A stretch of 64,000 bases of DNA, taken from contig MHUO01000004.1 of the NCBI GenBank assembly GCA_001825035.1, positions 155,476 through 219,475 on the forward strand. The letters are read 5' to 3'. Numbering within the stretch: the first letter of the stretch is position 1; the number at the start of each line of letters is the position of its first letter. The DNA is from Candidatus Wildermuthbacteria bacterium RIFOXYD1_FULL_50_12. GTDB lineage: Bacteria > Patescibacteriota > Minisyncoccia > Minisyncoccales > UBA10102. Shown piece after piece: positions 1 through 64,000 of the stretch. A model generated the notes under the pieces. It was not told where the DNA came from, ran no database searches, and was given only the letters and a program-made list of their open reading frames with translations. The translations under genes were made by a program, and so were the position numbers.

Positions 1-81
1 GGATGGGAGCCCAAGATTTCATTGGATGAAGGGATCGAGAAAACTATGGCTTGGTATAAAGAGCATTATGATTATCAGTAA
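1..81 (+). CDS. 3' end of an NAD-dependent sugar epimerase/dehydratase (partial, runs off window start)
   Basis: Frame 1 reads ...WEPKISLDEGIEKTMAWYKEHYDYQ*, a typical C-terminus of GDP/dTDP-sugar 4,6-dehydratase/epimerase family proteins. The stop overlaps the next gene start (ATGA). Not in the ORF track because it is partial. Confidence 0.4.
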   Translation, partial: GWEPKISLDEGIEKTMAWYKEHYDYQ

Positions 82-1060
82 AACCCCATTTCGCATATCT
101 TTTTTTGGCGGAGGGACCGACTATCCGGTTTGGTTCAGAGAGCATGGCGGCCAAGTATTGTCTACCACGATAGACAAGTATTGCTATTTGAGCGTTCGGT
201 ATTTCCCGCCGTTTTTCCCTTATAAGCACCGTATTGTGTACTCGAAGATTGAAACGGTCAATGACATTGGTGAGATTCTGCATCCGGCAGTAAAAGCAAC
301 GTTGGAATTTTTCAAAATCGAGAAGGGGCTGTCAATCCATCATGACGGCGATTTGCCCGCCCGCACCGGCTTAGGATCGAGTTCCTCCTTTACTGTTGGT
401 CTGTTGCACGCCTTACACGGTTTGCAGGGGCAGAACATTTCAAAGGAGGAATTAGCGAGAGAAGCAATTCACTTGGAAAGAGACATGCTCAAAGAAAATG
501 TTGGATCCCAAGATCAGGTTGCGGTTGCGTATGGGGGATTGAATAAGCTTGTGTTTTCCGGAGCGAACGACGTGAGTGTTCAGCCGATTGCCGTGAGTGA
601 AGCAAGGAGAAAAGAATTGGAATCGCATCTCGCCCTTTACTTTACAGGATTTTCCAGATACGCATCGGAAGTGGCGAAAGAACAAATTGAAAAGACGCCG
701 CAAAAGCAAAAAGAGCTGCAGGCAATAAGTGATATGGTAGATCAGGGAATAGATATTTTACAAAACGAAAAAGTAAGTATTTTGGGATTTGGGAAACTCT
801 TAGGGGAATCGTGGCAACTGAAAAGAAGTTTAACGGATAAGATATCCACTGTCCAAATCGACGCGCTCTATGAGAGGGCAGTAAGGGCTGGAGCGGTCGG
901 CGGGAAGCTCTTGGGAGCAGGCGGTGGAGGGTTTATGCTTTTATTTATTCCTCCTGACAAACAGCAGAACGTGAGAGAGGCATTGAAAGACCTGCTGGAG
1001 GCTCCATTCCATTTCGAAAGAGGAGGGAGCCAGATTATCTATCGTAATTCAACGGTATGA
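68..1060 (+). CDS. hddA: GHMP-family sugar kinase, D-glycero-D-manno-heptose 7-phosphate kinase (HddA-like)
   Basis: N-terminus MIISKTPFRISFFGGGTDYP is the GHMP/HddA signature, and there is a GLGSSSS ATP loop. The track ORF starts at 26, but ATG 68 overlaps the upstream stop and matches HddA N-termini. Confidence 0.7.
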   Translation: MIISKTPFRISFFGGGTDYPVWFREHGGQVLSTTIDKYCYLSVRYFPPFFPYKHRIVYSKIETVNDIGEILHPAVKATLEFFKIEKGLSIHHDGDLPARTGLGSSSSFTVGLLHALHGLQGQNISKEELAREAIHLERDMLKENVGSQDQVAVAYGGLNKLVFSGANDVSVQPIAVSEARRKELESHLALYFTGFSRYASEVAKEQIEKTPQKQKELQAISDMVDQGIDILQNEKVSILGFGKLLGESWQLKRSLTDKISTVQIDALYERAVRAGAVGGKLLGAGGGGFMLLFIPPDKQQNVREALKDLLEAPFHFERGGSQIIYRNSTV

Positions 1061-1575
1061 TTGAAGTTTCGAAAACAAATTTAAGAGGAGTGCTTCGGAT
1101 CGTTCCAGAAGTATTCCGTGACCATCGGGGGCAATTCGTGGAGACATACAGCAGGGAGCTTTATAAGAAAAGCGGAATTGGCTTTGATTTTGTGCAGGAC
1201 GATATTTCTCGTTCAAAAAAAGATGTTTTGCGCGGAATCCACGGCGACAAGGAAACTTCCAAATTGGTTTCCTGCACATACGGGAAATTGTTTTTTGTGG
1301 TGGTAAATTGCAACGAGGAATCCTCAGAGTTTGGGAAATGGCAATCGTTTGAGCTCTCTGACGAAAACAGAATGCAAATTTTTGTGCCGCCCACTTATGG
1401 CATTGCGTATTTGGTATTGAGCGATGAGGCCGTGTTTACCTATAAGCAATCTACGTACTTTGTGCACGGAAAGCAGTTCAGCTACCGATGGGATGATCCG
1501 CGATTTGGAATCAATTGGCCGATTACCAATCCTATTTTGTCGGAAAGAGACAAAGCGGGGCATTATGTCAGATAG
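1057..1575 (+). CDS. RmlC-like cupin sugar 3,5-epimerase (dTDP-4-dehydrorhamnose 3,5-epimerase family; could act on GDP-heptose)
   Basis: Motifs VLRGIHGD and FRDHRGQFVETY, at RmlC-like length (172 aa). Confidence 0.7.
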   Translation: MIEVSKTNLRGVLRIVPEVFRDHRGQFVETYSRELYKKSGIGFDFVQDDISRSKKDVLRGIHGDKETSKLVSCTYGKLFFVVVNCNEESSEFGKWQSFELSDENRMQIFVPPTYGIAYLVLSDEAVFTYKQSTYFVHGKQFSYRWDDPRFGINWPITNPILSERDKAGHYVR

Positions 1576-2884
1576 CATTACAAAAGCAGTTATCGTAGCT
1601 GGAGGGAAAGGAACGCGTTTGGCGACTTTTACCAACAATACGGCCAAAGCCCTGGTGGAAATTGGGGGGAAGCCGATTATCCAGCATCAAATTGAGCTTT
1701 TACGAGGACAGGGGGTCAAAGAGATTTGGCTGCTGTTAGGGCATTTAGGAGAGCAAATACAGCATTTTGCCGAGCAAAAAGATTGGGGAGTTGTTTTGCA
1801 TTTTCTGCATGAGAAGCAGCCGTTGGGTACTGCAGGCGCGCTCAAGCAGCTCGAAGGGGAAATACAAGAAGATTTTTTTGCTTTGTCGGGGGATGTCATG
1901 ATAAACATTGACCTCCAGAGATTCGTAGATTGGCACACACAAAAAGAGGGAATCGCATCTCTCATGGTTCATCCGAATGACCATCCGTTTGACTCAGATC
2001 TGGTGGAAGCAGACGGGAAAGGAAGGGTATTGTCGCTCTTGCGAAGGCCACACGCAGAGGACCTCGTGTTTCGCACTTTAAGCATCGCCTCTCTGTATAT
2101 TTTTTCGCCAAGAATTTTTCCTTATATACCCAAAGGAGAAAAATCCGACATGGAGAAAGATGTTTTGCCAAAGCTTTTGCAGGCAAATGAAAACATTTAT
2201 GCCTACAATACCCCAGAATACATTAAGGATATGGGTACGCCCAATAGGTTAGAAGAAGTACGAAAAGATTATGAATCGGGAAAAATATTCAGAATGAGTC
2301 TGAAAAATGAAAGGCGAGCAATTTTTCTTGATCGGGACGGCGTACTCAATGAAGAAGTTGATCAGCTTGCAAAGATTGAGGATTTCAGATTGTACGATTT
2401 TACTCCAGAGGCCGTGAAGAAAATTAATGAGAGTGATTTTATGGCAATCGTAGTCTCCAACCAACCCATGGTTGCCAAAGGATTTATGACAGAGAAAGAT
2501 GTGCAAGAGATGCAGAAAGAACTGGAAACAGAGTTAGGTAAGAAAGGCGCCAAGATAGACGCAGCGTATTATTGTTTCCACCATCCGGAGAAGGGGTTTG
2601 AGGGCGAGAGGCCCGAATTAAAAATCGAATGCGCCTGCAGGAAGCCAAAGCCCGGCCTTCTGTTGGAGGCACAAAAAGATTTTCATATAGATCTCAAGAG
2701 ATCCTATATGATTGGCGACCAGACGGTGGATATCTTGGCCGGCAGGAACGCGGGATGCAAAACAGTATTGGTGCAAACCGGCTATGCAGGGAAAGATGCA
2801 AGGTGCGAGGCAGAACCAGATGGAAGAGCGCAAGACGTTTTGGATGCGGTAAATAACATAATGCTTGCTCAAGCTGCTGTATGA
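1565..2884 (+). CDS. Bifunctional sugar-1-phosphate nucleotidyltransferase (HddC-like) fused to HAD-type D,D-heptose 1,7-bisphosphate phosphatase (GmhB-like)
   Basis: N-terminal half has AVIVAGGKGTRLATFTNNTAKALVEIGGKPII (NTP-transferase G-loop). C-terminal half has IFLDRDGVLNEE, CxC..RKPKPGLL and IGDQTVDILAGRNAGC (GmhB-like HAD motifs). Start taken at internal ATG 1565; the track ORF starts at 1424. Confidence 0.7.
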   Translation: MSDSITKAVIVAGGKGTRLATFTNNTAKALVEIGGKPIIQHQIELLRGQGVKEIWLLLGHLGEQIQHFAEQKDWGVVLHFLHEKQPLGTAGALKQLEGEIQEDFFALSGDVMINIDLQRFVDWHTQKEGIASLMVHPNDHPFDSDLVEADGKGRVLSLLRRPHAEDLVFRTLSIASLYIFSPRIFPYIPKGEKSDMEKDVLPKLLQANENIYAYNTPEYIKDMGTPNRLEEVRKDYESGKIFRMSLKNERRAIFLDRDGVLNEEVDQLAKIEDFRLYDFTPEAVKKINESDFMAIVVSNQPMVAKGFMTEKDVQEMQKELETELGKKGAKIDAAYYCFHHPEKGFEGERPELKIECACRKPKPGLLLEAQKDFHIDLKRSYMIGDQTVDILAGRNAGCKTVLVQTGYAGKDARCEAEPDGRAQDVLDAVNNIMLAQAAV

Positions 2885-4353
2885 ATTACGGGATCGAAAT
2901 AAAAAATCTTCTGTTCACGAACGGAACAGTCAAGCAAACGATTTTTAAGAATGTTGTTTGGGGGTCGGCAGGTAGTATGGTTAACAAGCTGCTTTCTTTT
3001 GTTTTACTGATTTATGCCGCCCGCATTTTGGGGGCAGAGGGGTACGGTCAAATCACCTTTGCGTTGGCTTTTGCATCTCTCTTTATCATACTTTCCCATT
3101 TTGGATTGCCTTCTATCATTACGCGTGAGTTTGCAAGAAAAGAGGGAGGGGAAGACGAATTCTATGCAATTCTTTGTTTGAAAATTATATTGGTTCTGTT
3201 AACCTTCGTTTTGATTGCAGCAGTAAGTTTTTTGACAATTTCATCGTCGGAAGTACGCATACTCACTGTAATCATAGGATCTTTCCTTTTAATGAATAGT
3301 CTCATCGGCACTGCATACTCTTTTTTCCACGCACGACAGAAAATGGAGTACGAGGCTTGGCTGGAGGGCGTCCAGATGCTGCTTATGTTAAGTTTGGGAT
3401 TATTTGTTTTGTTTCGTTTTCCTTCACCTCAAAACTTAAGCTACGTATATCTTGCATCTGCTTTTTTGGCTCTCCTGGCGACATACGTTTTCTTCGAAAG
3501 AAAGATTTTCCGCCTGAAGTTGAAATGCGATATTTCTATCTGGAAAAAGTATTTAAAAATGTCTTTACCGTTAGCGTTAAGTAGCATATTTGCCATGCTG
3601 TATGCATATACCGATTCAGTCATGCTCGGTTATTCGGACATGTTTGCGGAAACAGGGTGGTATAATGCTGCCCAAAGAATTGTATTGTTGGCTTTAATTC
3701 CCATGGGTCTTATTGCCTCGAGTTTTTATCCTGCTCTAAGCAAGCTGTCTAAGGAGTCGGGGCAACTTTTCCAGAAAATGTGGGACTACGAGTTGGAAAT
3801 AATGCTTGCGCTTGCTTTTCCCGTGGTAACGGGGGGAATTGTGTTAGCCTCAACCATTATCTTCTTTTTGTACACCGCAGATTTCACGCCTGCTATTCTG
3901 GCCCTTCAGTTTTCAGTCGTAACCGTGGGGCTTAATTTCTTGTATAGGCCATTTAACGATGTAATGATTATCTCAAATCATGAAGGGAAAATGTTTTGGA
4001 TTACGCTTGTTGGGGCTGGAATAAATGTAGCTCTAAACCTAATTCTTATTCCCCGGTACAGTTTGTATGGAGCAGCAGGAGCAACGGTAGCTACCTATAG
4101 CTTACTTCTGATAGTTATTATGGTTTTTGTAAAAAAGTTTACCACCTTGCGGTTTCCTCTTGCGCGCATTGGGCTTACGGTGTTGACGTCTGGTTTTTCA
4201 GCATTTCTTATGTATATGGCACTGCAATATCTGCTTTTATCCCACATGCATGTTGTGCTGTTGATGCTTGTGGGTGCGGCAGTGTATTTATTTGCTTTTT
4301 TGGGTTTTCGAAAGTTTGTTGTAACTAAATATTTCAAACAGGTATATGCATGA
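2881..4353 (+). CDS. wzx: Wzx-like oligosaccharide flippase (MOP superfamily polysaccharide biosynthesis protein)
   Basis: 490 aa with about 12-14 predicted TM helices. N-terminal region GSAGSMVNKLLSFVLLIYAARILGAEGYG is typical of Wzx/RfbX. Confidence 0.65.
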   Translation: MNYGIEIKNLLFTNGTVKQTIFKNVVWGSAGSMVNKLLSFVLLIYAARILGAEGYGQITFALAFASLFIILSHFGLPSIITREFARKEGGEDEFYAILCLKIILVLLTFVLIAAVSFLTISSSEVRILTVIIGSFLLMNSLIGTAYSFFHARQKMEYEAWLEGVQMLLMLSLGLFVLFRFPSPQNLSYVYLASAFLALLATYVFFERKIFRLKLKCDISIWKKYLKMSLPLALSSIFAMLYAYTDSVMLGYSDMFAETGWYNAAQRIVLLALIPMGLIASSFYPALSKLSKESGQLFQKMWDYELEIMLALAFPVVTGGIVLASTIIFFLYTADFTPAILALQFSVVTVGLNFLYRPFNDVMIISNHEGKMFWITLVGAGINVALNLILIPRYSLYGAAGATVATYSLLLIVIMVFVKKFTTLRFPLARIGLTVLTSGFSAFLMYMALQYLLLSHMHVVLLMLVGAAVYLFAFLGFRKFVVTKYFKQVYA

Positions 4354-5113
4354 AGACAAAAAGATTTTAGCTTTAATACCAGCTCGCGGAGGATCAAAGT
4401 CCATACCCAAGAAAAACATTGTTGATTTGGACGGGTTTCCGTTAATTGCCTATTCTATAGCTGCCGCCAAAATGTCACCACATATCTCAAGAATTGTGGT
4501 AAGCACAGATTCAAAAGAGATAGCCGAAATCGCGAAACAGTACGGCGCAGAAGTTCCTTTTATGAGGCCGGCAGAGTACGCCAGAGACGATTCTCCGGAC
4601 ATTGAGTTTTTTCGCCATGCGTTGGAGTGGCTGCAGGAACAAGAAAGATATATACCAGATCTGGTGGTGCACTTGCGGCCTACCACTCCGCTGCGGGAGC
4701 CGGCACTCGTAGACAAGGCCATCGAGGAGATCATTGCCGACGAAAACGCTACGGCGCTCCGAAGCGCTCACGAATCAGAACATACTGCTTACAAGTTGTT
4801 CCGAAAAGAAGGAGACTACATACATTTCTTCGGGCAGGAAGACTTTGCTCAAAACGAAGAGTATTATAACCGTGGGAGGCAGATTCTTCCGAAAACATAC
4901 AATCCGAATGGGTATGTGGACGTGATACGGCCGGAAGTGCTGCAGCAGACCGGCATGCTTCACGGGCTTCGCATACGCGCGTTTATTACCGAACGTGTAG
5001 CCGATATCGACCGGAAAGAAGACATTGCTTCTGCCGAGCAGCTGCTCAAAGAAGAGAAATTCCGACCCCTTCTACGCTTTTTAGAAAATCAAAAACCAAA
5101 TACTTATGCCTAA
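4346..5113 (+). CDS. neuA: Acylneuraminate (CMP-nonulosonate) cytidylyltransferase, NeuA/PseF/LegF family
   Basis: LALIPARGGSKSIPKKNIVDL matches the CMP-NeuAc synthetase glycine-rich motif. Family-typical length. Confidence 0.75.
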   Translation: MHEDKKILALIPARGGSKSIPKKNIVDLDGFPLIAYSIAAAKMSPHISRIVVSTDSKEIAEIAKQYGAEVPFMRPAEYARDDSPDIEFFRHALEWLQEQERYIPDLVVHLRPTTPLREPALVDKAIEEIIADENATALRSAHESEHTAYKLFRKEGDYIHFFGQEDFAQNEEYYNRGRQILPKTYNPNGYVDVIRPEVLQQTGMLHGLRIRAFITERVADIDRKEDIASAEQLLKEEKFRPLLRFLENQKPNTYA

Positions 5114-5810
5114 TTATTTGGAAACAGTATATTTTAGAGAAGAGTACGGAGCAGAAGAGTACCCGCAAAGGCTCTGTGATTATCTCTATGAACGATTTTT
5201 CAAATCGTATATGGACTCTCATCCCGACGGCAAGAAAAAGTTTTTGGATATTGGAAGCGGCAAGGGGAATCATTTGGTTGCTTTTTCAAGGCATGGGGTT
5301 GAGGCTTTTGGCATCGACAAAAGAGAAGAGTGCGTAGAGATTTTAGATTACTTTGATATTCGGGAGTGTGACATTGAAAAGGACCGATTCCCTTTTGAGG
5401 ATAATTCTTTCGATTTCATCTTCTCGAAATCCGTTATCGAACATGTGTACAACACGGATAATTTCCTCGACGAATCTTTTCGCGTATTAAAGCCCGGCGG
5501 AATTGTGGTGTTAATGACTCCTGACTGGCAGTCGCAAATGAAGTTTTTCTGGGACGATTATACCCATGTGCGGCCCTTTTCCAGAAAAGGTCTTCAGAAC
5601 GTGTTGAAACTCAAGAACTTCCAGGAAGTGGAGTGTTTCCGGTTCTTTCAGTTGCCGTTCGTGTGGAAATATCCGTTTTTGCGCTTTGTTCCCCGCATTA
5701 TTGCGTTGCTTCCCGATTTTTTGCGATTTCGCGACGCAGATGAGATGAGGTCGCGTGTTTTCGTTCGGTTTTCCAAAGAGCAAATGCTTATCGCAAAAGG
5801 AGTAAAATAA
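5106..5810 (+). CDS. Class I SAM-dependent methyltransferase
   Basis: LDIGSGKGNH (motif I) and LKPGGIVVLMTPD (motif post-II). Confidence 0.65.
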   Translation: MPNYLETVYFREEYGAEEYPQRLCDYLYERFFKSYMDSHPDGKKKFLDIGSGKGNHLVAFSRHGVEAFGIDKREECVEILDYFDIRECDIEKDRFPFEDNSFDFIFSKSVIEHVYNTDNFLDESFRVLKPGGIVVLMTPDWQSQMKFFWDDYTHVRPFSRKGLQNVLKLKNFQEVECFRFFQLPFVWKYPFLRFVPRIIALLPDFLRFRDADEMRSRVFVRFSKEQMLIAKGVK

Positions 5811-5827
5811 CCTTTAATATTTGTTCT

Positions 5828-6487
5828 ATGATACCACTACCAGATTTTAGTAAAGCATTCGACTACGAAAACGGCTTCTACCTTTCGTGCGATACTTCGC
5901 GCATGGCAAAAATGGCAGCGCATTACGAGCTGTACAAAATGTCGCTCAGCATTCCGGGTGACATCGCAGAATGCGGAGTATTCAAGGGTGTGGCACTGGT
6001 GCGTTTTGCTATGCTTCAAAAGCTGTTTGGCGAGATGCCTAAAAAAGTTGTTGGTTTTGATACTTTCGGCGTGTTCCCGGAAACCAACTTTGAAGGCGAT
6101 AAGGCTCCCCGCAAAAAATTTATTGATGACGCAGGGCAAGAAAGTATTACAGTTGAGCAATTGCAGGCTGTGTTGCGGCACAAAGCTTTGGAGCAAGATG
6201 TTGAGCTGGTACCGGGAGATATTACCGAAACAGTGCCTGCGTACGCCGCCTCGCATCCCGACATGAAGTTTTCGCTTATTAATCTGGATGTTGATATTTA
6301 TGAGCCAAGCGTCACGGTGTTGCAGTATTTGTATCCAAAATTAGAGAAAGGGGGCGTGCTTATTCTGGACGATTATGGCAGATTCCCAGGGGAAACCAAA
6401 GCAGTGGATGATTACTTTCAGGGCCAGGGCGTGGAAATCCACAAGTTTCCGTTTTGCAAAACACCGCAATATATTATTAAGGCGTAA
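5828..6487 (+). CDS. TylF/MycF-family (macrocin O-methyltransferase-like) sugar O-methyltransferase
   Basis: GDIAECGVFKGV, NLDVDIYEPS and GGVLILDDY are typical of the TylF/MycF family. Confidence 0.6.
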   Translation: MIPLPDFSKAFDYENGFYLSCDTSRMAKMAAHYELYKMSLSIPGDIAECGVFKGVALVRFAMLQKLFGEMPKKVVGFDTFGVFPETNFEGDKAPRKKFIDDAGQESITVEQLQAVLRHKALEQDVELVPGDITETVPAYAASHPDMKFSLINLDVDIYEPSVTVLQYLYPKLEKGGVLILDDYGRFPGETKAVDDYFQGQGVEIHKFPFCKTPQYIIKA

Positions 6488-6490
6488 TCC

Positions 6491-7312
6491 ATGACAGACG
6501 AGATGCAAAACAGTATCGGTATAATGCAGGGAAGGGTGGTGCCCCAAACTTTGGAGCGACTGCAAATTTTCCCCGAGCGTTGGGAGGAAGAGTTTCGCAC
6601 GGCAAGAGAGCTGGGCTTTGACCACATTGAGCTACTGGATGATAAAGAAAATCGCTTGCGCGATTTGCTCAAAACCCAAAAACAAGAAGTTTTTGCCAGT
6701 GTTTTGAACGCTGGCCTCCAGTGTACTTCTTTATGTGCTGACCAACTGTGCAGGTATTCGTTGCTGGGCAACCCTGTCGAGTTTAAGGAGCGTATAAAAG
6801 ATTTGCTGCAGCTGATAGAAGGGCAAGATGGATTTGTTGTGGTGGTGCCGTTTTTCGACGAAAATCAGCTCCGCTCGGCGGAAGAATTCAAGCAAGCGCT
6901 TGCGGCGTTGGCCCCGTTTGATAGGCTACTACAGCAAAAGGGTCTGCGTTTTGCCCTGGAAGTACTGCTGTCCGCAAAAGATATTATGGGGTCGTTTGAA
7001 GGATTTTCGTTTGGCGCCATCGGAATGTGCTATGACATTGGGAATAGTATTGGAAACGGCTTTCCGGTGCGCGAAGAAATTAGGAGTTTGGGAACTCTGA
7101 TAACTCATGTTCACGTAAAAGATAAAGAAAACGGGAAAAACGTGCGGATTGGAGCGCATCCAAAAGAACTGGGCGATGCCTTCGGAGCATTGAAAGAAAT
7201 AGGATACGGAGGGTTGCTTACCTTAGAAACATGCATTACGCCGGTTCCCGCGGAAGAAGCAAAGACGAATTTGGAGACAGTAAAAAAGCTAACGCGCGGG
7301 ATACCGCTATGA
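6491..7312 (+). CDS. Sugar phosphate isomerase/epimerase (xylose isomerase-like TIM barrel)
   Basis: HIELLDDKEN and MCYDIGN...HVHVKD...LTLE resemble AP-endonuclease-2/xylose isomerase-like TIM barrel proteins. Confidence 0.55.
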   Translation: MTDEMQNSIGIMQGRVVPQTLERLQIFPERWEEEFRTARELGFDHIELLDDKENRLRDLLKTQKQEVFASVLNAGLQCTSLCADQLCRYSLLGNPVEFKERIKDLLQLIEGQDGFVVVVPFFDENQLRSAEEFKQALAALAPFDRLLQQKGLRFALEVLLSAKDIMGSFEGFSFGAIGMCYDIGNSIGNGFPVREEIRSLGTLITHVHVKDKENGKNVRIGAHPKELGDAFGALKEIGYGGLLTLETCITPVPAEEAKTNLETVKKLTRGIPL

Positions 7313-8340
7313 AAATACTGTTTTTGGGTTTGGGTTCCATGGGTCAGCGCCACCTTCAGAATATCCAGAAGCTTCAGAAAGAGAAAAAACTTCCAGACAA
7401 CCTTGAGTTTTTTGGTTTGGTGCGGCCAGAAGACAGGCACCGCGTGATACGAGAAGGGCAGGAAAAGAAAGTGGCAGATATCAGCGAATATTACGGCATG
7501 ACTCCCGTAGTTTCCTGGACAGAAGCAAAAAAGGTGCGGCCAGATGCGGTGTTTGTTACCAACCCAAGCTCGCTGCATATCCCAAGTGCGCTCGAATTTG
7601 CCCGTTTGGGAAGTGACTTGTTTATTGAAAAGCCGCTGGGCCACACCACAAGGGGATTGAGTGAGCTAGAGCGTATTGTAAAGAGCAAAAAGCTGATTAC
7701 GATGGTAGGATTTCAAACCAGGTTCAACCCGCTGGTTACCAAAATAAAGGATCTTGTAGGGAGCAAAAGAGGAAGGATTATAAGTGCAGCCTTTACTTGG
7801 AACACGTTTTTGCCTGCGCACCATATATATGAAGATTATTCCAAAGGATACGCAGCAAGAAAAGATTTGGGCGGCGGGGTGGTACTTGGTTTAATTCATG
7901 AGATTGATTTGGTGTGTTATTTGCTTGGCTTACCCAAAAAGGTTATTGCTGTAGGAGGGAAGTTGAGCAATTTGCATATGAATGTGGAAGATACAGTAGC
8001 AGCCCTTCTTTTGTACGCGAAAAAAGGGAAAACATTTCCCGTGACACTTCGGCTTTCCTATGCACAAACAAAAGAAGTGCGCAAATTTGAGTTTCAATTC
8101 GAAGACAGTACATTATTTGTGGATAGTGTGGGAAACAGGTATGCTTTGTACGGGAAAGAAGGGGAATTGGTGGAAGAAAAAACCGACTCGACAATCAGAA
8201 ACGAATTGTTTGAAGCAGAGGTTTTACACCTTTTTGAGTGTGTTAACGTGCGCAAAGAGTCCAACGTCAATATCGTTGAAGCAAGAAAAAGTCTGCAAGT
8301 GGCGTTCGCAATAAAAAGGCAAATTGCAAAAAAGGTATGA
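7309..8340 (+). CDS. Gfo/Idh/MocA-family NAD(P)-dependent oxidoreductase
   Basis: MKILFLGLGSMGQRHLQN Rossmann N-terminus and EKPLGHT motif. Internal ATG 7309 overlaps the upstream stop (ATGA). Confidence 0.7.
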   Translation: MKILFLGLGSMGQRHLQNIQKLQKEKKLPDNLEFFGLVRPEDRHRVIREGQEKKVADISEYYGMTPVVSWTEAKKVRPDAVFVTNPSSLHIPSALEFARLGSDLFIEKPLGHTTRGLSELERIVKSKKLITMVGFQTRFNPLVTKIKDLVGSKRGRIISAAFTWNTFLPAHHIYEDYSKGYAARKDLGGGVVLGLIHEIDLVCYLLGLPKKVIAVGGKLSNLHMNVEDTVAALLLYAKKGKTFPVTLRLSYAQTKEVRKFEFQFEDSTLFVDSVGNRYALYGKEGELVEEKTDSTIRNELFEAEVLHLFECVNVRKESNVNIVEARKSLQVAFAIKRQIAKKV

Positions 8341-9125
8341 AACAAACAGAAACAATGAACAAATTTGATCTTTCGGGGCGTGTGTGCCTCATCACTGGAG
8401 GAATTGGTCTTTTAGGGCAAAGGCATAGAGGGGCAATTCGGGATGCGGGCGGCATACCCGTTACCTTGGATATCGTCGGAGAACCGGATTTTCTCGTCGA
8501 CATTACAGATAAGAAAGCTTTAGAGGAAACGCGAGAAAAGATTCTTGAGAAATATGGTCGTATTGATACTCTTATCAACAATGCAGCAAACAACCCCAAG
8601 ATGGAAAGTACGCAAGCCGGAAAGAATTGGACTAGGTTTGAAAATTTCCCAGAAAAAGTTTGGCAGGAGGATTTGGATGTCGGGCTTAAGGGAGCATTTC
8701 TATGCAGTCAGGTTTTCGGTTCATATATGGCTTCTCAAGGTAGAGGTGTTATTCTAAACATCTCTTCAGATCTTGGTTTGATCGCGCCGGACCAGCGCAT
8801 ATATCGAAAAGAGGGGCTTTCAGAAGAGCAGCAAATGGTAAAACCGGTTACGTATTCGCTCGTAAAGCACGGACTTATTGGGTTAACTCGCTACTTGGCA
8901 ACTTATTGGGCAGAAAAAGGTGTTAGAGTGAACGCGCTGTGCCCCGGTGGGATATTGAATGGGCAAGATGAAGATTTTGTAAAGCGGCTTTCAAATCTTA
9001 TTCCCATGGAAAGGATGGCAAATAAAGATGAGTATCAGGCCGTGGTTATCTTCTTGCTATCAGATGCTTCTTCGTATATGACCGGATCAGTTCTTGCAAT
9101 AGATGGGGGTCGAACGTGTTGGTAA
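8337..9125 (+). CDS. SDR-family short-chain dehydrogenase/reductase
   Basis: ITGGIGLLG glycine motif, NNAA motif, YxxxK (YSLVKHG). Confidence 0.7.
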   Translation: MKQTETMNKFDLSGRVCLITGGIGLLGQRHRGAIRDAGGIPVTLDIVGEPDFLVDITDKKALEETREKILEKYGRIDTLINNAANNPKMESTQAGKNWTRFENFPEKVWQEDLDVGLKGAFLCSQVFGSYMASQGRGVILNISSDLGLIAPDQRIYRKEGLSEEQQMVKPVTYSLVKHGLIGLTRYLATYWAEKGVRVNALCPGGILNGQDEDFVKRLSNLIPMERMANKDEYQAVVIFLLSDASSYMTGSVLAIDGGRTCW

Positions 9126-9149
9126 CAAATAATAAGGAGTAATAAAACT

Positions 9150-10022
9150 ATGGAAAGAAAAAAAGTGACAATCGGAGGAAAAACGATAGGAGAGGGCGAG
9201 CCGACGTTCATCATCGCCGAGATAGGGATTAACCATAACGGCAGTTTGGAAAACGCCCAAAAACTTATTGACGTTGCGGTGGACGCGGGATGCGACGCAG
9301 TAAAGTTCCAAAAGCGGACGATAGACGTTGTGTACACTCCAGAAGAATTAGTTCGGCCGAGAGAAAGCGTGTTTGGGAATACGAATGGAGATTTAAAGCG
9401 CGGACTCGAGTTTGGCGAGAAAGAATATGCGGAAATTGACCGATACTGCAAAGAAAAAGGCATTATGTGGTTCGCTTCCCCGTGGGATGAGGGGAGCGTC
9501 GATTTCCTTGCAAAGTTCGATATTCCGTGTTATAAAATAGCTTCACCCTCCCTTACGGATGACAACCTTTTAAGGCATGTTCGATCCAAGGGAAAGTCGA
9601 TTATTCTTTCAACGGGAATGAGTACGGTGGAGCAAATTCGTCATGCCGTGGAGGTTTTGAGTGAAGATGATCTGGTTCTTCTCCATTGCACTTCCACATA
9701 TCCAGGAGCAGACGAGGAACTGAATTTAAAGGTAATTCCATGGTTAAAAGAGCAGTTTTCCTGCCCTATCGGGTACAGCGGTCATGAGGTTGGAGTGTAT
9801 TCTTCGTTGGTGGCAGCTGTGCTGGGTGCTTGTGTAGTGGAGCGGCATATTACGTTGGATCGTGCAATGTGGGGGTCAGATCAAGCAGCCTCTCTGGAGC
9901 CACAGGGAATTGAACGACTGGTTGGCAGTATCAGATCTATCCCTATATGGTTGGGAGACGGCAAAAAAAGAGTATTCGAAAGTGAACTTCCCATTCTGCA
10001 GAAACTCCGGAGGGTAAAATAA
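9150..10022 (+). CDS. neuB: NeuB-family nonulosonic acid synthase (N-acetylneuraminate/pseudaminate/legionaminate synthase-like), apparently lacking most of the C-terminal SAF domain
   Basis: IIAEIGINHNGSLENAQKLIDVAVDAGCDAVKFQKRT is the NeuB TIM-barrel signature. At 290 aa it is shorter than typical ~340 aa NeuB proteins. Confidence 0.75.
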   Translation: MERKKVTIGGKTIGEGEPTFIIAEIGINHNGSLENAQKLIDVAVDAGCDAVKFQKRTIDVVYTPEELVRPRESVFGNTNGDLKRGLEFGEKEYAEIDRYCKEKGIMWFASPWDEGSVDFLAKFDIPCYKIASPSLTDDNLLRHVRSKGKSIILSTGMSTVEQIRHAVEVLSEDDLVLLHCTSTYPGADEELNLKVIPWLKEQFSCPIGYSGHEVGVYSSLVAAVLGACVVERHITLDRAMWGSDQAASLEPQGIERLVGSIRSIPIWLGDGKKRVFESELPILQKLRRVK

Positions 10023-10025
10023 ATC

Positions 10026-10592
10026 ATGAAAGAAATAATCAAAAGCCACATAGAGGCCCATATTGATACGGTACGTAAGTTTGTAAATGAGATGCCCGAC
10101 ATTGAAGGCGTGGCTGTGCTTTGCGTGGAAGCTTTACGATCGGGAAACAAGGTTTTGGTGGTGGGCAATGGCGGCTCCGTGGCAGATGCCCACCACTTTG
10201 CAGCAGAACTTGTGGGAAGATTCAGAAAGGAACGAAGAGCTCTGCCAGTTATTGCGCTGGACATAAATCCTTCGGCGATAACTGCCATTTCAAACGATTA
10301 TGCATTTAAGCATGTGTTCGCGAGGCAGGTAGAAGCATTGGCCAGACCAGGCGATGTGTTCTTCGGAATAAGCACTTCTGGCAATTCAGAGAATGTGTTG
10401 GAGGCAATAAAGGCCGCAAGGCAGGCTGGCTGCAAGGTAGTAGGCTTAACAGGGAGGGGAGGGGGAAACATGAAAGAGATATGCGATTTTCTGATTAATA
10501 TCCCCGCAGAAGATACCCCGCGCATTCAGGAAATGCACGCGCTTGTTATTCATATGCTATCGGATTTGATCGAAAGTACGCTGTTTGAATAA
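10026..10592 (+). CDS. gmhA: Phosphoheptose isomerase (SIS domain, GmhA)
   Basis: VLVVGNGGSVADAHHFAAELVGRF matches the GmhA signature. 188 aa, SIS domain only. Confidence 0.75.
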   Translation: MKEIIKSHIEAHIDTVRKFVNEMPDIEGVAVLCVEALRSGNKVLVVGNGGSVADAHHFAAELVGRFRKERRALPVIALDINPSAITAISNDYAFKHVFARQVEALARPGDVFFGISTSGNSENVLEAIKAARQAGCKVVGLTGRGGGNMKEICDFLINIPAEDTPRIQEMHALVIHMLSDLIESTLFE

Positions 10593-10595
10593 GAT

Positions 10596-11900
10596 ATGGC
10601 GAAAGTTCTTTTTCAATCCACAAATCCGCGTCTTCTTCGATCTACCCTTGTTGGATACTTATATGAAATCGCCCAGGAACATCAAGTAGTGCTGCTGGCT
10701 GATGGAATGGACGATTATACGAAGAGTCTGCTTCAGGACAAAGGTTTGTTTCCCGGATTGGCGAATATCATATTTTTCGAATCGCCGTTCGGAAAAAATG
10801 TGGTTCGGAAAAACAGCCGACTGCACGCTATCCTTGCAAAAGCAGTCAACGGGTATAAGCCAGATGTTGTTATCGTCCCAAGTGATTTATGGCCTGCCGA
10901 AATGTATTTGCTTCGACTGGCGAAAAGAGCGCGTGCAGTTACGCTCGCCATGCAGCCTGGGTTTAAAATGGCAGAGCAAAAGCGGCTTCTTTGGTGGGCG
11001 TACCAAAACTCCTGCGCGAGAATGCCGAGCTTTTTGCCGCTTTCGGTAAAGATGCCTATAGCAAAAACAAAAAAATTTCTTGGGTATGCGTTGTATCACT
11101 GGATATTGCCGCTTGCAGCAGGGGAAATGCCATTTGCTGGTAAAGCGAGCTTTATATTCTGGGACGAGAGTTCAGGAAAGCGTGATGCAGATTTTACAGC
11201 AGTTTTCTCAAAAAGAGACCGCGAGCTCTGCATAAAAGATGGAGTGCTGGCAGAAAAGATTTTTGTACTTGGGCATCCTTTAGAGCATACAGGGACAAGG
11301 AAATTTTTTGAAAAAGCCTATTCTGCTCACGGAAAAACACGAGAAGATTCAAAGACCTTAACAATCATGTGGCCAGGCGAGAAGGTCGGGTTTCGAGAAC
11401 AAGACCATTCCCTTATTTCAGAACAGGATATTTGGGGAAGAAGGGTTTCTACTGTAAAGCGTATTGCGGCCCATCTTGGAGACTGGAAAATTTTTATTAA
11501 ACCTCATCCTACGGAAAAAGAAGCTGCGCAAATTAAAGAATCGCTTGAGAGAATTTCGCCGAGTGTTGCAGTTGTGAATTCCTTAGAGCCAGCCGAGAAA
11601 TATATTGAGATGAGCCAATGTATCGTGGGCATTTCGCTGCCAAGCACAACTCTTTTTACCGCGCAGAAACAGTACCCTGGAAAAATCATCCTGTCGCTCA
11701 ACTTAGATAATGAATTTCTAGGGGATAGCTATAAAGATTTTGAGGGTATTGAATATATCGATACGGAAGAGAAGCTCGATGAGACAGTACATGCCATTGG
11801 GAATGAAACATATCGCAAAGAAGGAGAGGGTACCGAAACATTCGATTTTGGGAGCGCTGCAGAATTAGTTAATTATGTGTATGCAAAACGTATATCTTGA
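10596..11900 (+). CDS. Putative GT-B-like glycosyltransferase of the capsule/teichoic HP-motif class (KpsS/TagF-like); function uncertain
   Basis: 434 aa, soluble. IFIKPHP motif recalls the HP motif of beta-Kdo/CDP-glycerol-type transferases. No confident family match from sequence alone. Confidence 0.3.
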   Translation: MAKVLFQSTNPRLLRSTLVGYLYEIAQEHQVVLLADGMDDYTKSLLQDKGLFPGLANIIFFESPFGKNVVRKNSRLHAILAKAVNGYKPDVVIVPSDLWPAEMYLLRLAKRARAVTLAMQPGFKMAEQKRLLWWAYQNSCARMPSFLPLSVKMPIAKTKKFLGYALYHWILPLAAGEMPFAGKASFIFWDESSGKRDADFTAVFSKRDRELCIKDGVLAEKIFVLGHPLEHTGTRKFFEKAYSAHGKTREDSKTLTIMWPGEKVGFREQDHSLISEQDIWGRRVSTVKRIAAHLGDWKIFIKPHPTEKEAAQIKESLERISPSVAVVNSLEPAEKYIEMSQCIVGISLPSTTLFTAQKQYPGKIILSLNLDNEFLGDSYKDFEGIEYIDTEEKLDETVHAIGNETYRKEGEGTETFDFGSAAELVNYVYAKRIS

Positions 11901-12900
11901 TCCAAATTCATACGTGCATCTGCAGAATGTGTTGTTTGAAAGAAGTGATAGATATAATACAAACAACTGCCGCGAGCCAGTTATCTTTTTGAGCGAATAC
12001 TGCTCAAAGCGGGGAATTAATCTGCAGACAATTGATTTCTGGGATCGCGAAAAGGCAAGTGCGCAAGACATATATGTTTCTTTCGATCACAAGTTTTTCT
12101 TGCGAAAATGGTACTGGCGCAAAAGAAATCCTCAATACCCTCGAGTAGATCTCGCGAAATTCAAAAAGCGAATACTGTTTCATTTTGAGCCGCCCACTGT
12201 AATGGCCGAGATTCGCTATATTGCAAAGAGCGCCATGCGCGCATACGACAAAGCTTTCTTTACATGGAAAATCCCAGGCACAAACGCCCAATATTTTCAT
12301 ACTCCACAAGCACACGAGGGTTTGTTCTTTGAATATTGGCAAAATGAAAACCGCGCGTTTCTTACTCTTATCAATTCAAACCGGAGCTCCTTGTCACGCT
12401 ACAAAGAACTGCTTACAGAGCGAGTTCGGGCGATTCTGTTTTTTGGCAAAACGCATGACATAGATTTGTACGGCTTTGGATGGGATGCCCGCCCCCTTTT
12501 CCCGTATTGGTTTTCCGGAGATGCAATACGAAAAACCTATAAGGGTTCGGTGGAGGATAAGTACAAAACATTAAGCCAATATACATTTGCGTTTGCTGTC
12601 GAAAACTGCGAGCTTCCAGGATATATCACCGACAAAGTATTTGACTGCTTCTACGCAGGGACAATCCCTCTGTATTTAGGGGCGCCCGATATTGAAGAAT
12701 ATATCCCGAAAGATTGTTTTATTGATATGCGAGATTTCAGAAACTACGAAGAGCTGCGGAAGTTTTTAAAACAGCTATCGCAGGAAGAGATAAAAACATA
12801 TAAAGAAAACGGTCGTCGTTTCTTGGAGTCAGAGCACTATAAGCCTTTTACCAAAGAACATTTTGCGCGGCTGTTCGTGGAAGCTTGCCAAGACGCATAA
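11875..12900 (+). CDS. Glycosyltransferase family 10 (alpha-1,3-fucosyltransferase-like) protein
   Basis: C-terminal FAFAVENCELPGYITDKVFDCFYAGTIPLYLGAPDIEEYIPKDCFIDMRDF aligns closely with the FutA motif FCFENS..GYVTEKILDAY...IPIYWGSP...FNPKSFVNVHDF. Confidence 0.6.
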   Translation: MCMQNVYLDPNSYVHLQNVLFERSDRYNTNNCREPVIFLSEYCSKRGINLQTIDFWDREKASAQDIYVSFDHKFFLRKWYWRKRNPQYPRVDLAKFKKRILFHFEPPTVMAEIRYIAKSAMRAYDKAFFTWKIPGTNAQYFHTPQAHEGLFFEYWQNENRAFLTLINSNRSSLSRYKELLTERVRAILFFGKTHDIDLYGFGWDARPLFPYWFSGDAIRKTYKGSVEDKYKTLSQYTFAFAVENCELPGYITDKVFDCFYAGTIPLYLGAPDIEEYIPKDCFIDMRDFRNYEELRKFLKQLSQEEIKTYKENGRRFLESEHYKPFTKEHFARLFVEACQDA

Positions 12901-12913
12901 GCTGGCGCCATTT

Positions 12914-13714
12914 ATGGAAACATCTCAAAAAAATACTATTCCGGTCGTTATCCTCTGCGGAGGTATGGGTACGCGCCTCAAGGAAGAAACTGAGTTTAAG
13001 CCAAAGCCAATGGTGGAAATAGGAGGGAGGCCCATTCTGTGGCATATTATGAAAATATATGCTCATTATGGATTTTACGATTTTGTGTTGGCGCTTGGGT
13101 ATAAAGGGGATTCCATTCGCGATTACTTTTTGAAACATCGGTATTACGAATCGGATTTTGCGGTTGAAACTGGCGGGCTAAGGAAGATTGAGTTTTTAAG
13201 CAACGGTAAGCTAGAGCAAGACAATTTTCGTATTATCTTTGCCGAAACCGGCTTGGAAACGCCGCATGGAGAGCGCGTATTGATACTGCAAAAATATCTC
13301 AAAGACAGCGACTTGTTTATGGTAACCTACGGGGATGGTGTGGCAGATATTAATATTGAAAAACTGGTTGCCTTCCATAAGGCGCATGGGAAGATCGCAA
13401 CCATTACGGGCGTACACCCTATCTCGCGGTGGGGGCTCGTAAATGCCAATGAAGACGGTACAGTAACAACATTGGATCAAAAGCCAATGCTCTATGATTA
13501 CGTGAATGGCGGTTTTATGGTGTTCGACAAACGATTCTTCGAATTTTTGAAGCCAGGCGACATGATTGAAGACTCTTTGGCGCGGCTTATTCCGCAGCAG
13601 CAATTGGCCCTCTTTAAACACGAAGGGTTTTGGTATGGCATGGACACGTATCGCGATTTTTTGGTGTTGAACGAGCTTTGGGCAAAAGATCCAAAATGGA
13701 AAGTATGGAAATAA
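12914..13714 (+). CDS. rfbF: Glucose-1-phosphate cytidylyltransferase (RfbF/DdhA)
   Basis: IPVVILCGGMGTRLKEETEFKPKPMVEIGGRPILWHIMKIYAHYGFYDFVLALGYKGDSI is nearly diagnostic of RfbF. Internal ATG 12914; the track ORF starts at 12863. Confidence 0.8.
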   Translation: METSQKNTIPVVILCGGMGTRLKEETEFKPKPMVEIGGRPILWHIMKIYAHYGFYDFVLALGYKGDSIRDYFLKHRYYESDFAVETGGLRKIEFLSNGKLEQDNFRIIFAETGLETPHGERVLILQKYLKDSDLFMVTYGDGVADINIEKLVAFHKAHGKIATITGVHPISRWGLVNANEDGTVTTLDQKPMLYDYVNGGFMVFDKRFFEFLKPGDMIEDSLARLIPQQQLALFKHEGFWYGMDTYRDFLVLNELWAKDPKWKVWK

Positions 13715-13763
13715 ATCCCGTTAGAAATGCGATTGTCATACGCTATAAACGGGACACAAAAAC

Positions 13764-14747
13764 ATGATGCAAGGGAATATTTCTAACGGGATAAATCTCA
13801 AAGGCAAAACAGTTTTGGTCACTGGAGGCGCGGGGTTTATCGGCAGCCATGTGGTGGATCGGCTTGTTGAAGAAGGCGCCCGCGTTGTTGTGTTGGACAA
13901 TTTGTCTTCCGGAAGCAAGGAAAACCTGAATTCCAAAGCCGTGTTCTATCAGGCAGATGTGAAAGACATGCAGGAGGTGCGAGGTATAATCCAAAAGGAA
14001 GCGCCCTCGGCAGTTTTCCATTTGGCTGCCCAACCTCTTGTGGAGACCGCGTACGAAAACCCTTTAGAGACGCTCGAGGTGAATTTTATGGGTACTGTGC
14101 ATGTGCTGGAAGCTTGCAGACTAAATGGAAATCTCGAAGCAATTGTTGTGGTTTCTTCAGATAAGGCATACGGCAAATCGAAAACATTGCCTTACGCAGA
14201 AGATATGCCGGTCGGGGGAGACCACCCGTACGAAGTTTCAAAGGCGGCCGGCGATCTGACGGCCCAGAGTTATTTTAAAACTTATGGAATGCCAGTGGCT
14301 ATTGCGAGATTCGGCAATACCTTTGGGCCGCGCGACCGGAATTGGGGGAGAATTATTCCAGATTGTTTCCAGGCCATTTTGAAGAATAAAGAGCTGGTTA
14401 TACGGAGCGACGGGAAAATGGTGCGGGAGTATGTGTATGCAAAAGACGTGGCAGAAGCATGCTTCAGGCTTGCTCAGCACATTGAGAGTAGTAAGGGAGG
14501 GGCGTTCAATTTTGGAAGCGACAATATCTTAAACGTGCTTGAGGTTGTGCAGGAGATAGAAAAGATATTGGAAGTAAAAATTCCTTATAAAATATTGAAC
14601 ACCGCCAAGAACGAAATCCCCAAGCAGTATTTGGATTGGAGCAAAGCAAAACGCATGCTCGCCTGGCAGCCAAAGTATACCTTCGCCCAAGGCATCCGCG
14701 AATCCTTTGAGTGGTATAAAGAGAATATGATGCACTTTGAAAAATAA
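13764..14747 (+). CDS. rfbG: CDP-glucose 4,6-dehydratase (RfbG/DdhB)-like NAD-dependent dehydratase
   Basis: FHLAAQPLVETAYENPLETLEVNFMGTVHVLE, VVVSSDKAYG and GGDHPYEVSKAAGD align with Salmonella RfbG motifs (FHMAAQPLVRLSYEQPIETY..., ITSDKCY, YSNSKGCAEL). GxxGxxG N-terminus. Confidence 0.7.
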   Translation: MMQGNISNGINLKGKTVLVTGGAGFIGSHVVDRLVEEGARVVVLDNLSSGSKENLNSKAVFYQADVKDMQEVRGIIQKEAPSAVFHLAAQPLVETAYENPLETLEVNFMGTVHVLEACRLNGNLEAIVVVSSDKAYGKSKTLPYAEDMPVGGDHPYEVSKAAGDLTAQSYFKTYGMPVAIARFGNTFGPRDRNWGRIIPDCFQAILKNKELVIRSDGKMVREYVYAKDVAEACFRLAQHIESSKGGAFNFGSDNILNVLEVVQEIEKILEVKIPYKILNTAKNEIPKQYLDWSKAKRMLAWQPKYTFAQGIRESFEWYKENMMHFEK

Positions 14748-14854
14748 AAGAACCCACCTGAAGCTTTGGAAAGCTAAAGGTGGGCTTGGGAGGCGAGGCG
14801 GCATAGAGAAAATGTCAAGTAGAAAAGATGGGTATTGTATGATATAAAGTTCCT

Positions 14855-15550
14855 ATGGACAAGTCCTTGATGACAAATGAAAATACAGAATTTCGCAGCA
14901 AGGTTTTGTCGACGTTGAGAGCTCTTAAGTTTGACAGGGGCAGCAAGCTGATGATTCCGATTTATAACAAAGAGGAAGTGGTAGCTCATTTGGTGCCATT
15001 GACCGCGGATTTTACCAACGAAGAGGTGAAGCTTCTTGCCGAATGGCGGGAAGCAAACGCCCAATGGTTCCCTTCGCAATTTAAAGTTACAGAAGAAGGA
15101 ACAAAAAAGTGGGTGCAAGCCCAAGTGATTGAAGCTGAAGACCGGATCTTGTTTTGGATTCAAGCTTTAGACGGTTCTTTGCTCGGTCACATAGGTCTTT
15201 ACCGATTCGATTTTGAAGACCGTTCATGCGAGATTGACAACGTCATGAGAGGAAAGCAAGATGCAATGCCGGGGATTATGACCATGGCGCTTAAGAGTTT
15301 ATTGCACTGGTCATTCACTACCTTAGAGCTTCAAGCTCTTACGTTGCGGGTATTTTCTGATAACGAAAGAGCAATAGTTTTGTATCAACGGTGCGGGTTT
15401 GAAAAGGTAAGAGATATACCACTCAAGAAAGTGGTGAGCGAAACCATGACCCAGTGGGTGGAGAGCGAAAACGGCTCTGAAGAAAAAGTCGAACGATATT
15501 TTAGACAGTTTCGCATAACAAAACTAAAGTACGATACGCAGAACAAATAA
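14855..15550 (+). CDS. GNAT-family N-acetyltransferase (possible sugar N-acetyltransferase, PseH-like role)
   Basis: LGHIGLYRFDFEDRSCEIDNVMRG...RAIVLYQRCGFEKV has the GNAT fold signature. Confidence 0.5.
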   Translation: MDKSLMTNENTEFRSKVLSTLRALKFDRGSKLMIPIYNKEEVVAHLVPLTADFTNEEVKLLAEWREANAQWFPSQFKVTEEGTKKWVQAQVIEAEDRILFWIQALDGSLLGHIGLYRFDFEDRSCEIDNVMRGKQDAMPGIMTMALKSLLHWSFTTLELQALTLRVFSDNERAIVLYQRCGFEKVRDIPLKKVVSETMTQWVESENGSEEKVERYFRQFRITKLKYDTQNK

Positions 15551-15560
15551 AAATAAATAT

Positions 15561-16682
15561 ATGAACGAGAAACACATCATAGACAAAATGATACTTACTG
15601 CTGGGCCATCTATAACCCAGAAAGAAATTGATTATGTTATGGACGCCGTGAAAAACGGCTGGTATGAGAATTGGAACGGCTACCTCAAAAAGTTTGAGCA
15701 AAAATTTGCTGAATACGTGGGAACAAAATATGCCATAGCCACGTCTTCTTGCACGGGAGCTATGCATATAGCGTTGGCAGCCTTGCGCGTAGGAAGGGGC
15801 GATGAAATTATTGTTCCTGAAACAACCTGGGGGGGGACGGCTGCTGTCGTAACGTATGTGGGCGCCACGCCTGTTTTTGTGGATATTGAAAGAGATACGT
15901 GGACCATGGATCCTGAAAGCTTAAAAAAGGCGATAACTCCGAAAACAAAAGGGATCCTTTCTGTGCATTTATATGGCCATCCCGCCAATATGGACGAAAT
16001 CACACGCATCGCGAAAGAGCATGGCCTCTTTATCTTGGAAGACGCGGCTCCCTCTATTGGTTCAGAATACAAGGGCAGGAAGACAGGAAGCTTGGGAGAC
16101 GCGGCGGCCTTTAGTTTTCAAGGAGCAAAATTATTGGTTACGGGAGAAGGAGGAATGCTGGTAACAAGCGATGAGAATATATATGAACGAGCATGTTTCT
16201 TGGCTGATCAGGGCAGAGATTCTCATAGGCAATTTTACATAAATGAAATCTCGTATAAATACAAGATGTCTAACATTCAAGCTGCTCTCGGTTTGGCGCA
16301 GCTGGAAAGGATAAACGAGCTGCTGGAGAAGAAAAGGCGTATTTATGAATGGTATACATCCAGTCTTGGAGGGAAGAAAGGCATTACCTTAAGTGCGGAG
16401 AAAGACTGGGCCAAAACCAATCACTGGATGTCTTCTATACTTTTAGAAGATACCGTTCAAATCGACAGGGAAGAATTGAGGGCAAAATTGAAAGAGAGAA
16501 ATATAGATACACGGCCTATTTTCCCTCCGATAAGCAACTTTCCTATGTTTACAAAGGGTAAGAACCCGGTTGCTGAATTTGTGGGGCAGAGAGGGATTAA
16601 TCTTCCGAGCCCAATGACCTTAACCAAAGAACAGGCAGATTATGTCGCAGAGAATGTGCTGGATTTAACTGGAGTTTCGTAA
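15561..16682 (+). CDS. DegT/DnrJ/EryC1/StrS-family PLP-dependent sugar aminotransferase
   Basis: Family-typical N-terminus with ATSSCTGAMHIALAAL. Active-site Lys region FSFQGAKLLVTGEGG. Confidence 0.8.
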   Translation: MNEKHIIDKMILTAGPSITQKEIDYVMDAVKNGWYENWNGYLKKFEQKFAEYVGTKYAIATSSCTGAMHIALAALRVGRGDEIIVPETTWGGTAAVVTYVGATPVFVDIERDTWTMDPESLKKAITPKTKGILSVHLYGHPANMDEITRIAKEHGLFILEDAAPSIGSEYKGRKTGSLGDAAAFSFQGAKLLVTGEGGMLVTSDENIYERACFLADQGRDSHRQFYINEISYKYKMSNIQAALGLAQLERINELLEKKRRIYEWYTSSLGGKKGITLSAEKDWAKTNHWMSSILLEDTVQIDREELRAKLKERNIDTRPIFPPISNFPMFTKGKNPVAEFVGQRGINLPSPMTLTKEQADYVAENVLDLTGVS

Positions 16683-17486
16683 ATGGATTATAGCAGTTTG
16701 GCAAAACAGATCCGGCAGAATATCGTGCGTATGGCTTTTTTGGCCAAAAATTCTCATGTGGCTTGTGCCTTGTCGTGCGCCGATATTCTTACGGTCTTGT
16801 ATTTCGGCATCTTATCAATAGATCCGAAAAATCCTCAGGGGCCGCGCGACCGGTCTATTCTAAGCAAAGGGCACGCGGCATCGGCTTTGTACGCTACGCT
16901 CGCCCAGCGAGGATTTTTCCCTGCGGAGGTTCTTGATTCCTATTGTAAAGATGGAGGAATGCTGCCGGGACATTGCACAAAGGACTGTGTGCCTGGCGTT
17001 GAAGTTTCCACAGGATCTCTTGGCCACGGCTTGTCTATTGGAGCCGGCATGGCGCTTGCTGAAAAGAGGGGCAATGGAAAGGAGCGAGTATTTGTGCTTT
17101 TGAGCGATGGAGAATGTGACGAAGGTGCCTTGTGGGAAGCGGCACTCTTTGCCAGCCATCATGAGCTGGACAATCTTGTTGCTATTGTAGACTACAATAA
17201 GTTTCAGGGCTTTGGAAAAACAAGCGATATTTTGAACTTGGAACCTTTCCAGGAAAAGTGGGAAGGCTTTGGCTGGGCTGTAGTAAGCGTAGACGGGCAT
17301 AACTATGAGGAACTCGAGCGAGCGCTGAAAGCTATTCCGCAAGAGCAGAGGAAACCCACAGTGCTTGTGGCGCATACCATAAACGGGAAGGGAGTATCGT
17401 ATATGGAAAATAAGTTAGAGTGGCACTATAAATCGCCAAACGAAGAACAATATCAGCAGGCGCTAGAAGAAATTCGATCTCTATGA
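16683..17486 (+). CDS. Transketolase, N-terminal (ThDP-binding PP domain) subunit
   Basis: SKGHAASALYATLAQRGFF and GSLGHGLSIGAGMALA...LLSDGECDEGALWEAALFASHHELDNLVAIVDYNK are split-Tkt N-subunit motifs. Confidence 0.8.
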   Translation: MDYSSLAKQIRQNIVRMAFLAKNSHVACALSCADILTVLYFGILSIDPKNPQGPRDRSILSKGHAASALYATLAQRGFFPAEVLDSYCKDGGMLPGHCTKDCVPGVEVSTGSLGHGLSIGAGMALAEKRGNGKERVFVLLSDGECDEGALWEAALFASHHELDNLVAIVDYNKFQGFGKTSDILNLEPFQEKWEGFGWAVVSVDGHNYEELERALKAIPQEQRKPTVLVAHTINGKGVSYMENKLEWHYKSPNEEQYQQALEEIRSL

Positions 17487-18412
17487 GAAAAGCGTTTTGC
17501 GACAGTTTACTTGAAACGGCAGAAAAAGACGAAAGTGTTATTCTTATTACCAACGATTTGGGGTTTTCTGTGTTGGAGCCGTTTGAACAAAAATTTGCCA
17601 AACGCTTTTTGAACGTGGGAGTCGCAGAACAGAATATGATTGGTGTCGCGGCAGGGCTTGCGCTTTCAGCGAAAAAAGTTTTCGTGTATTCCATTGTGCC
17701 TTTTGTTACCATGCGCTGTTTTGAGCAGATTCGAAATGATATATGTTCTGCAAATTTGCCCGTTGTATTGGTTGGAGTGGGAGGCGGCTTATCATACGGC
17801 ACCGCAGGTCTTACCCACCATTCTTTAAACGACATTGCGATTATGAGAAGTCTGCCAAATATGGAGGTTTTTTGTCCGGGAGATCCTGCAGAAACGCGGG
17901 CAGTTATGGCGTATCTTGCTATATCGCAAAACCCTGCATATCTGCGTATTGGGAAAGGAAATGATCCTATGGTGTATGAGAAGACACCTGATTTTACGCC
18001 TGGAAAGGCAATTCTTCTGCAGGATGGGAGCGATATTAGCATTTTCGCAACGGGGAATATTTTATGGAATGCGAGAGAAGCTGCAAAGATTCTCGGCCAA
18101 ACTGGGTTGAGTGTGCGTTTGCTCAGCATGCCAAGCGTGAAACCCATTGATGAAGAGGCAATACACAAAGCGTCGCGAGAGACGAAGGCCATTTTCTCTA
18201 TTGAAGAACACAGTATTATCGGCGGGTTAGGAGGGGCAGTTGCCGAAACGGTGGCAGAGTATAAAGATGCAAAGCCGTTTTTTGCGCGTATTGGATTTCC
18301 GGACAGCTTTTGCAAAGAGGTTGGGAGCCAGGAATATCTGCGGCAAGCATACGGATTATCAGCGCAAGCGATAGCAGAACGCGTCCAGAACCTTATAAAG
18401 GGTATTCTATGA
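17483..18412 (+). CDS. Transketolase, C-terminal (Pyr + C-terminal domain) subunit
   Basis: FLNVGVAEQNMIGVAAGLALSAKKVFVYSIVPF and LPVVLVGVGGGLSYGTAGLTHHSLNDIAIMRSLPNM. Full length, 309 aa. Confidence 0.8.
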   Translation: MRKAFCDSLLETAEKDESVILITNDLGFSVLEPFEQKFAKRFLNVGVAEQNMIGVAAGLALSAKKVFVYSIVPFVTMRCFEQIRNDICSANLPVVLVGVGGGLSYGTAGLTHHSLNDIAIMRSLPNMEVFCPGDPAETRAVMAYLAISQNPAYLRIGKGNDPMVYEKTPDFTPGKAILLQDGSDISIFATGNILWNAREAAKILGQTGLSVRLLSMPSVKPIDEEAIHKASRETKAIFSIEEHSIIGGLGGAVAETVAEYKDAKPFFARIGFPDSFCKEVGSQEYLRQAYGLSAQAIAERVQNLIKGIL

Positions 18413-19710
18413 AAACAGAGAAACAATTGCGAAAAGAAATTTTAAATCTGACAAAAGAATTTTATCGGGCGCGAAAACAGCAAGAGCCGTTTATCCCCGG
18501 GGAAACGCAGATTAGCTATGGTGGTCGCGTGTACAACGAAAAAGAAATGATGAATTTGGTAGATGCTGCTTTGGATTTTTGGCTTTCCATGGGCAGATTT
18601 GCAGAGCAATTCGAAAAAGAATTTGCCTCGTTCCTCGGAGTAAAGTATTGTTTACTCACAAATTCTGGGTCTTCTGCAAACCTGCTTGCTGTTTCGGCGC
18701 TCACTTCTCCAAAACTGGGGGAAAGGCGGCTGAAGCCGGGTGATGAAGTTATCACCACTGCGTGCGGATTTCCTACCACACTCAATCCCATTGTGCAGAA
18801 TAATCTTGTTCCTGTTTTTCTCGATGTTGAGCTCGACACGTATAATATTAAGGTTGGAGATATTGAAAAGGCGCTTTCTCCAAAAACAAAGGCAATTTTT
18901 GTGGCTCACGGTCTTGGCAATCCCGCGAACCTTCGGGAGCTTGGGCGTATCGCAAAGAAATATAATCTATGGCTTATTGAAGACAATTGCGATGCCGTAG
19001 GATCGAAGTATCAGGGAAAGTACACGGGAACCTTTGGCGATATTGCTACCTGCAGTTTTTACGCAAGCCACCATATGACTATGGGGGAAGGAGGCGCGGT
19101 GCTCACGAGCAACGGAACACTCAAGAAGATTATTGCTTCTTTTCGAGATTGGGGCAGGGAGTTCGACGAACCTGGAATGCAAACCGACCGGTTTTCCTCG
19201 AAAGTGGGAGAATTGCCTTTCGGATACGATCGCAGGTACATCTTTTCCCATATCGGATACAATCTAAAGATTACTGATCTACAGCCTGCTATTGGTTTGG
19301 CGCAGCTCGAAAAGCTGCCCTCGTTTATAGAAGCACGGAAAAAGAATTTTGCCGCGCTTAAAAAAGCTCTTGAGCCCTATAGCGGGTTTCTTGCTTTTCC
19401 CCGGCAAGAAAAAGAGGCAGATCCCTGCTGGTTTGGCTTTCCGATGCTTGTAAAGCAGACTGCTCCTTTCACCAGAAAAGAAATGGTGGAGTTTTTGGAA
19501 GAGCGGAAAGTCATGACGCGTATGTTCTTGGGCGGCAATCTTTTAAAGCAGCCCGCGTACAAAGACATACAATATCGGGTTTTCGATTCTCTAAGCAACA
19601 CCGATTCGATTATGGAGCATTTGCTGTGGATTGGCGTCTATCCTGGCATCACGAAAGAAAAAATGCGCTATATGACTGGCGTACTGCTGGGGTTTTTTGG
19701 AGCCGTATAG
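18409..19710 (+). CDS. rfbH: CDP-6-deoxy-D-xylo-4-hexulose 3-dehydrase (E1, RfbH/DdhC), PMP-dependent
   Basis: FEKEFASFLGVKYCLLTNSGSSANLLAV is the RfbH signature. Internal ATG 18409 overlaps the tktC stop (ATGA). Confidence 0.75.
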   Translation: MKTEKQLRKEILNLTKEFYRARKQQEPFIPGETQISYGGRVYNEKEMMNLVDAALDFWLSMGRFAEQFEKEFASFLGVKYCLLTNSGSSANLLAVSALTSPKLGERRLKPGDEVITTACGFPTTLNPIVQNNLVPVFLDVELDTYNIKVGDIEKALSPKTKAIFVAHGLGNPANLRELGRIAKKYNLWLIEDNCDAVGSKYQGKYTGTFGDIATCSFYASHHMTMGEGGAVLTSNGTLKKIIASFRDWGREFDEPGMQTDRFSSKVGELPFGYDRRYIFSHIGYNLKITDLQPAIGLAQLEKLPSFIEARKKNFAALKKALEPYSGFLAFPRQEKEADPCWFGFPMLVKQTAPFTRKEMVEFLEERKVMTRMFLGGNLLKQPAYKDIQYRVFDSLSNTDSIMEHLLWIGVYPGITKEKMRYMTGVLLGFFGAV

Positions 19711-19721
19711 AGATAAGATGC

Positions 19722-20699
19722 ATGAAGAATAAAGTAGCTGTTGCTATCCCAACATATAACAGACTTGCGTATCTCAAAGAATGTATCGAAAGTATCCTGA
19801 ACCAGATGTTTCAGGATTTCTCTCTTTTTGTATTTGATAACGCTTCAGACGAGCCGGTCGAACAGGAACTGCAAAAGTACCAAGACGAGAGGTTGCATTT
19901 TATCGGCAGCACTCAAAATACAGGACCTGTCGGAAATATTAACCGTATTTTGGAGTATCCCTTCGATTCAGAATACGTAGCCATATTTCATGATGATGAT
20001 GCGATGCATCCAAAAAAACTTGAGCTGCAGAGTTCTTTTTTGGACGCCCATCAGGATGTGCTATTTGTAGCTTCAGATTTCAATGAGGTTTCAGACAAAA
20101 CTATTCACGCTTTTGCAGGTTTTGACGAGAACAACGTAAAGAGCGCTATGTATAAAAATCCCTATGAGTTTGTGCGAGCGGAGATGTCGTGGTTGCGGTG
20201 TGCGTTTGGTTCAGTTATGTATAGAAAAAACGCTTTTCTTGCTGGTCGAATGCAGGCGGACAAGTTTTCAGAGTTTGCCGATTTGGTGTTCCTTATGGGA
20301 ATTTCCAAAAAAGGGCCTTGTGCTTTCTTGAAAGCTCCCTTGATGAATTATCGCATTCACCCCGGGCAAAACAGAGTGCTTGGTCAAGAATACGAACAAG
20401 GCGCTATGGAAATGCTTTCTTTTTGCAGAGAAAGCCTGCCTGCTGCGTTAGATAAGAAGGATGAAATGCTGCTTCGCAGATATTCTGTCAATTTCTTGCT
20501 TAGGGCTTGCGCCCATATCAACAAAGGATTTTTTTATTCACTGCGATTTCTACAAAAGTGCCATCAGCAACAGTTTATCCGATACAGAGATTTTCGATAT
20601 ATTGATGCGCACGGATTGGTTTCTGCAGTAAGCATAGTATTAAAAAGCAAAAAAATAATTAGCGCAGCACGATGGGCGAGAAGTTTGTTTCGATTATAG
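19722..20699 (+). CDS. Glycosyltransferase family 2
   Basis: VAVAIPTYNRLAYLKECIESILNQ...FVFDNASDE (GT2 DxD context). Start at ATG 19722, because the upstream ATG 19718 runs into a stop. Confidence 0.7.
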   Translation: MKNKVAVAIPTYNRLAYLKECIESILNQMFQDFSLFVFDNASDEPVEQELQKYQDERLHFIGSTQNTGPVGNINRILEYPFDSEYVAIFHDDDAMHPKKLELQSSFLDAHQDVLFVASDFNEVSDKTIHAFAGFDENNVKSAMYKNPYEFVRAEMSWLRCAFGSVMYRKNAFLAGRMQADKFSEFADLVFLMGISKKGPCAFLKAPLMNYRIHPGQNRVLGQEYEQGAMEMLSFCRESLPAALDKKDEMLLRRYSVNFLLRACAHINKGFFYSLRFLQKCHQQQFIRYRDFRYIDAHGLVSAVSIVLKSKKIISAARWARSLFRL

Positions 20700-21619
20700 T
20701 CCCTTGCTTCAACGAGGAGCGGCATATTGCAGAGTGTTTGGATTCGATACTTGCAAATAACTATCCTGCAGGGAAGGCGGAGATTTTAGTAGTGGATGGA
20801 ATGAGCAAGGATCGCACGCGAGAAATCATACAAAGGTACTCTATACCCAATACTCAATACTCTATACGTCTCCTAGATAATCCAAAAGTTATCACACCCG
20901 CGGCAATGAATATTGGGATTCAGGCAGCGAAGGGAGACGTGATTATCAAGATGGACGCACACTGCGTATATGCGAAAGATTACATCTCAAAGTGTGTCCG
21001 GCACCTGCGGGAATCCAACGCTGATAATGTGGGTGGGGTTCTAAAAGCCGTTCCCCCTAAAAATACTCTTATGGCGAAAGCCATAGCCCTTTCTCTTTCG
21101 CATGTATTTGGGGTAGGGGGTTCCTATTTCAGGACGGGCGCGGACCAGCCAAGAGAAGTAGACACCGTTGCCTTTGGTTGCTATCGCAGAGAAGTCTTTG
21201 AGAAGATCGGCCCGTATGATGAACGGATGGAAAAAACCGAGGATCTAGAGTTGAATTATCGGTTAGGAAAGGCAGGAGGGAGAATAATGTTGTTCCCCGA
21301 TATTAAGGCCGTATATTATCCTTCATCTGACACGCTGGGTTCATTTTTCCGTCACAACTTTACCGATGGCATCTGGGCGACTTATCCTCTGAAATATGGC
21401 TTCAAAGTTTCCTTGCGACATCTTATTCCCTTAATTTTTGTTCTAACCCTCCCAGTAAGTATCTGGCTCTACATTCCGGTCTCCTTGTTTTTCTCCTTAA
21501 AAATTGCGATAGTAGAGAACAACGTTGCATTATTTCTTGTTCTGCCGTTCGTTTTCGCAGCTCGTCATATCGGGTACGGCTTGGGATCTTTAGTTGGTCT
21601 CGCAAAAATAATTCTATGA
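20672..21619 (+). CDS. Membrane-anchored GT2 polyprenyl-phosphate glycosyltransferase (DPM1/GtrB/ArnC-like)
   Basis: VSIIVPCFNEERHIAECLDSIL...VVDGMSKDRT, plus C-terminal TM helices. Confidence 0.65.
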   Translation: MGEKFVSIIVPCFNEERHIAECLDSILANNYPAGKAEILVVDGMSKDRTREIIQRYSIPNTQYSIRLLDNPKVITPAAMNIGIQAAKGDVIIKMDAHCVYAKDYISKCVRHLRESNADNVGGVLKAVPPKNTLMAKAIALSLSHVFGVGGSYFRTGADQPREVDTVAFGCYRREVFEKIGPYDERMEKTEDLELNYRLGKAGGRIMLFPDIKAVYYPSSDTLGSFFRHNFTDGIWATYPLKYGFKVSLRHLIPLIFVLTLPVSIWLYIPVSLFFSLKIAIVENNVALFLVLPFVFAARHIGYGLGSLVGLAKIIL

Positions 21620-22446
21620 CTACACAAGAACTCCTGCAACGGTTAGAAGCTCTCAATGAGAAGGCAAGCTCAGAATGGCTCGCGTCTTTGGAAGAGAGAA
21701 AGCGCAAAGAAATTGAGTTTCACAACGTTGATAAGGCGGGTAAAGAAAACGTCTCTCAAGATATCTATGAGAAAATTCATGAAAACGCAAAGTTTTACAA
21801 AACAACCCAGTTGAGCGGCGAGTATATAAACGACTGGATTGCGCGTCATTCTAGGGGCAAGATATTTCTTGACTATGCGTGCGGCAATGGGACCAATGCC
21901 ATAAAGGCGGCAAAAGCAGGGGCCGAGCTTGCTATTGGTTTGGATATCAGCGATGTTTCCATAGCGAACGCCCGGGCGCTTGCGCAAAAGGAAGGAGTTT
22001 CAAGAAATACGTATTTTGTCCAAGGCGATTGCGAAAATACCGGTCTCCCGGACAACTGCATTGATGTAGTTCTTTGCGCCGGCATGCTGCACCATTTGGA
22101 TTTAAGTTACGCTTTTCCCGAATTGAGAAGGATTATAAAAAAAGGTGGAGTGATACTGGCGGTTGAAGCGCTGGACTGCAATCCCGCTATTAAGGCCTAT
22201 CGCATGCTTACCCCTCATTTGCGCACCGATTGGGAAAAACGCCACATTCTTTCCTACAAAGAGATTGCCTTTGCAAGAAGGTTCTTTGAGGTCAAAGAGA
22301 TTAAGCATTGGCATTTGTTTAGCATTTTGGGTGCGTATGTGCCTTCCGGTCTGGCTTTTCTCAATACCTTGGACAAATTCGTACTCAACCTCCCCCTAAT
22401 TAAGTTGATGTCGTGGATGTTCACCTTTGAGCTGCACAAAGAGTAG
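21616..22446 (+). CDS. Class I SAM-dependent methyltransferase (paralog of 22622..23386)
   Basis: LDYACGNGTNAIKAAKAGAELAIGLDIS. Shares an EERKRKEIEFHN-like N-terminus with the next methyltransferase. Confidence 0.6.
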   Translation: MTTQELLQRLEALNEKASSEWLASLEERKRKEIEFHNVDKAGKENVSQDIYEKIHENAKFYKTTQLSGEYINDWIARHSRGKIFLDYACGNGTNAIKAAKAGAELAIGLDISDVSIANARALAQKEGVSRNTYFVQGDCENTGLPDNCIDVVLCAGMLHHLDLSYAFPELRRIIKKGGVILAVEALDCNPAIKAYRMLTPHLRTDWEKRHILSYKEIAFARRFFEVKEIKHWHLFSILGAYVPSGLAFLNTLDKFVLNLPLIKLMSWMFTFELHKE

Positions 22447-22450
22447 AAAT

Positions 22451-22482
22451 TTGACATTCTCACTCTTTTGTGCTTCTATAAG
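22451..22482 (+). promoter_or_regulatory. Candidate sigma70 promoter (TTGACA ... TATAAG) at the head of a structured intergenic element
   Basis: TTGACA at 22451-22456, with a TATAAGAT / TTCTAT -10-like element 17-20 nt downstream. Confidence 0.35.
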
Positions 22483-22621
22483 ATGCAGAGGATTGAGTAA
22501 CCTCTAATCTGCTGCAGGAGGCAGACAGTGGGTAGTGAAGGGGTTCACGTGTGCAACGTGGACCCCTTATCTTATAAGAATTGTTTTTGCGAGAGAAAAT
22601 GGGTAAGATTGAACATATTGT

Positions 22622-23386
22622 ATGGAAGAAAGGAAGCGAAGGGAAATTGAATATTATGACGCTGAAGCGGTCCGCCAAAGAGTAAGCAGTTTTGTGCCTT
22701 CGGCTTTGGGAAGTTATCAATTTTTGTACAAAGTTGCGACACCCTGGATAAAGGGCAAAAAAGTGCTGGACTACGGATGTGGCGATGGCCGGCATACGCA
22801 GTTTCTCGCCGAACATGCGAAAGAAGTGATAGGAATTGATTTGTCAGAGAGATCTTTGGAAATAGCAAAGAAGATTGCGGTGCGAGAAGGTGTAGAGGAG
22901 AAAGTGAAGTTTTTGAAAATGGACTGCGAGGCAATGGAGTTTCCTGACAATTCGTTTGACGTAGTATTTGACGGCGGCACGTTTTCTTCTCTGGATTTTG
23001 AAAAGGCGATAGGAGAAATTATGCGCGTGCTGCAGCCGGACGGAGCGCTCGTGGGCATCGAAACGTTTGGGCACAATCCTTTGACAAATGCAAAGCGGGT
23101 GCTGAACCGCCTTACGGGCAAGAGAACGGCATGGGCCGCCTCGCACATCGTGCAGCAAAAAGAACTTGAGCGTTTAAGGCAGAATTTTGAGCAAATTGAG
23201 GTTTTCTATTTCCATCTTATTTCTTTGTCCGCGTTTCCGTTGCTCGATTTACCAGGAGGGCGCCTTGTGCTACGATTGCTTGAAGGAATTGATAACTTAC
23301 TCCTGCACATTCCTTTTCTGCAAAAGTACTCGTTCAAAGTAGTATTCTTGTGCAAAGACCCACGATATGGTAAAAAGATTACTTGA
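22622..23386 (+). CDS. Class I SAM-dependent methyltransferase (paralog of 21616..22446)
   Basis: VLDYGCGDGRHTQFLAEHAKEVIGIDLS and DVVFDGG. Confidence 0.6.
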   Translation: MEERKRREIEYYDAEAVRQRVSSFVPSALGSYQFLYKVATPWIKGKKVLDYGCGDGRHTQFLAEHAKEVIGIDLSERSLEIAKKIAVREGVEEKVKFLKMDCEAMEFPDNSFDVVFDGGTFSSLDFEKAIGEIMRVLQPDGALVGIETFGHNPLTNAKRVLNRLTGKRTAWAASHIVQQKELERLRQNFEQIEVFYFHLISLSAFPLLDLPGGRLVLRLLEGIDNLLLHIPFLQKYSFKVVFLCKDPRYGKKIT

Positions 23387-23960
23387 TCTCGTACTCTCTT
23401 CTATCGGACTGTTTCTCGCCTCGCCTTTTCTTCTTATCATTGCGCTTGCAATAAAGCTGGATTTGCCGGGGCCTGTATTTTACAGAGGCGTGCGGGTAGG
23501 GAAGCATGGAAAACAGTTTCGCATGTTTAAGTTTCGCAGCATGGTAGCAAACGCAGACAAAATCGGAGGGCCATCAACAGCAGGAGATGATCCTCGGCTT
23601 ACTCCTGTAGGGAAGCTTTTGAAGAAATATCAGTTGGACGAACTTCCCCAGCTTTTCAATGTGCTGAGAGGCGAGATGAGTATTGTGGGGCCGAGGCCTG
23701 AGGTTCCTTTGTATGTGGATATGATGACAGAAGAGGAGAAACGTGTTATTCTCTCTGTGCGGCCGGGGATGACGGACTGGGCTTCTTTGTGGAATTTTCA
23801 CGAAGGGGAAATTTTGCGGGGAAGCAAGGATCCGGAAAAAACATATCAGGAGAAAATTCGGCCCGAAAAAATCCGCCTGCAGATGAAGTACGTGAAAGAA
23901 CGAAATCTTTGGGTGGACTTAAAAATTATTGTCAAGACGGTTCTGGAGATATTTCAATGA
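23367..23960 (+). CDS. Small monotopic polyprenyl-phosphate sugar-1-phosphate transferase (PglC/WbaP C-terminal-domain-like initiating transferase)
   Basis: KRLLDLVLSSIGLFLASPFLL...DLPGPVFYRGVRVGKHGKQFRMFKFRSM...LDELPQLFNVLRGEMSIVGPRPE is the bacterial sugar transferase family signature. Confidence 0.8.
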   Translation: MVKRLLDLVLSSIGLFLASPFLLIIALAIKLDLPGPVFYRGVRVGKHGKQFRMFKFRSMVANADKIGGPSTAGDDPRLTPVGKLLKKYQLDELPQLFNVLRGEMSIVGPRPEVPLYVDMMTEEEKRVILSVRPGMTDWASLWNFHEGEILRGSKDPEKTYQEKIRPEKIRLQMKYVKERNLWVDLKIIVKTVLEIFQ

Positions 23961-24748
23961 CAGCCAATGAATACAACAACATAGCGAACGACGCTCGGAA
24001 AAAAGTGCTTGAGATGATTTATCGGGCTCAATCGAGTCATCTTGGAAGCAATTTTAGTTGCATTGATATCTTGAGCGTTCTTTTTGAACGGATGGATTTA
24101 AAGAAAGATAAGTTTATTGCAAGTAAGGGTTGGGTTGCAGCTTCCGTGTATTATTTTCTTTCCCAAAAGGGTGTTATACCCGAGGCGGATTTGGAACGAT
24201 ATTGTCAGCCGGGCGAAGAGAAGTACATCGGTCTCGTTGAGCCAAGAGGAGTATTCGGTATGGAATTTGCGGGAGGGAGTATGGGGTATGGCTTGCCTGC
24301 TGGCGTTGGTTTTGCGCTCGCAAAAAGATTAAACAGAGAGGAGGGGAATATTCACGTACTTATGTCAGACGGAGAGATGCAAACAGGAACGACATGGGAA
24401 TCGGTGCTTATTGCTAAACACCACAATCTTTCCAATGTGGTGGTTTGGGTGGACAACAATCGCCTGCAGGCGATGGGAGAAACAAAAGCTATCCTCAACG
24501 TGGAGCCTATAGATGAGCGCGTGCGATTGTTCGGGTGGGACGTCCAGCGAATAGACGGTCATGATTTTCTCGCTACTGAGTCTGTCTTCCAGAAACTTGG
24601 AGGATCTTCACCGCATATGATTGTATGCGACACGGTGAAAGGGAAAGGGTGGAAGCGAGCGGAACATAACAATCTTTATCATTATAAGAACATTTCCGAG
24701 GAAGAATTTACCGAAGCAATGCAAGAATTATCAGCTTCCCATGGGTGA
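23957..24748 (+). CDS. Transketolase N-terminal subunit, second copy
   Basis: HLGSNFSCIDILSVLF and GSMGYGLPAGVGFALAKRLNREEGNIHVLMSDGEMQTGTTWESVLIAKHHNLSNVVVWVDNNRLQ. Internal ATG 23957 overlaps the upstream stop. Confidence 0.7.
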   Translation: MTANEYNNIANDARKKVLEMIYRAQSSHLGSNFSCIDILSVLFERMDLKKDKFIASKGWVAASVYYFLSQKGVIPEADLERYCQPGEEKYIGLVEPRGVFGMEFAGGSMGYGLPAGVGFALAKRLNREEGNIHVLMSDGEMQTGTTWESVLIAKHHNLSNVVVWVDNNRLQAMGETKAILNVEPIDERVRLFGWDVQRIDGHDFLATESVFQKLGGSSPHMIVCDTVKGKGWKRAEHNNLYHYKNISEEEFTEAMQELSASHG

Positions 24749-25247
24749 AATAATCCAACAACAGGATAATCGGCGAGCGTTTATTGACACGCTCTGCGAA
24801 CTGGCTGAAAAAGACAAGAACATCGTTTTTATTATCCCGGATGTCGGGTTTAACTATGCAGAGAAATTCCAGAAATTGTATCCGGAGCGTTTTTTCAATT
24901 TCGGCGTGACAGAAGCAAGCTCAACCATTATTGCAGCCGCCCTGGCTTTGGACGGAAAGAAACCCTATCTTTATTCCATGATCAATTTTGTTACGTTCCG
25001 CGTGCACGAAATGTTACGCAACGCCGTGTGTATGCACCAGGCAAATGTCAAAATACTCGGAGTAAAGGGATCTGAAAAATACAAACTTTTGGGCTTTAGC
25101 CATAATCTTCTTGCCGAAGACGAGGAGATAGATTTTTTGAATAAGTTGCCTGGCATGAAAACGTATATTCCCCAAACCCCAGAAGAAACAAGGAATATTA
25201 TTTTGGAAACGTACCAGTCGCCAACTCCTGCTTACATTAGATTGTAA
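24741..25247 (+). CDS. Transketolase C-terminal subunit, second copy, truncated (Pyr domain only, 168 aa)
   Basis: FNFGVTEASSTIIAAALALDGKKPYLYSMINF. It lacks the ~130-aa C-terminal domain present in the 309-aa first copy. Confidence 0.6.
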   Translation: MGEIIQQQDNRRAFIDTLCELAEKDKNIVFIIPDVGFNYAEKFQKLYPERFFNFGVTEASSTIIAAALALDGKKPYLYSMINFVTFRVHEMLRNAVCMHQANVKILGVKGSEKYKLLGFSHNLLAEDEEIDFLNKLPGMKTYIPQTPEETRNIILETYQSPTPAYIRL

Positions 25248-25273
25248 AAGCGCGAGGACAAGAATTTGTCAAA

Positions 25274-25302
25274 TTGCGGAGGGGAGGTGTGTGAGGTATA
25301 AT
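25274..25302 (+). promoter_or_regulatory. Candidate promoter TTGCGG-17-TATAAT within the conserved leader element R1
   Basis: TTGCGG at 25274-25279, TATAAT at 25297-25302. ATG 25311 lies 9 nt downstream, giving a leaderless or short leader. Confidence 0.45.
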
Positions 25303-25310
25303 TTTGCTAT

Positions 25311-26525
25311 ATGGCAAGATCTGCTTTTGGAGCTTTGGGCCGCGAGGTTCGAACAAGGAATATTTCCAAACGTATCCAAAAAACAGTCCTCTCGCCGATT
25401 AAAGAGATGTCGCTTTTGGCTGACGAGGCTGGAGGGGATATTATCTCTTTTGGTCAAGGCATCCCATACTTTGATACGCCAGAGTATATTAAAGACGGCA
25501 TCCGCGCCGCCCTGCAAGAAAAAGATACGGCGCGCTATACGTTAGAGCCCGGCATTACCGAACTGCGAGAGCTTATCGCAAAAGATTTAATGACGCGCAA
25601 GGGGATTCAAGGCGTCAATTTCAGGCGCGAAGTTATGGTAAACAGCGGCTGCCAAGAGGCGATTATGTGCGCTCTGGCCACGCTTATTGATGAGGGCGAC
25701 GAGGTGCTTTTGCTTTCGCCTTCCTTCGCTTCCTATTCAGAACAGATTCTCCAACTTGGCGGCACACCCGTGTTTGTGCCGCTGGAGGAGGAGCGTGGCT
25801 GGCGCTTGAATACGCAAGCGGTACGCGACGCGATAAGCAAGAAAACGAAAGCGATTTTGTTTTCCCATCCGTCAAACCCCACAGGCACTGTTTTTACCAA
25901 AGAAGAGCTGAGGAGTTTAACTGATATTGCCAAAGAAAACGATTTAGTGGTGATTGTTGACGAAACATACGATTTTCTTACCTACGAAGGCATTGAGCAT
26001 GTTTCGCCAGCTTCTTTTCCCGACATTCGAGACCGCGTGATTCTGTGCGGGAGTTTTTCCAAAAAGTACGCGCTTACCGGTTACCGAGTGGGGTATGCGT
26101 TTGCCGAGCAGGGGATTATGGATCATATGCTCAAAGTGCACGACGCCCTGCAGATTTGCGCGCCCGCCATTTCTCAAAAGGCCGCCATTGCCGCGTTGCG
26201 CGGAGATCAGAAAAGCGTTGCAGAATTCAGGGAGAAGCTTGGAGAGAATCGCGAACGTATGTGTCAGAAATTGGACGAACTCTCCGATTTTTTTGAATAC
26301 CAAAAACCAGATGGTGCTTATTATATCCTTGCCAAGGTGGAAAAACCGCAGATGCCTTCGGTTGAGCTCGCGATAAAAATTCTCCGAGAGGCCAAAGTGA
26401 TTACCATCCCCGGAATTGCGTTTGGGCCCGCGGGCGAAGGCCACTTGCGGTTCTCTTTTGCCTGCAGTCCCGAGGAGATTGAAGAGGGTTTCCGCCGTCT
26501 TGCAAACTGGTTCAAGGCCCTTTAG
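25311..26525 (+). CDS. Class I/II PLP-dependent aminotransferase (AspC-like)
   Basis: NISKRIQKTVLSPIKEM...GDIISFGQGIPYFDTP aligns with the AspC N-terminus (LSKRVQSIKPS...GEPDFDTP). Lys region SFSKKYALTGYRVGY. Confidence 0.7.
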   Translation: MARSAFGALGREVRTRNISKRIQKTVLSPIKEMSLLADEAGGDIISFGQGIPYFDTPEYIKDGIRAALQEKDTARYTLEPGITELRELIAKDLMTRKGIQGVNFRREVMVNSGCQEAIMCALATLIDEGDEVLLLSPSFASYSEQILQLGGTPVFVPLEEERGWRLNTQAVRDAISKKTKAILFSHPSNPTGTVFTKEELRSLTDIAKENDLVVIVDETYDFLTYEGIEHVSPASFPDIRDRVILCGSFSKKYALTGYRVGYAFAEQGIMDHMLKVHDALQICAPAISQKAAIAALRGDQKSVAEFREKLGENRERMCQKLDELSDFFEYQKPDGAYYILAKVEKPQMPSVELAIKILREAKVITIPGIAFGPAGEGHLRFSFACSPEEIEEGFRRLANWFKAL

Positions 26526-27340
26526 GAGATGAGGATGGATAAGACCGTGCGATCCGAACCGAATGTTTCCGGGTTCTCTTTCGCCTTTTGGGCGGAAAAT
26601 GCATCCAACGTCGATGTATTTCCTTTCCGAAGTAGGTTTACGAATTCGGGGAATTGGAAATACGGCTCAAAACCATCGGAGTATAACACGATAAGATCTT
26701 CAGAATGGACGCGTACGGTGCCTATTCTGTAATACAACGCGGCCTCTTGCTCTCCGGTAAAAGCGCCGTATCCTGATCCGTTAGAATTATTGCGCAGTTC
26801 TTTTTTTATCAATTCTCGTCTCTCTCTTACGTCTTCCATCTGCATGTAAGGAGCAATTATTGGTTTGAGTGTGTTTTCCGTTTGAAACAAGAGCTCGTTA
26901 TTTTTATTGAACAAAGCGAGGCCGCAATCGCTGAGATACCCATAGAGAAGAGCGGAGCGAGAGATTGTCGCGGCAACGCCTACGCAGTCAAAAAAGTCCC
27001 GCTCCCGATAATTGATGGCGCTCTTGGTCATCCCCTCGTTTTCGTTCATCTCGCGGATTCTGTCGTTTGCGAAGTTGAGTGCTTCGCGGATTGTTTCTTC
27101 CTGCGGATTCGCGCCTTTCTCAAATTCTTTTTCGAGATACTCAAGGATACTCTGACAGAAAATTTGAGCCGCGGCTCTCGCGCCCGCAGGATAAGAATAG
27201 CGCAGATCTTCAGCTACATATCGTGTGACGCCGTCTGCAACTGAAAAAATGGGGTACTTTTCTGAAGCCAAAAAATAATCCTCGTTGGGCTTTCGATTGA
27301 ATTTAACGGCATCCGTGTAGGTGGCGGAAAATGTGCGCAT
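26522..27340 (-). CDS. PP2C/PPM-family protein phosphatase domain protein (paralog 1)
   Basis: KPNEDYFL...FSVADGVT (motif 1-2 like), LYSDGF (motif 8), SDRTVLSI (motif 11). Similar architecture to the upstream paralog. Confidence 0.5.
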   Translation of the reverse strand: MRTFSATYTDAVKFNRKPNEDYFLASEKYPIFSVADGVTRYVAEDLRYSYPAGARAAAQIFCQSILEYLEKEFEKGANPQEETIREALNFANDRIREMNENEGMTKSAINYRERDFFDCVGVAATISRSALLYGYLSDCGLALFNKNNELLFQTENTLKPIIAPYMQMEDVRERRELIKKELRNNSNGSGYGAFTGEQEAALYYRIGTVRVHSEDLIVLYSDGFEPYFQFPEFVNLLRKGNTSTLDAFSAQKAKENPETFGSDRTVLSILIS

Positions 27341-27370
27341 ACGAGCTGATTATACCTGCGGCGTAGCTCG

Positions 27371-27410
27371 AATGAAAGAGCCCCCGACACGGTCGTGCGG
27401 TGTCGGGGGC
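27371..27410 (-). terminator. Candidate intrinsic terminator between the two PP2C-like genes
   Basis: 11-bp stem GCCCCCGACAC/GTGTCGGGGGC (27380-27390 / 27400-27410), followed on the minus strand by UCUUUCAUU. Confidence 0.45.
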
Positions 27411-27438
27411 TTTGCAGTTGCGAGACGGTGGCGTTCGT

Positions 27439-28335
27439 TTAGAACACGAGCGCTATCGCTGTTGCTTCAGCCTGCTTTATATAGTTGGTTGCTGCGATTT
27501 GTTTCTCTGCGGCGCGCGCCGAGAGCAGAAGGCCTGCGAGTCCGCCGAGTTTAAACTCAGCAAGAAGTGTGCGGCAGGCTTCCTCACCGCTCGAGGTCTC
27601 CACGGATTTCGGCATCATACCGTCCGTGACGAGTAAGAGAGTGCTTACCTCTTCGAGGGGGAGAGCCCATTCTTGAAGCAGGTGGACGAGCGCGTCTTGC
27701 CCGTTGAGGATACCGTATCCTTGCGGACTTGCAGGATTGTTGGCATCTCGGCGTCTCGCATTGCGGAGCGGCTGGTAGAAGCGATTCCACATCTCACTCC
27801 GCACGGTGTCGCGATGTTCTTCTGGTACTTTTTCGAGGGTGAGTCCGAATAGTTCTCGCGCGACTTCGCGCTGGAGTCGTTTGATCTGAGCACGCATCTC
27901 TTCTTCATGGCGTTTGGCCTGGTTTGGCGTCACGAGAATTGTGTCACCTTTTAGCTCCACAATCGCCAGGCAGTTGCCTGCCTGTACTATGTTTACGCTT
28001 TTGTCATCAACCCATGCGAAGGCGAGAACGGCACCGGCAAGCTCTCCCGCGTCATCCAGCACGCCGGCATCTCGCTGTACCTTGCCAACCACCTTGTTTA
28101 TATCCAGAACAAGGTTGCGAAGGTCGGGCGACGTTGTGTGGATATGAGCAAACCTCTCGCACGTTCGCGCTACCATTTCACCGCCCGACATCCCGTCAAA
28201 CATCCGAGGAGGGGACTTTGGTGCGTATGGCGCGCTTGTGCCGTCGAGAACTCCGAAAACCCGGCTTCCCACCACGATGAGTCCGTCCTCGCGGTGTGGG
28301 GCGGAACCTTGATCATAGATTGTGCTGACCTTCAA
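27439..28335 (-). CDS. PP2C/PPM-family protein phosphatase domain protein (paralog 2)
   Basis: HREDGLIV...FGVLDGTS, LLLVTDGM and AIALVF. Same motif order as 26522..27340. Confidence 0.5.
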   Translation of the reverse strand: MKVSTIYDQGSAPHREDGLIVVGSRVFGVLDGTSAPYAPKSPPRMFDGMSGGEMVARTCERFAHIHTTSPDLRNLVLDINKVVGKVQRDAGVLDDAGELAGAVLAFAWVDDKSVNIVQAGNCLAIVELKGDTILVTPNQAKRHEEEMRAQIKRLQREVARELFGLTLEKVPEEHRDTVRSEMWNRFYQPLRNARRRDANNPASPQGYGILNGQDALVHLLQEWALPLEEVSTLLLVTDGMMPKSVETSSGEEACRTLLAEFKLGGLAGLLLSARAAEKQIAATNYIKQAEATAIALVF

Positions 28336-28437
28336 TTCCTTGCCTCCTTTGGTAACGAGCGGTTGATTGTAGCGAGAAAAGTGTATTATAAATTTTAACT
28401 TCTGTCAACCTTGCGGAGGGGGGGGGTTTGAGGTAGG

Positions 28438-29568
28438 ATGAGGCATATCATGGAATACAAAGTGCGGTTTGCGAACCCGGCAAAACAGTATGCCGAGCAT
28501 CGGGAAGAATTCATCAAGGCGTTTGACGACACGCTTTCTCGGGGCGCCATTGTCAACAAAGAAGAGCTTTGGCGATTTGAAGAGGAGTTTGCCAAATTCG
28601 TTGGTGTCAAATACGCGGTGGGCGTGAATTCAGGCACATCTGCGCTGGATGTGGCATTTCAGGCAGCCGGTATTGGTCCGGGAGACGAAGTAATCACCGT
28701 AGCTCACACTTTTATTGCAAGTATCTCAGTCATCTATTTGACTGGCGCCAAGCCCGTGCTCATTGACGTGGGGGAGGATTTTAATATGGATGTCAGTCAG
28801 ATTGAGAAAGCGCTTACACCAAAAACTAAAGCGATTGAGCCCGTGCATTTGAACGGACGTCTGTGTGATATGGAGGTGATTATGGAAATTGCAAAGCGGA
28901 AGGGGTTGATAGTAATTGAAGATGCGGCGCAGTCGCTCGGAGCAACCTTAAAGATGGGGGACGGAAACGTGAAGTCGGCTGGGTCCTTTGGGCTCGTCGG
29001 ATGTTTTAGTTTGTATTGGGCAAAAACGCTTGGCGGATTTGGAAATAACGGTATGGCAGTTACTGACGACCCCGAGATTGCGCAGAAAATGCGGCTGATG
29101 CGCTACAACGGAGAAAACCGAGAAGACCGAAAGTTTTATTATCACGCCCATAATTTTTTGATGGACAATGTGCACGCGGCGCTTCTGCAGGTAAAAATGA
29201 AATACCTCGCGCAATGGCTGGCACGCCGCAAAGAGATAGCCGAGCTTTATCGCAAAGAGCTTTCTACCGTGTCGCAGATCCGGCTTCCACACTTTAAGGA
29301 TTCGCGTTTCTCTGACGTCTATACCAACTATGTGATTCGGGCGGAGCGCCGCGACGAGTTAAAGCAATATCTTCAAGAACAAGGCGTGGAAACGCTCGTT
29401 TCGTGGGATACCCCTATGTACCGTCAACCATTGATGCAGCCAAACGATATTTTTCTCCCCGCAACCGAGAATGTCTGCAAGGAGGTGCTTTCCTTGCCCA
29501 TGTACCCAGAGCTCACGGATGAGGAAGTAAAGTATGCGGCCGATCAAGTTCGGAAGTTTTACTCGTAG
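28438..29568 (+). CDS. DegT/DnrJ/EryC1/StrS-family PLP-dependent sugar aminotransferase/dehydratase
   Basis: VGVNSGTSALDVAFQAAGIGPGDEVIT and SFGLVGCFSLYWAKTLGG. The start could be ATG 28450, which is the ATG aligned between the two repeated leader elements. Confidence 0.8.
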   Translation: MRHIMEYKVRFANPAKQYAEHREEFIKAFDDTLSRGAIVNKEELWRFEEEFAKFVGVKYAVGVNSGTSALDVAFQAAGIGPGDEVITVAHTFIASISVIYLTGAKPVLIDVGEDFNMDVSQIEKALTPKTKAIEPVHLNGRLCDMEVIMEIAKRKGLIVIEDAAQSLGATLKMGDGNVKSAGSFGLVGCFSLYWAKTLGGFGNNGMAVTDDPEIAQKMRLMRYNGENREDRKFYYHAHNFLMDNVHAALLQVKMKYLAQWLARRKEIAELYRKELSTVSQIRLPHFKDSRFSDVYTNYVIRAERRDELKQYLQEQGVETLVSWDTPMYRQPLMQPNDIFLPATENVCKEVLSLPMYPELTDEEVKYAADQVRKFYS

Positions 29569-29583
29569 TGAGCTCGTCGAACT

Positions 29584-31458
29584 ATGAATCTTGGAAAATT
29601 CCAGAGGAAATTGCTTGAGCGCACGCGGAGAAGGCGTCTTGCGTTTTTTTTGACTATAGATATTGGTTCAATAATTGTGGCGGTAGTGCTGGCATTTCTC
29701 TTACGTTTTGAGGGCACAATCCCTTCACAGTATTTTCAAGGAGGATTGCAGGCGGCAATTGTTTTGGTGCTTATCTCTGTTGTCCCAGTGTTGCTTCTAT
29801 CTCGGCTGTATTCTTTTACATGGGCTTACGTGAGCTTGGAGGATTTGCTGCTTTTGGGGCGAGCTTTGGCTTTAAGCGCCCTCATTACGGGAGCTCTCTT
29901 TGTGCTTCTGCGTAGCCAGGAATTTTTCCTCGGATTTCCGCGATCCGTACTGCTCATCACTTACGTGCTTTTGTTTTTGTTTATGGCTGGATTGCGTTTA
30001 TCCAAACGCGCGTATCTCCAATGGAGCGCCGCCAGAAAGCAGGGGATAGGCAAGGAGCGAACGCTTATTGTGGGTGCGCGCGACGAAGGTGAGGAGATTC
30101 TGCGCAGTATGCTGCAGTCGCAAAAAAGTGCGTACGTTCCCCTTGGGTTTGTGGACACGCATCTCTCGCGGGTGGGAGCTACCATACACGGCGTGCGAAT
30201 ATTGGGAACTGTGGACGACCTTGTCAGAATCATTCCCGAGTACGGCGTGCAAACGCTCGTTATCGCGCTCCCCGAGCATGCCTCAGCTGATATACGCAAA
30301 GCGGTGGAATTGGGCAGGAAGGCAGGCCTGCAGAACATTCAGATTGTGCCCCCGCTTTCAGAATTGATAGGAGGTCAAATTTCCATACGAGAACTTCGTG
30401 GGGTGCAGGTGGAAGACCTTATGGGCAGAGAACAAGTTTCTTTGGATGCGCAGACGATTAAGCAATTTGTTGCAGATAAAAAAATACTGGTAACCGGAGC
30501 CGCGGGCTCCATTGGAGCCGAGCTCTGCCGCCAGATAGCAAGATTCTCGCCCGCCTCTTTGATTCTAGTAGATCAAGATGAAACCGGCATGTTTTGGATT
30601 GCGCGGGAACTGCGCGCCAGGTTTCCCCAGGCGCCTTTGGAGTCCTTTGTCGCAGATATTACAGACGAACAAAAAATGCGCTCCATACTTTCTCGGTATA
30701 AGCCAGAGATTATTTTTCATGCGGCAGCGTATAAGCACGTGCCCTTGATGGAAGAACAGGTAGACGAAGCCGTAAAGAACAACGTGTTTGGCGCGTTTGC
30801 GATAGCTTCTCTCGCCGTGGAACAAGGAACAGAAAAGTTTGTGTTCATTTCAACAGATAAAGCAGTGAATCCAAAGTCGGTAATGGGAGCTACGAAGCGC
30901 TTGGGCGAGATGATTTGCCAGATGCTGAACGGGAAAGACCATACCAAGTTCGTGTCGGTGAGATTCGGAAACGTGTTAGATAGTAGGGGAAGCGTTATCC
31001 CGATTTTCCGCGAGCAGATTAGGCGCGGAGGTCCTGTAACCGTAACGCATCCCGACATGCGGAGGTATTTTATGAGTACGCCTGAAGCATGCTTGTTGGT
31101 GCTCCAAGCCGCTGCCATAGGAGAGGGGGGGGAAGTGTTTGTGCTGGATATGGGTAAACCCGTGAAGATTCTTGACCTGGCAAAAGAAATGATACGACTC
31201 TCAGGATACGAGCCCGATAAAGACATTCCCATTGTGTTCACCGGCCCAAGGCCGGGAGAGAAATTTTTTGAAGATGTGCTTTCAGCAGAAGAGGGTACCG
31301 AAGCCACGAAACACGAGAAAATTTTTGTTGCAAAACTCTCGTCCGTAGAGGAACAGAAACTCCGTGAAGGATTGGAGCTGTTGCGAGAAAAAGTGTCTGT
31401 TGACGACAGGGAGGCGATTCTGCTTGCTCTCAAATCCATCGTGCCGAATTACGATTGA
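29584..31458 (+). CDS. pglF: Membrane-anchored UDP-GlcNAc 4,6-dehydratase (PglF/CapD/WbpM family)
   Basis: Four N-terminal TM helices, then KKILVTGAAGSIGAELCRQI, IIFHAAAYKHVPLME and FVFISTDKAVNPKSVMGATKRLGE. Confidence 0.85.
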   Translation: MNLGKFQRKLLERTRRRRLAFFLTIDIGSIIVAVVLAFLLRFEGTIPSQYFQGGLQAAIVLVLISVVPVLLLSRLYSFTWAYVSLEDLLLLGRALALSALITGALFVLLRSQEFFLGFPRSVLLITYVLLFLFMAGLRLSKRAYLQWSAARKQGIGKERTLIVGARDEGEEILRSMLQSQKSAYVPLGFVDTHLSRVGATIHGVRILGTVDDLVRIIPEYGVQTLVIALPEHASADIRKAVELGRKAGLQNIQIVPPLSELIGGQISIRELRGVQVEDLMGREQVSLDAQTIKQFVADKKILVTGAAGSIGAELCRQIARFSPASLILVDQDETGMFWIARELRARFPQAPLESFVADITDEQKMRSILSRYKPEIIFHAAAYKHVPLMEEQVDEAVKNNVFGAFAIASLAVEQGTEKFVFISTDKAVNPKSVMGATKRLGEMICQMLNGKDHTKFVSVRFGNVLDSRGSVIPIFREQIRRGGPVTVTHPDMRRYFMSTPEACLLVLQAAAIGEGGEVFVLDMGKPVKILDLAKEMIRLSGYEPDKDIPIVFTGPRPGEKFFEDVLSAEEGTEATKHEKIFVAKLSSVEEQKLREGLELLREKVSVDDREAILLALKSIVPNYD

Positions 31459-31483
31459 CATAAACCTTGTTTTGTGATAGAAT
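31455..31483 (+). promoter_or_regulatory. Consensus sigma70 promoter TTGACA-17-TGnTAGAAT driving the FN3 secreted protein
   Basis: TTGACA at 31455-31460, 17-nt spacer, extended -10 TGATAGAAT ending at 31483. ATG 31491 follows 8 nt later. Confidence 0.6.
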
Positions 31484-31490
31484 ATTTATC

Positions 31491-32741
31491 ATGAAACGCG
31501 TTGTTTTTGGATTTACATTTCTTTTGATTTTAACGCTTGCCATTGGAGCTGCGCCTGTTTTTGCGCAGGGTCAAGAGGCGAGTGAACAGGAGCGTATTCA
31601 AGAGCTCCAAGCCGTTGTGCTTCAACTGTTTAAACTTGTGGCAGAGTTGCAGCAGCAGATTTTCAATATACAAGCAGCGCGTATATCTGGCGTCCCCGCA
31701 GTAGCTACATCTATTTTGAGTTGCGGGCAGGCAGAAGTAACATGGGAAAAGGTTTCGGGGGCGACCGGATATGTGCTATATCGCAATGATAGCGAAGTGT
31801 ACGACGGAAAAGATCTCAAGTTTTTGGATACAGGACTGATGCCAGGCGCTATGTATGCCTATACCGTACGCGCGAGAAACGCGGGCGGCCTCAGTGCGGC
31901 CTCTCCGGTACAAACAATTACCGTTCCTTCAGAGTGCCCGCCTTCCCCGCCCATTGTGTGGGCGCAGGCAGGAGTGTGCGGCGGAACCGTGCAGGTTTCG
32001 TGGAGCAGGCCAGTGGGAGCTGTGTTCTACGAGGTGTATCGGGGGAGCAAGCTGGTATTTAGCGGAAGCACGTTTTCTTTCCTCGATGGGGGATTGAGCG
32101 TTGGCAAAACCTACACCTACAAAGTGCGCGCCGGGAACGCGGGCGGATGGGGAGCGTTTTCAAAAGAGGTAAGCGCCACCTCTTCTGTCGTGTGCCCGCC
32201 TTTGGCTCCCGAAGCCCCAGAAGTGGGAAGCCCGCTTTTGCAGGATACTGCAAGCGAAGGAATTCTGAAGCTTACCATTCAAGGCAGTCCGTCGGGTGCC
32301 ACAGCAAAGTCAGGAGAAGCTGGCGTAAACGTGTTGAGTTTCCGGGTAAGCTCCGTGCTTTCTTCCATGGTGGTGGAGCGCGTGGATGTTGAGTTTACGG
32401 ACCGACCGTGGCTCTTTCTCTCTGACGTGGAACTTCGCGACGGCTCCAAGACCATTGCGCGCATGCAAGTCTCCGAGAATTCGTTTGCGCGTACGGATAC
32501 AGACAGGTATCGTTTGAGCTTTACCGGATTATCGGTGCAGGTTTCAAAAGGAGGAAGCAAAACATTAACGGTGCGCGTTGTGGCAAAAGAAGATTTGCTT
32601 TTGGCAGAGCCACGGGCGCTTACCGTTGCAATACCCGAAAACAGTGTGCGAACAAGAGATCAAATTGGCGTGGTTCACACCGGCCCCGTTGCAGAGCAGG
32701 CAAACTCCTTTGCAAAGACCTTTTTCGTGAAGAAAAAGTAG
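31491..32741 (+). CDS. Secreted protein with signal peptide, coiled-coil segment, two fibronectin type III-like repeats and a C-terminal beta-rich domain
   Basis: MKRVVFGFTFLLILTLAIGAAPVFAQG is a signal peptide. Repeats TWEKVSGATGYVLYRND...YAYTVRARNAGGLSAAS and VSWSRPVGAVFYEVYRG...YTYKVRAGNAGGWGAFS. The track ORF starts at 31467. Confidence 0.55.
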   Translation: MKRVVFGFTFLLILTLAIGAAPVFAQGQEASEQERIQELQAVVLQLFKLVAELQQQIFNIQAARISGVPAVATSILSCGQAEVTWEKVSGATGYVLYRNDSEVYDGKDLKFLDTGLMPGAMYAYTVRARNAGGLSAASPVQTITVPSECPPSPPIVWAQAGVCGGTVQVSWSRPVGAVFYEVYRGSKLVFSGSTFSFLDGGLSVGKTYTYKVRAGNAGGWGAFSKEVSATSSVVCPPLAPEAPEVGSPLLQDTASEGILKLTIQGSPSGATAKSGEAGVNVLSFRVSSVLSSMVVERVDVEFTDRPWLFLSDVELRDGSKTIARMQVSENSFARTDTDRYRLSFTGLSVQVSKGGSKTLTVRVVAKEDLLLAEPRALTVAIPENSVRTRDQIGVVHTGPVAEQANSFAKTFFVKKK

Positions 32742-32759
32742 GGCTGAGAGTCGTGGGGG

Positions 32760-32787
32760 TTGACAATTTCTTTGGTAGGAGTATAAT
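32760..32787 (+). promoter_or_regulatory. Perfect-consensus sigma70 promoter TTGACA-(16/17)-TATAAT upstream of the murB leader
   Basis: TTGACA at 32760-32765, TATAAT at 32782-32787. Confidence 0.6.
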
Positions 32788-32833
32788 GTTGAAATGAGTT
32801 CAGCGCAGTTTTACTGCCTGATCCCGTGAAACG

Positions 32834-32870
32834 GCAAAAGACCTCCCCTAGGCGAGGCCTTTTGCTTTTT
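32834..32870 (+). terminator. Intrinsic terminator inside the murB leader (~45-70 nt after the predicted TSS)
   Basis: GCAAAAGACCUC / GAGGCCUUUUGC hairpin (11 of 12 bp), followed by UUUUU at 32866-32870. Confidence 0.6.
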
Positions 32871-32975
32871 ATAAAGATATTGCTATGATGAAACTGAAAC
32901 CGGGGGCTGAACTCATTAAGTTTCACAACAGGGGTTACCGCCCCGGTTTCATTTTGAGTATAATAGAGCAATGAC

Positions 32976-33926
32976 ATGGGAGAATTTGAGACATTAAAAC
33001 AGCAGTTTCCGCGAGTGCGGCGAGGTGTGCCGCTCAAAAAGCATACGACGTTTCGCATTGGGGGGGCTGCCAAATATTTTTTTGCTGCGCGTACGAGCGA
33101 CGAGCTCGAAAGCGCGGTACGGACCGCAAAGGAGTTGGAACTGCCTTTTTTCCTGTTGTCTGGAGGCAGCAATGTTTTAGTTTCTGACAATGGTTTTCCT
33201 GGCCTCGTGATACAAATTAAAAATTCAAAATTCAAAATTGAAAATTCTGCTGTGCGGGCTGAGGCAGGAGTGCAGATGGCGACGCTCGTGAAAGAAACAG
33301 GAAAGCGGGGATTGCAGGGATTGGAATGGGCGGGCGGATTGCCTGGCACTTTGGGAGGAGCTGTGCGGGGGAACGCGGGTGCTTTTGGAGGCGAGATAAA
33401 GGACTCTGTTTTGCGAGTGGAAGCGATTGATCAGAAAGGGAAACGCAGAATGTTTTCAAAAAAGCAGTGCAAATTTTCGTATCGTTCCTCCATTTTTAAA
33501 GAAAGGGGATATATTGTATTGTCAGCGACCTTGCAGTTAAAGAAGGGCGACAAGAAAAACATTCAGACAATTGCGAAAAAGCATATCCAGTACCGAAAGG
33601 AGAAGCATCCCTTAGAATATCCGAGCGCGGGAAGCATTTTTAAGAATTGCGATCTCGCGAAAACTCCAAAAAAAATGCAGGAGCACTTCAAAGACGTAAT
33701 TAAGATGGATCCTTTCCCCGTAATTCCCACTGCAGTAATAATCGCGCGCGCGAATTTGCCCGGATTGCGCTGCGGCGGTGCGCAAGTTTCAGAAAAACAT
33801 CCAAATTACATTGTGAATCGCGGAGACGCGCGCGCAAAAGACGTGTTGGAACTCATTGCGAAGGTAAAGCGCGAGATAAAAAACAAATTTGGAGTTGATT
33901 TGGAAGAAGAAATCACGATTTTATAG
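32976..33926 (+). CDS. murB: UDP-N-acetylenolpyruvoylglucosamine reductase (MurB)
   Basis: FRIGGAAKYFF (FAD-binding) and SAGSIFKN. Length and domain order fit MurB. Confidence 0.8.
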   Translation: MGEFETLKQQFPRVRRGVPLKKHTTFRIGGAAKYFFAARTSDELESAVRTAKELELPFFLLSGGSNVLVSDNGFPGLVIQIKNSKFKIENSAVRAEAGVQMATLVKETGKRGLQGLEWAGGLPGTLGGAVRGNAGAFGGEIKDSVLRVEAIDQKGKRRMFSKKQCKFSYRSSIFKERGYIVLSATLQLKKGDKKNIQTIAKKHIQYRKEKHPLEYPSAGSIFKNCDLAKTPKKMQEHFKDVIKMDPFPVIPTAVIIARANLPGLRCGGAQVSEKHPNYIVNRGDARAKDVLELIAKVKREIKNKFGVDLEEEITIL

Positions 33927-33981
33927 TTTTCCCCATTGACACGGGTTTTTGCAAATGAAAAAATAAAGGAAGAGAAGGTCG

Positions 33982-34110
33982 ATGCGATACAAACGTTGCA
34001 TATTGCAAAAACCAATGCCAGCAAGAAAAAGAAAGAGAGCTTCTGCGAAAGGAAAGAGTCGTAAGAGAACGACGAAGAAGAAGACGACCCGACGCAGAAG
34101 GAGAAGATAA
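33982..34110 (+). CDS. 42-aa polybasic mini-ORF (MRYKRCILQKPMPARKRKRASAKGKSRKRTTKKKTTRRRRRR) with SD and its own terminator
   Basis: AAGGAAGAGAAGG precedes ATG 33982. A strong terminator follows at 34125-34160. Not in the ORF track because it is under 60 aa. Confidence 0.3.
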   Translation: MRYKRCILQKPMPARKRKRASAKGKSRKRTTKKKTTRRRRRR

Positions 34111-34124
34111 TTCTCTTTCCGAAT

Positions 34125-34160
34125 CCCGCCCCGACGTTATGTCGGGGCGGATTTGTTTTT
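34125..34160 (+). terminator. Intrinsic terminator (10-bp GC stem CCGCCCCGAC/GUCGGGGCGG plus U-tract)
   Basis: Perfect stem at 34126-34135 / 34141-34150, loop GUUAU, then AUUUGUUUUU. Confidence 0.65.
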
Positions 34161-34191
34161 GCGCGAAAACGTGGTATACTCAAACCTTACA

Positions 34192-36729
34192 ATGGCGCTC
34201 TTGGGCAACATCTTTAAAAAATCGCAGGATTCCTTTCTGAAGGAAGCACAGGAAATTGTTTTGCGTATAAACGTGCTGGAGTCGGAATTTGAGAAACTCA
34301 GTTCAGAAGCGCTCAAAGCAAAAACGCAAGAACTCAAAGAAAAACTTGAAGCAGGGGCTTCTCTTGCTGACTTGCTTCCCGTTGCATTTGCACTCATTCG
34401 CGAATCCTCAAAACGCACGCTCGGCCAGCGGCATTTTGACGTGCAGCTGGTGGGAGGCATAGTGCTCCACGCAGGCAAGATCGCGGAAATGAAAACGGGC
34501 GAAGGGAAAACGCTCGTTGCCACCTTGCCTGCGTACCTCAACGCGCTGGAAGAGAAAGGAGTACACGTGGTTACGGTAAACGATTATTTGGCAAAGCGTG
34601 ACGCCGTGTGGATGGGACAGATTTATTATACGCTCGGAATGAGCGTGGGGTGCATTGTGCACGACGCTTCCTATATATACGATCCCGCATTCGCGCAAGA
34701 AAACGCAGAGAGAGATGAGGCGCGCGACACTCTCGGTAGTTTTCGAGTTGAAGACACATATCTGCGGCCCGTGTCGCGCAAGGAAGCATACGCGGCAGAC
34801 ATTACCTATGGCACGAACAATGAGTTCGGATTTGATTTTCTGCGCGACAACATGGTGTACGATTTGAGTCAGCAGACGCAGCCCCGCCTGCGCGGGCAGG
34901 GAGGACATCACTTTGCCATTATCGACGAGGTAGATTCCATTTTGATTGACGAGGCAAGAACTCCCTTGATTATTTCAGCTCCCGACGAAGAGAGTTCTTC
35001 TTGGTACAGGGATTTTGCGAAAATAACGCCCCAGCTCAAAAAGGATACGGACTACGAAGTAGATGAAAAGCTGAAAGCCGTAACTATTACGGACGCTGGC
35101 ATCAATAAAGTGGAAGGGCTTTTGGGTGTGCAGAATATTTATGAAGAACGGGGAATGAAATATGTTCGCCATTTGGAGAACGCCCTGCGCGCGCAAGCAT
35201 TGTTTCAGAGAGATCGAGATTATGTGGTGCGCCAAGGCCAGGTGGTAATTATTGATGAATTCACGGGCCGCTTGCTTCCCGGGCGCCGGTATTCAGCTGG
35301 ATTGCATCAGGCACTGGAAGCGAAAGAAGGAGTTCAGGTACAGCCAGAGTCGCTCACGTTGGCCTCTGTGACGTTTCAGAATTATTTTAGAATGTACAAA
35401 AAACTTGCGGGGATGACCGGAACTGCTTTTACGTCAGAAGAAGAGTTTTATAGTGTGTATGGTTTGGAAGTGAAGGTGGTTCCCACGAATAAACCCATGA
35501 TCAGGCAGGATTTGTCAGATCGCATTTACCGGACAGAACAGGGAAAATTTCGCGCCGTGGTCCGGGAAATTAAAGCGCGGCACGAAAAGGGCCAGCCCCT
35601 GCTTGTGGGCACCGTGTCTATACAGAAAAACGAGTATCTCGGCAAATTGCTCCAAACAGAAGGAATTCCCCATAACATTCTCAACGCAAAACACCATGAA
35701 CAGGAAGCGCAGATTATTGCGCAAGCCGGGCGTTTGGGAGCTGTAACCGTGGCAACCAATATGGCTGGTCGCGGTGTGGATATTGTCTTGGGCGGGAATC
35801 CGCCAAGCGAGGAGGAGGCGACAAAAGTGAAAGAAATGGGTGGCCTGCATGTAATTGGCACCGAACGCCACGAAGCTCGGAGAATAGACAACCAGCTGAG
35901 GGGGCGGGCAGGCAGACAAGGGGATCCTGGCTCCACGCAATTCTTTGTTTCCATGGAAGACGATTTGATGCGTATTTTCGGGGGAGAGCGCATCAAAGGG
36001 TTGATGGAAAAACTCCGTATGCCAGAAGACGAGTCTATTGAGAATAGAATACTTTCGAACGCGCTTGAGTCGGCGCAGTCCAAAATTGAGGGTTTTCATT
36101 TTGACGCGAGAAAGCACGTATTGCAGTATGATGATGTGTTAAACAAGCACCGAGACGCTTTGTATCGCCAACGCCGCGAAATTTTAGAGAAAGCAGAAAA
36201 GGGAGAGCTGAGAGAATATATAATACATATGGCAGGGGAGCACGGTGTCTCTAAAGACGATTACGAGAAGAAAGAGCGGGAGTTGGGCGAGGAAAATATG
36301 CGGCAAGCGGAAAAAATTGTCGCCTTGCGCGCCATTGACTCTTTGTGGGTGGGGCATTTGGAAGAAATGGAACATTTGCGAGATTCTGTGCGTTTACGCG
36401 CCTATGGTCAGCGCGATCCCTTGGTGGAATATAAGACCGAAGGACATCGTATGTTCCAGCAGTTGTTGAGCGCCGTGGAGGAAACCATTGCAAAAACTCT
36501 TATGCAGGTGCAGCTTGCGCCCCAAGCAACCCCTCCCATTCAGCAAAATGTGAGTTATTCCAGCCCGGCGAATATGTCTGCTTCAGCTGTGGGTGCGGCC
36601 GCCTCCGTCCGCCCCGGGCGGACTTCGGCGGCTCAAAAGGTGGGGCGTAACAACCCCTGCCCCTGCGGAGCGACCCATCCCGATGGTCGTCCAATGAAGT
36701 ACAAGCATTGCCATGGGAAGAATCCTTGA
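34192..36729 (+). CDS. secA: Preprotein translocase ATPase SecA with C-terminal SEC-C zinc motif
   Basis: DEAD-like motor motifs (MKTGEGKT, DEVDSILIDEARTPLIIS) and C-terminal CPCGATHPDGRPMKYKHCHG. Start at internal ATG 34192 (MALLGNIFKK...). Confidence 0.9.
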   Translation: MALLGNIFKKSQDSFLKEAQEIVLRINVLESEFEKLSSEALKAKTQELKEKLEAGASLADLLPVAFALIRESSKRTLGQRHFDVQLVGGIVLHAGKIAEMKTGEGKTLVATLPAYLNALEEKGVHVVTVNDYLAKRDAVWMGQIYYTLGMSVGCIVHDASYIYDPAFAQENAERDEARDTLGSFRVEDTYLRPVSRKEAYAADITYGTNNEFGFDFLRDNMVYDLSQQTQPRLRGQGGHHFAIIDEVDSILIDEARTPLIISAPDEESSSWYRDFAKITPQLKKDTDYEVDEKLKAVTITDAGINKVEGLLGVQNIYEERGMKYVRHLENALRAQALFQRDRDYVVRQGQVVIIDEFTGRLLPGRRYSAGLHQALEAKEGVQVQPESLTLASVTFQNYFRMYKKLAGMTGTAFTSEEEFYSVYGLEVKVVPTNKPMIRQDLSDRIYRTEQGKFRAVVREIKARHEKGQPLLVGTVSIQKNEYLGKLLQTEGIPHNILNAKHHEQEAQIIAQAGRLGAVTVATNMAGRGVDIVLGGNPPSEEEATKVKEMGGLHVIGTERHEARRIDNQLRGRAGRQGDPGSTQFFVSMEDDLMRIFGGERIKGLMEKLRMPEDESIENRILSNALESAQSKIEGFHFDARKHVLQYDDVLNKHRDALYRQRREILEKAEKGELREYIIHMAGEHGVSKDDYEKKERELGEENMRQAEKIVALRAIDSLWVGHLEEMEHLRDSVRLRAYGQRDPLVEYKTEGHRMFQQLLSAVEETIAKTLMQVQLAPQATPPIQQNVSYSSPANMSASAVGAAASVRPGRTSAAQKVGRNNPCPCGATHPDGRPMKYKHCHGKNP

Positions 36730-36806
36730 GAATCTTCCAAACGAAGCGGAGTCCGCCGTAGCCTTGGCGAAGGCGGGCGGCTCTGGCAAAAAATATAAAA
36801 GATGTC

Positions 36807-37334
36807 ATGGGGCGTAAGAGAATGAATATTATTGAAGAATTCAAAAAAGTAAGAGATATCCCGTACCGAATTCCGTTGTCTCCGCAAGAACCCGATAATT
36901 GTTGCTCTGGAAAATCGGAGCGATTGTTTAAGATATTCGAGGAAGTCGGTTATGAGGTGCGGTATATAGTTTGCACTTTTCACTGGAGCGATATGAGGTT
37001 ACCAGCAAAGGTGCAAGAAATTGCCCACGAAGATAAATGTACGCACAGCTATCTTGAAGTAAAGATAGGAGATGAATGGATAAAAGTTGACGCGACGTGG
37101 GACAAAGAGTTAAAAAGCGTGTTTAATGTTAATGATTGGAATGGCAAATCGCACACAAAAGTGGCAGTTCCAGTAAAAGAATGCTTCTCGTCGGAAGAAA
37201 GCGCGGAGATTATGCAGAAAGGCACAACAGAAGAAGCCACAAAGGAAGACCGGCAGAAAAATGGAGAATTCTATAAAGCATTCAACGATTGGTTAGCAGA
37301 AATTAGAATAAAATCCCTGCGGGGTAGTGAATAA
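36807..37334 (+). CDS. Transglutaminase-like cysteine peptidase superfamily protein
   Basis: Cys...His...Asp spacing (NCCSGKSERLF ... THSYLEVKIG ... KVDATWD) as in transglutaminase-like cores. Begins MGRK, with the ATG inside the upstream CHG codons. Confidence 0.45.
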   Translation: MGRKRMNIIEEFKKVRDIPYRIPLSPQEPDNCCSGKSERLFKIFEEVGYEVRYIVCTFHWSDMRLPAKVQEIAHEDKCTHSYLEVKIGDEWIKVDATWDKELKSVFNVNDWNGKSHTKVAVPVKECFSSEESAEIMQKGTTEEATKEDRQKNGEFYKAFNDWLAEIRIKSLRGSE

Positions 37335-37398
37335 AGCGTAAAAGTGCCATGGGGCGTGAATGTGCCAACCGGCTGGCGCATTTGGAAAAGGATAAGAA

Positions 37399-38118
37399 GT
37401 GCCGTGGGAAGTAAGTATGGTAGTTGAACCAAAATTTTATCAAAACTGGGAGGATGACAGTCACTGCCTTCAATCGTCCGTGATGATAGTTTTGAATACA
37501 TTAAACAGAAAGGTAACATGGGATGAGGTAAATAAAATGACAGATTATGAAGACGGCTTATACTCTTGGGTGCCGCGCGCTGTTGTTGCGCTTGCAGAAC
37601 GAATTCCTGGGACGAGGCATATTAGTGTAATGGACTATGGAAAATTCGCGGAAAAAGGTGAGGAATATCTAAAAGAGTTTATGCCTGGAGAGTGGTTTGA
37701 GGATCAAAAAAGAAATGCTTCTGTTGGATTCCAGAAAGAGCAGAAGGCAGCACAAGACCTCATTCAGAAGAACCTTCTTGAGCAAAAAGTAAGATTTACA
37801 AAAGAGGACTTCGAGAGTTTACTTGATAAACATTTGTTGATAGCGCTTGTTAATGGGAAAAAATTAGCTCAACTTGAGGGTAACGTGGGACATTTTGTTG
37901 TAGTTTATGGGCAAGATGAGGAAAACTTTATTATTCATGATCCTGGATTGCCAGCACGAGAAGCCTGGAAAGCCCAAAAGGATTTATTTTTACACGCATT
38001 TCAGGGAGAATTGATTCTCGTACCTAAAGGTGATGTACCGATTGGAGTAGAAGTCAGCCGCAACGATCCCTGCCTCTGCGGAAGCGGCAAAAAATATAAG
38101 AAGTGTCATGGGAAATAA
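37399..38118 (+). CDS. Papain-like (C39-like) cysteine peptidase domain protein carrying a C-terminal SecA-type SEC-C zinc motif
   Basis: YQNWEDDSHCLQSSVMIVL (Gln/Cys), GHFVVVYG..IHDP (His/Asp), and C-terminal NDPCLCGSGKKYKKCHGK*. Confidence 0.45.
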   Translation: MPWEVSMVVEPKFYQNWEDDSHCLQSSVMIVLNTLNRKVTWDEVNKMTDYEDGLYSWVPRAVVALAERIPGTRHISVMDYGKFAEKGEEYLKEFMPGEWFEDQKRNASVGFQKEQKAAQDLIQKNLLEQKVRFTKEDFESLLDKHLLIALVNGKKLAQLEGNVGHFVVVYGQDEENFIIHDPGLPAREAWKAQKDLFLHAFQGELILVPKGDVPIGVEVSRNDPCLCGSGKKYKKCHGK

Positions 38119-38470
38119 AACCATGGAAGGAGCATCTTTACAAGCAATTGAGGATTATTATTACCGACACGGTTTGAGAGGTAGTAAACTTAGAAAAGCG
38201 ACCGAAAACGATCAGGAGTATATGACGATTCTTAAAGATCGCTGGGCAAAACTGACTAAAAAATTTCCAGTTAAATCACGGGACAGAAAAAGGTATATTT
38301 TATCTACCGATCAAGATTATCAAATTTTAGATAAGATATATAAGCTTGAACGTAAGAAACTGTCAGACAAAGATAAGGCCCTGGTAAAGTTAGTAAGAAC
38401 TCAGCTTGAGCATCACTGGAGAGCACCGATTATAAAATTTCTAAATCAACTACTTAAGAAATACCGTTAA
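38108..38470 (+). CDS. Hypothetical Lys-rich 120-aa protein
   Basis: Complete ORF. Start MGNK is embedded in the CHGK codons of the upstream gene. Confidence 0.35.
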   Translation: MGNKTMEGASLQAIEDYYYRHGLRGSKLRKATENDQEYMTILKDRWAKLTKKFPVKSRDRKRYILSTDQDYQILDKIYKLERKKLSDKDKALVKLVRTQLEHHWRAPIIKFLNQLLKKYR

Positions 38471-38504
38471 TCCCTGTGGATGTAGAGATAAGATCAAGTA
38501 GATC

Positions 38505-39044
38505 ATGATTTATTTCATTACCGGCAACAAGAATAAACTCGAAGAGGTGAAAGCGGTATTGCCCGAAGTAGAACAATTAGATATTGACTTGCTTGAAATT
38601 CAAGAGATTGATTCAAAGGAAATCATAAAGAAGAAGTTGTCAGAAGCGTTCAATCGCGCCGAAGGAGAGTTTATTGTAGAGGATACATCTTTGCACCTGA
38701 ATTGTTTAAAAGGATTGCCAGGACCATTGGTAAAATGGTTTTTGAAAACGATCGGAAATGATGGTTTGGCTGGAATTGCTGAAAAATTAGGAAGCAGCAG
38801 GGCCGAAGCAAAAACGATTATTGGGTACGCGAAAAATCATGAAGAAATCTATTTTTTCGAGGGTGTAATAAAAGGGCAAATAGTAAAACCGCGGGGAGAA
38901 TCAGATTTCGGCTGGGATCCGATATTTTTACCAGATGGTCATGAAAAGACATTTGCTGAAATGGGCAGAGAAGAAAAGAATAAAATCAGCATGAGGAGGG
39001 AGGCACTAAATAAGCTAAGTGAATTCTTGCGGGCGCAGGAATAA
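38505..39044 (+). CDS. rdgB: Non-canonical purine NTP pyrophosphatase (Ham1/RdgB, ITPase)
   Basis: TGNKNKLEE and FGWDPIF motifs. Confidence 0.8.
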
Positions 39045-39057
39045 AAACAAAAAGGCC

Positions 39058-39474
39058 ATGGGAGATAACGGTAATCAATTTGTAGGGGTTCGGAAGAGCG
39101 AAAAGCACGGGAGGGGATTGTTTGCATTAAGAAATTTTGTAAAGGGAGAAATGATATATTCTTTTCCTTTGGAAAGAGTAGTAAGTCCACGTCAAATCCA
39201 GGGACTTTCGGAAGAAGAGCGAGATCATCTTGATAAGATAGGTGAAGATGAATATGAAATTATCCAGCCCCCTCTCTGTTATGTGAATCATTCTTGCGAT
39301 CCGGATATTTAGGAGGCGCTAGAAGGGAGGGCAAGAGTAGGATATGCTTTGCGAGATATAATGAGCGGAGAAGAGTTGACGGTGGATTATGATAAGACGG
39401 CGTATCTTGAGATGCCATTCGAATGCCACTGCGGCTCAAAAAACTGCAGAGGACTCGTGCGAGGTAAGAGGTAA
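39058..39474 (+). pseudogene. SET-domain protein gene interrupted by an in-frame TAG (nonsense or sequencing error)
   Basis: GRGLFA...NHSCDPDI, then TAG at 39313-39315, then in the same frame EALEGRARVGYALRDIMSGEELTVDYDK...CHCGSKNCRG (post-SET Cys cluster). TAG is a normal stop elsewhere in the window. Confidence 0.55.
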
Positions 39475-39487
39475 AAACAGAGAAAAT

Positions 39488-39916
39488 ATGGAAGGTAAAA
39501 AAGAGCAACAAAAAGTAGTGGTGGCGGCGTGCATTCGTGATGAAAAGGGAAAAATTCTTTTGGCAAAAAGAGTTGACTTTTTGAATCTTAAAGCAAATGG
39601 GAAGTGGGAGTTTCCGGGCGGGGAAGTAGAGTTTGGCGAATCGCCCGAAGCCGCACTTATGCGTGAATGTCGAGAGGAAATTGGGTGTACAATAGAAATT
39701 GTACGCTTGCTGCCATATCTTCATCAAAATGTGGGGCACCGGACAACGGGCGAGGTGGTGCAGGCGTTTGTGTCGTGTTTTGAGGCGAAAATTACGGAAG
39801 GGGAGCCAAAGCCCGCAGAACGGGAGATTTCCGAACTGCAATGGTATAAAAAAGAAGAGATACCTGCGCTGGACTCCCTCCCCGGCACCAACGAATTTAT
39901 AAATTTGCTTGAATAA
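39488..39916 (+). CDS. NUDIX hydrolase (MutT-like)
   Basis: NUDIX box GGEVEFGESPEAALMRECREEIG. Start at internal ATG (MEGKKEQ). Confidence 0.75.
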   Translation: MEGKKEQQKVVVAACIRDEKGKILLAKRVDFLNLKANGKWEFPGGEVEFGESPEAALMRECREEIGCTIEIVRLLPYLHQNVGHRTTGEVVQAFVSCFEAKITEGEPKPAEREISELQWYKKEEIPALDSLPGTNEFINLLE

Positions 39917-39921
39917 AAAAT

Positions 39922-40128
39922 ATGAGACAGAAAGGATTCGGATTAATTATGCTAATGATTGCTATGGCTATTATTGCCTTTCTCGTAGTGGGAGGGGTAT
40001 ATGTTTCTGGCGTCAGGAGGGAACGATCAGTCATCGAGACGGGGATTGATGCCACGCAGCAGATTGAAGATATCCAGAACATGCTTAACGCGCACGGCGA
40101 ACAGATAAAAACTGAATCACAGGAATAA
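39922..40128 (+). CDS. Small membrane protein with prepilin-like N-terminal hydrophobic helix
   Basis: QKGFGLIMLMIAMAIIAFLVV resembles a type IV pilin/pseudopilin N-terminus but lacks the canonical Glu5. Confidence 0.3.
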   Translation: MRQKGFGLIMLMIAMAIIAFLVVGGVYVSGVRRERSVIETGIDATQQIEDIQNMLNAHGEQIKTESQE

Positions 40129-40130
40129 TT

Positions 40131-40904
40131 ATGGACTACCAAAAAATTGTGTTCCCCGTATTGAGAGAGGCGGGGGAGGAGCTGAGGAAAGGTTTTGGGA
40201 AGGCCGAAATTATACAGGAGAAAGGCGATCTTGCGGTGGATGTGGTAACTGCGCTTGATAGGAAGACAGAAGAGTTTCTTGCAACAAAACTTCGCGCAGC
40301 AGATCCTTCCGCAGATTTTTATGGGGAAGAAAACGGTGGGCACGAGGATGGCGAGCGATTTTGGGTATGCGACCCCATAGACGGGACTGCGCATTTTATA
40401 CGAGGACTGCCTTTTTGTACCACCATGCTGTGCCTGATTGAAAATGGTCAGGTCGTATTTTCTGCGATTTATGATTTTGTGAAAGACGACATCTATTGGG
40501 CAGAAAAAGGGAAAGGCGCTTGGAGGAACGATGATCCAATTCACGTGAGCAAGCGCACCTTGCAACAGGCATATCTTTCGTTTGAAACGCATGAGGATAA
40601 TCCGCAGGATGCAGAAAAACTTCACGCATTGCGCAAACGATGTATTCTTGTGAATACGATAAGCGCCGGCTTTGAATACGCGATGGTAGCTTGTGGCAAA
40701 CTGGAAGGCAGGATTACGTTTGATCCGTATGGCAAAGTTTGGGATTATGCGTCCGGCCCTCTTTTGGTGGAAGAAGCGGGCGGGGTTGCGGTGAACATCG
40801 GGAAGGAAAGTTATGACTATCGCAATTTTGACGTTATCGCTACGAACCCCGTTATTTACAAAGAGCTCACCGAAGGAGAACACGCAATCTTTCCTATTCG
40901 ATAA
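40131..40904 (+). CDS. Inositol monophosphatase-family phosphatase (SuhB/CysQ-like)
   Basis: WVCDPIDGT and FYGEE motifs. Confidence 0.8.
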   Translation: MDYQKIVFPVLREAGEELRKGFGKAEIIQEKGDLAVDVVTALDRKTEEFLATKLRAADPSADFYGEENGGHEDGERFWVCDPIDGTAHFIRGLPFCTTMLCLIENGQVVFSAIYDFVKDDIYWAEKGKGAWRNDDPIHVSKRTLQQAYLSFETHEDNPQDAEKLHALRKRCILVNTISAGFEYAMVACGKLEGRITFDPYGKVWDYASGPLLVEEAGGVAVNIGKESYDYRNFDVIATNPVIYKELTEGEHAIFPIR

Positions 40905-40906
40905 AT

Positions 40907-41356
40907 ATGCCAAGCAATAAAGAACGACATCGAATTATTCCAGCCGCATATGTGATTTTCCGTGATGGGGATAAGATTTTATTGCAGAGGAGAATGAATA
41001 CGGGATATGAAGATGGAAATTACGGACTTGTCTCTGGACATGTGGAGCAGGGAGAATCGTACAAGGCAGCAATAGTTCGTGAGGCGAGAGAAGAAACAGG
41101 GATAGAGTTGCGGCAAGAAGATTTGAGATTTGTGCACTTCATGCATCGGAGCCAAAAAGATGTGTATAACGAAAGGGCAGATGTATTTTTTGTTGCAGAA
41201 CGCTGGGAGGGGGAGATTACGAACGCGGAACCTGAAAAGTGCGACGATTTGAGCTGGTTTGATAAAAACAATCTTCCAGAGAACCTCATTCCATATATTC
41301 GCGAAGCTTTGCGGTATATAGAGGAAGGTATAATGTACAGCGAATATGGCTGGTAA
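40907..41356 (+). CDS. NUDIX hydrolase
   Basis: NUDIX box SGHVEQGESYKAAIVREAREETGIE. Confidence 0.8.
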   Translation: MPSNKERHRIIPAAYVIFRDGDKILLQRRMNTGYEDGNYGLVSGHVEQGESYKAAIVREAREETGIELRQEDLRFVHFMHRSQKDVYNERADVFFVAERWEGEITNAEPEKCDDLSWFDKNNLPENLIPYIREALRYIEEGIMYSEYGW

Positions 41357-41362
41357 TTAGCA

Positions 41363-42361
41363 ATGATTTTTTCCATCACAAAACCAGATCCATTCAATAT
41401 TCTTGCTTCAACAAAGGGGGTCTTGGAGGAAGCAAAGTTTGTTGCCATTAACCAAAAGGCAGTTGAGAGCAATGTCACGCGCATTGGCGGGTATCTCAAG
41501 CAACATGCTGATTTCCCCGATTTTGGGCACCGACTTACGGGAAACTTTGAAGCCGATCTCCAATTGATTTTCTTTGAATCGATGATGGGTTTTTGCTTTT
41601 GGACGATTCCCGGAAAGCCCAAGTGGGGCATTGAAATGTCGGATGGCGAAAGGGTTGATGGATGGTACGGGGTGTGTGCGTCGTTTAAGCGCGCGTACGA
41701 TGAAGGCACACCCGTAGGCGATGCGAATTTTTTTGCGAAGGCAGATAGAAAAGATGTACAGAATATATTTCGTTCTGCAACTGGTGCTGAGATTCCATTG
41801 CTCGACGAGCGAGTCGCGATCCTCAATGAGAACGCGCGTGTTCTCAATGAGCATTTTGGCGGCAAGACGCTAAATCTTCTTGAGGCCGCCGATCGGGACG
41901 TAATAAAACTTCTTCATCTCTTGCTTCAATGTTTTCCATCGTATCGAGATGTTGCGACATACAATGCCCGTGAGGTTGTATTTCTTAAAATTGCCCATTT
42001 GCTTGCACTTGATTTGGAGTATCGATTGACTCCGCAGTCGCAACGACCGTTCTTGAAGAATTTTGATCAGTTGTGCGTGTTCGCCGACTATAAATTGCCG
42101 CAGCTATTGCGAGCTTTTGGCGTGTTAGAGTATAAGCAGTCGCTTGCCGATACGGTTGATTCTTATACAATCATTCCAAAAGGATCGGAACAGGAGGTTG
42201 AGATTCGATCTGGCGCGATATGGGGCGTGGAGCTTTTGCGGCAACAGCTTCCCGAGTATTCTTCTGTTCAGGTCGGCCACGTCATCTGGCTGTTGAGCCA
42301 GGATCAGGAATTGCAGTCCAAGATCAAACCTTATCATCGTACGCATACAACATTTTATTAA
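41363..42361 (+). CDS. Queuosine-salvage-like protein (DUF2419/Qng1-like); tentative
   Basis: 332 aa, soluble. FLKIAHLLALDL resembles the FxKRAQI region of DUF2419. Weak, composition-based call. Confidence 0.3.
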   Translation: MIFSITKPDPFNILASTKGVLEEAKFVAINQKAVESNVTRIGGYLKQHADFPDFGHRLTGNFEADLQLIFFESMMGFCFWTIPGKPKWGIEMSDGERVDGWYGVCASFKRAYDEGTPVGDANFFAKADRKDVQNIFRSATGAEIPLLDERVAILNENARVLNEHFGGKTLNLLEAADRDVIKLLHLLLQCFPSYRDVATYNAREVVFLKIAHLLALDLEYRLTPQSQRPFLKNFDQLCVFADYKLPQLLRAFGVLEYKQSLADTVDSYTIIPKGSEQEVEIRSGAIWGVELLRQQLPEYSSVQVGHVIWLLSQDQELQSKIKPYHRTHTTFY

Positions 42362-42384
42362 ATGGAAAACCAAAGTGCCTAAAT

Positions 42385-42918
42385 ATGCCAAAGAGATTGG
42401 GAGAGAAAGAAATCTTTAAATCGAGAATCTTTACCATTAAAGAAGCCGAGCTTGAGTTTGCATCGGGGAGAAAAGTAAAACATGAATTCCTTGATCTAGG
42501 AGATTCGGTGATGGTGGTTCCGATTGCGGAAGACGGAACATTGCTTCTCATAAATGAGTATCATACTGCAATCAACGAGTTTCAGCTTGGGCTTTGTAAG
42601 GGGGCCTTACACAAGGGGGAAGATCCAAGGGAACGAGCCAATACTGAATTGCAAGAAGAGGTTGGCCATAAGGCACAAAAGTTAGACGAGCTGATCGTGT
42701 TGAATGCATTCCCTGGTTATCAGACCAACAAAACGTTTGTGTATCTCGCAAGAGATTTGGTGAAAAGCAAGCTGGCGGGGGATGTAGATGAGGAAGAGCT
42801 TGAAGTTTTTCCATACCCATTTTTGGATTTCGAAAAACTTATTGAGGATGGAAGATTGAAAGAAGCAAGGGCGATTGCGGCGCTATATCTTGCAAAAAAA
42901 TTTCTCAATAATTCTTAA
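42385..42918 (+). CDS. NUDIX hydrolase, ADP-ribose pyrophosphatase-like
   Basis: IFKSRIFTIKEAELEFASGRKVKHEFLDLGDSVMVVPI is a NudF-like N-terminus. NUDIX box GLCKGALHKGEDPRERANTELQEEVG. Confidence 0.7.
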   Translation: MPKRLGEKEIFKSRIFTIKEAELEFASGRKVKHEFLDLGDSVMVVPIAEDGTLLLINEYHTAINEFQLGLCKGALHKGEDPRERANTELQEEVGHKAQKLDELIVLNAFPGYQTNKTFVYLARDLVKSKLAGDVDEEELEVFPYPFLDFEKLIEDGRLKEARAIAALYLAKKFLNNS

Positions 42919-42921
42919 TGT

Positions 42922-43394
42922 ATGTCACACATTCACGAACTTATCGATTGGACCGTAGTAGCTTATGTGGTGCATGGGGAGAAGGTTCTTATGGTATACC
43001 ATAGAGAACTTCAAAAGTGGTTGCCGTTGGGCGGGCACATTGAGTTAAATGAAGATCCCGACGAAGCGTTGATGCGTGAAGTGCAAGAGGAGAGCGGCAT
43101 TGAGGAGATAGAAGTGCTTGCCGCAAAACCTACAGTTGAAGGTGATACGAGCGAGCGCAAATTTCTATATACCCCTGCATATATGGATATCATAAGATCA
43201 ACGATCGACATAGGCACATTGGACTGGTATATTTTCTCCGCACGAGAACCGATGCGATTCGGCTCGCAGAGAGTGAGCATGAGGGAATCCGCTGGTTTAC
43301 TATAAAAGATTTAGAGAGACCCGAATTTCACATTGAACCTTCCATCAAATTTTACGCAAAAGAAGCCTTAACAAGGGCATATGACGACGATTGA
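42922..43394 (+). pseudogene. NUDIX hydrolase gene with an apparent frameshift near 43280-43300
   Basis: N-terminal frame carries the NUDIX box GGHIELNEDPDEALMREVQEESG and stops at 43305. A second frame continues as ...EHEGIRWFTIKDLERPEFHIEPSIKFYAKEALTRAYDDD* to about 43394. Confidence 0.5.
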
Positions 43395-43716
43395 AGATTT
43401 TGAAAAAGTGGATATACGGGTGGGGAATATAATTGAGGTGGAGGATTTCCCGGAAGCAAGGAAGCCGGCGTATAAACTCAAGATTGATTTTGGGCAGGAA
43501 GTTGGCGTGAAACAATCTTCTGCGCGGCTGGTAGATTTATACACAAAAGAAGAACTTAATGGAAAGTTAGTGTTGGGAGTGGTGAATTTTCCTCCGAGAC
43601 AAATCGGTCCATTTGTTTCTGAAGTTTTGACGCTCGGCGTTCCTGATGAAAACGGAAACGTAATTTTAGTGGTGCCAGACAAAGAAAATTCTCCGCTTGG
43701 GGGCAAACTATTTTGA
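43381..43716 (+). CDS. tRNA-binding domain protein (CsaA/Trbp111-like)
   Basis: VDIRVGNIIEVEDFPEARKPAYKLKIDFG...LNGKLVLGVVNFPPRQIG. Confidence 0.7.
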   Translation: MTTIEDFEKVDIRVGNIIEVEDFPEARKPAYKLKIDFGQEVGVKQSSARLVDLYTKEELNGKLVLGVVNFPPRQIGPFVSEVLTLGVPDENGNVILVVPDKENSPLGGKLF

Positions 43717-44288
43717 CTATGAAAATTATATTGGGGTCGAGGTCGGAGGGAAGACAAGAGATGCTGAGGGAGATGGGGTATGAGTTTGAGGTGATGCCGG
43801 CGGATATTGATGAAAAGGCGATTCGGCATGAGAATCCGAGAGAGTTGGTTTTGATGTTGGCGAACGCGAAAGCAGATGCATTATTGCCAAAGATCAAGGA
43901 GCCCGCGATTTTGATTACGGCAGATCAGGTAGTGGCATGGAATGGCCAGATCCGAGAAAAGCCGGAGAATGAGGAAGAGGCAAAAGAGTTTTTGCGAACA
44001 TATTATCAGGCCCCAGCAGAAGTCATAAATGGAATCGTGGTAGTGAATACGGGAACGGGGAAAAGGGCGTCTGCGGTGGATTCAAGCAGGGTATACTTTA
44101 AGGAAATTCCGACAGATGCACTTGAGCAGTTTGCAAAGCTCGAACACATTTATCGGAGAGCAGGCGGTTTTGCGATTAGAGATCCCTTGCTTCAGCCATA
44201 CATTGAGAAAGTGGAAGGAACAGACGATAGCGTAATGGGCCTGCCAAAGGAACTTACCAAGCAATTAATTCGTGAGGTCATAGCGTAA
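43713..44288 (+). CDS. maf: Maf-family nucleoside triphosphate pyrophosphatase
   Basis: IILGSRSEGRQEML N-terminus. Length ~190 aa. Confidence 0.75.
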   Translation: MTMKIILGSRSEGRQEMLREMGYEFEVMPADIDEKAIRHENPRELVLMLANAKADALLPKIKEPAILITADQVVAWNGQIREKPENEEEAKEFLRTYYQAPAEVINGIVVVNTGTGKRASAVDSSRVYFKEIPTDALEQFAKLEHIYRRAGGFAIRDPLLQPYIEKVEGTDDSVMGLPKELTKQLIREVIA

Positions 44289-44929
44289 TGGCACTGGTGT
44301 TTATTCTCATAGCGTTTGTTGTTGCGATTCCGTTTTTGGTGCTGTTTGGATTGTTTCATGTTGCGACATCTGGTTTTGAAAAATTAGGATTGCCTCCAGA
44401 AGCAGTGTTTGGAGTGCTATTCTTTATGCTTGTGGGCTCGTTAATCAATATTCCCATCGGAAGGCGGCGGCTGGTGGAAGTAGAGGAATCCCGCTTTTTT
44501 GGATTGGTACGCCGGCGGGGATTTCAGCAGCAAGGGCTTTCCCTGAACGTGGGCGGAGTAATTATCCCTCTGCTTTTAGTTTTGTATCTTTTGCCGAGGG
44601 TGCCGCTTCGCGAGACCTTGCTTGCCTCTTTACTTATGATTGTGCTCTGTTTTCTGCTCGCCAGATTCGTGCCGGGCAAGGGAATAGCGATTCCCATATT
44701 GTTTCCTGCCCTGTTTGCAACCATATTCGGCTTGGTGCTTGCGTTTGAGGCGGCGGCGGCCGTGGCTTTTGTTTCAGGGGTGCTGGGCGTGATTATCGGA
44801 GGCGATTTGCTCCACTTGCCGCGAGTGATGCGAGAGAATCAGGGCATAATGTCCATCGGGGGAGCCGGCGTGTTTGATGGTATCTTTCTCATTGCCATTA
44901 TTGCGACTTTCCTTGCCGGACTGCTCTAA
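44288..44929 (+). CDS. Integral membrane protein (DUF1614-like)
   Basis: Multiple TM helices. No catalytic motifs recognised. Confidence 0.35.
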   Translation: MALVFILIAFVVAIPFLVLFGLFHVATSGFEKLGLPPEAVFGVLFFMLVGSLINIPIGRRRLVEVEESRFFGLVRRRGFQQQGLSLNVGGVIIPLLLVLYLLPRVPLRETLLASLLMIVLCFLLARFVPGKGIAIPILFPALFATIFGLVLAFEAAAAVAFVSGVLGVIIGGDLLHLPRVMRENQGIMSIGGAGVFDGIFLIAIIATFLAGLL

Positions 44930-44948
44930 ATGTGGTAACGTAGTGCGT

Positions 44949-46301
44949 ATGCAAAGATGGAGGGTAGTTAGTATTGTTGCTCTCGCGCTTCTGGCAGGGG
45001 TGGCTGCCGGATTTTTTGTTTTCCCAGAGCAGGTTAATCTCCGGCTCGCAAAGCTTCCAGGCAGCCCACAAGTTCCCGTGATACCGTTTCGTTTGGGACT
45101 GGATTTGCAGGGAGGCGTGCACTTGGTATACGAGGCGGATCTGTCTCGGGTGGATTCTGCTGATTATGACTCTGCTACGGAAGGACTGCGCGATATCATT
45201 GAGCGGCGCGTGAATATTTTTGGCGCCAAAGAATCCGTAGTGCAGATTGAGGGCGGGGGAGACGACCGGCGCCTCATCGTGGAAATTGCCGGAGCAGTTG
45301 ACGCTGGAGAAGCCATCGAAATGATTGGGCGAGCACCGTTTCTTGAGTTTCGGGAGCTGAAGAGGGATTACGAAGAAATCGTTCAAAGAAATCAACAAGT
45401 ACTTGAAAGCGGAGAGGATCCGCCAGCTGGCGGATTTGAGAATATCTATGTTTCTACCCAACTCAACGGAAGTTTTCTCCAGCGCGCCGAGGTGGGGTTT
45501 GAGCAAGTAACGCAAAGTCCCAATATTCTTTTGACGTTCAATGACGAGGGAGCGCGCCTTTTTCAAGAAATAACCGGCCGCAACGTGGGTAAACCTCTCG
45601 CGATTTTTTTGGACAACGAATTGCTTGAGGAGCCGGTTGTGCGGGGGGAAATTTCAGGTGGCAAGGCGCAGATTACGGGACAATTTACTTTGGAAGAGGC
45701 GCGTCAGTTCGTGCGCGATCTCAACGCGGGCGCCGTGCCGGTTTCTATCTCTCTACTTTCTCAGCAGACAGTTGGGCCTACACTCGGCAAGGTGTCGTTA
45801 GCGCAGAGTCTAAAGGCAGGGATTATCGGATTTTTCCTCGTGGTGGCTTTTATGATCGCGTTCTATAGAGTTCCGGGCGCTCTGGCGATTTTGACGCTTT
45901 CCTTGTATGGAGTGTTTTTGCTGTTTTTGTTAAAGATCTTCGGGCTTACCTTTACCTTGGCAGGAATTGCAGGTATCATTCTTTCCATAGGCATGGCGGT
46001 GGATGCTAATATTCTTATTTTTTCAAGATTTCGCGAAGAGATGGACGAAGGCAAATCATTTTCCGTGAGCATGGAAGAAGGTTTTCGCAGGGCATGGCCT
46101 TCCATTCGCGATGGAAACGTTACCACCCTGCTTGCGGCATTCATTCTTTTCTGGTTCGGTACCTCTTTCGTACAGGGGTTTGCGCTTACCTTGGCTGTCG
46201 GCATTTTTGTGAGCATGTTTTCCGCGATTTTCGTGACCAAGAACTTTATGCGCTTGTTCATAAACACGCGACTTGAGAAAATTGCGTGGCTGTGGAAATA
46301 G
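44949..46301 (+). CDS. secD: Protein translocase subunit SecD
   Basis: LGLDLQGGVHLVYEAD and a C-terminal RND-like 6-TM domain. Start at internal ATG 44949. Confidence 0.85.
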   Translation: MQRWRVVSIVALALLAGVAAGFFVFPEQVNLRLAKLPGSPQVPVIPFRLGLDLQGGVHLVYEADLSRVDSADYDSATEGLRDIIERRVNIFGAKESVVQIEGGGDDRRLIVEIAGAVDAGEAIEMIGRAPFLEFRELKRDYEEIVQRNQQVLESGEDPPAGGFENIYVSTQLNGSFLQRAEVGFEQVTQSPNILLTFNDEGARLFQEITGRNVGKPLAIFLDNELLEEPVVRGEISGGKAQITGQFTLEEARQFVRDLNAGAVPVSISLLSQQTVGPTLGKVSLAQSLKAGIIGFFLVVAFMIAFYRVPGALAILTLSLYGVFLLFLLKIFGLTFTLAGIAGIILSIGMAVDANILIFSRFREEMDEGKSFSVSMEEGFRRAWPSIRDGNVTTLLAAFILFWFGTSFVQGFALTLAVGIFVSMFSAIFVTKNFMRLFINTRLEKIAWLWK

Positions 46302-46302
46302 T

Positions 46303-47181
46303 ATGAAGATTTTAGATTATTCCAAATATTGTCTCTTTCTTTCCGTTGTTTTGGTTGTCGCGAGCATATTCGCCATTGCGGTTTTTGGATTGAAACCCGG
46401 CATTGAGTTCACGGGAGGGAGCATATTGGGGGTGGAATATGCAAAAGAGCGTCCTTCTCTGGAGTTCGTGCGCGGCCGACTTGCCGGCATGGACGTGGGT
46501 TTGGTTTCTGCTCAGGAGGCGGGTGAGCAGGGGATTATTCTTCGTATGAGAGATCTTTCGGAAAAACAGCATCAAGCGGTATTGACTGTTCTCGGGTCAG
46601 ATGCGCGGGAGGTGCGTTTTGAATCCATTGGGCCGGTTATCGGCAAAGAGTTGAGAGGGAAATCACTCATTCTTTTGATGCTCGTCCTCGGAGCCATTAC
46701 TCTCTACGTTATGTTCGCCTTCAGAAAAATGAGACAGCCCGTGCATCCTTTTCGCTGGAGCTTGGCAGCTCTTGTGGCATTGCTGCACGATATCTTGATT
46801 CCTCTTGGCGCACTTGCCGTTTTGGGCGCAATGTACGGCGAACAGATTACGATTCCCGTGGTTGTTGCGCTTTTGACCGTGGCGGGTTATTCCGTAAACG
46901 ACACGGTGGTGATATTTGACCGCATACGAGAGAATTTCCTTAAAAAAACGGGGACTGATTTTGCAGACACGGTTCGTAAGGGCTTGGAGCAGACGCTCGT
47001 CCGCTCCGTGAATACTTCCCTTACCACGTTGCTTGTGGTGCTTGCCATTGTATTCTTCGGAGGAGAAACGCTCCGGCTTTTCGCGCTTACTTTGGCAATA
47101 GGCATGGGAGCAGGGGTATGGTCTTCTTTGTTTGTTGCTCCCTTTGTCTTGACGAGAAAAGGAAAGTTTGGTTTAATCTAG
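46303..47181 (+). CDS. secF: Protein translocase subunit SecF
   Basis: GIEFTGGS and HDILIPLG. Start at internal ATG 46303. Confidence 0.85.
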   Translation: MKILDYSKYCLFLSVVLVVASIFAIAVFGLKPGIEFTGGSILGVEYAKERPSLEFVRGRLAGMDVGLVSAQEAGEQGIILRMRDLSEKQHQAVLTVLGSDAREVRFESIGPVIGKELRGKSLILLMLVLGAITLYVMFAFRKMRQPVHPFRWSLAALVALLHDILIPLGALAVLGAMYGEQITIPVVVALLTVAGYSVNDTVVIFDRIRENFLKKTGTDFADTVRKGLEQTLVRSVNTSLTTLLVVLAIVFFGGETLRLFALTLAIGMGAGVWSSLFVAPFVLTRKGKFGLI

Positions 47182-47183
47182 GA

Positions 47184-48239
47184 ATGGCTATTCCATACGA
47201 AAGATTAACTGCCGCCCTTGTCGCCGATTTGCATCCTCGGACGCAAGATGTGCTAATGAGGAGATTTGGGTTGCAAGCTGAGGAATCGGAAACGCTGGAG
47301 GCAATCGGTCAGAGCCACGGCATAACGAGAGAGCGGGTGCGCCAAATCGTGGAAGACGGTTTGGCTCAGGTGAAAGAGGCGGCTGCCCGCAGGAGGGAGC
47401 GAGAGAAGTTGGAGGAAATTTATGAGCAACTTGGCGCGATCCTTGGGAAGTCAGGTTATGTGAAACGGCAGGATCTTCTCGTGCGGGAAGCGGGAGCTCC
47501 GGAAGCCGCAAACTCCATCATTTTCCTTTTGCATTTGGGAGACAGGTTTTATAGGCACAAAGAAACCGAATACGCGCATCCGTTTTGGGCAAGCAAAAAA
47601 GAGCTCGTGGAAATCAGTCCTCGGCTTTTGGAAGCAATCTGCGCATATTTGCGAGAGCGGGGAGAGGTGCTTGAATTTGAGCATTTGGTGCAAGCGCATA
47701 GTTCCCATGATGGCGAGAAGCTTTCTCCGCGCACGTTAGCTTCCTTGCTTGAGATCTCCAAGTTCATCGGCAGGACGCACAACGGAAAATGGGGACTGCT
47801 GGAGTGGCCCGAAGTATACCCGAGGGGGATGCGCGATAAGGCCTATGTCGCGCTTTGCGACGCGGGCAAGCCCCTGCATTTTATTGAAGTGGCAAAACAC
47901 ATAGAGCAGTTGCAAGAATCGCTTGATGAGCAATTGGGCAATTGGAGGAAAAGGGCGGTGCTCCCCCAGACCGTTCACAACGAGCTCATCAAGGATCCCC
48001 GCTTTGTGCTTGTGGGAAGGGGAACATACGCGCTCCAGGATTGGGGATACAGGCCGGGAACCGTGAAAGATGTGATTATGAGCATTTTGCGGGAAAGCGG
48101 ACAGGCACTGCCCAAGGAAGAAATCATAGAGAAAACACTGAGCCAGCGCCAAGTAAAGGAGAGTACCATTCTCTTGGCTCTCCAGGACAAGACCTGCTTT
48201 GTCCGCGAAGGCGGCGGCTATATCTGCATTGGGGAATAG
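47184..48239 (+). CDS. Sigma-70 region 4 (HTH) domain-containing protein with C-terminal uncharacterised domain
   Basis: TLEAIGQSHGITRERVRQIVEDGLAQV matches sigma-70 region 4.2. Confidence 0.55.
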   Translation: MAIPYERLTAALVADLHPRTQDVLMRRFGLQAEESETLEAIGQSHGITRERVRQIVEDGLAQVKEAAARRREREKLEEIYEQLGAILGKSGYVKRQDLLVREAGAPEAANSIIFLLHLGDRFYRHKETEYAHPFWASKKELVEISPRLLEAICAYLRERGEVLEFEHLVQAHSSHDGEKLSPRTLASLLEISKFIGRTHNGKWGLLEWPEVYPRGMRDKAYVALCDAGKPLHFIEVAKHIEQLQESLDEQLGNWRKRAVLPQTVHNELIKDPRFVLVGRGTYALQDWGYRPGTVKDVIMSILRESGQALPKEEIIEKTLSQRQVKESTILLALQDKTCFVREGGGYICIGE

Positions 48240-48300
48240 GAAGCCCTGCGAAGAACAGGGCTTTATTTTTATAAGCGAGAAAGTGTAGTATAATAGGGAA

Positions 48301-49617
48301 ATGGAGACGATTTGGCAAATTTTCCTGCCAATTTTCCAATTTTTTTGGCAGTTTTTAAAAACGTGGTGGTGGGTGTTTGCTCCCTTTGTGCTTTTGTCTC
48401 AAGCCAAGTACTTTTGGCGTTGGTGGCGCACGTATCGGTTTGAACTGACTTTGAGAAGGATTGTGCTGGAGATTAAATTGCCTCCTGACGTGGAAAAGCC
48501 CATCAAAGCAATGGAGAGCGTGTTTGCGGGCTGGTGGCAGATACACGATCCCCCCAACTTCCGGGAAATATGGCTGGACGGAGAGTATCAGCTTGGATTC
48601 AGCTTGGAAGTCGTTTCCACCGAGGGCGCCGTGCATTTTTACATGCGCATACCCGACGAGTCGCGCAGGATTATGGAAGCCGCGCTCTACGCCCAGTTTC
48701 CGGACGCCGAGCTCATAGAGGTAGACGATTACACAAAAGCGGTTCCCCAGAACGTGCCCAATAAGGATTGGCGCATGTGGGGGGCAACTATTAAGCTTGC
48801 AAAGTCGGACGTTTATCCGCTTCGCACGTATAAACACTTTTTTGAAGAGCGGGAAGATATACGGCCGGAACAGCGGGTGGATCCGGTGGCTCAATTGGTG
48901 GAAGGAATGGCAAAGCTCGGCGAAGGAGAGCATTTGTGGCTGCAGTTTCTGCTGACTCCCCGCGCCCCCAACGAGACGGATTTTGTGGAGCGGGGCAAGG
49001 CAGAAGTTGATAAGCTCGTGCATCGCGTGGCCGAAACCGGAAAGAAACCCACCATCCCTATTTCCGAGGACATTCGCGCCGTGGGTCATATGCTCGCGAC
49101 CGGCGAGGATACCGAGCGGCAGATGGTCGGAGGAATAGAAGAGGAGCGGGGGTTAATGGCCCCCGAACTCCGCTTAACGACAGGGGAGCGGGAAGTGGTG
49201 TCTGCTATTGAAGAAAAAACCAGCAAACAAACTTTCAGGACGACCCTGCGATATATTTACCTTGCGAGAACCGAGAAATATCAAGGCGTTACTAAGGTAC
49301 TTCCGTTTCAGTACTTCCAGCAGTTCAACACGGCAAACCTCAATTTTATCCGAGCTCTGCAAACCACCAAGGTGTACACGGTAAGAACGTTTTTCTGGGA
49401 CGAACGGAGACGATACATCAGGCGGAGGCGTCTGTTTCGGCTGTACTGCTCGCGCGATAACTTCTACTGGCCCAGAGGAGGGGGGATGTTTATGATGACT
49501 ATAGACGAGCTGGCGACTATGTTGCATTTCCCGAGCAGGGGTGCGGTTCCTTCAGAAGCCGTGCCGCGCGTGGAGACCAAAAAAGGAGAGGCGCCTTCCG
49601 GATTGCCCTTTGAGTAA
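48301..49617 (+). CDS. Membrane protein (2 N-terminal TM helices plus large soluble domain), partner of the downstream ATPase
   Basis: IFLPIFQFFWQFLKTWWWVFAPFVLL hydrophobic N-terminus. No known catalytic motif. Confidence 0.4.
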   Translation: METIWQIFLPIFQFFWQFLKTWWWVFAPFVLLSQAKYFWRWWRTYRFELTLRRIVLEIKLPPDVEKPIKAMESVFAGWWQIHDPPNFREIWLDGEYQLGFSLEVVSTEGAVHFYMRIPDESRRIMEAALYAQFPDAELIEVDDYTKAVPQNVPNKDWRMWGATIKLAKSDVYPLRTYKHFFEEREDIRPEQRVDPVAQLVEGMAKLGEGEHLWLQFLLTPRAPNETDFVERGKAEVDKLVHRVAETGKKPTIPISEDIRAVGHMLATGEDTERQMVGGIEEERGLMAPELRLTTGEREVVSAIEEKTSKQTFRTTLRYIYLARTEKYQGVTKVLPFQYFQQFNTANLNFIRALQTTKVYTVRTFFWDERRRYIRRRRLFRLYCSRDNFYWPRGGGMFMMTIDELATMLHFPSRGAVPSEAVPRVETKKGEAPSGLPFE

Positions 49618-49623
49618 TGCGAT

Positions 49624-51261
49624 ATGGAAGAAATCAATTTTTTCGGAGAAACAAATTTTCGGAATATGCGGCGGAAATTCGGCATTAAGGTTGACGACCG
49701 GCGCCGCCATTTTTACGTGATTGGGAAAACCGGCATGGGCAAAACTGAAATGCTGAAAAACATGGCCGTACAGGATATAAAGTTGGGCCACGGAATCGGT
49801 TTTGTGGATCCGCACGGAGAAGCGGTGGAAGAACTTCTGGATTTCGTTCCCGAAGCGCGCGTGAAAGACGTTGTCTATTTTAATCCTGCGGATACCGAGC
49901 ATCCGATCGCTTTTAACGTCATGGAACAGGTGGATCCAGACAAGCGGCACATGGTGGCTTCAGGATTGATGTCGGTGTTCAAGAAAATTTGGCCCGACGT
50001 GTGGTCCGCCCGCATGGAGTATATTTTGAATAATGTGGTGCTTGCGCTCCTGGAGTATCCGGACTCCACGCTTTTGGGCATCAATCGAATGCTGGCCGAC
50101 CCCGAATACCGCCAGAAAGTGGTGGACTATGTGAAAGACCCCGTGGTAAAGACGTTTTGGTTGCAGGAATATGCGAGATACACCCAGCGTTACGAAGTGG
50201 AAGCAACGGCCGCCGTGCAGAATAAGGTTGGGCAGCTCACGTCCAACCCCTTAATCAGAAATATCGTAGGGCAGACGCGATCCTCCATTGATATGCGCAA
50301 GGTAATGGATGAAAAGAAAATTCTTCTCGTGAATATTTCAAAGGGACGCATCGGCGAAGATACCTCCCGACTTATCGGTGGGCTTTTGATTACCAAACTT
50401 CAGTTAGCCGCAATGTCTCGCGTGGATATTCCAGAAGAGGAACGAGAGGATTTCTTTCTGTACATTGACGAGTTTCAGCATTTTGCCACGGAGAGTTTCG
50501 TAAACATTCTCTCTGAAGCAAGGAAATACCGCCTTTCCTTAATTTTGAGCCATCAGTATATTGCCCAGCTTGGAGTAGGAACGGAGGCAAAGGTGAGAGA
50601 TGCGGTGTTTGGGAACGTGGGAACCATTGTGTCCTTTCGCATCGGAGCAGAGGATGCCGAGGCCTTAGAGAAAGAATTCTTCCCCGAGTTCACGGCAATT
50701 GACTTTATGAACCTCGGTAAATATACCATATATGTAAAACTGATGATTGAGGGGGTGGCATCTCGGCCCTTTTCCGCAAACACTCTTCCGCCACCTTCGC
50801 CGCTCGAACGTTCCTGGCGTCAAGAAGTCATTCAGTTTTCGCGGGAACAGTATGCGAGCGCGGCTTCCAAAGTAGAGCAAGGTATTATGGAATGGACTGG
50901 CGTGGGGGCGATGGGGGCGATGCCCGTTGCTCTTGCTTCAGTCCAGCCGCAGGTGCTGTACGATGCAAGATGCTCAAAGTGCGGTAAGGATACCAAGGTG
51001 GTATTTCCTCCCGACGGCAAGAGGCCGGTGTACTGCAAGTCCTGCCGGAAAAAATTGAAGCGGAAAGGAGAAAGCGATCGTCCGCGCACGCCCGAGGAAC
51101 AAGGAGTCAAGAAAAAGAGGGATACGCAAGGATTAAAGCAAGTGCTGCAGGAGGCCTTGCGCAAGGTCAATCAGGGCTCTCCAGCTTTGAATCTGAAAGA
51201 AGAACTCGGCGGCAAAGAAGGAGTATTAAAACCCGGGGAAACCGTGCGTTTTGACCAATGA
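49624..51261 (+). CDS. TraD/TrwB/VirD4-like (FtsK-HerA superfamily) P-loop ATPase with C-terminal zinc ribbon
   Basis: Walker A FYVIGKTGMGKT, Walker B LYIDEFQHFA, SHQYIAQL (TrwB/TraD-like), and C-terminal CSKCG...CKSC. Confidence 0.55.
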   Translation: MEEINFFGETNFRNMRRKFGIKVDDRRRHFYVIGKTGMGKTEMLKNMAVQDIKLGHGIGFVDPHGEAVEELLDFVPEARVKDVVYFNPADTEHPIAFNVMEQVDPDKRHMVASGLMSVFKKIWPDVWSARMEYILNNVVLALLEYPDSTLLGINRMLADPEYRQKVVDYVKDPVVKTFWLQEYARYTQRYEVEATAAVQNKVGQLTSNPLIRNIVGQTRSSIDMRKVMDEKKILLVNISKGRIGEDTSRLIGGLLITKLQLAAMSRVDIPEEEREDFFLYIDEFQHFATESFVNILSEARKYRLSLILSHQYIAQLGVGTEAKVRDAVFGNVGTIVSFRIGAEDAEALEKEFFPEFTAIDFMNLGKYTIYVKLMIEGVASRPFSANTLPPPSPLERSWRQEVIQFSREQYASAASKVEQGIMEWTGVGAMGAMPVALASVQPQVLYDARCSKCGKDTKVVFPPDGKRPVYCKSCRKKLKRKGESDRPRTPEEQGVKKKRDTQGLKQVLQEALRKVNQGSPALNLKEELGGKEGVLKPGETVRFDQ

Positions 51262-52373
51262 TCCCTACGCTTAAAGATGTTGAAATTCAAGGGAGGCGAG
51301 TTCTGGTTCGCGCAAGCTTGAATGTCCCCGTGGAGAATGGAGTAATCCAAGATGATTTTCGCCTGCGGGAAAGTACGGCAACCATCCGTTTCCTTACGGA
51401 ACGCAACGCCAAATGCGTGGTGTTTGGGCATTTGGGGAGACCAGCACCAATCTGGGAAATCCACCCCGTCATCCGACAGGGTGCCCCGTCGCATGACGGG
51501 GCAGATCCAAAAGAACTCAGCCTCTCGCCGATTGCAAAGCGGATGGAGGAGCTTTTAGGGAAAGAGGTAAAGTTTCTTGCAGATCCCATCGGAGAAGGGG
51601 TGCGAAAACGCATTGAGGCGGTGCAATTCGGAGATGTTGCGCTGCTCGAGAATATTCGCTTTTACTACGGAGAGAAGGAGAATGATCCTGTTTTTGCCAA
51701 GCACCTTGCGGCATTGGGAGATTTGTATGTCAATGACGCGTTTGCCGTTTGCCATCGGGCGCATGCTTCTGTTGTGGGGCTCCCTCCTTTGCTTCCTTCT
51801 GCCATGGGTCTGCTTTTGGAAAAAGAGGTGAGCGTGTTGGGGAAAATTCGAGAGAGGCCCGAAAAACCGATGGTTGTTGTGGTGGGTGGAGCGAAAGTGG
51901 AAACAAAAGCCGCTTTTTTGACAGCAATATCAAAGCATGCCGATGTGATTCTCCTGGGCAACCTCATTTCAGAAGAAATCAAAGAAAAAGGCCTGCCTGC
52001 CGGTAGGCAGGGACTGCAGGTTGTCGAGGATGCGGAGCTGGTATATGCGACAGACGGGGTGGATGGCGGCTTTGATCTCGGTCCGGACACCGTTCAGCGC
52101 TTCATCGGAAAAATGAAAGGGGCAAGAACGATTTTTTGGGCGGGACCTTTGGGTAAGATAGAAGAGGAGAAGTATGAAAAAGGATCGCTTGCAGTCGCAG
52201 AGGCCATTCTCAAAAGCGGCGCGTTTGCAGTGGCAGGAGGAGGAGATTTAGGAGCATTCTTGAATAAACACAATCTTCGGGAGAAATTCGACCATGTGTC
52301 TACGGGCGGGGGAGCCATGCTCGCCTTTTTAGCCGGCGAAAAACTTCCGGGTTTGGAGGCATTGGAACAATGA
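51258..52373 (+). CDS. pgk: Phosphoglycerate kinase
   Basis: RVLVRASLNVPVENGVIQDDFRL N-terminus and C-terminal GGGA motif. Confidence 0.85.
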   Translation: MIPTLKDVEIQGRRVLVRASLNVPVENGVIQDDFRLRESTATIRFLTERNAKCVVFGHLGRPAPIWEIHPVIRQGAPSHDGADPKELSLSPIAKRMEELLGKEVKFLADPIGEGVRKRIEAVQFGDVALLENIRFYYGEKENDPVFAKHLAALGDLYVNDAFAVCHRAHASVVGLPPLLPSAMGLLLEKEVSVLGKIRERPEKPMVVVVGGAKVETKAAFLTAISKHADVILLGNLISEEIKEKGLPAGRQGLQVVEDAELVYATDGVDGGFDLGPDTVQRFIGKMKGARTIFWAGPLGKIEEEKYEKGSLAVAEAILKSGAFAVAGGGDLGAFLNKHNLREKFDHVSTGGGAMLAFLAGEKLPGLEALEQ

Positions 52374-53524
52374 AAATCAAAAACTTAACAAAGGCCGCCA
52401 ATAGGGTTCAAAAGGCGATCGCTCAAGAAGAGCGCATTATTTTATATGGCGACGCGGACTTGGACGGCGTTACTGCCGTGCTCATAGCAGACGAAGCTAT
52501 CAAGAGCTTGGGGGGAAAGGTGGCGGCATACTATTTTCCAGAGCGTGAAAAAGAAGGGTATGGAGTAACACGAAAAGCGCTGAAACATCTCAAGCAGTAT
52601 GCCCCCGGCCTGCTGATTACTTTTGACTTGGGAATTTCCAATTTTGAGGAAATTCCTTTGGCAAAAAAACTCGGCTTTAGCGTGATTGTGATGGATCATC
52701 ACAAGGCCCTGGGAAAGTTGCCCAAAGCAGATATTATTGTAGACCCCAAGCAACCTGGCGAAAAGTATCCGTTTAAGGAATTCGCGGCGTGCGGCTTATC
52801 TTTGCAGCTCGCAAAAGCGCTCCTCGGCAAAAAAATGTCAGACACCTTATACCAAAGCATGGTAGAATTAGCGGCAGTGGGCACGATAGCGGACATGATG
52901 GCGCGCGAACAGGACAACTCGCAGATTATTCAGGATGGCCTGGACGCGCTTCCGTATTCTTGGCGGCCCGGCATCCGGGCATTTTTGGAGTCCGATATCT
53001 TCGGGGACGACGCGTCCTTGGAGCAAAAAGTTCAGCATATGATTGCCATACTCAACGTGCGCGACACCAAAAACCGGCGGCCCGGTGCATTCCGCTTGCT
53101 TTCCTGCCCTTCTCTGCCCAAAGCAAAGCGGACGATTGACGATTTTGTGGAAAAGCACAAACTTCGGAGAGAGCGGGTTGATCGCGCCGCAGATGAGATT
53201 CGTATGCGCATATTCCACAAAAAAGCGGATCCCTGGGTGTTTGAAGGGGACGCGGCGTTTGAATATGTGCTGCTGGGTGCGCTGGCTTCCATCATATCGC
53301 AAGAAACCCAAAAGCCGGCCTTCATTTACACAAAAAGCAAAACGACTCTCCTGGGCAGCGTTCGCGCGCCCTCAGGGCATGACACGGTAAAAGCGATGCA
53401 GTCATGCCGCGAATTTTTGGATACGTACGGCGGTCATCCCCAAGCATCCGGATTCCAGACAACTGCGGACAAGGAAAAAGATTTGCGAGCTTGCCTCACT
53501 CAATATTTCCAAAAGAATAAGTGA
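52370..53524 (+). CDS. DHH-family phosphoesterase (NrnA/RecJ-like)
   Basis: DADLDGVTA and MDHHK (DHH motif). Confidence 0.7.
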   Translation: MKIKNLTKAANRVQKAIAQEERIILYGDADLDGVTAVLIADEAIKSLGGKVAAYYFPEREKEGYGVTRKALKHLKQYAPGLLITFDLGISNFEEIPLAKKLGFSVIVMDHHKALGKLPKADIIVDPKQPGEKYPFKEFAACGLSLQLAKALLGKKMSDTLYQSMVELAAVGTIADMMAREQDNSQIIQDGLDALPYSWRPGIRAFLESDIFGDDASLEQKVQHMIAILNVRDTKNRRPGAFRLLSCPSLPKAKRTIDDFVEKHKLRRERVDRAADEIRMRIFHKKADPWVFEGDAAFEYVLLGALASIISQETQKPAFIYTKSKTTLLGSVRAPSGHDTVKAMQSCREFLDTYGGHPQASGFQTTADKEKDLRACLTQYFQKNK

Positions 53525-53525
53525 T

Positions 53526-53966
53526 ATGAGGATATTTGTCATTCATGCAGACGGCGGAGCGAGAGGAAATCCCGGCCCTGCGGCCATCGGCGCCGTCATC
53601 GAAGACGAAAAGGGAAAAGTTCTAAAAGAGATTTCAGAGTACATTGGCGAGACCACGAATAACGAAGCAGAATATCGGGCCGTTATTACAGCTCTCAAAA
53701 AGCTCAAGGCACTCATTGGAAAAGCAGAAGCAAAGAAAGCGCACGTGTGGATATATGCAGATTCTGAATTGCTTGTTCAGCAAATGAACGGCCATTATAA
53801 AATTGATAACGCGAATATCCAGAAGTTTTTCTTGGAGCTTTGGAATTTGAAAATAGATTTTGGTAAGGCAACATTTGAGGCGGTACCCCGGGCGCAAAAC
53901 AGAGAGGCCGATCGATTGGTGAACGCCGCGCTTGACGAGAAAATCCGACCCCAAAAACTTTTCTAA
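53526..53966 (+). CDS. rnhA: Ribonuclease HI
   Basis: IHADGGARGNPGPAA and TNNEAEY. Confidence 0.85.
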   Translation: MRIFVIHADGGARGNPGPAAIGAVIEDEKGKVLKEISEYIGETTNNEAEYRAVITALKKLKALIGKAEAKKAHVWIYADSELLVQQMNGHYKIDNANIQKFFLELWNLKIDFGKATFEAVPRAQNREADRLVNAALDEKIRPQKLF

Positions 53967-54002
53967 CGAAAAACCGCCCTGAGCGTAGTCGAATGGACGG
54001 CT

Positions 54003-54338
54003 TTTCGTGTCGGAGGAAACCTATAAGCCGAATTCTGTCCTCCCGCTTTCGCGGAATGGGCAATCATCTATCTGTCTCGTACATTACTGCACGGATCAAG
54101 CGAGTTGTTTTTCACAGAAGCTCCGCATGAAAGCAGCTCTTCTGATCCACTCTTGCACTCTACACGGATTTAGCCGTTTCACCCCCGAAGTTGCCTTCGG
54201 GGCTCGTCTCTGTTCGCACCGCTCGCCTTACGGCGGCCGGGTGTTACCCGGAGTAGTTGATCCGCCAACTGGCGGAGAGTGTTCGGACTTTCCTCCCCGC
54301 CAACTGGCGGGGCAATTGCCCAGCTTCCTCCGACGCCG
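54003..54338 (-). ncRNA. rnpB: RNase P RNA (rnpB), bacterial type A-like
   Basis: The minus strand reads ...GGCGUCGGAGGAAGCUGGGCAAUUGCCCCGCCAGUUGGCGGGGAGGAAAGUCCGAAC... (P1, P2, P3 hairpin, CR-I GGAAAGUCCG) and ...GACAGAAUUCGGCUUAUAGGUUUCCUCCGAC (CR-V ACAGAAnnCGGCUUA, then the P1 3' strand). Ends are approximate. Confidence 0.75.
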
Positions 54339-54340
54339 TT

Positions 54341-54369
54341 ATTCTACCAACGTGCTTTGGATTTGTCAA
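54341..54369 (-). promoter_or_regulatory. Consensus promoter TTGACA-17-TAGAAT for rnpB (minus strand)
   Basis: Minus-strand TTGACA is the complement of 54364-54369, and TAGAAT the complement of 54341-54346. The predicted TSS falls at the start of the P1 5' strand. Confidence 0.6.
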
Positions 54370-54390
54370 GATGAGAAATTTGCGTATAAT
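54363..54390 (+). promoter_or_regulatory. Promoter TTGTCA-16-TATAAT for murJ (plus strand), sharing its -35 hexamer region with the rnpB promoter
   Basis: TTGTCA at 54363-54368, TATAAT at 54385-54390. ATG 54397 sits 7 nt downstream, so the mRNA would be leaderless. Confidence 0.55.
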
Positions 54391-54396
54391 AGACAG

Positions 54397-56040
54397 ATGA
54401 CTGTTTCTGCATTGCTCAACGGCAAAACCGGCACCATAGGGGCGGCGGCAGGTATTCTTTTTGTCTCTTCGCTCGTGAGCGGACTTTTGGGCTTTGCAAG
54501 GAACGGCTTGCTCTCATGGCGCTTCGGAGCCGGAGAAGCAACCGATATGTATTTCGCCGCTTTTCGCATTCCAGATTTCCTCTACGGAATACTCATTATG
54601 GGAGGCATTTCAGCGGTCTTTCTTCCGCTGTTTTCTGAGCGCATGGCGCAGGGCAGAGAGGAGGCGTGGAAGTTTGCGAGCAATCTTCTTAATATTATTA
54701 TTGGCTCATTGGCCGTGTTCGCCGCTTTGGTGTTTCTATTCGCGCCCCAACTCATCCCTCTTGTGGCTCCCGGATTCTCAGCCGCGCAAATTGAGACGAG
54801 CGCGAATCTTACGCGCCTTATGCTCTTGAGTCCCATTCTATTCGGAATATCTGCCGTGCTCTCCGGAGTCCTCCATTATTACCAGAGATTTTTCGCGTAT
54901 GCCTTGGCTCCGGTGCTGTACAACCTCGGCATCATTTTGGGCATTTTGTTTCTTGCTCCCTTATGGGGCATTTGGGGAGTCGCTGTCGGCGTGATTCTGG
55001 GGGCTCTGCTTCACGTGCTCATTCAGGCGCCGGTTGCCTGCAAGGAAGGGTTTTCGTGGCAGCCCCTGTGGAATCTCAAAGACGCCTCGGTGAGAAAAGC
55101 CGCCGTTCTTGCCTTTCCCCGCACTATTGCGACGGCCGCCTTCTACGTTAACATCATAGTGATGACGGCGCTTGCTTCCCTTATTGCAGAAGGAAGCATT
55201 ACCATATTTGAATACGCAAATCATATTCAGCAGCTGCCCGTGGGTTTGATTGGGGTGTCTTTTGCGCTCGCGGCCTTTCCCGCGCTCTCACGCTTTGCCG
55301 TAGAGCAGAATTCCGCGAAAATGCGCCAGGCATTTTCGCGGACGGCTTCTAACGTTTTGTTCTTTGTTTTGCCGTTATCTGCTCTCATATTTCTTTTGCG
55401 CGCACAAATAGTGCGCCTTATTTACGGAGCGGGACCGCACTTTGGCTGGGATGAAACGCGCCTTACCGCGGCGGCGCTCGGCATATTTGCTTTTGGCATT
55501 GTTTTTTACGCGCTCATTCCCTTGTTCACGCGCTTATTCTTTGCTTTGCAAGACACCAAAACCCCAACCTTTGCGAGCGTGTCTGCGGTTGTGTTAAACA
55601 TTGTCTCTGCTGTCTTCTTTATTGGCGCATTCGCTGCCCCGAACACGTTTTCGCAGTTCTTTGTTTCTGCTCTGCGGTTGGAAGGCATTGAAGATATACG
55701 CATTCTCGCTCTGCCCTTGGCTTTTGTGTTAGCCGGCATATTTCAGGCAAGCTTGCTTTTGTTGCTCCTTGCGCGCAAAACAAAAGGGGTAGGTAAAAAG
55801 GATTTTCTTTCCTCTGCGGCCAAAACGGCAATTGCAACCTTGGCTTCTGGCGTCGTGACCTACGGAATGTTGCAGTTGTACGGAAGGCCTTTTCCGTTGG
55901 AAACATACGCACGCGTGCTCACGCAATTTTTGCTCGCGGGAGCCATCGGCGCTCTTGCGTTTGTAGCTACCGCCTTTCTGCTCCGTTCCTCTGAAATACT
56001 TTCTCTTTTCGTTCGCTTCCGGTCCTTTCTTAAAAAGTAA
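54397..56040 (+). CDS. murJ: Lipid II flippase MurJ (MviN)
   Basis: About 14 TM helices. N-terminal GLLGFARNGLLSWRFGAGEATDMYFAAFRIPDFLYG is typical of MurJ. Start at internal ATG 54397; the track ORF starts at 54007 and overlaps rnpB. Confidence 0.8.
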   Translation: MTVSALLNGKTGTIGAAAGILFVSSLVSGLLGFARNGLLSWRFGAGEATDMYFAAFRIPDFLYGILIMGGISAVFLPLFSERMAQGREEAWKFASNLLNIIIGSLAVFAALVFLFAPQLIPLVAPGFSAAQIETSANLTRLMLLSPILFGISAVLSGVLHYYQRFFAYALAPVLYNLGIILGILFLAPLWGIWGVAVGVILGALLHVLIQAPVACKEGFSWQPLWNLKDASVRKAAVLAFPRTIATAAFYVNIIVMTALASLIAEGSITIFEYANHIQQLPVGLIGVSFALAAFPALSRFAVEQNSAKMRQAFSRTASNVLFFVLPLSALIFLLRAQIVRLIYGAGPHFGWDETRLTAAALGIFAFGIVFYALIPLFTRLFFALQDTKTPTFASVSAVVLNIVSAVFFIGAFAAPNTFSQFFVSALRLEGIEDIRILALPLAFVLAGIFQASLLLLLLARKTKGVGKKDFLSSAAKTAIATLASGVVTYGMLQLYGRPFPLETYARVLTQFLLAGAIGALAFVATAFLLRSSEILSLFVRFRSFLKK

Positions 56041-56093
56041 AGGAGCGTGCTTTGAAAGTCGCCCCGAGGGCGGCTTTTTGGTATGATGGAGTA

Positions 56094-58826
56094 ATGTTTA
56101 CGCCAAACCATTGGTACGCAAAAGACGTTTTTGAGGTGCTTGGAGAACTGCGTGGAACTGAGCAGGGCTTGAGCGAGCAGGAAGCAAAGAAGCGCTTGGA
56201 GAGCGAGGGGCAGAACATCCTGCCAGAACCCAAGACAGACAGCGTATTGATTATTTTTCTCCGTCAATTCAAAAGCCCGCTTATTTACATCCTCTTGGGG
56301 GCCGCTGTCCTTGTGTTTGCGATGGGAGATTACGTGGACGCCTTGATCATTGCGACGGTGCTCGCGCTCAACGCCACCATCGGGACGTATCAGGAGGGAA
56401 GGGCGCAGAACACCTTGCTCGCTCTTAAGAAATTCGCGGAAACCAAATCAACGGTGGTGCGTGGCGGGAAGGAATATATCGTGCGAGATAGAGAATTGGT
56501 GCCGGGGGATGTTATTATTTTGCAGGAAGGGGAGAAAGTGCCTGCCGACGGTCGGGTTTTCGTTTCCAATAACCTTCGTGCGGACGAGTCCGGCTTTACG
56601 GGAGAATCCACTCCCGTGCACAAGATGGTAGAGATGCCGTCTGAAGTGTTGGAGTTGGGAGAGGGCATTCCGGTTTCAGAACAGCGCACTATGGTATTCA
56701 AGGGGACTATGATTGTGGCCGGCAACGGAAAAGCAATTGTCACGGCAACGGGCGTGCGCACCATCATAGGGAAAATTTCCCAGGAGATTGGAGCAATCAG
56801 CACGGATGTTCCCTTGAAGGCGAACATACAGTTGCTCTCTCGGTTTATCGTCGGGGCGACTTTCAGCATCTCCGCCTTCTTGTTTCTGACGGGCGTGTTC
56901 GTTTTCGGAAAAGATCTGCTGGAAATGTTTAAGCTCATTGTGGCTCTCGCAGTTTCCTTTATCCCCGAAGGGTTGCCGGTCGCATTAACGCTTGTGCTGG
57001 TTGCCGGCGTGTGGCGCATGGCAAAGCGGAACGCATTGGTGAAGCGCCTGCAGGCGGTAGAAGCCCTCGGGCAGGCACAGGTGATAGCGGTGGACAAAAC
57101 CGGCACCGTTACCACAAACGAACTGGTAACACGGAAAGCGTATATCGCAGGCAGGGTGTTTCATGCGACGGGGGACGGATATAATCCCGAGGGCAATTTC
57201 TTTCTCTACGAGGAACTCGTGCATCCGCAAGATTTTCCCGAACTTCAGTTTGCCGGGAAGGCGGCGGCGTTTTCCGCCAGCGCGAATGTGTCGTTCGACG
57301 AAAAAGCAAAACGCTGGAACGTAACCGGAGATCCCACGGAAGCCGCCATCCTCGTGTTTGGGCAAAAGCTCGGATACCAAGGAGAGAAGTGGGAGGAACA
57401 ATTCCCGCTTGTGTATGAACTGCCATTTGATTTTACGCATAAAGTGCGCCTCGTGGTGCGGGAAGACGGGAATGAATACCGAGTGTTTGTTACGGGCGCG
57501 CCGGAGCACGTGATGGCATTATGCGGCATGATCTGGATGCCCTCTGGTCGGCAGTCCCGCATGACAGAAAAGGAGCGGACACAGCTTGAGGCGGTATTTC
57601 ACGGGATGACGCGGGAGGGTCTGCGCGTGGTTGCGTTTGCGACGGCAGTGGTGAAGCCGAGGCGCAGAACAGAAGCCGCAAACCCGTTTGACTGGATTCA
57701 GTTAAACTCCATGCCAAAACTTGCCTTTTGCGGATTTTGGGGTATGCAAGACACCGTGCGCCCCGAGGCAAGGGCGGCTTTGACGCGCGCGAGGGAAGCC
57801 GGCATGCGCGTGGTGATGGTGACGGGAGATCACAAGCTTACGGCGCAGGCCATTGCCCGGGAAGTAGGCATTTGGCAGGAGGGGGACGATGTCCTCACGG
57901 GATATGACATCGGCACCTTGAGCGATGAGGAGCTGGACGCGCGTCTTGGAAAGGTAAGCGTGTTTGCCCGCGTTGCGCCCGAGCATAAGCTCCGCATTAT
58001 TCAAGGATTTCGTCGCCGAGGAGAGATTATTGCAATGACGGGGGACGGCGTAAACGACGCTCCGTCTTTGGTTGCCGCAGATTTGGGGGTGAGCATGGGA
58101 CGCGTTGGCACGGAGGTGGCAAAAGAAGCATCGGATATCGTGCTTCTCGACGATGATTTTGGGAGCATCGTTTCTGCGGCAGAAGAAGGGAGGAGTATCT
58201 ATCGCACCATCCGGAAGATATTGCAGTATGTGCTCTCCACGAATACGGGGGAGGTGTTGACGATTGCTGCGGTGCTCTTTTTGTTTCCCGAACACCCTCT
58301 GCCTTTAATAGCAGTCCAGATTTTGTGGATGAATTTCGTGACCGATGGGTTTCTGATGACGGCGCTTGCCATGGAGCCCAAGGAAAAGAATTTGTTGAAC
58401 GGATTTCAGAAAAAGCCGGGGAAGTATCTGGTGGACGCACCTCTCCTCGGAGTTAGCTTGTTCATTGGATTGACCATCGCGGTGGGAAGCGTACTCGTAT
58501 TTTCCCATTATCTGCAGGAAGGAGTGGTCGTTATGCAAACTATGGTGTTGACTACTATGGCTTGCTATCAATGGTTCCGCGCGTGGAGCGCGAGGGCGGG
58601 GGATTCTTCGCTGTTTCGAATCAGCCCGTTTTCCAACCGTTGGCTGCTCCTCGCTACCGTGCTCGTTGTGAGCTTGCAGATGATGGCGGTGTACGCGCCC
58701 TTTATGAATAAGATTCTGCGCACAGCCCCTCTTGAGTGGTCCGACTGGTTGTTGGCGTTTGGCATGGGGTCAACGGTGCTTGTCGCAGAAGAACTGCGCA
58801 AACTTCTCAAGAAGATTCGGCCCTAA
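56094..58826 (+). CDS. P-type cation-transporting ATPase (P2-type, Ca2+/Mg2+-ATPase-like)
   Basis: DKTGTVT phosphorylation site, MTGDGVNDAPSL, TGES. Start at ATG 56094. Confidence 0.85.
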   Translation: MFTPNHWYAKDVFEVLGELRGTEQGLSEQEAKKRLESEGQNILPEPKTDSVLIIFLRQFKSPLIYILLGAAVLVFAMGDYVDALIIATVLALNATIGTYQEGRAQNTLLALKKFAETKSTVVRGGKEYIVRDRELVPGDVIILQEGEKVPADGRVFVSNNLRADESGFTGESTPVHKMVEMPSEVLELGEGIPVSEQRTMVFKGTMIVAGNGKAIVTATGVRTIIGKISQEIGAISTDVPLKANIQLLSRFIVGATFSISAFLFLTGVFVFGKDLLEMFKLIVALAVSFIPEGLPVALTLVLVAGVWRMAKRNALVKRLQAVEALGQAQVIAVDKTGTVTTNELVTRKAYIAGRVFHATGDGYNPEGNFFLYEELVHPQDFPELQFAGKAAAFSASANVSFDEKAKRWNVTGDPTEAAILVFGQKLGYQGEKWEEQFPLVYELPFDFTHKVRLVVREDGNEYRVFVTGAPEHVMALCGMIWMPSGRQSRMTEKERTQLEAVFHGMTREGLRVVAFATAVVKPRRRTEAANPFDWIQLNSMPKLAFCGFWGMQDTVRPEARAALTRAREAGMRVVMVTGDHKLTAQAIAREVGIWQEGDDVLTGYDIGTLSDEELDARLGKVSVFARVAPEHKLRIIQGFRRRGEIIAMTGDGVNDAPSLVAADLGVSMGRVGTEVAKEASDIVLLDDDFGSIVSAAEEGRSIYRTIRKILQYVLSTNTGEVLTIAAVLFLFPEHPLPLIAVQILWMNFVTDGFLMTALAMEPKEKNLLNGFQKKPGKYLVDAPLLGVSLFIGLTIAVGSVLVFSHYLQEGVVVMQTMVLTTMACYQWFRAWSARAGDSSLFRISPFSNRWLLLATVLVVSLQMMAVYAPFMNKILRTAPLEWSDWLLAFGMGSTVLVAEELRKLLKKIRP

Positions 58827-58860
58827 CATTGCGGGGGATTTTAGGATAAGATGGGAGGGT

Positions 58861-60636
58861 ATGGAGGGGAAAATTCGGAATTTTGTCATCATTGCGCATA
58901 TTGACCATGGAAAGTCCACGTTGGCGGACCGGTTTTTGGAATTGACCGGAGCCGTGGAAAAGCGGCACATGAAAGAGCAATTTTTGGATCAAATGGAGCT
59001 GGAGCGGGAGAAAGGAATCACCATTAAACTTCAGCCCGTTCGCTTAAAGTATAAAGATTACATTCTCAATCTGATCGATACTCCCGGGCATGCGGATTTC
59101 AGCTATGAGGTATCGCGCTCGCTTGCCGCGGTGGAAGGAGCAATTCTGCTGGTGGATGCCACCAAGGGCGTGCAGGCGCAGACTTTGGCGAATCTGAAAC
59201 TTGCAAGAGAGGAAGGACTTACTATTGTGCCCGCCATAAACAAAATTGATTTGCCCTCAGCGCGAGTGGAGGAAGTGTCGAGATCCATTGCGGATTTGCT
59301 TACCATTGAGGAACGCGACATTCTGCGCATTTCAGCAAAGACGGGGGAGGGCGTGAAAGAACTTTTGGAAGCGGTGGTGGCACGGGTGCCCTCGGCCAGG
59401 GAAGAAACAGAGAAGCCACTCCGCGCGCTCGTATTTGATTCGCATTTCGACGCTTTCAAAGGAGTGGTGGCGTACGTGCGCGTGGTGGAGGGTATGGTGA
59501 AGACAAACGACGCGCTTTTTCTTATGGCATCGCGCGCCGAGAGTACGGCAAAAGAGGTAGGGCATTTTACGCCCGAGGAGGCGCCAGACCCGGAAGTGCG
59601 CGCAGGGCACATTGGCTATATTGCAACCGGACTCAAGGAATCGGAACTCGTGCGTATCGGAGACACCATCACGCTTAGTCAGAGCGCTCAGATTGCGCCC
59701 TTGGAAGGATATAAAAGGCCAAAACCCGTGGTGTTTGTGAGTTTTTATCCGCAAGATCCCCAGGATTTTGACGTGCTCAAAGACGCGCTTTCTAAACTTA
59801 GGTTGAACGATCCTTCCTTTGAATATGAGCCAGAGTCGCACGAGGCGCTCGGCAGGGGATTCAGGTGTGGATTTTTGGGCGTGCTTCATTCTGAAATTAT
59901 TTCAGAGCGCCTGCAGAGAGAATATGGAATTCAGCTGGTTATTTCGCGGCCGTCGGTTGAGTTCAAAGTTACGGATCTGAAAGGTAAGGAATTTTCCATA
60001 AAGACCGCGGCAGAGTGGCCAGAGGAGCATCAGATTCAGTCGGCAAAAGAGCCCTGGGTGTGGCTGGAAATTGTCACGCCATCCTCCTACTATTCACAAA
60101 TGGTACAACTGCTCTCCCAGCTCGAAGGGCAGCTGCTGGAAACCAATACTATTTCACAGCACGCACTCTCGGTTATTTTTGAAACACCCCTGCGAGAAAT
60201 TGTGATTGACTTTTACGACAAACTCAAAAGCGCCACGCAGGGCATGGCCTCCATGGATTATCAAATTGCGGACTGGAGGCCGGCAAACTTGGTGAAGCTT
60301 GAAATTCACATTGCAGGGCAAGTGGAGGAGGCGTTTTCGCAGGTCGTTTCCCGCGGCAAGGCGTATCGGGAAGGAAAGGCGGTCGCGGAAAAACTGAAAG
60401 AACTGCTGCCGCCGCAATTATTCGCGATGCCCATTCAAGCCGTGTCAGAAGGCAAGGTCATTGCGCGAGAAACCATAAAGGCACGCCGCCGCGACGTGAC
60501 CGCTCCTTTGTACGGCGGAGATGTAACGCGCAAGCGGAAATTGCTTGAGAAACAGAAAAAAGGCAAAAAAGAACTCGCCGCAAAAACCCGCGTGCACATT
60601 CCCTCCAAAGTGTTTCTTGATGTGTTCCGGAGTTGA
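58861..60636 (+). CDS. lepA: Translation elongation factor 4 (LepA)
   Basis: IIAHIDHGKSTLADR and DTPGHADF, with the LepA-specific C-terminal region. SD GGGAGG precedes ATG 58861. Confidence 0.9.
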   Translation: MEGKIRNFVIIAHIDHGKSTLADRFLELTGAVEKRHMKEQFLDQMELEREKGITIKLQPVRLKYKDYILNLIDTPGHADFSYEVSRSLAAVEGAILLVDATKGVQAQTLANLKLAREEGLTIVPAINKIDLPSARVEEVSRSIADLLTIEERDILRISAKTGEGVKELLEAVVARVPSAREETEKPLRALVFDSHFDAFKGVVAYVRVVEGMVKTNDALFLMASRAESTAKEVGHFTPEEAPDPEVRAGHIGYIATGLKESELVRIGDTITLSQSAQIAPLEGYKRPKPVVFVSFYPQDPQDFDVLKDALSKLRLNDPSFEYEPESHEALGRGFRCGFLGVLHSEIISERLQREYGIQLVISRPSVEFKVTDLKGKEFSIKTAAEWPEEHQIQSAKEPWVWLEIVTPSSYYSQMVQLLSQLEGQLLETNTISQHALSVIFETPLREIVIDFYDKLKSATQGMASMDYQIADWRPANLVKLEIHIAGQVEEAFSQVVSRGKAYREGKAVAEKLKELLPPQLFAMPIQAVSEGKVIARETIKARRRDVTAPLYGGDVTRKRKLLEKQKKGKKELAAKTRVHIPSKVFLDVFRS

Positions 60637-60641
60637 AGGTA

Positions 60642-60670
60642 TTGACAAGATTGCTTGCCCTTGCTATACT
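60642..60670 (+). promoter_or_regulatory. Consensus promoter TTGACA-17-TATACT
   Basis: TTGACA at 60642-60647, TATACT at 60665-60670, upstream of the yerC-like gene. Confidence 0.55.
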
Positions 60671-60710
60671 TTAGTCAATTAAAGTGCTTTAGTAGGATAA
60701 AGCAGATGGT

Positions 60711-61031
60711 ATGGCAAGATGGGATAATAGAACAACTGAAGAATTGCTAGAAGCGTTTGTCTCTCTGAAAAATAGATCAGAAGCAAAGAAGTTTTTGCGC
60801 GACTTGCTGACCGAGCAGGAGATTATTGAATTTGGCAAACGATGGAAAACAGCGCGCATGCTTAGCAAAAATGTGCCTTATTCCAAGATCGCGAAAGAAA
60901 CGGGGCTGAGCTCTACCACTATTGCCCGTATTTCCCGCTGGCTGAATAAAGGCATGGGTGGCTACGAACTTATGATTAAGCGCCTTGTAAACGATCATCA
61001 TCGCAATCTGACCCTCGTGAGAAGGGAATGA
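60711..61031 (+). CDS. TrpR-related YerC/YecD-family small DNA-binding protein
   Basis: 106 aa. The HTH region IAKETGLSSTTIARISR matches the YerC/YecD family. Confidence 0.55.
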   Translation: MARWDNRTTEELLEAFVSLKNRSEAKKFLRDLLTEQEIIEFGKRWKTARMLSKNVPYSKIAKETGLSSTTIARISRWLNKGMGGYELMIKRLVNDHHRNLTLVRRE

Positions 61032-61067
61032 TTGTGATTGCTTTATTTTTGATATTTTAATCACACT

Positions 61068-61098
61068 CGCTCCCTTCTTAGAAGGGAGTTTTCTTTTC
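61068..61098 (+). terminator. Intrinsic terminator (GCUCCCUUC/GAAGGGAGU stem plus U-tract)
   Basis: Stem 61068-61076 / 61081-61088, loop UUAG, then UUUUCUUUUC. Confidence 0.6.
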
Positions 61099-61319
61099 TG
61101 AGAAGAATAGATCTTTCATAAAAAGGGGGAGAGAAGTGAGTGATAGGAGAGGTTTTATTCTCGTCGTGATCATATGGCTTGTCCTTATAAGCATCGCGCT
61201 TTTCGTTGGGTTTCCGCGTCCACCTCCTATCGGTGAAAGGGAAGAATGCCATATAGTTTTTCCAAGAGTGGGAATAAGCAGCTGCGATATAAGAAGATAG
61301 AAAAGGAGAGAAAAGAACG

Positions 61320-62144
61320 GTGATTAAGATAGCATTCCCGAAGGGGCGTAATTTAGCGCGCGCAGTAGGAGCTGCCGATAATCTTTTAAGGGAGAGCTTC
61401 GGAGCAGACCTTTGGATAAAATACGTAGCAAAGTACGTCTACGAATGGAACGGTGGTGCGGGCAAGGAGCCACTTTTTCGCGGCGTGTTTATGCGAGCTC
61501 GCCATATCCCCGAGCTGGTTGCAAAAAGGAATTACGAACTCGGAATTTGTGGGCGAGATTGGGTAGCTGAGAGCGGCTGGGGGGTCTTGCGCGATCACTA
61601 CGAGGCAAGGCATAGGGGGTTCGGCTACCACGAGATAGAGGTTTGGTCGCAGGAGAAGGAGAACAGCCTTATTGTCACACAGCCTCTCGATCGTTTGGTG
61701 GACATCGTTCTCTTTTGCGCAGAGAACGATCCCGTTGCCGCTGGTCTGGACGATGCGGGGCTGCCTGGGCACTATTCAAGGATAGCCCAAGTACTGAGGA
61801 ATCAAATTCTGAGTGAATACCCCAGGATTACTCAGAAGTACGGCCTGGATTGCTTAACCTACAACTGGCCGTTGGACCTTGAATTGCCCCAATACCCTAA
61901 AGTTGTAGCTTGTTCAGGTTCGGCAGAGTCGCATATTCCCCACGACTACCGCTTTGGCGTTTGTGTGAGAGAGACGGGAAAAACACTTGAGCTGAGTCAT
62001 CAGCGGGTGCTCCACGTGATATTTAAGACAGGCGCTGTGTTAATCGCAAATTACGAATGGGAGGAAAATGAGTCAAGTGGGATTTTCTATCGTATCTACG
62101 AGGCAATGAGGCGAACGAAAGCTTTCGCAGGACGAAGCAAGTAA
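61320..62144 (+). CDS. ATP phosphoribosyltransferase (HisG)-like protein
   Basis: IKIAFPKGRNLARAVGAADNLL resembles the HisG N-terminal motif (KIALPKGRL). GTG start. The remainder is only weakly HisG-like. Confidence 0.4.
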   Translation: MIKIAFPKGRNLARAVGAADNLLRESFGADLWIKYVAKYVYEWNGGAGKEPLFRGVFMRARHIPELVAKRNYELGICGRDWVAESGWGVLRDHYEARHRGFGYHEIEVWSQEKENSLIVTQPLDRLVDIVLFCAENDPVAAGLDDAGLPGHYSRIAQVLRNQILSEYPRITQKYGLDCLTYNWPLDLELPQYPKVVACSGSAESHIPHDYRFGVCVRETGKTLELSHQRVLHVIFKTGAVLIANYEWEENESSGIFYRIYEAMRRTKAFAGRSK

Positions 62145-62162
62145 AAGGGAGACGAGAACGCA

Positions 62163-62197
62163 AGGGCGGTTTCATCTGAAACCGCCCTTCACTTTTT
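62163..62197 (+). terminator. Intrinsic terminator (12-bp stem AGGGCGGUUUCA/UGAAACCGCCCU plus U-tract)
   Basis: Perfect 12-bp stem at 62163-62174 / 62177-62188, then UCACUUUUU. Confidence 0.65.
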
Positions 62198-62340
62198 AGG
62201 CAAAAGCGGGTATAATGCGCGTGCGGAGAGGATTGTTAAAAGAGAGGAGCCAAGAGAAACACAAACATTGAGAGTACGATAAGGAAGACAACAACAATCC
62301 ACACCCCGCGAATTATTTGTTTTGATTTCATGATTGGTTT

Positions 62341-62748
62341 ATGGTAGCAAAAATTTCCAGGTTCGACAAACAAAAAAGGCAGGTGCTTGAGGGCATGGTT
62401 GCGGCTGCGGCATTTGTGATTGTACTTGCGAGCATTATGGGATTTTTCGTGTACCAGAACGTGAGCACCTATCAGAAACGCGCTGGGCTCGAAAACAGAT
62501 TGCAGGAGCTTCAAGCACAGGCGATTGATCTCGCCCTGCAGAAGGAGATGCTGGAGGCAGCCGTTGCAGATACCCAGACCGAAGAATATCAAGAGCGCAT
62601 GCTGCGTGAGCAGGGGCTGTATAAGAAAGAAGGGGAACAGGTGGTAACTGTTTTGCCGCCCGAAATCACTTCCGAAACAATATCCCAGGAAGAAAATATA
62701 AAAGAGCGTGTGTGGTGGAAACCCTGGACGTGGTTTGAACGTGAGTAG
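62341..62748 (+). CDS. ftsB: FtsB/DivIC-like septum formation initiator (TM helix plus coiled coil)
   Basis: One N-terminal TM helix, a coiled coil, and C-terminal EYQERMLREQGLYKKEGEQVV, typical of PF04977. Confidence 0.5.
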   Translation: MVAKISRFDKQKRQVLEGMVAAAAFVIVLASIMGFFVYQNVSTYQKRAGLENRLQELQAQAIDLALQKEMLEAAVADTQTEEYQERMLREQGLYKKEGEQVVTVLPPEITSETISQEENIKERVWWKPWTWFERE

Positions 62749-62751
62749 GCT

Positions 62752-62825
62752 GCGGGATTCGTATAGTGGTAGTACGTAACCTTCCCAAGGTTGAAGCGCC
62801 GGTTCAATTCCGGTATCCCGCTCCA
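62752..62825 (+). tRNA. tRNA-Gly (anticodon CCC), CCA encoded
   Basis: Acceptor GCGGGAU/AUCCCGC, anticodon stem-loop UAACC-UUCCCAA-GGUUG, T-arm CGCCGGUUCAAUUCCGGU, 3' CCA. Confidence 0.8.
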
Positions 62826-62834
62826 GAGGGCGAC

Positions 62835-62906
62835 GCCGATGTAGCTCAGTGGCAGAGCAACTCTTTCGTAAAGAGTAGGCCGTCGGTTCAAATCCGACCA
62901 TCGGCT
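62835..62906 (+). tRNA. tRNA-Thr (anticodon CGU), CCA not encoded
   Basis: Acceptor GCCGAUG/CAUCGGC, D-arm GCUCAGUGGCAGAGC, anticodon loop UUCGUAA, T-arm GUCGGUUCAAAUCCGAC. Confidence 0.8.
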
Positions 62907-62931
62907 CCGTATCATTAGGTGTTCGGATATT

Positions 62932-64000
62932 GTGACGGCTCGCGATTTTTTCAAATTATCAGCAGTTCTGGTTCTTGAGATTTTCATCGCGTATGGGATG
63001 ATTTTCGTTTTGGAAGAAGCTGAAGAAATTGCTGAGATCGCGAATTTTCCTCAAGCGCCAGCGCCCGCACGCGCCTTGTCGGTGATAGGGCCGGTCGTCC
63101 AAGATTTGCCGGAGGAGCCGTCTCAGCCTTTGCTCCAAGACGGGCTGGCAAATCCCCCCGAAATCATCAAGGCGGTGTATCTTACGAGCTGGTCTGCGGG
63201 AACTTCAGCGAGGATTGATTATGTGGCTAATCTTGCCAAGACCACGGAACTCAACGCCGTCGTTATTGACATTAAGGACTTTTCGGGCGAGATCGCGTAT
63301 TTTACCAATGTGCCGGAAGCTTTCACATACGGCGCTCATCGAATAAAGATAGGGGATATTGAAGCCCTGCTGAAGCGGCTGCACGAGGAGGGGTTATACG
63401 TTATTGCGCGCGTTACGGTGTTCCAAGACCCGGTGCTGGCGAGGGCGCGGCCCGATCTTGCGGTGCAGAGCATCGCAAAAGAAGGCGTCTGGGCCGACTA
63501 CAAAGGGTTAGCATGGGTGGATCCCGCGTCTCGCCAAGTTTGGAACTATATTGTGTCCATCACAAGGGATGCGGCAAGCAGGGGGTTTGACGAAATAAAT
63601 TTTGACTACGTGCGTTTTCCTTCGGACGGCAATCTGCAGGACATGCGTTTCCCTGTCTGGGACGGACGGATGCCACAACAGCAGATTATACGGGAATTTT
63701 TCGCTTACTTGCGGGAACATCTGTCAGACGTAACGATTTCCGCGGATTTGTTCGGCCTGTCAACGTCCAGCAGAGACGATCTTGGCATCGGGCAGATAAT
63801 TGAAGATGCTTTTGAGTACTTTGATTATGTGTATCCTATGGTATATCCTTCCCATTACGCTGACGGATACCGAGGATACTGGAACCCCGCAGAATATCCT
63901 TATGAGGTAGTGCATTTTTCTCTCGCGAGCGCGCAGGTGCGTCTGGCGGCGCTGCGCGCCGCCAGACCGGAACGTCAGTTTGCCAAACTCCGCCCTTGGC
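62932..64000 (+). CDS. Partial (5' portion) membrane-anchored TIM-barrel glycoside-hydrolase-like protein (DUF4015-like); runs off window end
   Basis: Open frame from GTG 62932 to the window end: N-terminal TM helix, then IKAVYLTSWSAG...VIDIKDFSGE...INFDYVRFP. Absent from the track because it has no stop codon. Confidence 0.4.
   Translation, partial: MTARDFFKLSAVLVLEIFIAYGMIFVLEEAEEIAEIANFPQAPAPARALSVIGPVVQDLPEEPSQPLLQDGLANPPEIIKAVYLTSWSAGTSARIDYVANLAKTTELNAVVIDIKDFSGEIAYFTNVPEAFTYGAHRIKIGDIEALLKRLHEEGLYVIARVTVFQDPVLARARPDLAVQSIAKEGVWADYKGLAWVDPASRQVWNYIVSITRDAASRGFDEINFDYVRFPSDGNLQDMRFPVWDGRMPQQQIIREFFAYLREHLSDVTISADLFGLSTSSRDDLGIGQIIEDAFEYFDYVYPMVYPSHYADGYRGYWNPAEYPYEVVHFSLASAQVRLAALRAARPERQFAKLRPW

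Follow-up and report, generated by a model that had tools for sequence, protein, structure and literature searches.

The 64,000-nt window analysed here (Candidatus Wildermuthbacteria bacterium RIFOXYD1_FULL_50_12, MHUO01000004.1:155,476-219,475, forward strand) carries, directly ahead of murB, a member of an undescribed RNA family that is not simply a murB leader. The sequence strongly argues that the locus makes two transcripts, RNA1 and RNA2, and comparison with related loci demonstrates that selection acts, at the level of RNA, on the predicted pairing of box A with A' and of box B with B'. We put at about an even chance the reading that the locus is a conserved two-gene sRNA module in which RNA1 would bind the RNA2 loop, and which in the window would also control read-through into murB.

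RESULTS

Architecture of the locus

The initial annotation had described, upstream of a murB ATG at 32976, a perfect promoter of the form TTGACA-N16/17-TATAAT, a strong early terminator, two boxes that reappear downstream as exact reverse complements, and an 11-bp stem; each of these features was recovered (Table 1). The promoter, P1, has a spacer of 16 nt, matches the consensus at 12/12 positions and was the best promoter-like site within 31000-35000 in a promoter scan. No terminator was seen between the stop codon of the preceding fn3 gene (32741) and P1. The stem of the terminator, hp2, is 12 bp long, contains a single A/C mismatch and is closed by an 8-nt loop, and TTTTT follows; a simple terminator scanner missed hp2 because of the internal mismatch, a position occupied by a proper A-U pair in most relatives. 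The open reading frame that follows carries both MurB Pfam domains, and homologues of its product are annotated as MurB in Parcubacteria.

The 12-nt repeat A/A' is not expected by chance: a perfect inverted repeat of at least 12 nt arose in 0/1000 dinucleotide shuffles of 32760-32975, in which the largest was 11 nt. The 21-nt A'-AA-B' string occurs once in the window, in which no other exact copy of box A was found and copies with two mismatches are at chance level. Folding of the region is better than that of shuffled sequences (z = -4.3 and -3.8).

Table 1 Features of the RNA1-RNA2-murB locus, in window positions.
Feature	Position	Strand	Description
Promoter P1	32760-32787	+	TTGACA 32760-65; TATAAT 32782-87
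RNA1, predicted sRNA, ~78 nt	32793-32870	+	Box A, hp1, box C, box B, terminator hp2
Box A, AATGAGTTCAGC (as RNA AAUGAGUUCAGC)	32793-32804	+	Pairs with A'; exact reverse complement at 32906-917
Hairpin hp1, GCAGU-UUU-ACUGC	32805-32817	+	Covaries
Box C, UCCC	32822-32825	+	Proposed partner C' (GGGG)
Box B, GUGAAAC	32826-32832	+	7/7 complementary to B'
Terminator hp2	32834-32870	+	Stem 32834-45/32854-65, U-tract 32866-70; ends RNA1 and fn3 read-through
Promoter P2	32862-32889	+	TTGCTT 32862-67, 16-nt spacer, TATGAT 32884-89
RNA2, predicted ~60-nt hairpin RNA or murB leader	about 32895-32955	+	S3 around A'-AA-B'-AACA-C'-UUACCG, then UUUU
S3 5' arm, UGAAACCGGGG	32895-32905	+	11 bp with 32941-51
Box A', GCUGAACUCAUU	32906-32917	+	12/12 complementary to box A
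Box B', GUUUCAC (GTTTCAC as DNA)	32920-32926	+	Pairs with box B
Box C', GGGG	32931-32934	+	Proposed partner box C
S3 3' arm, CCCCGGUUUCA (32941-51), with UUUU (32952-55)	32941-32955	+	Terminator- or attenuator-like RNA2 end
Second TATAAT	32959-32964	+	11 nt before murB ATG; poor -35 (TTACCG); possible weak murB promoter
murB (UDP-N-acetylenolpyruvoylglucosamine reductase)	32976-33926	+	Pfam FAD_binding_4 and MurB_C

Two conserved promoters and two predicted transcripts

Homologues were recovered with R1, a covariance model of RNA1 (E = 1e-17 to 1e-43), and in all at least 15 distinct loci are known from Parcubacteria/Wildermuthbacteria metagenomes; the related loci and sequences compared with the window are labelled L001-L031. 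Eight true loci were returned by a metagenome scan for an 18-nt exact match, and searching the GTDB species genomes with one MurB protein gave no confirmed locus. All 15 distinct sequences belong to one clade, a group of ultra-small bacteria from groundwater.

P1 is present in 15/15 loci in the form TTGACA-16/17-TA(T/C)A(A/C)T, with box A beginning 5-6 nt after the -10 hexamer and no conservation of the bases in between. A second promoter, P2, is likewise found in 15/15 loci, as TTGCTT-N15-17-TAnnAT, 5-6 nt ahead of the first base of S3, and the bases around it are not conserved. It matches the consensus at 8/12 positions (TTGCTT, 3/6) and falls below the threshold of a simple scanner. In the window its TTGCTT overlaps the 3' arm and U-tract of hp2, and its role in that arm constrains this hexamer in part. 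P2 is nevertheless re-created beside RNA2 wherever insertions part RNA2 from hp2. Such insertions between hp2 and P2 measure ~20 nt in L005, L009, L014, L024, L025 and L031, ~150 nt in L020 and ~190 nt in L029, where the insert repeats the 3' half of the terminator twice more and has a folding z of -6.3; insertions between P2 and S3 never occur.

In all loci hp2 is a canonical terminator, with a GC-rich stem followed by a U-tract, and its stem covaries at 4 pairs. It is a generic terminator, because the sequence of its loop has changed in L024, L025 and L031; the palindromic loop CCUAGG, considered as a kissing-dimer site, is lost in the same three loci and was rejected. RNA2 has its own terminator (T2) in L004, L010/L022, L014, L016, L019/L020, L024 and L031. 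A separate RNA2 terminator is absent where CAUUUUG trails S3 (window, L005, L006 and L009), whereas relatives without a U-run after S3 carry a dedicated one, of which AAAAGCCGAUC...GGUCGGUUUUUC is common to L004, L010, L016, L024 and L031.

The predicted 5' end of RNA1 was placed from the spacing of P1 and its 3' end from hp2 and the U-tract. The locus displays features of a gene for a trans-acting base-pairing sRNA, namely its own promoter (P1), a 3' Rho-independent terminator (hp2) and single-stranded seeds with conserved complementarity. One of two earlier proposals, a ~75-nt sRNA with a complementary site downstream, comes close to these comparative data. At short-linker loci, read-through from P1 could also yield one RNA forming the same pairs intramolecularly.

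Covariation between RNA1 and RNA2

For 12 distinct sequences in a model-based alignment, the share of paired cells is 97.0%, compared with 34-47% when the partners are slid, and double-sided changes occur in 20/47 pairs, a count reached by 0/500 shuffles. With the distant L029 and L031 included, in a curated alignment of 13 sequences, the share is 98.6%. For A:A', B:B', C:C', S3 and hp1 overall, 97-99% of cells pair as against 26-49% in slid controls; because several sequences share inherited changes, independent events are fewer than the cells counted.

The three pairing boxes together have 97-100% of cells paired and double-sided changes at 9 pairs. Among 13 distinct sequences, both sides of A:A' have changed in 6/12 pairs (96.8% of cells pair) and both sides of C-B:B'-C' in 3/11. 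In five sequences the GUGAAAC/GUUUCAC pairing of B:B' has become GUAAGAC/GUCUUAC, which amounts to two double-change pairs, and 100% of cells pair. C:C' changes from UCCC/CCCC:GGGG to CUCC or CUUC:GGAG in L024, L025, L029 and L031, again with 100% of cells paired; its segments were picked by hand (columns 13-16 with 56-59), and a rival hairpin between C' and the inner S3 3' arm (CCCC) fits the data equally well. Within the individual RNAs, S3 has both sides changed in 6/11 pairs, in addition to C-to-U and A-to-G wobbles, with 99-100% of cells paired, and hp1 in 4/5 pairs (for example CAGC/GCUG, CAAC/GUUG and GGAAA/UUUCC). The AA between A' and B' is invariant in 15/15 sequences. Calculated duplex energies are -17.1 kcal/mol for A:A' and -12.0 kcal/mol for C-B:B'-C'.

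Many of these substitutions create wobbles. The CAGC of box A turns into CGGU while its partner GCUG stays the same, and columns 12/35 form U·G in 10/13 sequences. Since these G·U changes pair only as + strand RNA, only + strand RNA explains the pattern. The A/A' and B/B' complementarity of the initial annotation stands as functional RNA pairing and covaries in relatives through compensatory and G·U changes.

Relation to murB

murB lies downstream in 8/15 lineages (the window, L004, L005, L019, L024, L025, L029 and L031). It does not in L006, L009/L026, L010/L022 and L014; the downstream genes of L016, L020 and L023 are outside this tally. Elsewhere the two-part element, with 85-95% core identity, precedes its own intrinsic terminator and then other genes, among them Fic/RadC, RadC with restriction-like genes, tRNA-Met, a membrane protein and other open reading frames. 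In the source genome of L022, murB sits at another place with no such element before it, and no element was found ahead of the L001 murB. Nor was a second RNA1 target found near that displaced murB or elsewhere in the window. The gene order RNA1-RNA2-murB-secA occurs both with and without an upstream fn3, and the RNA1-RNA2-murB order is older than the fn3 adjacency. The family is defined by the pairing itself, not by murB.

RNA2 runs directly into murB in the window, L005, L025 and L029. There is no room for a promoter in L005, because the murB ATG lies only 14 nt past the U-tract, and murB lacks any other visible promoter in L005 and L029, at least. A second TATAAT in the window could provide murB with its own promoter; the promoter scan did not flag it, and it is not conserved in L005 or L006. 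The gene caller joined the RNA2 open reading frame to murB in L005, giving a protein of 351 aa instead of 316. The title of murB leader given in the initial annotation does not fit the family, with its other downstream genes and own terminators; it holds in part for the window, where RNA2 is probably also the 5' leader of murB. We infer that RNA1 may plausibly control read-through into murB, because RNA2 probably doubles as the murB leader, and such control is possible in the window, L005, L025 and L029. It cannot be the general function, because the module is kept without murB downstream and before a strong, non-covarying T2. An antiterminator arrangement between S3 and T2 is also unsupported, since the T2 sequence stays constant while S3 covaries.

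Searches for known RNAs and rejected candidates

A scan for a known family gave no Rfam match at this locus or in four relatives. With Rfam 15 at the gathering threshold, the window contains only RNase P (54008-54331) and two tRNAs; within 32700-33050 at E <= 10 the best match reached 21 bits against a 55-bit threshold and was driven by the terminator, and four homologous loci at E <= 0.5 gave zero matches. ARAGORN identified no tRNA, tmRNA or permuted tmRNA either at the window's own locus or at 9 related loci. Blastn against phage and plasmid collections and a pattern search of viral contigs returned no match, and no att-like duplication of the RNA2 3' end was found in the sequence examined of island-bearing loci. 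A search of the literature for ncRNAs of CPR/Patescibacteria or a murB RNA motif gave nothing relevant save one analogue, UpsM, which is compared below.

Several local resemblances were also discarded. A hammerhead-like CUGAU...GAAAC in RNA1 is not conserved among relatives. A tRNA cloverleaf or T-loop in RNA2 (GGGG-UUACCG-CCCC) was rejected because the loop lacks the character of a T-loop and its sequence varies (UGACCG, UACGA, UCAAACAA). Complementarity of hp1 to murB codons 5-10 is ascribed to chance, because the hp1 sequence is not conserved.

DISCUSSION

Alternative explanations

The locus could instead encode a stand-alone structural RNA in two pieces, a compact pseudoknotted particle, possibly with protein, whose function is unrelated to murB and which lies next to murB and fn3 only through inherited gene order. 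We regard this as somewhat unlikely. It would agree with the consensus form of P1 across lineages, which is typical of abundant housekeeping RNAs, with mutual pairing that uses nearly all non-hairpin nucleotides of both RNAs, and with retention of the module at high identity after its separation from murB, including places where the dedicated RNA2 terminator sequence does not covary with S3; the downstream side of RNA2 also behaves as an insertion hotspot (Fic, RadC, restriction-like genes, tRNA), as is seen beside conserved RNA genes. However, the B'-C' junction varies (AACA, AUUA, AACU, ACUAC, UAAAU) and UUACCG becomes UCAAACAA in L029, a variability unusual for a catalytic or a ligand- or protein-binding core. 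Moreover, the family is narrow, being absent after fn3 in L028 and yielding only eight true loci in the exact-match scan of metagenomes, and a function unconnected with murB sits poorly with the lineages in which murB shows no other promoter. The second proposal of the initial annotation is a single cis-acting leader in which the P1 transcript would pass hp2 and a long-range pseudoknot of A:A' and B:B' would sense a signal and govern murB read-through. The presence of murB in 8/15 lineages, in an order that predates the fn3 adjacency, speaks for it, as do the weak match of P2 to the consensus and a bipartite layout with variable linker that resembles two-domain pseudoknotted riboswitches such as ZTP. 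We nonetheless consider it doubtful. Transcription would reach the strong terminator hp2 before the partner boxes exist, and pairing of A, B and C cannot antiterminate hp2, because the boxes overlap neither of its arms. In addition, the linker tolerates insertions of 20-190 nt, the two halves in L029 being parted by three terminator-like hairpins while their pairs still covary, and the hexamers and spacing of P2 are conserved when the remaining linker is not. The element also occurs before unrelated genes and behind its own terminator, and no Rfam riboswitch matches it even at E <= 10.

Two further explanations were considered. One is a type I toxin-antitoxin-like or small-protein gene, with the RNA2 peptide MMKLKPGAELIKFHNRGYRPGFILSIIEQ or a leaderless RNA1 peptide, MSSAQFYCLIP, repressed by the other RNA as antisense. 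Both open reading frames are present in the window, leaderless mRNAs do occur here (7 nt separate the ATG of fn3 from its -10) and the gene caller did fuse the RNA2 frame to murB in L005. This explanation is very improbable, and both peptides were rejected on account of frame-breaking indels and lost start codons among relatives: 1-nt indels break the RNA2 frame in L004, L016, L019 and L024, and no RNA2 ATG exists in L010, L016 or L019. The RNA1 peptides have nothing beyond MSS in common, their lengths and frames being different, and ACG replaces AUG in L024 together with a compensating change in A'. Substitutions obey the logic of base pairs, not of codons, and the peptide is not hydrophobic. 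The other is an element acting as DNA, with A/A' and B/B' serving as inverted regulator sites, as a loop or an operator pair, around both promoters. Although exact inverted repeats do flank P2 in the window, we hold this to be extremely improbable and rejected a DNA operator: in most relatives the copies are not identical as DNA and differ by transitions that keep only G·U pairing as RNA (CGGT versus GCTG), and hp1 and S3 covary likewise, with legal pairs from the + strand only.

Proposed mechanism

Based on these comparative data, we propose a plausible mechanism for the two-gene sRNA module. P1, a perfect sigma-70 promoter, would give rise to RNA1 (~78 nt, from box A to hp2), and P2, within the terminator tail, to RNA2, the ends of which would form the 11-bp S3 around a 35-nt loop. 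RNA1 would then bind this loop in trans through A:A' (12 bp), B:B' (7 bp) and C:C' (3-4 bp). Because the order of the boxes is non-collinear (A...C-B versus A'-B'-C'), the complex would be pseudoknot-like. S3, A:A', hp1 and C-B:B'-C' would meet in a four-way junction, while A:A', B:B' and hp2 would form a second, nicked junction, and two side-by-side helices of similar length would bridge both.

In the window, no terminator-like signal other than S3 with its UUUU lies between P2 and the start codon of murB. Binding of RNA1 to the loop may free the S3 3' arm CCCC from the competing GGGG of C' and so pre-organise S3, and RNA1 would in that way set the share of P2 transcripts that stop at S3 or enter murB; the direction of the effect of RNA1 on S3 is conjecture. 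A bolder and rather improbable variant is that RNA1 and RNA2 are the separately transcribed halves of a split RNA, active only as a pseudoknot-type complex with a four-way junction, ancestrally wired to murB and later free-standing. They would assemble in trans into a two-piece riboregulator, sensor or clamp. We know of no bacterial regulatory RNA built in this way from two separately promoted tandem genes.

Significance

Candidate Phyla Radiation bacteria have tiny genomes with few recognisable regulators, and the searched literature describes no sRNAs from them. The predicted RNA1/RNA2 contact is a well-supported RNA-RNA interaction, with about 15 bp backed by compensatory change. Its layout is unusual, combining two promoters in tandem, a terminator that also supplies the -35 of the next promoter and three non-collinear boxes that close a loop into a predicted four-way junction. 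With the ancestral position of RNA1/RNA2 at the entry to murB-secA, the module may therefore show how peptidoglycan precursors are tuned without protein regulators in cell-wall-dependent episymbionts. The analysis also corrects the L005 MurB annotation, wrongly extended over the RNA2 region by gene callers, and the covariance model R1 can be used to chart the family.

Comparison with known systems

The module is reminiscent of CopA/CopT, plasmid RNA I/RNA II and the RNA I/RNA II of pAD1 par, antisense-type sRNAs that bind the hairpin loop of a partner, in par through dispersed complementary segments. As in CopA/CopT and par, a short, strongly promoted and terminator-ended RNA, here the predicted RNA1, pairs single-stranded boxes with the loop of a structured partner; as in par, the complementarity is split into segments, and RNA1 and RNA2 co-evolve. 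In contrast to the antisense or convergent genes of the CopA/CopT type, RNA1 and RNA2 lie in tandem on the same strand, so that their complementarity is no by-product of overlap. The predicted complex further differs from CopA/CopT and par in its non-collinear boxes and pseudoknot-like four-way junction, and the module has neither a toxin open reading frame nor a replication primer and resides on a CPR chromosome.

The permuted, two-piece tmRNA known from alpha-proteobacteria and some cyanobacteria arises by cleavage of a single precursor, and its pieces bear a tRNA-like domain and a reading frame for the tag. It shares with RNA1/RNA2 the tandem arrangement on one strand and, as predicted here, a base-paired complex. 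RNA1 and RNA2, however, total ~140 nt and have no T-loop, CCA end or conserved open reading frame. The ZTP/pfl riboswitch, found upstream of metabolic genes, is bipartite and pseudoknotted with a variable linker; the present locus resembles it in its two sub-domains, variable linker and long-range pairing, but its linker holds a terminator and a conserved promoter, its downstream genes and junction nucleotides vary, and it has no Rfam match.

An analogue from the literature is UpsM, a 5'-UTR-derived sRNA upstream of the dcw cell-wall and division cluster of Rhodobacteraceae, which is released by a Rho-independent terminator in a long leader and which, its authors propose, acts in trans and may derive from a riboswitch (PMC5089854). 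UpsM is clade-restricted and has one promoter in common with the dcw mRNA (PMC5089854). The two systems have no similarity in sequence or structure (no Rfam match), and are alike in being clade-restricted and in placing a terminator-released sRNA, predicted in our case, within the leader before a cell-wall gene. Unlike UpsM, the RNA1/RNA2 locus has a second conserved promoter at which transcription would start anew, and RNA1 is complementary to the next RNA.

Architecture of the element upstream of murB

The initial annotation had placed a perfect promoter, an early terminator, two boxes with distant reverse complements and an 11-bp stem upstream of murB, and each part was confirmed. The promoter (P1) matches the consensus at 12/12 positions and is the top promoter-like site within 31000-35000 in a promoter scan; boxes A and B recur exactly as reverse complements A' and B'; the terminator hairpin is followed by TTTTT; and the downstream ORF encodes MurB. 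The perfect 12-nt inverted repeat was reproduced in 0/1000 dinucleotide shuffles of the 216-nt region, and the A'-AA-B' string occurs once in the 64-kb window.

These parts compose a predicted sRNA (RNA1) and a predicted hairpin RNA (RNA2), with C:C' as a third contact. Predicted duplex energies are −17.1 kcal/mol for A:A' and −12.0 kcal/mol for C-B:B'-C', and nearly the whole RNA2 loop can, on this prediction, be occupied by RNA1. Because the order A...C-B faces A'-B'-C', the complex would be pseudoknot-like: S3 (the RNA2 stem), A:A', hp1 and C:C'/B:B' would meet in a four-way junction, and A:A', B:B' and hp2 in a second one, with a nick at the 5' end of RNA1. The bridging helices would be of like length (12 bp versus 7 + 4 bp interrupted by a small internal loop). 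Junction nucleotides are poorly conserved, which fits a pair selected for mutual binding better than a catalytic or ligand-binding core.

A direct repeat echoes the P1 −10 and the RNA1 start as a second TATAAT plus AATGA shortly 5' of the murB ATG. It may represent what is left of a duplication, or else a weak promoter for murB, and was not seen in L005 or L006.

Features of the window and related loci
Feature	Locus	Coordinates	Strand	Details
P1	window	32760-65; 32782-87	+	TTGACA, 16-nt spacer, TATAAT
RNA1 (predicted)	window	~32793-32870	+	box A, hp1, box C, box B, terminator hp2
Box A; A'	window	32793-804; 32906-17	+	A, AATGAGTTCAGC; A', its exact reverse complement
Box C	window	32822-25	+	UCCC; third contact, partner C'
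Box B; B'	window	32826-32; 32920-26	+	B, GTGAAAC; B', its exact reverse complement
hp2 hairpin	window	32834-65	+	
RNA2 (predicted)	window	~32896-32955	+	S3 closing 35-nt loop A'-AA-B'-AACA-C'-UUACCG
S3	window	32895-905; 32941-51	+	11 bp
C'	window	32931-34	+	GGGG; partner of box C
Direct repeat	window	32779-32797; 32956-32974		GAGTATAAT(N4-5)AATGA, 79% identity
Candidate murB −10	window	32959-64	+	TATAAT
murB ORF	window	32976 (start)	+	
murB-secA spacer	window	33936-34150	
Spacer promoter	window	33936-64		TTGACA-17-AAAAAT
Basic ORF	window	34015-34110		MPARKRKRASAKGKSRKRTTKKKTTRRRRRR
Spacer terminator	window	34126-50	
fn3 start region	window	31455-31493		extended −10 TGaTAGAAT, 31475-83; ATG 31491
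RNase P RNA	window	54008-54331	-	bacterial class A, 131 bits
tRNA-Gly(CCC), tRNA-Thr(CGT)	window	62752-62908	+	
Public MurB call	L005	4001-5056		351 aa, P0010
Hotspot	L004	2454-2531		
Hotspot	L022	4740-6223		
Hotspot	L026	2444-4543		
Hotspot	L019			
Hotspot	L001	2066-3928		
TTGATT-N17-CATGAT	L009	~4480-4440	-	next gene radC
TTGATT-N17-CATGAT	L024	4511-4545		next gene murB
TTGATT-N17-CATGAT	L031	5083-5117		next gene murB
Insert	L029 (= L030 4850-5075)	9660-9885		two structured ~100-nt repeat units with a CCCTCGAGCGAGGCATTTTGTTTTTGG copy at the end of each
Insert	L020	7700-7830		~150 nt, bounded by GCCTTTTGCTTTT direct repeats

Covariation across related loci

The closest MurB homologues lie in Parcubacteria, Paceibacterota and Wildermuthbacteria metagenome bins. 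Some related loci came from contigs that encode a MurB homologue or a homologue of the secreted fn3 protein found upstream. Others came from searching metagenomes for exact matches to the hairpin core, with 13 matches (8 true loci), and from a pattern search in GTDB genomes, which matched two Wildermuthbacteria bins and another that is labelled Saccharibacteria. A covariance model (R1) built on nine sequences recovered the element in all those loci and in the more divergent L024, L025, L031/32 and L029/30, always as a single copy; L001, which has murB, and L028, which has fn3, gave no match. Distinct sequences number 15. The core of the element is 85-95% identical across lineages that differ in the gene downstream and whose MurB and fn3 proteins share only 55-72% identity.

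In the model-fitted alignment (12 distinct rows), standard pairs fill 97.0% of cells, versus 34-47% with the 3' partners slid. Both-sided changes affect 20/47 pairs, a count matched by 0/500 shuffles, with 2-6 such pairs in each of five helices. A second alignment of 70 columns, segmented by hand and including the distant L029 and L031, has double changes in 6/12 A:A' pairs (for example AAUGAGUUCAGC/GCUGAACUCAUU to AACGAGCGUUGU/GCAGGGCUCGUU). B:B' changes as one unit (GUGAAAC/GUUUCAC to GUAAGAC/GUCUUAC), and S3 is nearly wholly rewritten yet paired (GAAACCGGGG/CCCCGGUUUC to GGAUCGAAAG/CUUUCGAUCC). Box C covaries with C' (CUCC or CUUC with GGAG); a rival hairpin of C' with the inner S3 3' arm fits the data equally well.

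Numerous changes are wobbles, legal only in + strand RNA, so a DNA operator and a minus-strand RNA are excluded; both small ORFs were ruled out by 1-nt indels and lost start codons in relatives. The long-range pairing first noted here, with A/A' and B/B' complementarity kept by both-sided changes, is thus real as judged by comparative folding, and almost certainly acts at the RNA level.

One transcript or two

A second promoter-like block (P2, TTGCTT-N15-17-TAnnAT) lies between the halves in 15/15 loci, among variable surrounding bases. The first S3 base always falls 5-6 nt past its −10, as box A does past that of P1. In the window, the P2 −35 coincides with the hp2 3' arm and U-tract. Inserts of 20-190 nt separate the halves in L005, L009, L014, L020, L024, L025, L029 and L031, where a separate, correctly spaced TTGCTT adjoins RNA2. 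In L029 the insert is highly structured and holds two additional terminator 3'-half copies, which makes read-through from P1 unlikely; the boxes there covary nonetheless. hp2 shows every intrinsic-terminator feature, its loop not being kept in the divergent clade. RNA2 always has a 3' signal, either S3 plus CAUUUUG (window, L005, L006, L009) or a dedicated terminator, and one such terminator (AAAAGCCGAUC...GGUCGGUUUUUC) is common to both sub-clades and does not covary with S3. As caveats, P2 matches the consensus at only 8/12 positions and was missed by a simple promoter scanner, and some P1 read-through may occur in short-linker loci. On balance, these sequence features make two transcripts, RNA1 and RNA2, the probable arrangement.

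Insertions recur in the gap that separates the RNA1 terminator from P2, and the L030 gene calls include a 106-aa 'gene' that spans the repeat units.

Gene neighbourhood and possible control of murB

murB directly follows the element in the window, L005, L025 and L029. In L024 and L031 a terminator intervenes, in L004 a terminator and tRNA-Met, and in L019 a 2-kb ORF. Elsewhere the next genes are Fic and RadC (L010/L022), RadC with restriction-like genes (L009/L026), a membrane protein (L006) or another ORF (L014). As a family label, 'murB leader/riboswitch' is therefore unfit. The genome from which L022 comes has murB-secA at another position, downstream of toxin-antitoxin-like genes, where it has neither the element before it nor an A'-like site. 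Since L029 has the element before murB without fn3, RNA1-RNA2-murB-secA was probably the ancestral order, later insertions landing just 3' of RNA2.

This site is a hotspot for inserted or defence-type genes, among them an opposite-strand tRNA-Met, Fic, RadC, a PLD-nuclease/restriction-like gene, RE_AlwI, a type I RM S subunit and a DUF7718/DUF5647 pair. The sequence examined there showed no att-like duplication. A promoter-like third block, TTGATT-N17-CATGAT, recurs just 5' of the gene after RNA2.

In the window, no scanner-level promoter separates RNA2 from murB; the sole candidate has a poor −35 and is absent in L005 and L006. RNA2 would therefore double as the murB leader here. RNA1, engaging C' and rigidifying the loop, would favour full S3 formation and termination at UUUU, a shift that would tune murB read-through; such control is a tentative proposal, somewhat doubtful at present. 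In L005 the murB ATG lies 14 nt past the U-tract, and the public MurB call, which runs upstream across the whole RNA2 hairpin, is an annotation artefact of the open frame.

Other features of the window were also noted. Within the murB-secA spacer lie a conserved promoter, a very small and extremely basic ORF (start region AACCAATGCCAGCAAGAAAAAGAAAG kept in L001, L004 and L005; no NCBIfam match) and a strong terminator. The gene for the fn3 protein is apparently leaderless: its extended −10 ends 7 nt upstream of the ATG that starts the 416-aa database form, a form opening with a signal peptide, and the mechanical ORF start (31467) falls within the promoter. Besides RNase P RNA and two tRNAs, the 64-kb window has no Rfam or ARAGORN match.

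Comparison with known systems

No Rfam family matches the element, whether riboswitch or other, and our literature search found no described CPR small RNA and no murB RNA motif. What stands of the initial annotation is an sRNA with a complementary downstream site and real long-range pairing; its murB leader or riboswitch label does not fit the family. The element is a new, clade-restricted RNA family, and its tandem two-promoter, three-box architecture is unusual. Dedicated antisense-type sRNAs bind a hairpin loop in CopA/CopT and RNA I/RNA II, and the pAD1 par RNAs make dispersed contacts; these are the closest kind to RNA1-RNA2. Two-piece tmRNA also has tandem pairing pieces, but the element lacks the tRNA-like domain and tag ORF that define tmRNA. 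A variable linker is found in bipartite riboswitches too, but theirs has no promoter or terminator inside it. The nearest situational analogue is UpsM of Rhodobacteraceae, which a terminator in the dcw leader releases as an sRNA (PMC5089854).

Follow-up and report, generated by a model that had tools for sequence, protein, structure and literature searches.

Downstream of secA in the genome of a tiny groundwater bacterium, between 36.66 and 39.07 kb of the window (the whole 64-kb stretch of DNA analysed), lie six segments derived from SEC-C tails (J1-J6; Table 1). These junction repeats stem from SEC-C-encoding 3' ends and are probably scars of recombination and insertion at a tightly packed gene junction. 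The direct observations behind this reading are fragment homology, the location of the fragments in relatives, the concerted evolution of the tails and the starts of homologous proteins. Judged by their sequences, two of the segments are apparently functional tails, the secA end (J1) and the native tail of a C39-like gene (J5), and the other four appear to be non-coding vestiges.

Results

Six tail-derived segments downstream of secA

The initial annotation had reported six junctions sharing a TGYCATGGG-type motif, and this observation is borne out. TGYCATGGG occurs five times in the window versus 0.76 expected, four of these occurrences being at positions 36709, 36803, 37345 and 38104, and the variant TGCCGTGGG is found at 37400. 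A search for the 21-nt tail pattern AARAARTGYCAYGGGARRTRA with at most three mismatches returned six matches versus 0.08 expected; five of the six fall within 2.3 kb (36797-39068), the sixth junction (39048-39068) among them. By six-frame regular-expression search, SEC-C-like tails are confined to the junction region. Moreover, the 2.5-kb region is 100% identical across five independent assemblies from different samples. The 21-nt pattern counts and the five-assembly identity refute the view that the array reflects chance resemblance between unrelated matches or mis-joined reads, the probability of which is negligible; the orthologous scars found in unrelated assemblies also speak against an artefact. 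Chance does account for two isolated short-pattern matches elsewhere in the window, both within ordinary genes: one at 8032 (minus strand) in an oxidoreductase gene and one at 51800 in pgk.

Table 1. Genes, tail segments and mini-ORFs of the secA junction region (positions in the window)
Feature	Coordinates	Strand	Basis
secA, 845 aa	34192..36729	+	Pfam SecA domains in gene calls of identical contigs
J1, secA zinc-finger tail, long-loop variant CPCGATHPDGRPMKYKHCHGKNP*	36658..36729	+	Regex match
34-codon mini-ORF, J1 CAT-GGG ATG to J2 stop	36713..36817	+	ORF list
J2, vestigial second half of canonical secA tail, GSGKKYKRCHGA*	36779..36817	+	4 nt before TG start
Transglutaminase-like (TG) gene, 170 aa from MNIIEEF	36822..37334	+	130 homologues
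J3, decayed SEC-C copy NPCGVVNKA*KCHGA*	37312..37359	+	Orthologous vestiges after TG in relatives
21-codon mini-ORF, J3 ATG to J4 stop	37349..37414	+	ORF list
J4, vestigial tail end KDKKCRGK*	37388..37414	+	2 nt before C39 start
C39-like papain-fold peptidase (predicted), 233 aa, native SEC-C tail	37417..38118	+	Pfam, homologues
J5, SEC-C tail of C39-like protein	38056..38118	+	Regex, Pfam
115-aa protein, function not assigned, from MEGASLQ	38123..38470	+	Homologue alignments
Ham1/RdgB non-canonical NTP pyrophosphatase	38505..39044	+	Pfam, 162 bits
J6, short tail vestige KQKGHGR*, Cys codon changed to GGC	39045..39068	+	2 mismatches to 21-nt pattern
SET-domain gene	39058..39474	+	Pfam SET, residues 18-83

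All translations of the initial annotation were reproduced, and some details are corrected here. The secA product, given as ending in ...HGK*, ends in KYKHCHGKNP*. The sixth site is a tail-derived junction as claimed, but its actual sequence is GGCCATGGG, with the Cys codon mutated to Gly. Likewise, an ORF start for the C39-like gene is present upstream, within the CRG codons, but this codon is GTG.

As had been suggested, the fragments do derive from SEC-C tails. They were compared with the 19-residue PF02810 model (gathering score 20.4 bits; four metal ligands, CxC...C[HC]). J5 passes the gathering score with 39.8 bits over model positions 1-19, and J2, the half-motif mini-ORF, scores 22 bits over positions 8-18 only. 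J1 reaches 17.1 bits, below the cut-off, because of its 14-residue loop; the same long-loop form, CPCGKKDPKTGKPMKYKKCC..., also ends SecA in one relative (L067). The four ligands are all present in J1 and J5. Each of the other segments departs from this four-ligand signature of the SecA metal-binding domain (MBD): J2 is devoid of both N-terminal Cys, J3 misses one Cys and carries an internal stop, J4 has Arg for His and no CxC, and J6 has lost its Cys. On the basis of the ligand losses in J2, J4 and J6 and the internal stop in J3, the vestiges appear to have no coding role. J2 is most similar to genuine secA tails from other genomes (28/33 in L010, 27/33 in L081), and the sequence preceding it bears no significant resemblance to a tail. 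The first half of J3 overlaps the sequence coding for the TG C-terminus, in another frame, and its orthologues after TG read NPCGLVNKQQKCHGK in L062, ENPHGLVNKYQKCHGK in L064 and VNKFKNCCGA* in L065. J4 and J1 agree at 19 of 24 positions (z about 6). Finally, J6 lies in the frame of the Ham1 stop, matches an L064 vestige at 22/33 positions and supplies, with its CAT-GGG, the SET start codon.

Among the genes of the locus, TG homologues share invariant Cys, His and Asp alignment columns, with PF01841 detected on one homologue. The C39-like protein is predicted to belong to the PF03412/PF13529 family, as it matches PF03412 (Peptidase_C39) above cut-off (32.9 versus 22 bits, covering only the C-terminal half of the model) and conserves the putative catalytic Cys and His: Cys17, His159 and His174 do not vary, and Asp175 hardly does, across 14 homologues. 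Homologues of the C39-like protein mostly end in SEC-C. A public record mis-names this protein as SecA. The 115-aa protein is called at this length in three of the five identical assemblies. Ham1/RdgB scores 146.8 bits against TIGR00042, just over the cut-off of 145.35, and the SET gene is broken by an in-frame TAG at 39310-39312, both ORFs being in one frame. No promoter or terminator was found at the junctions.

Tail segments in related genomes

The array was compared with other Patescibacteria loci (labelled L006 to L085). Where secA directly abuts TG or C39, its real tail occupies the exact position of the vestige in the present genome. In L006, L064 and L065, secA ends in ...KKC[HC]G[AK]* and TG starts (MNII) within about 6 nt, a junction nearly the same in spacing and sequence as J2-TG, which matches that of L006. 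In L069 and L085, secA adjoins C39 directly and the real secA tail stands at the J4 position. When a gene lies between secA and C39 (TG, NYN, nucleoside deoxyribosyltransferase-like or HAD-like), a decayed tail copy precedes C39: KKDPATGKPIKYKKCCGR after the NYN gene of L067, a copy of its own long-loop secA tail; SRKKCHVK after the nucleoside deoxyribosyltransferase-like gene of L071; and LFKKCHGK* after the HAD-like gene of L079 and L083. Loci with an intervening gene also include L074, with the vestige NKYQKCHGK* before C39, and L075 and L080, which retain decayed tail traces there. In L076, L081 and L082, C39 has no scar before it. A scar follows TG in the present genome, L062, L064 and L065, and in-frame in L049. 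In the closest relatives tail fragments lie both before and after TG, even where secA is not its neighbour; in L062 scars flank TG at a locus from which secA is absent. Pairs of repeats with the target's 3' end copied on either side of an insert are J2/J3 (around TG) and the secA tail plus scar of L064, L065, L067 and L071. The last ~18 nt (KC[HC]Gx*) remain recognisable before C39 although C39 proteins are only 43-60% identical across lineages; this persistence may reflect selection on that piece rather than pure decay.

The tails of secA and C39 evolve in concert. They are 91% identical in L081, with an identical run of 44 nt, are mutual best matches (84%) in L069, and share in L067 an identical 29-nt run that encodes an ending, CCYPKFG*, unique to them. 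In each of seven genomes, the tails all have one state, either CH or CC. Identical runs of 29-44 nt in the secA and C39 tails of one genome indicate gene conversion, and a 20-codon zinc-finger tail common to two neighbouring genes is enough to drive it. Taken together, the real secA tails at vestige positions, the vestiges that flank or precede the same genes, and the conversion between tails fit the earlier proposal that a conserved junction underwent serial duplication or cassette exchange.

Exchange could in principle be site-specific: the SEC-C tail would serve as attachment site (cf. attC/attI or the rlmH site of SCC) for a single-gene cassette system whose recombinase, encoded elsewhere, would shuttle small genes into the secA 3' end across Patescibacteria. 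The single gene that fills the secA-C39 slot indeed differs from one lineage to another, each such gene being bounded by tail repeats, and the L062 arrangement points the same way. Furthermore, TG is 69% identical between the present genome and L064 but SecA only 56%, which hints at transfer, and genes with weak or faint Y1_Tnp matches directly follow tails in L065 and L069, although these two neighbours may be unrelated IS200-like insertions. However, (i) Pfam annotation identified no integrase, transposase or recombinase gene within 10 kb on either side of the array, (ii) DNA folding of six tails gave no consistent hairpin and no significant secondary structure (z -1.8 to +0.8), (iii) the left ends of the scars vary, starting after CPCG (J2, L067), at NPC (J3) or with the last 8 codons only (L079), and (iv) the conversion tracts point to homologous, not site-specific, exchange. 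We therefore regard such a system as quite unlikely.

Start codons and mini-ORFs

The initial annotation had viewed successive genes as chained by Met-Gly starts. This does not hold for TG, C39 and the 115-aa gene, the homologues of which use the next ATG as their start: MNIIEEF is the N-terminus of most TG homologues (ATG 36822), those of C39 start MKFEPKFY (ATG 37417), and those of the 115-aa protein about 4 residues before SLQ (ATG 38123), their residues 2-7 being aligned to query residues 7-11. SET, at 39058, is the only gene of the locus without an alternative ATG. The ATG inside CAT-GGG appears to be a real start only for SET and for Nudix genes in relatives, where no other start is available (after the scar of L064 and after the C39 tail of L083). 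Both mini-ORFs are probably not genes, the 34-codon one being called in one of five identical assemblies and the 21-codon one in none of the five, and no equivalent tail-to-tail bridging ORFs were found in relatives. For annotation, these data warn that gene callers push starts into the CAT-GGG codons and call mini-ORFs as genes.

We consider it unlikely that the tail end (TGY CAT GGG Axx TAA) is kept before each gene as a conserved translational-coupling or dual-coding device, in which the embedded ATG, the G-rich stretch and the stop would bring terminating ribosomes to the downstream gene or serve it as start or ribosome-binding site. Such a device would agree with the placement of the scars, every one of which has its end 0-5 nt ahead of a gene start or includes that start (J2-TG, J4-C39, J5-115-aa gene, J6-SET), with the sole starts of SET and the two Nudix genes, with the retention of the last ~18 nt before C39 in several lineages, and with the secA tail end of L069, GGGAGGTGA, a perfect Shine-Dalgarno-like sequence 2 nt before the C39 ATG. 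However, a conserved start within the end of the upstream ORF was found only for SET here and Nudix in L064 and L083, and not for TG, C39 and the 115-aa gene, which start at the downstream Met. In addition, in-frame start codons are absent from the vestiges of L062 and L074 and limited to GTG or TTG in those of L079 and L067, making ribosome delivery unlikely; C39 does without an upstream scar in three relatives; and a crude test gave no Shine-Dalgarno enrichment upstream of 53 window ORFs versus internal controls. As the homologues start downstream and the mini-ORFs are not conserved, the coupling device suggested earlier is not supported, although the last ~20 nt may still act in this way.

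It is decidedly improbable that both activities are combined, SEC-C tail DNA being the attachment or recombination site of an integrase-independent or trans-acting single-gene cassette exchange at the secA 3' end in Patescibacteria, with the tail end doubling as the translation-initiation region of the cassettes. If true, tail-site cassette exchange would be a minimal, integron-like gene shuffling in ultra-small genomes.

Discussion

The explanation that we favour, insertion and recombination scars, would run as follows. The TGYCATGGG repeats are copies of the coding 3' end of SEC-C, the SecA-type zinc finger. The C39-like peptidase gene would have its ancestral place right after secA, in a clade where secA, TG and C39 are so tightly packed that only a few bases separate the secA stop from the next start. 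DNA inserted or moved at this junction would have duplicated the terminal 25-50 nt of the tail, or carried it along with a neighbour gene, one copy continuing in frame as the tail in use while its counterpart decayed. J1 would be the resident secA tail and J4 an older scar still abutting the C39 start; the block between them would comprise J2 (the end of an old secA tail), TG and J3 (its downstream scar), and J6 would be a further scar, before SET. Homologous recombination and gene conversion between short direct repeats would have made the copies and partly homogenised them. The ATG in CAT-GGG results automatically from the His-Gly codons, its use as a start being only occasional.

We infer the order of these events and recombination as the generating mechanism. 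All available copies of the present genome are identical; they therefore include no pair of empty and filled sites, and the generating event was never caught. Because one Campbell-type (ends-in) event predicts two repeats and four surround TG, at least two events have to be assumed. As the J1-J4 similarity covers only the last ~24 nt and J4 resembles J5 about as much as J1, the reading of J1 and J4 as a nested pair is weak. With 25-50 nt and 70-90% identity, the repeats are short substrates for RecA-dependent recombination, which counts against recombination scars.

When the junction is duplicated, the essential tail of the upstream protein and the start region of the downstream gene both survive. 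The scars would thus be datable molecular fossils of gene insertion into tightly packed operons in streamlined Candidate Phyla Radiation genomes, and the conserved pairing of secA with a SecA-type-MBD peptidase offers a lead, open to testing, on how these organisms export proteins.

Integrative islands and SCC-type elements insert at conserved gene 3' ends (tRNA or tmRNA genes; rlmH for SCCmec), leaving direct repeats. As in the present array, the 3' end of the target gene stays intact, a displaced duplicate marks the far side of the insert, and successive insertions yield repeat arrays. In contrast, the array described here has no integrase or ccr-type recombinase nearby; its inserts are single housekeeping-type genes of ~0.5 kb, none encoding an integrase; and its repeats are 25-50 nt long with variable left ends, and belong to a protein-coding zinc-finger tail also found on a second gene, the C39-like one. 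Integrons consist of gene cassettes with attC sites (imperfect palindromes forming single-stranded hairpins) and the IntI tyrosine recombinase. Co-directional small, apparently promoterless genes with a recurring sequence between them are common to both; here, however, no IntI gene lies near the array, and the recurring sequence is a gene remnant without an attC-like hairpin. In rhs and cdiA loci, orphan C-terminal fragments lie downstream of the main gene (PMC3967940). There too, the leftovers keep a short conserved junction sequence and homologous recombination between repeats reshuffles the locus, but in our case conservation lies in the zinc finger at the very C-terminus and not in the border preceding a variable toxin domain, the locus has no toxin-immunity pairs, and the leftovers are too short for re-expression. 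SecA-like metal-binding domains also occur on YecA and YchJ (bioRxiv 10.1101/613315). The C39-like protein resembles these in bearing a bona fide C-terminal SEC-C/MBD; unlike them, its MBD is fused to a papain-like peptidase encoded next to secA, and sequence is exchanged between the secA and C39 tails of one genome.

Tail-derived segments cluster behind secA

The host genome belongs to the Parcubacteria (Candidate Phyla Radiation); a public copy carries the name Parcubacteria group bacterium GW2011_GWA1_49_26. The initial annotation had described a recurring TGYCATGGG junction at this locus, and the recurrence was borne out: the motif occurs 5 times in the window versus 0.76 expected, four of the five occurrences lying at 36709-38112, and TGCCGTGGG is found at 37400. 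A 21-nt tail pattern (≤3 mismatches) gave 6 matches in the window versus 0.08 expected, five of them within 36797-39068 and the sixth junction among these. As 36600-39100 is, moreover, 100% identical across five independent assemblies, chance or an assembly artefact is excluded. A six-frame scan confined tail-like peptides to the region of J1-J6, the six segments derived from SEC-C (SecA-type zinc-finger) tail coding DNA; matches at 8032 (oxidoreductase gene) and 51800 (pgk) lie inside ordinary genes and were dismissed as chance. Against the Pfam SEC-C model, J5 scored 39.8 bits and J1 17 bits; J2 reached 22 bits, over the model's second half alone. In J2, the 48 nt preceding GSGKKYK show no significant similarity to real secA tails (z = 0.28), so J2 was rejected as a full-length decayed tail and the claim is limited to its last 39 nt.

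Genes and tail segments from murB to secDF (all genes of the run on the + strand)
Feature	Position	Strand	Remarks
murB		+	first in gene order, before secA
secA	34192-36729	+	
J1	36658-36729		CPCGATHPDGRPMKYKHCHGKNP*; secA end, classed in use
J2	36779-36817		GSGKKYKRCHGA*; vestige
TG, transglutaminase-like	36822-37334	+	
J3	37312-37359		NPCGVVNKA*KCHGA*; vestige
J4	37388-37414		KDKKCRGK*; vestige
C39-like peptidase with SEC-C tail	37417-38118	+	
J5	38056-38118		C39 end, classed in use
115-aa gene	38123-38470	+	
ham1	38505-39044	+	
J6	39045-39068		KQKGHGR*; vestige
SET gene	39058-39474	+	
Several NUDIX genes, then secDF	3' of SET	+	

Other readings of these segments were discarded or kept as no more than a hint. 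Programmed frameshifting joining TG or SecA to a downstream tail is contradicted by the stop codon in J3 and by the ligands missing from the fragments. The J1-J2 spacer was also considered as a REP or MITE-like hairpin, but this was rejected: GCGAAGGCGGG occurs exactly once in the window and the spacer has no significant fold. The alignment of J1 with J4 weakly hints at a nested pairing; only their final 24 nt align significantly, and J4 is about equally like J5.

Further features of the locus were recorded. The secA-secDF interval is dense in nucleotide house-cleaning genes from 38505 to approximately 46000 (gene lists of L001-L005, the five identical assemblies): Ham1, four or five NUDIX paralogues, Maf, a queuosine-salvage gene and an inositol monophosphatase-like gene. 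The SET-domain gene is split by an in-frame TAG at 39310-39312, 39058-39309 and 39313-39474 sharing one frame; as the sequence is the same in five assemblies, the TAG represents either a nonsense mutation that became fixed (pseudogene) or a site of read-through or recoding. In the murB-secA gap, a 42-codon ORF (33982-34110; annotated as a gene by one assembly of the five) encodes the extremely basic peptide MRYKRCILQKPMPARKRKRASAKGKSRKRTTKKKTTRRRRRR and is followed by a GC-rich hairpin at ~34124-34150.

Gene starts at the junctions

Met-Gly starts inside the Cys-His-Gly codons had been proposed to chain successive genes, possibly as a conserved translational-coupling device. Most of the 120 TG homologues begin MNI/MDL...F.K.RDIPY, corresponding to ATG 36822 and not to the Met-Gly at 36807; where close homologues were called with longer N-termini, as some were (e.g. 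KSVMGNESMN), the extension reads an upstream KKCHGK* in an alternate frame. C39-like homologues have the N-terminus MKFEPKFY (ATG 37417), and homologues of the 115-aa protein start ~4 residues before SLQ (ATG 38123). By contrast, the ATG within CAT-GGG is the sole start available to SET, and in relatives a Nudix gene begins at the CAT-GG ATG of the L064 scar (a non-coding decayed tail copy; 8585-8600) and of the L083 C39 tail (815-840), the clearest cases of the proposed dual-coding overlap. Because the first three genes start downstream and the others at CAT-GG, the embedded ATG is used occasionally and is no general device. Coupling is weakened not only by these later starts: the scar ORFs of relatives lack an ATG, those of L062 and L074 having no in-frame start codon and those of L079 and L067 only GTG or TTG. 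A crude duplex-energy test of the Gly codon GGG as a Shine-Dalgarno sequence (53 ORFs, first-ATG starts) likewise gave no enrichment over internal controls; a generic anti-SD was used because the window holds no 16S rRNA gene. Neither promoters nor terminators were found at the junctions.

Scars beside C39 and TG in relatives

The C39-like family (predicted papain-fold peptidases) is small, with ~16 members, and its SEC-C tail is native. The gene adjoins secA wherever the contig is long enough, except in L076 and L080. In L069 and L085, secA directly abuts C39. An NYN gene intervenes in L067, followed by a scar that copies L067's own long-loop tail; a nucleoside deoxyribosyltransferase-like gene intervenes in L071, followed by SRKKCHVK*. 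Scars also precede C39 in L074 and, behind a HAD-like gene, in L079/L083 (secA not on these contigs), and decayed traces in L075 and L080; no tail scar precedes it in L076, L081 or L082. J4 is the window's counterpart of this scar. A metagenome scan for further C39 loci returned only 6 loci. Several Patescibacteria lineages thus encode, just 3' of secA, a C39-type papain-like peptidase that bears a SecA-type metal-binding tail (window 37417-38118; L067, L069, L071, L081 and L085); one public record names the C39-like protein 'Protein translocase subunit SecA'. Functionally, the protein could have a link to the ribosome or to Sec.

For TG, the window's J2-TG junction has almost the same sequence and spacing as the secA-TG junction of L006, L064 and L065, where secA ends ...CPCGSGKK[YF]KKC[HC]G[AK]* and TG starts within ~6 nt. 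Since, in addition, the best matches of J2 are real secA tails, J2 is read as a former secA tail end that stayed on TG. Within the nearest TG clade, TG is also followed by a decayed tail (J3 in the window; L062, L064, L065), and L049 retains an in-frame remnant there. In L062 the TG gene with its two scars is not near secA but comes after a dCMP deaminase gene. Members of the TG family are found widely, both in CPR bacteria and in genomes that carry a DPANN archaea label (Woesearchaeota, Nanoarchaeota, Aenigmatarchaeota; 38-53% identity; L009, L015, L019, L021, L024, L027-L030, L052-L054, L056, L057), which suggests inter-domain transfer or mis-binning.

Genes with weak or faint Y1_Tnp (IS200/IS605-type) Pfam matches were seen directly 3' of the tail scar in L065 (1034-1573) and of the C39 tail in L069 (6814-7527); a perfect hairpin with a ~24-bp stem precedes the L069 gene (L069 6735-6790).

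Probable exchange between tails

The long loop of J1 is a genuine SecA variant common to L067 (CPCG-x8/9-MKYKxC[HC]; window 36658-36729, L067 5050-5125). L067 SecA ends CCYPKFG*; L085 SecA (1760-1850) ends KKCGMLNTAEHQKLMSQKR*, without an adjacent fourth ligand. Tails within one genome are more alike than orthologous tails: the secA and C39 tails of L081 have 91% identity, including an unbroken 44-nt match, those of L069 are mutual best matches (84%), and those of L067 share an identical 29-nt run that specifies their unique CCYPKFG* terminus. In each of seven genomes the tails agree in having either Cys-His or Cys-Cys. Because within-genome likeness exceeds that of orthologues, these comparisons indicate probable gene conversion between short direct repeats. 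At the level of sequence, the homologies of the fragments, their positions and their concerted evolution are established.

Discussion

The evidence best supports reading the vestiges as scars left where DNA was inserted or rearranged at very closely packed gene junctions. In each such event the terminal 25-50 nt of a tail would have been duplicated or taken along; one copy would have kept its function while the other decayed, and homologous exchange among the repeats would both produce copies and partly homogenise them. We infer both the sequence of events and the route of recombination. Two points weigh on this account: at least two events are needed because four repeats surround TG, and the final ~18 nt of the tail have stayed in front of C39 despite deep divergence, perhaps reflecting a further function. 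The initial annotation had offered duplication or cassette exchange; scars at the secA, TG and C39 junctions and exchange between tails agree with this, but a site-specific cassette system is weakened, as there is no recombinase gene within 10 kb of the array, folding of the tails revealed no attC-like structure, the left ends of the scars are variable and the conversion tracts are long.

SEC-C/MBD (metal-binding domain) tails occur on non-SecA proteins (bioRxiv 10.1101/613315). Our literature search turned up no account of either tail-derived scars or the secA/C39-MBD pairing, and nothing specific as an equivalent junction array. Although it is without the recombinases and toxin modules of the following systems, the array resembles integrative islands and SCC elements in the direct repeats of a gene 3' end left behind, and rhs and cdiA loci (PMC3967940) in the orphan fragments behind genes.

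Follow-up and report, generated by a model that had tools for sequence, protein, structure and literature searches.

Proteins that carry the metal-binding domain of SecA are already known. In E. coli YecA/AscA, the SecA-type domain is required for binding to SecB and to the ribosome (10.1101/2020.07.21.215244), and many bacterial methionine aminopeptidases carry a domain of this type as well (10.1101/613315); binding of Zn/Fe, SecB, and the ribosome is known for the domains of E. coli SecA and AscA only (10.1101/613315; 10.1101/2020.07.21.215244). The authors of the AscA work speculated that the domain is a toolkit through which the Sec machinery acquires further activities (10.1101/2020.07.21.215244; 10.1101/613315). 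What is new at the locus described here is a C39-like peptidase, ORF2, that carries a SecA tail and is encoded beside secA. Like YecA/AscA and YchJ of E. coli, ORF2 fuses a C-terminal CxCxSx6C[HC] domain to an unrelated domain, but this partner is a C39-like peptidase instead of UPF0149 or UPF0225, and the gene, known here from sequence, lies immediately after secA among decayed copies of the tail. The SEC-C methionine aminopeptidases (NCBIfam NF008970/PRK12318) likewise combine a peptidase with a SecA-type domain, which is thought to place them on the ribosome (10.1101/613315); unlike in ORF2, the motif is N-terminal (NF008970), the substrate of the enzyme, a metallopeptidase, is known, and a link to secA is not described. 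With the C39 domains of the bacteriocin and quorum-signal ABC exporters (PCAT1, ComA, and LahT) ORF2 shares the papain-like fold and the order and spacing of Cys, His, and Asp, but it is a stand-alone protein without a transporter, has a helical insert at approximately residues 80 to 125, and does not conserve the oxyanion Gln. Our literature search found no paper linking SEC-C with Patescibacteria.

The window, by which we mean the whole 64,000-nt stretch analyzed, comes from Candidatus Wildermuthbacteria bacterium RIFOXYD1_FULL_50_12; the host is an ultra-small (Parcubacteria) bacterium. ORF1 and ORF2, described in the initial annotation as two cysteine-peptidase-like genes directly downstream of secA, are both present on the + strand where it placed them (Table 1). 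The secA product has Pfam matches to SecA_DEAD, P-loop_SecA, SecA_PP_bind, and SecA_SW. The called start of ORF3 (ATGGGAAATAA) falls within the final codons of the ORF2 tail, and an MGNK-type start of this kind after a tail or relic recurs in the related loci L009, L010, L006, and L102. On the 3' side of ORF3, Ham1 on the + strand is followed by small housekeeping genes (a frameshifted SET, five NUDIX, IMPase, Q_salvage, Maf, and DUF1614), and the secD/secF pair forms the conserved far boundary of a variable interval that starts at the secA stop. This interval measures 8.1 kb in the window versus 1.8 kb in L001, where the order is secA, an NYN gene, a tail-bearing C39 gene, secD, secF, and a sigma-like gene. 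An Rfam search of 33–40 kb of the window returned nothing meaningful. The loci used for comparison, labeled L001 and so on, were retrieved through homologs of ORF1, ORF2, or an epimerase discussed below and are not a random sample of secA genes.

Table 1. Positions of the features of the secA locus, in window coordinates
Feature	Position	Strand	Description
murB	32976-33926	+	Pfam/ORF calls
secA	34153-36729	+	likely true start ATG 34192
secA C-terminal metal-binding motif	36658-36729	+	long-spacing variant CPCGATHPDGRPMKYKHCHGKNP, then stop
Hairpin between secA stop and relic 1	36747-36785	+	RNA fold of 36727-36822
Relic 1	36776-36817	+	decayed short-type SEC-C copy GGSGKKYKRCHGA, then stop; repeat families D1, D2, D5, alignment; TGYCRTGGGRMRTRA match 36803-36817
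ORF1	36807-37334 (called)	+	probable transglutaminase-like fold; 175 aa as called, 170 aa from ATG 36822
Relic 2	37340-37359	+	tail-end fragment KCHGA, then stop, just after ORF1 stop; TGYCRTGGGRMRTRA match 37345-37359
Relic 3	37349-37414	+	decayed full-length SEC-C copy MGRECANRLAHLEKDKKCRGK, then stop; repeat family D1, alignment; TGYCRTGGGRMRTRA match 37400-37414
Hairpin in relic 3	37358-37383		10 bp; fold
ORF2	37399-38118 (called)	+	C39-like peptidase with tail; 239 aa as called (GTG), 233 aa from ATG 37417
ORF2 Cys23 codon	37465-37467	+	predicted catalytic residue
ORF2 His165 codon	37891-37893	+	predicted catalytic residue
ORF2 Asp181 codon	37939-37941	+	predicted catalytic residue
ORF2 metal-binding domain	38059-38115	+	last 19 residues, CLCGSGKKYKKCHGK, then stop, at extreme C terminus
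ORF3	38108-38470	+	120 aa
secD	44874-46301	+	Pfam
secF	46273-47181	+	Pfam
sigma70_r4/HARE-HTH gene	after secF		Pfam

As modeled, ORF2 is a cysteine peptidase that adopts a C39-like papain fold, is soluble and located in the cytoplasm, and has a predicted Cys23-His165-Asp181 triad. Only its C-terminal half matches Peptidase_C39 (PF03412; 32.8 bits against a cut-off of 22, profile positions 72–130), and the match to Peptidase_C39_2 (22.0 bits) lies under the cut-off of 24. The AlphaFold2 model, built on an alignment of homologs, has a pLDDT of 95.5; its best PDB folds in Foldseek are the C39 domains of PCAT1, ComA, and LahT (E of 8e-6 to 4e-4), with TM-scores of 0.66–0.74 when normalized to the target and only ~0.45 when normalized to the query, followed by PeiR, the phytochelatin-synthase-like Alr0975, and a Bacillus C39-like protein. 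In the family profile alignment C23, H165, and D181 pair with C17, H96, and D112 of ComA, and these three residues are invariant or at least 90% conserved among 36 homologs. Fold search, Pfam, and residue conservation thus all bear out the papain/C39-like assignment made in the initial annotation; of the Gln-Cys...His-Asp arrangement that it read, the Cys, His, and Asp hold, but the Gln 5' of the Cys does not, Q15 being variable and the conserved Q25 following the Cys. The positions conserved in the family (36–38 homologs) are N16, D19, H22, C23, Q25, H165, H180, and D181, and the 38 homologs apparently all come from Patescibacteria wherever a source name is given. No ABC exporter is found among the genes annotated at 25–48 kb of the window, and no double-glycine precursor was noticed among the neighbors of ORF2. 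Since homologs begin MKFEPKFY, the true start of ORF2 is probably the ATG at 37417, from which it reads MVVEPKFY. ORF2 is 100% identical to a deposited protein named "Protein translocase subunit SecA"; this name is a database error.

The last 19 residues of ORF2 are, as predicted from the motif, a canonical SecA-type Zn/Fe-binding domain. They match Pfam SEC-C (PF02810) at 39.7 bits over residues 221–239 (cut-off 20.4), fit CxCxSx6C[HC], and keep every canonical residue (RNDPCxCGSGKKYKKCHG); they also conform to the published consensus of SecA-type tails, CxCxSx6CH (10.1101/2020.07.21.215244). That an intact SEC-C motif closes ORF2 is therefore upheld. The further description of this motif as SecA's own tail needs qualification: it is of the SecA type, but the tail of the window SecA has longer spacing (CPCGATHPDGRPMKYKHCHGKNP) and reaches only 10.7 bits against Pfam SEC-C (cut-off 20.4), a variant also present in L010, L001, and L019, and the two tails are not close (identity 0.52–0.63).

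ORF1 can reasonably be regarded as a cytoplasmic protein with a transglutaminase-like fold; it is a putative enzyme independent of and unrelated to ORF2. It has more than 130 homologs of 160–170 aa, in Patescibacteria and at least one Nanoarchaeota bin. Numbered from ATG 36822, its C28, H75, and D90 are invariant in 49 homologs, in agreement with the transglutaminase-like Cys/His/Asp spacing reported earlier. The window protein has no Pfam match at threshold, Transglut_core (PF01841) included, and 3 of 49 family members match Transglut_core (best E of 2.2e-5). The AlphaFold2 model (pLDDT 94.9) has TglA as its best fold match (E of 9.5e-3, probability 0.99), followed by arylamine N-acetyltransferases, vasohibins, and transglutaminases (factor XIII/TG2/TG3), all at E above 1e-3; these matches are weak yet consistently of the transglutaminase/N-acetyltransferase type. 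ORF1 shares with that superfamily the Cys-His-Asp order and a similar spacing, but it is a minimal version of 170 aa that falls under the Pfam threshold. The label "cysteine-peptidase-like" accordingly suits ORF2, whereas for ORF1, with its probable transglutaminase-like fold, peptidase activity is only putative. Homologs begin MNII, which in the window corresponds to ATG 36822 (MNIIEEF), so this is likely the true start, the called one lying inside a tail relic.

Tail-coding DNA occurs five times between positions 36695 and 38118: in the secA tail, in three decayed copies (relics 1–3), and in the intact ORF2 tail. These relics, which sit at gene junctions, are absent from the initial annotation. 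Relic 1, from which the first two Cys have been lost, is shifted by +1 with respect to the secA frame and overlaps the ATG from which ORF1 was called; its homolog in L010 reads WCCGGSGKKYKKCHGA before a stop. We considered relic 1 as an alternative secA C terminus reached by a +1 frameshift and rejected this, as the first two Cys are absent and the copy decays differently in L010. Relic 2 is a direct repeat of the end of relic 1, identical at 15 of 18 nt (repeat family D5). Relic 3, which contains a hairpin, ends 2 nt before the ORF2 ATG, and its geometry relative to ORF2 matches the L096 junction of an intact secA tail with a C39 start. For each of ORF1, ORF2, and ORF3, the start as called is part of a tail copy: the first two ORFs are real, but their likely starts are the downstream ATGs, the called ones falling within relics. 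A degenerate 15-nt pattern, TGYCRTGGGRMRTRA, used as a probe for tail-end copies, has four matches in the window against 0.01 expected, all on the + strand and at gene junctions; they correspond to the three relics and the ORF2 tail, and the secA tail is not matched.

Loci related to ORF1 show the same arrangement in several states. Among the ORF1 comparison set (80 metagenome loci and four others), a SEC-C motif lies directly 5' of ORF1 only in the subclade closest to the window ORF1, where it is usually an intact secA tail; ORF1 directly follows a SEC-C motif in L009, L011, L015, L017/18, L023, L024, and L040. L010 repeats the window layout of a long-type secA tail, a spacer hairpin, a decayed short-type tail, and then ORF1; its homologous spacer forms a stronger hairpin of unrelated sequence between conserved flanks (z of -3.4). 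Behind the ORF1 stop, the window, L010, L009, L006-8, L015, and L011 each have a second fragment of the tail, and exact direct repeats flank ORF1 over 21 nt in L010, 18 nt in L009, and 13 nt in L006-8, with repeats equivalent to the relic 1/relic 2 pair also in L015; in the other 72 distinct loci the longest such repeat is at most 10 nt, except in L076. The relic variant at ORF1 (CHGA, CHGK, or CCGQ) agrees with that of the tail or tail relic found upstream in the same locus. In L006-8 the relic-ORF1-relic unit is located away from secA.

Similar traces surround genes unrelated to ORF1. As read from sequence comparison, differing small genes after secA in related Patescibacteria end in a SEC-C tail or precede a relic; those directly after secA encode a C39 peptidase, a GalE-like epimerase, and glyoxalase-like, NUDIX, SET, and NYN proteins. 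A GalE-like epimerase with SEC-C immediately follows secA in L102 and L103, and L010 has one ending in NDPCPCGSGKKYKLCHGK and a stop, whose nearest relatives make up a clade with tails within a family that otherwise lacks them. L019 encodes a glyoxalase-like protein whose tail is degenerate; a NUDIX gene in L016 and a SET gene in L022 are each followed by a relic, and L012 has a further relic. Altogether, at least one extra SEC-C copy lies downstream of secA on the same strand in 16 of 22 secA-containing loci. A Y1 transposase gene is found next to the array only in L096.

Within a genome, the tails resemble each other. In L001 the secA and peptidase tails both end KYKKCCYPKFG at the stop codon, and their last ~35 nt are nearly identical, 29 of them consecutively; upstream of this shared segment the synonymous sites of secA and the C39 gene differ, and a relic, KKDPATGKPIKYKKCCGR and a stop, lies just before the peptidase gene. 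In L103 the secA and epimerase tails are identical at 47 of 48 nt, the extension CHGAGK included, and the C39 tail of L096 carries the GKKVGRND linker of its own secA. Across nine loci, tail identity is 0.77 within genomes versus 0.61 between them (permutation p = 1.4e-4); shared codon usage inflates this difference but could not account for L001 and L103.

We consider it fairly likely that these tails arise and persist through recombination with the end of secA, in-frame useful copies such as that of the C39-like peptidase ORF2 being kept while the others decay. The relics at gene junctions point to such recombination as the origin of both the ORF2 tail and its position, the direction and mechanism of the events being inferred. 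In Patescibacteria, small genes would have been inserted repeatedly immediately after the secA stop, between secA and secDF, each insertion duplicating the last 15–60 nt of the SEC-C coding sequence. A duplicated tail that is in frame with the inserted gene and useful would be kept, as in ORF2 and, elsewhere, the GalE-like epimerases; other duplicates would become relics whose last codons could persist, possibly because the gene that follows takes its ribosome-binding or start region from them, and gene conversion with secA would keep neighboring tails alike. The simplest account would be (i) repeated insertion/duplication at the secA stop with a crossover inside tail-coding DNA, and two successive single-crossover insertions would reproduce the L001 arrangement exactly; alternatively, (ii) a tandem duplication with its breakpoint at the tail start could fuse a neighboring gene to the tail in one step. 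Counting against recombination are the dissimilarity of the ORF2 and secA tails of the window, the two tail-bearing ORF2 homologs encoded away from secA, and L099, where secA and the peptidase gene are not separated by a relic.

The position of the tailed peptidases could equally reflect selection for co-expression with secA. Tail-bearing C39 homologs are encoded just downstream of secA in 6 of the 8 loci with readable context, namely L094, L096, L099, the window (with ORF1 between), L001 (NYN gene and relic between), and L092 (NDT-like gene and relic between), those of L090/91 and L098 not being adjacent to it; among tail-less homologs the count is 0 of 5 (L003, L004, L005, L100, and L101), none of which is near secA. 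It is conceivable that the locus is a functional operon and nothing else, with the tailed peptidase serving as a Sec accessory factor and the relics and tail likeness being incidental. In keeping with this, the linkage holds across secA sequences that are only 40–61% identical, the gene lies between secA and secDF in two lineages, and no + strand terminator-like site was found from secA to ORF3, the promoter/terminator scan being at background level. Co-expression by itself, however, leaves unexplained the exact direct repeats flanking ORF1, the relics after unrelated genes (NYN, NDT-like, NUDIX, and SET), the near-identity of the L001 and L103 tails at synonymous sites, and a sugar epimerase with the same pattern of tail and position, and we regard it as unlikely to be the whole explanation.

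The ORF2 family as a whole raises the question of whether the tail matters to the peptidase. A profile search of 1.84 billion representatives yielded 929 members; the SEC-C tail is present in 21 of the 184 sequences examined, all 21 within the ORF2 clade of the tree and intermingled there with tail-less members, which makes the tail a derived feature that is easily gained and lost. The initial annotation had made its proposal depend on orthologs sharing the tail, and the outcome is mixed: these 21 carry it and most of the readable loci link it to secA, but roughly half of the close homologs lack it. Those nearest to ORF2, P0002 (72–74% identity), P0010, P0012, and P0017, are all tail-less, and ORF2 might on these grounds, with a tail so patchy in the tree and missing from most of the family, be an ordinary cytosolic C39-like peptidase whose tail is a neutral, recently captured by-product. 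We think this improbable: the ORF2 tail is intact in all its canonical residues while two relics of the same locus have lost theirs, which argues for selection and function, and the 21 tail-bearing homologs, down to ~40% identity, keep the metal ligands, including the two not beside secA.

The repeated tail ends might instead be conserved translation-initiation elements, a Shine-Dalgarno mimic with an overlapping start, and not scars. The tail-end codons GGGAGGTGA, GGGAAGTAA, or GGGAAATAA sit 2–10 nt before the next ATG, and several downstream genes are called from an ATG inside the tail; relics 1 and 3 and those in L001, L011, and L022, however, reach far into recognizable SEC-C coding sequence, and we give this idea little credence as a replacement for recombination. 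It complements the recombination account, since it explains why relics persist but not how they arose: the last tail codons (GGGAGGTGA and GGGAAGTAA) may persist as a ribosome-binding site. That ORF1 and ORF2 act as a conserved two-enzyme system, for instance in peptide maturation or protein modification, is very improbable, for although the genes neighbor each other on one strand, 82 nt apart, and in L101 a Transglut_core gene precedes a tail-less C39 homolog, no ORF2 homolog was found in any of the other 84 ORF1 loci and no ORF1 in any other ORF2 locus, the L101 protein, examined as a candidate ORF1 relative, is unrelated to it in sequence, and between the two genes of the window lie two tail relics.

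The proposed recombination at the secA 3' end has known parallels. Integrative elements insert into the final part of a conserved gene, such as a tRNA gene or, in the case of e14 and phage 21, icd, and leave that part duplicated; integron cassettes are a further parallel. The presumed inserts described here are likewise bounded by direct repeats of the target gene 3' end, as an integration cassette would be (the exact 13- to 21-nt repeats around ORF1 in L010, L009, and L006-8, and the 15/18-nt pair in the window), and here too the target gene is intact and the displaced copy decays. Unlike integrative elements, the inserts are single genes of 0.5–1 kb with no integrase nearby, and their target codes for the zinc-finger tail of a protein, which an in-frame fusion can capture. 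We tentatively suggest, as a possibility somewhat short of even, that the tail-coding DNA of secA is a recurrent, attachment-site-like insertion and recombination site for single-gene cassettes in Patescibacteria, in-frame fusions at which could give rise to new tailed enzymes (C39 peptidase, sugar epimerase, and glyoxalase-like). No recombinase, integrase, or transposase gene or domain is present at 25–48 kb of the window, which led us to reject an integrase-driven mechanism; this, together with the fact that neither a circular intermediate nor an empty site was seen, counts against the recombination reading in general. A search of viral contigs recovered no ORF1 or ORF2 relatives and thus gave no sign of phage carriage.

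On the analogy of E. coli AscA and the methionine aminopeptidases that carry the domain, the intact tail probably holds ORF2 at the ribosome or the Sec machinery, where the peptidase would act on nascent or pre-secretory chains; its recruitment to the partners of SecA, as first proposed from the motif, is plausible. The prediction is that these bacteria, with their reduced genomes, would have both a peptidase and a sugar epimerase tethered to the same partner as SecA. For the domain itself, the locus and its relatives add sequence-level evidence of how unrelated enzymes may acquire it: the end of secA would be duplicated and then subject to gene conversion, leaving datable relics. If the attachment-site reading is true, the end of secA would serve as a natural site for tagging proteins with the domain and would be the source of the diverse family that carries it.

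The window's SecA tail is a long-spacing variant of the metal-binding SEC-C motif (CxC-x14-CH, without the Ser; Pfam SEC-C score 10.7 bits) that recurs in three related loci (L010, L001 and L019). In all four, a copy of the short type lies just downstream of the long-type secA tail, where it is intact, degenerate or a relic, and either borne by another gene or intergenic. At L016, loss of the last ligand pair leaves the SecA tail ending in …CGSGKKYKKCGMLNTEEHQKLMREKK and stop, and a KKCHGK-stop relic is still present downstream of the gene after secA. Hairpins occupy the place expected for the CxC part of the decayed tail copies; those of the window and L010 are unrelated in sequence but have conserved flanks. 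Lacking a following T-run, they bear little resemblance to classical terminators. A strong terminator-like hairpin ends 3 nt upstream of the TTG from which secA is called; translation probably begins instead at ATG 34192.

Coordinates of features in the window and in related loci
Feature	Locus	Position	Remark
Terminator-like hairpin	window	34126-34150	11 bp, 9 GC, then T-run
SecA tail	window	36658-36729	long spacing
Hairpin at expected CxC part of decayed tail copy	window	36747-36785	
Hairpin at expected CxC part of decayed tail copy	window	37358-37383	
Hairpin at expected CxC part of decayed tail copy	L010	about 1884-1925	z -3.4
ORF2	window	37399-38118	C39-like, SEC-C tail
House-cleaning gene run between secA and secDF	window	38505-44288	
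SET-domain gene	window	39019-39474	Pfam SET match 39019-39312
Small ORF	window	39922-40128	
SecA tail	L016	4440-4523	
Transglut_core gene	L101	4014-4895	293 aa
Direct repeats	L076	4940-4970, 5520-5550	15 nt
Palindrome	L096	5720-5780	arms about 24 bp
Y1 transposase gene	L096	5814-6527	IS200/RAYT-like

The public label of the ORF2 protein, "Protein translocase subunit SecA," is wrong and evidently arose because of the SEC-C motif. Immediately 3′ of another tail-bearing C39 gene (L096) lie a perfect palindrome and a transposase gene, and directly upstream of a tailless C39 homolog (L101) is a Transglut_core protein unrelated in sequence to ORF1, the window's protein of probable transglutaminase-like fold.

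Nucleotide house-cleaning genes (Ham1, five NUDIX and Maf) crowd the secA-secDF interval, which also holds IMPase and Q_salvage genes; NUDIX genes close behind secA are found in L009, L010, L016 and L102 as well. The SET-domain gene appears to be split by a frameshift, its conserved C-terminus (...ECHCGSKNCRGLVRGKR and stop) reading in a different frame from the Pfam match, and an intact homolog directly follows secA in L022, succeeded by a tail relic. The interval also contains a small ORF with a hydrophobic, type IV pilin-like N-terminus (MRQKGFGLIMLMIAMAIIAFLVV).

An ORF1 homolog on an archaeal-looking contig (L076/L077) is bracketed by a direct repeat, TGGGTTCAAATCCCA, that resembles the T-arm and acceptor end of a tRNA; ARAGORN found no intact tRNA. 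These repeats look like attachment-site remnants, which suggests that in other places, too, ORF1 genes lie at integration hotspots.
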